A DNA stretch of 10,856 nt, taken from the NCBI GenBank assembly GCA_030587475.2, contig JAUQYZ020000141.1, positions 1 through 10,856 on the forward strand. Reading direction: 5' to 3'. Positions 1-10,856 of the stretch are shown here, piece after piece. Numbering within the stretch: the stretch's first letter is position 1; each line of letters opens with the position of its first letter. The position numbers and the translations under genes are program-made. The notes under the pieces are model-generated. The model made no database searches. It was not told where the DNA came from and saw only the letters and a list, made by a program, of their open reading frames with translations. Origin of the DNA: Candidatus Sigynarchaeum calidifontis (GTDB lineage Archaea > Asgardarchaeota > Lokiarchaeia > Sigyniarchaeales > Sigyniarchaeaceae).

Positions 1-19
1 TAAATCACCGCCATTTTAG

Positions 20-74
20 TTTATATTTGGTTTTTATCGAACACATTTTATATACAACAAATAACATTAAATAA
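20..74. promoter_or_regulatory. AT-rich non-coding stretch with TATA-like boxes upstream of the Nfu-like gene
   Basis: TTTATAT (20-26), TTTTATATA (46-54) and TTAAATAA (67-74) lie in a very AT-rich region. The box used and its orientation cannot be determined. Confidence 0.4.
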
Positions 75-134
75 ACGTGCCCACTTATCTTATCTTTAAT
101 TCATTCACCCAAGACAAAAGAAGAAAGAACGACC

Positions 135-374
135 ATGGCCATATCAATGGATGCCCAGATTGACAAGGCACTCGACCAAATTCGTCAATATCTCCGCGTG
201 GATGGTGGAGACATTCAATTCGTGAGTTACAAGGACGGAGAAGTTTCTGTTAGACTCAAGGGTCATTGTGCCGGCTGCGTGCATGCCCAAGCCACCTTGA
301 GAAACCTCGTGGAGCAAGGCCTCAAGGAAATGCTGGGCGAGGACAAGATCAAGAAAGTCGTCAACGTCGTATAA
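135..374 (+). CDS. NifU C-terminal / Nfu-type Fe-S cluster carrier protein (79 aa)
   Basis: IRQYLRVDGGDIQFV...VSVRLKGHCAGC...TLRNLVE matches the NifU-C signature (IRP.L..DGGD.E...V...GAC.GC....TL...IE) with an intact CxxC. Confidence 0.93.
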   Translation: MAISMDAQIDKALDQIRQYLRVDGGDIQFVSYKDGEVSVRLKGHCAGCVHAQATLRNLVEQGLKEMLGEDKIKKVVNVV

Positions 375-383
375 ATGCACGTG

Positions 384-400
384 TTTTTTCTCATTTTTTT
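384..400 (+). terminator. Oligo-T terminator-like tracts between convergent genes
   Basis: TTTTTTCTCATTTTTTT just downstream of the Nfu stop (374); archaeal termination commonly uses U-tracts. Confidence 0.55.
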
Positions 401-410
401 CGTGTTGGTT

Positions 411-791
411 TCATTTATCGATTGCGTCAGGTGGCACGGGAGGATTCACCGCAACCTGGAATTTACTTAGCATGACGATGCCGGCGACGGCCAAGGCAAT
501 GCCGATGCTATACGATACCCAGTTCTCGGCAGCTTGATGAAAAATCACGATGCCACCAAGGATCGTCACGATCATGGTGACGATCCTTGGATCGTCATAA
601 AAATGGCCTAAAAGCCATTTCTTGCTCGTGATCATGGCCTTGAAGGATTTCCAGAGATTGTTCGCCTTTATTTCGGCCATCTTGCTGAGTGCGGCCTTTT
701 GCAACACCGGAGCGTAGTTGAACATGATCGTCGATAGCAGGGACAAGCCAATCCCGCCAAGATAGAGATACCAGTCCGTTTGCAAAAGCAT
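411..791 (-). pseudogene. NIPA/DMT-like membrane transporter with an apparent large in-frame internal deletion (126 aa, about 3 TM helices left)
   Basis: N-part GIGLSLLSTIMFNYAPVLQK...KKWLLG resembles the first helix and WW/WL.G motif of NIPA/DMT proteins. C-part IVTILGGIVIFHQ...IGIALAVAGIVMLS resembles their last two helices. The parts are joined by HFYDDPR, encoded by scrambled repeat DNA. ATG 791 has GAGAGG upstream; alternative start GTG 806. The frame is still open. Confidence 0.6.
556..590. repeat. Perfect 14-bp inverted repeat with 7-nt spacer
   Basis: CCAAGGATCGTCAC (556-569) / GTGACGATCCTTGG (577-590). Confidence 0.95.
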
Positions 792-802
792 GCAATAGCC
801 TC

Positions 803-1630
803 TCACGTGTAAAATTGGTTGATGATGTTATCGAGGATCCGCTTGATCGCGGCGATGGCCACGTCCCCAGGGGCAATATCGAGCAACGGAAATCCTTTCA
901 TATCTGCCTCGACCGCGGCGCGTGAATGTGGAATGGTGCCGATCACGTCGATACCCCTGGATTTTAATTGTTCCACGACCGCATGACCTTCCTTCTCATC
1001 GCCAACCTTGTTCACGATTGCACGAATGTGCTTGATATGAAGCTGGTTCGCCATTGATGCTAGTTTTTCCCCAACCTGGATTGATTTCTGGCCGGGTTCG
1101 ACCACGACGAGCAGCAGATCGAGCCCCCTAGCCGTCGCTCGGCCCATGGACGACTCGATGCCAGCCTCGAAATCGAGAATTACGAGCTCATCTCGCTGGA
1201 CGATTAAATGGTACAGCAGCTCACGCACCAATGCATTGCTCGAGCACAAGCAGCCGCTCCCGGGGTCCTTGATGGTGCCGAGCACCAGCAACCGCACGCC
1301 GTCAGGGCCTGCCACGGCGAATTTATCGGGTATATCGCTTACCTTCGGGTTCAGCTTGAAAGGACCGCCGCCCTCGCCAGGTGCCACGCCCGTTCGTTCC
1401 TTGATCAAGTCCTTCATCTCGCTAATCGGGCATCCTATCTTGTCTGTGGGAATGCCCAGGGCCATCCCAAGGTTCAATGACGGATCATTATCGATCGCCA
1501 GCACCCGGCTGAACGTCGTTGAACGCGCCGCGAGCCGCGCAAGTGTCGAGGCCAATAACGTCTTCCCCACGCCCCCTTTTCCGGCGATACCTATTTTCAA
1601 CCCTTTTTTCGGGCCGTTCGCACCATTCAT
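803..1630 (-). CDS. cooC: CooC/AcsF-type nickel-insertion ATPase (MinD/SIMIBI family), 275 aa
   Basis: KIGIAGKGGVGKT deviant Walker A, AIDNDPSLNL, FKLNPKVSDIP, GSGCLC metal-binding CxC, DFEAGIE, VNKV. Homology starts at ATG 1630 (MNGANGPKK), with AGGA upstream. The 81 extra codons in the ORF track are probably not coding. Confidence 0.88.
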   Translation of the reverse strand: MNGANGPKKGLKIGIAGKGGVGKTLLASTLARLAARSTTFSRVLAIDNDPSLNLGMALGIPTDKIGCPISEMKDLIKERTGVAPGEGGGPFKLNPKVSDIPDKFAVAGPDGVRLLVLGTIKDPGSGCLCSSNALVRELLYHLIVQRDELVILDFEAGIESSMGRATARGLDLLLVVVEPGQKSIQVGEKLASMANQLHIKHIRAIVNKVGDEKEGHAVVEQLKSRGIDVIGTIPHSRAAVEADMKGFPLLDIAPGDVAIAAIKRILDNIINQFYT

Positions 1631-1733
1631 CCGTGATCCTACTCGCTGCACTGGCGTCAAGGAACCGCAATCATTTATTCTCCCCCATTCCGTGAAATGC
1701 ATGTGCGACCGGTCATCGCATAGCTGACCGAAC

Positions 1734-1799
1734 ATGACGCCACGGACGACGTTTTTTGTTTCGATCGTGCCATTCATCTTTAATGGCCCCGGGAACTGA
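1734..1799 (+). CDS. Putative Phe-rich leader peptide MTPRTTFFVSIVPFIFNGPGN* upstream of pheS
   Basis: ATG 1734 to TGA 1797-1799; Phe codons TTT 1752, TTT 1755, TTC 1773, TTT 1779. No clear SD. Support is contextual only (position before pheST, overlap with hairpins). Confidence 0.35.
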   Translation: MTPRTTFFVSIVPFIFNGPGN

Positions 1800-1896
1800 A
1801 CGCTCGAGTGGATAGTTTCCCGGGGGGCTCGGTCGGGGATGTTTCCCCACGCTAGTAATGGATTGAGAAACATCCTCGCTTGTTTTCGTTCTTTTT
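1787..1896 (+). promoter_or_regulatory. Alternative-hairpin cluster ending in a hairpin plus T-tract (attenuator/terminator-like)
   Basis: Stem A: 1787-1797/1814-1825 (11 WC pairs, one bulge). Stem C: 1834-1845/1867-1878 (12 bp, one G.U), followed by TTGTTTTCGTTCTTTTT (1880-1896). Competing stem B: 1817-1823/1833-1839. The pairings are seen directly; the function is inferred. Confidence 0.45.
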
Positions 1897-1938
1897 GATG
1901 AATTTTTCTGGGTAGCTGGTTTTAGGTGGATAATATGG

Positions 1939-1952
1939 GCGGAATGTTCCGC
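1939..1952. promoter_or_regulatory. Palindrome GCGGAA-TG-TTCCGC, operator-like
   Basis: Perfect 6+2+6 dyad next to AT-rich CTTAAGAATAAA, about 50 bp upstream of pheS. Confidence 0.35.
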
Positions 1953-2004
1953 AATCCTTAAGAATAAAGGAGTTTGATGAATCACGATAAAGGGATTGAT
2001 CATC

Positions 2005-3558
2005 ATGGTCTCACTCAAACCGCTGACCACGTCGGTCTTGAAGGCACTCAAGTCTGCAAGTGGCATAGATGCAGCAGCATTGGCCAAGCAACTTGGACAA
2101 GACTATGCCGTGGTCATGGGTGCCATAAATGAGCTCGCGGAACATGATCTTGGCTATTTCAAGGAGGAAGAAGCGATCGAGATCGCATTGACAGCCGAGG
2201 GGGCGGATTACGGGAAGAATCATCTCCCTGAAACGCGTCTCTTCAAGCTCATTTGTGACTTAAAAGTCAAGCAGATCGAACTAAACGCCTTGAAGGAAAA
2301 GGCAAAAACCGAACTAGGCATGGACGAGAAACTATTCTTTCTCTCTGTGGGTCATCTCAAACAAGCACGGTGGATAAGTCAGGCAAAAATACGCGATTCC
2401 GTGCAAGTCATCGTGCTCAAGCAAGAATACGAGGCAAAACCAGAGGAGCAGCTCCTAGCGCTCCTCGTCGCCAAGGGCGGGTCGTCTGACCTTCGCGAGA
2501 TCCCCGAGGAGATGAAGCCCATGGTCGATGGCTTTAAAAAACGAACCCTCGTCATCGAAAAAAAGTACACGAAGCGCGCTCTGTACTTGACCGACAAGGG
2601 CAAGAAGCTCGACCTGTCCAAAGTGAGCGTGCTAGACGAGGTCACGCATCTCACCACGGAAATGATCACGACCGGATCGTGGAAGGGAATCAAGCTCAAG
2701 GCATATGACGTGTCGAAGCCGGGTGCACATCTCAACGCTGGAAAGATCCACCCGCTAATCGAGATAATCAACAAGGTGCGGGAGATTTTCTTTTCCATGG
2801 GTTTTATCGAGATACGGGGCCCCATCATCGAATCTGCATTCTTCAACTTCGATGCATTATACCAGCCACAAGATCACCCCGCACGCGAGATGCACGACAC
2901 CTTTTACTTGTCAAATCCAGCAAGGGCCAGGCTCCCGGATGAGAAATACGTGAAAGCGGTCGCTGAGGTGCATGAGAACGGGGGCAACACGGGGTCTACA
3001 GGCTGGGGTTACAAGTGGAACCGCGACGTCGCCACGCAGACCATCATGCGCACGCACACGACGGCCACGACCGTGCGACAGCTCGGCAAAGCCATCGAAG
3101 AGGGCGTTAAACTCCCGCTGAAGGTATTTTCCATCGACCGCGTCTACCGGAACGAGAAAGTGGATTTTAAACATCTCGCCGAGTTCATGCAAGTCGAGGG
3201 TATCGTCATCGGCGAGCGGCTGTCGCTTGCTGACTTGCGCGGCTTGCTCGTCGAGTTCTACACGAAGATGGGGTTCGAGAAGGTCATCACGCGGCCTGGT
3301 TTCTTCCCGTACACCGAGCCAAGCCTCGAGGTCAGCGTGTTCTCGAAGGAGCTCGGCAAATGGATGGAGATCGGCGGTTCAGGCATTTTCCGGCCAGAAG
3401 TTTGCACGCCGTGGGGCATCAAGGAACCCGTGCGCGTGCTCGCGTGGGGACAAGGCCTCGAGCGCATCGCGATGCTGCGCTTGAAACGTAGCGACATCCG
3501 TGACTTGTACAAGAACCCGCTATCGTGGCTACGAAAAGCCCCATACCCGAGGTTGTGA
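2005..3558 (+). CDS. pheS: Phenylalanine--tRNA ligase alpha subunit, archaeal/eukaryal type with long N-terminal extension (517 aa)
   Basis: NFDALYQPQDHPAREMHDTF, RTHTT, motif 2 FSIDRVYRNE...HLAEFMQVEG, FFPYTEPS, GIFRPE, motif 3 AWGQGLERIAM. ATG 2005 has AGGGA at 1991-1995. Confidence 0.97.
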   Translation: MVSLKPLTTSVLKALKSASGIDAAALAKQLGQDYAVVMGAINELAEHDLGYFKEEEAIEIALTAEGADYGKNHLPETRLFKLICDLKVKQIELNALKEKAKTELGMDEKLFFLSVGHLKQARWISQAKIRDSVQVIVLKQEYEAKPEEQLLALLVAKGGSSDLREIPEEMKPMVDGFKKRTLVIEKKYTKRALYLTDKGKKLDLSKVSVLDEVTHLTTEMITTGSWKGIKLKAYDVSKPGAHLNAGKIHPLIEIINKVREIFFSMGFIEIRGPIIESAFFNFDALYQPQDHPAREMHDTFYLSNPARARLPDEKYVKAVAEVHENGGNTGSTGWGYKWNRDVATQTIMRTHTTATTVRQLGKAIEEGVKLPLKVFSIDRVYRNEKVDFKHLAEFMQVEGIVIGERLSLADLRGLLVEFYTKMGFEKVITRPGFFPYTEPSLEVSVFSKELGKWMEIGGSGIFRPEVCTPWGIKEPVRVLAWGQGLERIAMLRLKRSDIRDLYKNPLSWLRKAPYPRL

Positions 3559-3581
3559 ATGAAAGACAAGAGGAGAACAAC

Positions 3582-5246
3582 ATGCCAACCATCGAATTCA
3601 CGCTGCAGCGCATCCAGAAATTACTGGGCAAACAAGTCACGATCAAGGATCTCGAAATGGATCTCCAGTGGATCGGCTTGGACATGGACGAGATCAACGA
3701 GGAAGATGGTAAGATCAAGGTCGAATACAATCCAAACAGGCCGGATTTCAGCTCGCCGGAAGGCATTGCCCGGGCGTTGAAAGGATATTACGAGATCGAT
3801 ACGGGACTTCCCACTTTTTCGGCAAAGGGTGGCGACTACAAGGTCAATGTCGACCCCCTAGTAAACCAGGTACGCCCCTTCATCGCGACGGCCATCGTGC
3901 GCGGCATCAGTCTCGATAGCGATCAGGTTGCAACCCTCATGAACACGCAAGAGGATCTCCACTGGGCCATCGGCCGCAATCGCAAGAAAGTTGCTATTGG
4001 CGTGCACGACCTCGACAAGATAGAGCCACCATTCACGTACACGGCAGTCAAGCCAGATGCGATCAAGTTCGAACCGCTCCAGATGCCCGGCTACCAGCTC
4101 ACGCCCGCGCAGATCCTCGAACAGCATCCCAAGGGCAGGGAATTCGCGTACATCCTCAAGGATACAGGGATCTACCCGATGATCTTCGACAAGAACAACA
4201 ACGTGATATCTTTCCCGCCCATCATCAACGGCACGCTCACGATGGTCACCGACGACACGAAAAATCTTTTCATCGACATGACGGGCACCGACCTAAAAGC
4301 AGTGAACTTCGCCCTCAATGTCTTTTGCACGATGCTCGCGGACATGGGCTGCAAGATCGAGAAAGTGACCAACATGTATCCCGATGGCCCTCGTGTCACG
4401 CCAAATTTCGCTCCTGCAGAATGGACCGTGGACGAGGAGTATATTAACAGCTATCTCGGCTTGAAATTGCCCGAAGCAGACATAATCAAGGCATTGCGCA
4501 AGGTTCGGCTCGATGCCAAGCCGGGCAAGAGGAAGGGATCGCTTGACGTGCTCGTGCCCTGCTATCGAGGCGACCTCATGCACCCGGTCGACTTGACCGA
4601 GGAGGTCGCGATCGGCTTCGGGTACTCGAACTTGCCCACGACGATCCCCCAAGGCGGCATCGGGAAGTACCATCCAAAGCTCCAAGCGCAAGCCCTTGTC
4701 CGCAAGGTGATGATCGGCCTCGGTTTCCAGGAAGTCGTGAACTTCATCCTCACCAACAAGGAGAAGAGTTTCACAGCGACTCGGCGCAAATGGAAAGACG
4801 GCGTCGTGTTAAAGAACCCCGTGTCGAAGGAATACGACACGACCCGTCAAGACTTGCTATCAGGCCTTCTCCAGAACTTGCAAGATAACAAGCACGAGAG
4901 CATCCCGATAAAGATATTCGAGGTTGGAGACGTCATTATCCTCGATAAAAACGAGGAAACAGGTGCCCGCCGGGATGTACATGTTGCGTGCGTGATTTAT
5001 GACAAGGATGCAGGATACACCGATGCACGTTCCGCCGTCGACGCGTTCATGGAGATGCACGACATCGAATCCTTCGATGTGATCGCTGCAACAAATCCAT
5101 TTGGAATCGAGGGCCGTACCGCGGACATCATGATCGACAAGAAACGCGTCGGTTCCTTGGGCGAAATTCACCCGGAAATCCTTTCAAACTTTGATCTTGA
5201 ATTCCCCGTCGCATTCTTCGAGATGAACCTGGAGCCGTTAATCTAG
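3582..5246 (+). CDS. pheT: Phenylalanine--tRNA ligase beta subunit, archaeal type (554 aa)
   Basis: MPTI start, PNRPD..S.EGIARAL, QEDLH..IGRNRKKVAIGVHD, SFPPIING, YRGDLMHPVDLTEEVAIGFGY, NPVS, IFEVGDV, GEIHPEIL. SD GAGGAG at 3570-3575 supports ATG 3582. Confidence 0.97.
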   Translation: MPTIEFTLQRIQKLLGKQVTIKDLEMDLQWIGLDMDEINEEDGKIKVEYNPNRPDFSSPEGIARALKGYYEIDTGLPTFSAKGGDYKVNVDPLVNQVRPFIATAIVRGISLDSDQVATLMNTQEDLHWAIGRNRKKVAIGVHDLDKIEPPFTYTAVKPDAIKFEPLQMPGYQLTPAQILEQHPKGREFAYILKDTGIYPMIFDKNNNVISFPPIINGTLTMVTDDTKNLFIDMTGTDLKAVNFALNVFCTMLADMGCKIEKVTNMYPDGPRVTPNFAPAEWTVDEEYINSYLGLKLPEADIIKALRKVRLDAKPGKRKGSLDVLVPCYRGDLMHPVDLTEEVAIGFGYSNLPTTIPQGGIGKYHPKLQAQALVRKVMIGLGFQEVVNFILTNKEKSFTATRRKWKDGVVLKNPVSKEYDTTRQDLLSGLLQNLQDNKHESIPIKIFEVGDVIILDKNEETGARRDVHVACVIYDKDAGYTDARSAVDAFMEMHDIESFDVIAATNPFGIEGRTADIMIDKKRVGSLGEIHPEILSNFDLEFPVAFFEMNLEPLI

Positions 5247-5262
5247 CGTTTCTAATCGGGCA

Positions 5263-5277
5263 TCTTTCCTTCTTTTT
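5263..5277 (+). terminator. Pyrimidine/T-rich terminator-like tract between convergent pheT and nadB
   Basis: TCTTTCCTTCTTTTT in the 30-bp convergent gap. Confidence 0.4.
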
Positions 5278-6860
5278 CAATCGACGTACCGCTTGACGAT
5301 GGTATCGGTGGGAACGCCAGGTAACTTGTCGGGAAAGTCGATCATGTAGTGAGTTCCCCTCGATTCACGCCGTGACATGGCAGACGTGGTGATCAAGTCT
5401 GCGACCGTGGCAAGATGTCTCAATTCGATGAGGTCGGACGTGAGGAGATAGTCCCAATAGTAATCCTTGATCTCATCGAGGATCAAGTCGAGACGACGCT
5501 TTGCTCGCTGGAGGCTCCGCATGCTACGCACGATGCCCACGTAGTTCCACATGATCGTCCGTATCTCGTCCCAGTCGTTTTTGACGACGATTGCCTCGCT
5601 GCTCTCGATGGCCTTGCCAATTTCCCATTCCCGGACATGATGAAACGGAGGGGGATTGTTTGACAAGCGCTCCTTCAGGTACTTGGCCGTGTAATCAGCC
5701 ATTACAATACATTCGAGAAGGGAGTTGCTCGCCAGCCGGTTAGCACCGTGCAAGCCAGTGCAAGAAGCCTCGCCGATAGCATGCAAGCCAGGGATGTTTG
5801 TCGTCCCGTCGATGTTCGCCAGGATCCCTCCGCACGTGAAATGCGCCGCTGGCACCACGGGGATCGGCTCCTTGGTCATGTCGAAGCCGAATGAAAGGCA
5901 TTTTTTATAGATGGTCGGGAATCGTTCTTGGATAAAGCTCGCGGGCTTGAAGGAAATATCGAGATACACGTTGTCGATGCCATATCGTTTCATTTCTTCG
6001 TCGATGGCACGAGACACGACATCTCGCGGGGCGAGCTCTGCCAACTCGTGATATTTTAGCATGAAGCGCTCGCCCAAGTGGTTTTTAAGAATGGCACCCT
6101 CGCCACGGAGTGCCTCGGAGATGAGAAATGATTTTGCTTGTGGATGATACAAGCACGTGGGATGGAATTGGAAGAATTCCATGTTCGCGATTGCAGCACC
6201 AGCCCGGTATGCCATGGCTATGCCATCGCCTGTCGCTATGTCGGGGTTGCTCGTGTAGAGGTACACCTTGCCAGCCCCGCCGGTCGAGATTATCGTGAAG
6301 CGGGCGTCGATGCTAAAAACATTGCCGGAAGCCTTGTCTAAGGCATGAATGCCGATGCAACGCCCATTCTCTTTTATCAAGTTGACGGCGATCGTGTTCT
6401 CGCGAATTTGTACATCGGGACAATCCTTTTCGATGTAATGCAATAGCGTGTCTTGAACGACGTTTCCCGTGACGTCACCGGCATGGATCACGCGGCGCTC
6501 GGAATGACCCCCCTCGCGACCAAGATCATAATCTCCTTTCTCGTTCTTCGTGAAGGGAACGCCAATGTCGATGAGTTCCTGGATGAGCCGGGGCGCGCTC
6601 TCGACGACCTTGCGCACGACGGGTTCCTTGCAGAGGCCATCTCCCGCATTAAGAGTGTCTTTGATATGTTTCTCGACCGAATCTTGCCCGGACATCACCA
6701 CTGCAATGCCACCTTGCGCGTTGGACGAGTTCGAGTCCGTCTTGTTCTTTTTCGTAATGACGAGTACCGAACCCGATCCGGAAAGTTTCGATGCGAGGAA
6801 TAAACCAGAGAGCCCAGATCCGACGATGAGAAAATCGACACGTGTTCGCGTATCAGCCAT
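5277..6860 (-). CDS. nadB: L-aspartate oxidase (527 aa)
   Basis: FAD motif IVGSGLSG, S..AQGGIA, REGGHS.RR..H..D.TG, EFFQFHPT, LISEALRGEG, ELAPRDVVSRAI, PAAHFTCGG, TGLHGANRLASNSLLE, RRESRG.H. AQGG rather than the SdhA covalent-His motif. SD AGGTG upstream. Confidence 0.95.
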   Translation of the reverse strand: MADTRTRVDFLIVGSGLSGLFLASKLSGSGSVLVITKKNKTDSNSSNAQGGIAVVMSGQDSVEKHIKDTLNAGDGLCKEPVVRKVVESAPRLIQELIDIGVPFTKNEKGDYDLGREGGHSERRVIHAGDVTGNVVQDTLLHYIEKDCPDVQIRENTIAVNLIKENGRCIGIHALDKASGNVFSIDARFTIISTGGAGKVYLYTSNPDIATGDGIAMAYRAGAAIANMEFFQFHPTCLYHPQAKSFLISEALRGEGAILKNHLGERFMLKYHELAELAPRDVVSRAIDEEMKRYGIDNVYLDISFKPASFIQERFPTIYKKCLSFGFDMTKEPIPVVPAAHFTCGGILANIDGTTNIPGLHAIGEASCTGLHGANRLASNSLLECIVMADYTAKYLKERLSNNPPPFHHVREWEIGKAIESSEAIVVKNDWDEIRTIMWNYVGIVRSMRSLQRAKRRLDLILDEIKDYYWDYLLTSDLIELRHLATVADLITTSAMSRRESRGTHYMIDFPDKLPGVPTDTIVKRYVD

Positions 6861-6910
6861 AAATTACACCTGCGTGGGAATCGGGGTAAAAAATGATGGG
6901 AGCAAGAGCT

Positions 6911-8257
6911 TTAATTGCCCTTCTCTGCCGGTTTAGCGGGTTTCTGTTCTGAAGGTTTTAATTTCTTGACAGCCTCGATAGCCTCGGGTTTTGCCTTGAA
7001 AACCAAGTTCCGTTCAGGGGGCTTGTAAACCCTTCCAGGTCTCCTTCCTTGTTGGGGGTAACCCTTCCCTTGCTGTTTTTGTGACCCTGGTTTCTGACCC
7101 GCGGGTTTTTGCGAGGTTGATTGCTTTACTGCGGGCGTTTCCTTCGCAAGCGCGGGTTGTCTCACTGGTTCTACCCCTGCAAGCTTTTCAGGATTGCCGG
7201 TTGCCGATTTTGCAGCGGGCTCGGCCATGACCGGCTCATCATCCGTCCCAGAACCCTCGCTCGTTTCCATTTCTCCCGTTTCCAGGTTATCGAAGCTTTG
7301 CTTCACGGCGTTCAAGGCGAAGTTGACGAGCGCGTTGATGCTTTCAAATCGTTGCTTGTCCTTGATTTCCCCTTCCATCCAGTAGAATAAATCCTCCTCG
7401 ACAGCGATGTTCAAGTGAACGACATCGGACTTGCTGGACACGTCCTCCGCCTTCTTGTTCGCGAGCCAGGCGAAAATATTCCCGACAAGCGTGAAGTTGC
7501 TGGCGGCGAACAAGCCATATATCCTGGAGATCGAGGTGATGATCGAAAAATTGCCGCATGCTACCACCTTGCCCTGCCCATGACGCTTGACAATGATCAA
7601 CGGGCAATCCGGGGCCGGTTCTGGTTGTCCCCATTCCCCGTCCTTCCACAGGTTTCGCATCGCGTGGGGACCAGATTTCACGAGGATCGTGATCCTTTCA
7701 TCCTTGATGTCGATGTCGCACCCCGATGCATACACGATCTGGCTCACTTCCCGGGTGATAAAGTGTCTCGCGGTGATCCGGGGCAGAATATACTCTTGTT
7801 TTTCCGCGTAATCCACCGTGTCAACGATGATCCCGGGAGTGAAGGTAAACCCGAATTCCTTCGCGACATCGTTCAAGTTTGATTTCGCCTTGGCATCGCC
7901 ACCCTCGTCGGCGATCAAGAAAAGGGACCCGCCACTGTTCACGAACTCGACGATTGCCTTTATCTCCGTTTCCTCGATCTTTCCTTCTTGTGGGCTACCT
8001 ATCACGAGCACTTGATAGTCGCAAAGCTTCTGCCAGGAGATCCAGGTCTCGATCTTGCCGAGGCGGTACCCTGATCGAAACAACATGTCAACCAGGCCTT
8101 CGTGCTGGACTTGTTCGATGACGAGCTTCTCCTTGTGTCCTTGGGCAAAGCATATAGCGACGGACTCGGGCTTTTCTTCGCTTATCATTGAAGATGCCAA
8201 CGATTGATGGGTTAATGTTGGAGTAGATCGCTCTGGGATAACAAGCTTCCTTGACAT
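6911..8257 (-). CDS. GIFT (GldG/IFT52-like, DUF4350-like) domain plus predicted ribbon-helix-helix domain plus disordered tail (448 aa; alternative start 8188)
   Basis: YQVLVIGSP...EIKAIVEFVNSGGSLFLIADEGGD....NLN.....FG, IVYASGC, GQGKVVACGN, N..L..NIFAWL fit the GIFT/class-I GATase-like fold. HLNIAVEEDLFYWMEGEIKDKQRFESINALVNFAL fits a beta-alpha-alpha RHH. No signal peptide or TM segment is apparent. Confidence 0.7.
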   Translation of the reverse strand: MSRKLVIPERSTPTLTHQSLASSMISEEKPESVAICFAQGHKEKLVIEQVQHEGLVDMLFRSGYRLGKIETWISWQKLCDYQVLVIGSPQEGKIEETEIKAIVEFVNSGGSLFLIADEGGDAKAKSNLNDVAKEFGFTFTPGIIVDTVDYAEKQEYILPRITARHFITREVSQIVYASGCDIDIKDERITILVKSGPHAMRNLWKDGEWGQPEPAPDCPLIIVKRHGQGKVVACGNFSIITSISRIYGLFAASNFTLVGNIFAWLANKKAEDVSSKSDVVHLNIAVEEDLFYWMEGEIKDKQRFESINALVNFALNAVKQSFDNLETGEMETSEGSGTDDEPVMAEPAAKSATGNPEKLAGVEPVRQPALAKETPAVKQSTSQKPAGQKPGSQKQQGKGYPQQGRRPGRVYKPPERNLVFKAKPEAIEAVKKLKPSEQKPAKPAEKGN

Positions 8258-8305
8258 AGACCATTATCAGTCATCCATTAAAAGGTTGAGAGCTTGTTTT
8301 CCGTG
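8258..8305. promoter_or_regulatory. Compact divergent promoter with a central TTAAAA/TTTTAA box
   Basis: 48-bp gap; TTAAAA (8278-8283) lies about 21-23 bp from both ATG 8257 (-) and ATG 8306 (+). Confidence 0.45.
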
Positions 8306-9175
8306 ATGAATTTTCGTGAATCGCTCGGCCAGCGGGTGCTTGGCAAGCTTTCGCCGGAAGAAGCGAACGCGCTGCCGCGAGGCTTCCAAACGCTGCAAGA
8401 CGTCGCGATCTTGAACTTGAAGCCAATTTTATGGGAAAAACGGTTCTTGATAGCGGAAGCATTGCTCGATATTTATCCATATATCAAGAGCGTCTGGGGA
8501 AAAATGTTCGGGGAATCTAAAGTGACAGGCCAATTCCGCACGCCAACCGGTCTCGAGCATCTCGCGGGCATACACAAGTCCGAGGTGATTGCCAAGGAGA
8601 ACGGGGTCATCTTCAAGCATGACTTCACCCAAGTGATTTTTTCAAAGGGGAACATCACGGAGCGCTCGTATCTTCCGAAGCTCGTTAAAAATGGCGAACA
8701 CGTGCTTGACATGTTCGCAGGAATCGGATATTTCTCTCTCATGATCGCCAAGCACGCGTTACCCGCGCATGTCGACGCTTGCGAGATCAATCCCGCATCC
8801 TACAAGTACCTCCGCGAAAACATTCGATTGAACGGGCTTGGTCATGTCATTACCCCACACTTCGGCGATTGCGCGGAGATCGTCCCTCGCCTCGTGGAGG
8901 CTGGTTTGAAGGCAGATCGCATCGTCATGGGTGTCTTTCCTCCACCGAAAAAATATTTGCCAATAGCGTTCCAAGCCGTGAATCACGATGCGGGTACGAT
9001 CATTCATTACGAGGGGAAAGTAAGCAATAAAGATACAACCACGCTCCTGGATGACGTGAAGGACGAGGCCAGCAGAACCGGGCTCATTAAAGAAGTTACC
9101 TTGCTTGGATCACGCCTGGTGAAATCTCTTGGCATCCGAAAGCAGCACGGGGTCATCGATGTCTTGGTCAAGTGA
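8306..9175 (+). CDS. taw2: Trm5/TYW2 (Met-10+) family SAM-dependent enzyme, most like Taw2 tRNA(Phe) wyosine aminocarboxypropyltransferase (289 aa)
   Basis: KENG..F..D....FSKGNITER, DMFAGIGYFSL, EINP, ADRIVMG, IIHY are Taw2-type (Trm5 has SPRL..ER, GVGPF, MNLP). No Trm5 D1 domain. ATG 8306 is preferred over TTG 8294. Confidence 0.8.
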   Translation: MNFRESLGQRVLGKLSPEEANALPRGFQTLQDVAILNLKPILWEKRFLIAEALLDIYPYIKSVWGKMFGESKVTGQFRTPTGLEHLAGIHKSEVIAKENGVIFKHDFTQVIFSKGNITERSYLPKLVKNGEHVLDMFAGIGYFSLMIAKHALPAHVDACEINPASYKYLRENIRLNGLGHVITPHFGDCAEIVPRLVEAGLKADRIVMGVFPPPKKYLPIAFQAVNHDAGTIIHYEGKVSNKDTTTLLDDVKDEASRTGLIKEVTLLGSRLVKSLGIRKQHGVIDVLVK

Positions 9176-9194
9176 CACATGCGAGGTCACAAGG

Positions 9195-9578
9195 ATGGTA
9201 GACAAGAACGAGCTCAAGCGAAAGCGCAAAGAGGATTTAATCCAGCTTTTCGCGGAACTGGCAAGGGATCGAGCTCCAATCCTCGTCGAAGGAAAAAGGG
9301 ATCGAGAGGCACTCGTCCGCGGTGGTATAGAGGCCGATCGGATCACCATGCTGCACGGCAAGTCACGGCTAGACATCGAGGAGGCCTTCGCGGAATGTAA
9401 AGATATCATCATGATGTTCGATTATGATGATGAGGGGTTGAAACTGCTAGACGAGTTCAAGGCGATATTTTCGCGCGCAGGTGCCCGAGTGAACACGTGG
9501 TATTGGAGCAAGGTACGGGAAATTTTCAACGGCCACATCGATTGCATCGAGAACTTGCGGGGATATTTCGAGCCATGA
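9195..9578 (+). CDS. Small stand-alone TOPRIM protein (UPF0292 / RNase M5-like), 127 aa
   Basis: ILVEGKRDREAL and IIMMFDYDDEG.KL are the TOPRIM Glu and DxD motifs; SD GAGGT at 9183-9187. Confidence 0.88.
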   Translation: MVDKNELKRKRKEDLIQLFAELARDRAPILVEGKRDREALVRGGIEADRITMLHGKSRLDIEEAFAECKDIIMMFDYDDEGLKLLDEFKAIFSRAGARVNTWYWSKVREIFNGHIDCIENLRGYFEP

Positions 9579-10261
9579 CGCGAAAAGAAAAATCAACATG
9601 TTCCAAGGAGCAATTCTTCCTCGAAAAGCTCCTGGATTGGTTTGGCACGAACCGGCGCGAGTTTCCCTGGCGGGAAGGCCCGATCGACCCGTTCATGTCG
9701 CTCGTCACCGAGCTACTCTTGCAACGAACGCGAGCGGAAACGATCGCGGCGTTTTATCCGGTGATCAAGGAACATCTGTCGACACCGGTAAAGATCCTTG
9801 GCCGCGATGCTGCATTAATCCGCCGAGATCTCGCCATGCTAGGCCTCCAAGAAAGGCGCACGGAGGCCTTGAAGGTCCTCGCTAAGGTAGTGCACGAGGA
9901 GTATGCCGACATCGTGCCCTGCGACGAAAAGAAATTGCTCGAATTGCAAGGCATCGGCCGATACATCGCTCGTGCCGTGCTTTGCTTTGCGTTTGGAAAG
10001 CCGGTTTCCATAGTCGATGGCAATGTTACCCGGCTTTTTTGCCGGTTCTTCAACCTGGAAAATAAAGGCGATAACAGGCGGAACAAGCACATTTGGGAAA
10101 AAGGAGACGAGATCATTTCACGAGATCCACGTCACGTGAAAGAGTTCAACTGGGCGCTCCTGGATTTCGGCGCGAAGATGTGCATCCCGCGCAATCCAAG
10201 TTGCGAATCTTGTTGCTTGAACGAGATGTGCTCCTTTTACAGCAGCGTGAAGGAAAAATAG
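9575..10261 (+). CDS. HhH-GPD [4Fe-4S] DNA glycosylase, MIG (T/G, U/G mismatch) or short-MutY-like (228 aa)
   Basis: RREFPWR, ELLLQRT, HhH LQGIGRYIA, catalytic VDGNV.R, C-x6-C-x2-C-x5-C (CIPRNPSCESCCLNEMC). Tyr replaces the EndoIII lyase Lys; no MutY C-terminal domain. ATGA overlap with the TOPRIM stop sets the start at 9575. Confidence 0.85.
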   Translation: MTRKEKSTCSKEQFFLEKLLDWFGTNRREFPWREGPIDPFMSLVTELLLQRTRAETIAAFYPVIKEHLSTPVKILGRDAALIRRDLAMLGLQERRTEALKVLAKVVHEEYADIVPCDEKKLLELQGIGRYIARAVLCFAFGKPVSIVDGNVTRLFCRFFNLENKGDNRRNKHIWEKGDEIISRDPRHVKEFNWALLDFGAKMCIPRNPSCESCCLNEMCSFYSSVKEK

Positions 10262-10274
10262 GAGAATACCCGCT

Positions 10275-10610
10275 TCACTCGTTCTCGTATTCCTTCCGGG
10301 AAGGGGAGAACACCTCGATGACTTCAGAATCTTCGAGAATAGTAGCACCATGCTTGACATTGCCAGGGATCAAGTAACTGTCACCCGTGACTACCACGTG
10401 CTTCGATTCCTTTGTTTCATACATGAATTCCACCTTTCCTCTGATTACATATCCGATCTGCGCGGCCGGGTGGGAATGCAGCTCGATAATCGATCCCCTC
10501 TTCATGTCAAAGTGACAAATCTGTGCGTCCTTGTTATAACACATCGTGCGACGAAATATGCCCTTGACAGCCTCGACCGGGGCGACCTTGTCCTTGTGCT
10601 TGATTTTCAT
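10275..10610 (-). CDS. Single-domain cupin (Cupin_2, KdgF-like), 111 aa
   Basis: Motif 1 HSHPAAQIGYVIRG, motif 2 GDSYLIPGNVKHG, C-terminal EVFSPSRKEY. Confidence 0.88.
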   Translation of the reverse strand: MKIKHKDKVAPVEAVKGIFRRTMCYNKDAQICHFDMKRGSIIELHSHPAAQIGYVIRGKVEFMYETKESKHVVVTGDSYLIPGNVKHGATILEDSEVIEVFSPSRKEYENE

Positions 10611-10803
10611 GATAAAGACTTGACGCGTTGTTAGTATGGTGGTTCAAGAACGATTCTCTAATGAATTTTCCGGCGACGTCCTCGTGATGGCTCGGACAAG
10701 ATTGATGAAAAAAGGGAGAGAAAAAATTCGGGACTAGCTAGATAATTAAATCGATCTGGCTTTTCTCGACAAATTTCTCTTTTTTATCACCCAACCCCGT
10801 GTA

Positions 10804-10854
10804 TCAGCCAGATTTTACGAGCGAGAGCTCAAGCTTCGTTTGCATGGAGACGTG
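10804..10854 (-). CDS. Possible 3' end of a gene entering from the right edge (...HVSMQTKLELSLVKSG*)
   Basis: Open minus frame from the window edge to TGA at 10806-10804, with minus-strand T6 tracts downstream (10726-10708). Too short to verify. Confidence 0.25.
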   Translation of the reverse strand, partial: HVSMQTKLELSLVKSG

Positions 10855-10856
10855 TC

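Follow-up and report, generated by a model that had tools for sequence, protein, structure and literature searches.

Leader-peptide attenuation is well known in bacteria and relies on the coupling of the ribosome to RNA polymerase. The Escherichia coli pheM-pheST locus is a leader-peptide transcription attenuator. In E. coli tnaC and Rho-gated leaders and in pyrL-type attenuators, the position of the ribosome gates factor-dependent termination or directly melts one hairpin, and TnaC detects free Trp by means of its nascent peptide. In archaea, the trp leader of Methanothermobacter, controlled by the TrpY repressor, may contain a very short Trp leader ORF; to our knowledge, no other archaeon has given any hint of a cognate-codon leader ORF. 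No published example of an archaeal leader-peptide attenuator was found in the literature searched, most subscription papers lying outside it. Archaeal termination depends on U tracts and aCPSF1 and does not require a hairpin (PMC8716108). The lokiarchaeal aCPSF1 terminates at U4 tracts, also with no hairpin requirement, and functions in Methanococcus (PMC8716108). aCPSF1/FttA has been described as the archaeal analogue of Rho (PMC13681488).

In the lokiarchaeon Candidatus Sigynarchaeum calidifontis, a short Phe-rich ORF lies upstream of pheST, and we consider it a leader that serves as a ribosome-read gauge of Phe supply (probability about 0.85). Asgard archaea are the closest prokaryotic relatives of eukaryotes, and such leaders bear on the ancestry of eukaryotic uORF-based control by amino acids.

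Gene Organization of the pheST Locus

The window (the whole stretch of DNA that was analyzed, 10,856 nucleotides) carries pheS and pheT next to a divergently oriented gene.

803–1630, minus strand: divergent CooC/MinD-like ATPase gene (Pfam PF01656)
2005–3558, plus strand: pheS, phenylalanyl-tRNA synthetase alpha subunit (Pfam PF01409, E value 1e-85; start set by homologues)
3525–5246, plus strand: pheT, beta subunit (ORF from GTG 3525; Pfam PF17759, PF03484, and PF18262)

The intergenic gap between the start of the ATPase gene at 1630 (minus strand) and the start of pheS at 2005 is 374 nt long. The pheS of the window shares 85% identity with pheS of a Promethearchaeota MAG, and the true start of pheT is probably ATG 3582 rather than GTG 3525. 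Antisense coding across the leader was considered and rejected: the minus-strand frame of the ATPase gene is open to 1873 in the window and is closed 20 and 9 codons upstream in the same-genus sequences G001 and L287, respectively. An identical 8-mer is present at 1623–1630 (ATPase start, minus strand) and at 1770–1777 within the leader; it is in frame in the window and interrupted in relatives. Farther along the window, 6911–8257 (minus strand) encodes a protein that combines an IFT52 GIFT-like domain with a long tail rich in Lys, Pro, and Gln.

The pheA gene lies elsewhere in the window's genome, and no Phe leader was found at that pheA. In two genomes of the large family f4 described below (G018 and G102), pheA is located on the same strand 3.5 kb downstream of pheS, with 35–50 nt between it and the ORF before it. 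More than 20 tRNA genes form a dense cluster in the window's own genome (G000:C212:11600-17700), and a tRNA-Sec call was obtained on C88. At locus L007 (G003:C1:3358303; genome 63% complete), the pheS match begins at residue 143, and the N-terminal third was not found within 1.5 kb upstream.

A Phe-Rich Leader ORF Upstream of pheS

1734–1799, plus strand: leader ORF of 21 codons, ending Phe-Asn-Gly-Pro-Gly-Asn-stop (G001, L287, and L288 share the ATG, the end motif, and the stop)
1752–1757, plus strand: upstream Phe codons, a tandem pair (one Phe retained in relatives)
1773–1781, plus strand: Phe 1773 and Phe 1779, conserved as control codons (Phe 1779 lies three codons 5′ of Pro and is invariant)

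A sequence-only reading of this stretch had described the 21-codon ORF at 1734–1799 with Phe codons at 1752, 1755, 1773, and 1779 and a TGA stop, and inspection of the sequence confirmed each of these features. The tandem Phe pair in that description is present in the window but private to this genome, since the corresponding codons read Phe-Ser in G001 and Val-Phe in L287. The suspected Phe enrichment was recovered against base-shuffled sequences (P = 0.004 for at least four Phe codons), but the single sequence alone is only modestly unusual. The ORF fell outside the top 45 of 62,569 uORF/amino-acid tests performed genome-wide. Because the window ORF is not outstanding in its own genome, it is conservation, not the single sequence, that shows the leader to be real.

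Upstream regions of pheS were gathered from about 105 genomes of the class and two metagenome contigs. Family 1 comprises the window, two sequences of its genus (G001 and L287), and L288, which is less closely related; the large family f4 comprises 77 leader-bearing genomes. G001, L287, and L288 retain the ATG, the ending Phe-Asn-Gly-Pro-Gly-x-stop, and the hairpin that overlaps it (hairpin A, below). In the 77 f4 genomes (10 genera), the corresponding ORF ends Phe-x-x-Pro-Arg-x-stop, is in register with the window ORF, and mostly lies 215–245 nt before pheS. A conserved Phe-rich uORF upstream of pheS, expected by the sequence-only reading, is thus found in three family-1 relatives and 77 f4 genomes. 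The window leader, of the family-1 type, is GC-rich, has a shorter ORF, and carries an additional hairpin and U-tract. The leader was not found in the pheS upstream regions of genome G002, of family f2, or of the outlying families. Given its absence from the f2 sequences, the family to which the cultured type strain belongs may have no such leader. A programmed frameshift into pheS was rejected because the pheS frame contains 2–7 stops between the leader and pheS in the four family-1 sequences.

Judged by sequence comparison, the leader ORF is under selection to stay open, and its reading frame, start, and stop are all selected. Over codons −25 to −13, 72 of 74 f4 genomes keep the frame open, compared with 19 and 13 for the other frames and a maximum of 35 in 2000 shuffles. 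The f4 genomes are related and their counts are not independent; this concern is limited by the low identity of the tested stretch, the median pairwise value being 33% over the same codons. The start codon lies at codon −26 in 45 of the 74 genomes, and the stop at +3 in 65, where TAA, TGA, and TAG interchange. The last 12 codons contain 4.0 Phe codons compared with 2.0 in shuffled sequences, and in-frame TTT/TTC codons number 296 versus 25 for TTA/TTG. Phe at −3 is present in all 74 genomes, always as TTT, and is encoded by TTC in L288. The N-terminal half of the peptide is not conserved, and its hydrophobic run is approximately 10 residues long. This strong evolutionary signature suggests that the leader ORF is translated.

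In genus g9 (L022, L025, and L048–L050), one extra base places the stop just before Pro. The frame is open for at least 27 codons, and most members have no in-frame ATG, which suggests a non-AUG start or decay; hairpin A is kept with a compensated base pair. At L006 (G002), a Phe/Ile-rich stretch that ends in a stop and has no start codon lies approximately 330–290 nt before pheS; it may represent decay of a leader or an error of assembly.

RNA Helices Associated With the Leader

1787–1825, plus strand: hairpin A (arms 1787–1797/1814–1825, one bulged base; the 5′ arm holds the last three codons and the stop)
1725–1732, plus strand: 5′ UTR segment before the leader start, pairing with 1759–1766 (helix P0) or 1828–1835 (helix Y)
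1834–1878, plus strand: hairpin C (arms 1834–1845/1867–1878, 12 pairs)
1880–1896, plus strand: U-rich tract, a candidate premature termination site in the sequence (similar pyrimidine tracts in G001 and L287)

The positions first given for hairpin A, hairpin C, and the U-rich tail agreed with the sequence, and the distance from this tail to pheS, proposed to be about 110 nt, measured 109 nt (start at 2005). Across the alignments, hairpin A emerges as the universally conserved helix. Paired bases make up 90% of its cells, with 31 double-change cells compared with 11.9 in shuffles (0/500), and slid controls were 37–61% paired; all nine pairs (9/9) form in the four family-1 sequences. Hairpin A is one covarying stem of the kind that the earlier proposal sought in relatives. 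In a genome-wide search, the hairpin pattern turned up a single time in each genome, and this was at pheS. Hairpin A could be lengthened at its lower end by pairing of the pyrimidines at −4 to −2 with GGA, which is compatible in 80–97% of genomes; this extension was rejected because its covariation did not exceed that given by column composition.

In helix P0, the bases immediately 5′ of the leader start pair with the codons that directly precede the Phe run, and the helix closes over the start codon. The P0 duplex had an energy of −10.1 kcal/mol with its own partner, −6.4 kcal/mol with cross-genus partners, and −4.5 kcal/mol with shuffled sequences, and its equivalent covaries in the 77-genome family f4. 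In the window, G001, and L287, P0 forms 6/8, 7/8, and 5/8 pairs, and helix Y, with A-U/G-C double changes, forms 7/8, 8/8, and 8/8 pairs.

Hairpin C forms 12/12, 11/12, and 10/12 pairs in the same three sequences, with G-C to U-A changes. It is kept in the genus only, and a different hairpin takes its place in L288. No conserved second hairpin or hairpin-U terminator was found in the 77 genomes of f4, where U4 tracts follow hairpin A in only about a third of the genomes and the 10 nt after the GGA of hairpin A are 57% U. The folding z score in the window was −2.0 for 1734–1896 and −2.9 for 1785–1880. Rfam gave no match at E values up to 1 in the window and only two chance-level, unrelated hits across six homologous loci. 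A T-box riboswitch was accordingly rejected, as neither the window nor these loci had a T-box match and the conserved features track a reading frame. A sigma-70/terminator scan, which does not cover archaeal signals, left the region unflagged.

Promoter-Like Sites

1665–1680, plus strand: P1, BRE/TATA-like, predicted start near 1703 (best intergenic site in two of three motif models, 9.4–11 bits)
1949–1964, plus strand: P2, second BRE/TATA-like site, 40–55 nt before pheS (overlaps the GC palindrome 1939–1952)

The promoter motif models were trained on 940 divergent upstream regions of the window's genome; tRNA upstream regions yielded no usable promoter motif. P1 is conserved in G001 and L287, and in the AT-rich family f4 it scored no better than shuffles. 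P2 scores weakly in the window (1.0–3.6 bits) and is conserved in all four family-1 sequences. In f4, a strong match to P2 is found 70–80 nt before pheS in 69 of 74 genomes. From these matches, pheS probably has its own basal promoter at P2, which could leave pheS largely independent of the leader. The sequence-only reading had held that a pheS transcription start downstream of 1900, with no transcript from upstream, would speak against the attenuator; the promoter-like P2 lies downstream of 1900 and in part fits this, yet the best-scoring site, P1, lies upstream of the leader.

The GC palindrome at 1939–1952 overlaps the BRE of P2 and is conserved in three genus members. In f4, a semi-palindromic element (TCTA-N8-TAGA-like) lies approximately 45–30 nt upstream of the P2 TATA (e.g., L019 and L027), is duplicated in genera g7 and g16, and is possibly a transcription-factor site. 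Pairing of the element upstream of P2, or of the segment after its TATA, with leader segments was rejected, as it showed no excess over cross-genus controls.

Cognate Leaders at Other Amino-Acid Genes

Similar leaders were observed at other amino-acid genes of the class. Poly-Leu leaders precede leuA in 10 of 13 loci (leuA loci listed with cognate leaders are L218, L219, and L227–L239), an Ile-run leader is present at a second ileS in 30 of 30 loci (L172–L201; f4 genera g6 and g11), and a poly-Ile leader precedes cimA (L223 and L226). His-rich leaders were found before two his operons (L257 and L258) and Trp-rich leaders before three trpA-first operons (L275, L280, and L281). The leuA, cimA, his, and trpA leaders lie 85–150 nt before the first gene, and a long hairpin directly follows each of them; in the case of Leu and His, this hairpin is not followed by a U run. 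The second ileS has a patchy distribution with 80–94% identity and was perhaps acquired sideways; part of the post-stop hairpin of its leader is complementary to the segment that precedes the leader start.

The window's genome has additional examples. A 26-codon leader rich in Ile, Leu, and Val lies 81 nt upstream of ilvB on G000:C250 (start 3576, minus strand), with a strong SD, a P1-type BRE/TATA, and a hairpin after the stop that carries, in its loop, the complement of the leader SD; this leader is also present in G001 and G002 (loci L289–L291). Two short Trp leaders with a common 5′ sequence were located on G000:C208 (minus strand) and at G000:C203:1170-1205, the latter preceding a trpB2-like gene and showing a clear hairpin and U run. 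A cognate leader was absent at tyrS, trpS, valS, proS, thrS, glyS, serS, hisS, metS, aspS, and the native ileS in five genomes, and none was found at homocitrate-synthase-like genes.

As far as these sequences go, the amino acid of each leader strictly matches the gene downstream. No other argument weighs as heavily as this matching against a small membrane peptide or a by-product of U-richness. The set of cognate leaders in Asgard archaea could provide compact natural reporters for transcription–translation coupling and for the gating of aCPSF1 termination.

Effect of Ribosome Position on Folding

Folding was computed at equilibrium at 37°C, not co-transcriptionally, with the ribosome modelled as a footprint. 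The archaeal ribosome covers 15–16 nt from the P site (PMC7261190). With a ribosome at the stop (1797–1799), the footprint reaches to about 1809 and arm 2 of hairpin A starts at 1814, so that this second segment is uncovered. The probability of hairpin A was 0.92–1.0 for stalls at codons −8 to −4, 0.47–0.92 at −3, and 0 at Pro or stop. Computed P0 responded in the opposite manner: it was broken by a ribosome on the Phe codons and reformed with a ribosome at the stop. Similarly, the hairpin of the Leu leaders survived the stall and was half melted at the stop. The sequence-only reading had a Phe stall mask arm 1 and thereby allow an antiterminator, stem B. Because a Phe stall leaves hairpin A mostly folded and a ribosome at Pro or stop melts it, that sign is reversed, and arm 2 is freest at the stop.

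1817–1839, plus strand: stem B, the proposed antiterminator (arms 1817–1823/1833–1839, two G·U pairs; drawable, not supported)

Taken in isolation, the piece 1810–1845 folds best as stem B (−8.3 kcal/mol). The probability of stem B in context was at most 0.04, even on transcripts ending before the right arm of C. It forms 7/9, 9/9, and 7/9 pairs in the three genus members and 2/9 in L288, and no counterpart was found in the 77 genomes of f4.

In L288, a Phe stall gave 4–6 bp of Y and 0.1–1.7 bp of the terminator-like hairpin; with a ribosome at the stop or with no ribosome, 5 bp of P0 and 4–5 bp of the terminator-like hairpin were formed. The modelled L288 folds thus appear to show a three-way switch of the expected sign. 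In the window, Y rose on stalling at one transcript length (from 1.4 to about 5.5 bp), but C did not fall; Y overlaps hairpin C by only 2 nt. In the window, G001, and L287, C was largely formed in all states and, if anything, firmer with a ribosome on the Phe codons. For example, hairpin C of G001 reached 0.85–0.88 with a ribosome on the Phe codons compared with 0.70 when naked (one length), and the base pair of C in the window reached 0.9 compared with 0.12–0.46. In f4, a search for downstream sequence that pairs and covaries with the freed 5′ segment found none.

Proposed Mechanism and Alternative Explanations

The gauge may act by setting how much of the upstream transcript continues into pheST, through premature termination involving hairpin A, P0, and Y; on the modelled folds, we give this output roughly even odds. 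With ample Phe-tRNA, the ribosome would run to the stop and leave, and the P1 transcript would end near 1880–1896 by the U-tract/aCPSF1 route. With scarce Phe-tRNA, a stalled ribosome would release the 5′ UTR segment, which could then pair past hairpin A, in helix Y and not in stem B, and Y pairing would let the polymerase read through into pheST. P2 would supply a basal level of the essential enzyme.

Other outputs of Phe sensing fit the data less well. The classical 1:2/2:3/3:4 switch of the sequence-only reading, in which a stall at Phe 1773 or 1779 frees arm 2, stem B forms, and terminator C is blocked, is quite unlikely. B can be drawn in three genus members and could be a kinetic trap before the right arm of C is made, and C and its U-tract are conserved in the genus; however, B is improbable even on transcripts cut before that arm, hairpin A stays at 0.72–1.0 during Phe stalls in nearly all folds, the freeing of arm 2 at the stop has the wrong sign, C is formed at nearly every ribosome position, and B is lost in L288 and in f4. 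What holds of that reading is a conserved Phe-rich leader tied to a covarying hairpin before pheST; the switch through stem B is not supported. Yeast SRG1 over SER3 is a case of transcription interference and serves as the model for an inverted logic, in which a Phe stall would keep A and C folded, end the P1 transcript at the U-tract, and leave P2 free, and read-through at ample Phe would damp P2. The greater stability of C and its base with a ribosome on the Phe codons in G001 and the window is consistent with this logic, as are the conservation of P2 directly downstream in both families and the U-richness after hairpin A in f4. Nevertheless, we consider it unlikely, because read-through would itself yield pheST mRNA and L288 shows the opposite sign; moreover, the Leu and His leaders share the layout of a hairpin after the codons only 85–100 nt from their genes, and there a stall most simply raises read-through. 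The wider version, in which Lokiarchaeia use ribosome-read gauges genome-wide on a non-bacterial switch and a stall at pheST ends the upstream transcript and unblocks P2, is improbable to the same degree. Phe sensing may alternatively have a post-transcriptional output, through mRNA stability (access of aCPSF1 or another nuclease) or through initiation of pheS translation. No conserved terminator exists in the large family f4, in several sister leaders (ileS and ilvB) the leader's own ribosome-binding region pairs with sequence past the stop, and mycobacterial polycysteine leaders provide a precedent (bioRxiv 10.1101/834739). The start of pheS, however, is more than 200 nt away, beyond P2, and pairing between the Phe tract and the 5′ region of pheS shows no covariation (own −6.3, cross-genus −6.25; 69 genomes), so such an output is doubtful at pheST.

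It is very unlikely that the element is not a sensor at all, i.e., that it is a gene for a small hydrophobic peptide or a U-rich terminator or RNA element with Phe codons as a by-product. Base pairing does explain several residues near the stop (Leu/Pro/Ser, Pro, Arg, and Glu) and a Gln-Asp-Ser motif, the Phe codon at −3 is uniformly TTT in f4, and genus g9 has the hairpin with no in-frame ATG. Nonetheless, frame, start, and stop bear the marks of selection, the N-terminal half is unconserved with a hydrophobic run of only some 10 residues, the enriched amino acid follows the downstream pathway (Phe, Leu, Ile, His, or Trp), and no leader of this kind precedes homocitrate-synthase-like genes or most other synthetase genes. 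In a check for an arrest peptide, residues −1 to +2 were accounted for by pairing, and genus g9 stops before Pro; the invariant Phe and Pro could act through the peptide.

Comparison With Known Leader Systems

The proposed ribosome-read Phe gauge most closely resembles E. coli pheM-pheST and pheL-pheA (pheL: PMC3082878). In both, an ORF with a run of Phe codons precedes genes for Phe-tRNA ligase or Phe synthesis, a hairpin overlaps the 3′ end of the ORF, and the fold depends on the position of the ribosome. Unlike pheM and pheL, the present leader has an archaeal host and no sequence or Rfam match to them; its control codons lie 5′ of the hairpin, with the stop inside the 5′ arm; it has no supported 2:3 antiterminator and no family-wide hairpin-U terminator; and an additional helix covers its start codon, with a second promoter-like site upstream of pheS. 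The leader is not filed as a member of the pheM/pheL class because the 2:3 antiterminator and the stop-position tests failed.

In contrast to TnaC, the signal here appears to lie in the cognate codons, most of the peptide sequence being free of constraint. The primary control of the Methanothermobacter trp genes is a DNA-binding repressor, and that leader is not part of a conserved multi-amino-acid system. In the leaderless short-ORF polycysteine attenuators of mycobacteria, termed a "ribulon" (bioRxiv 10.1101/834739), the stalled ribosome makes the following gene's ribosome-binding site accessible, whereas pheS lies more than 200 nt downstream with no covarying pairing. The present leaders nevertheless share with them cognate-codon runs that end short ORFs, several loci per genome, and, probably, reading by ribosome pausing.
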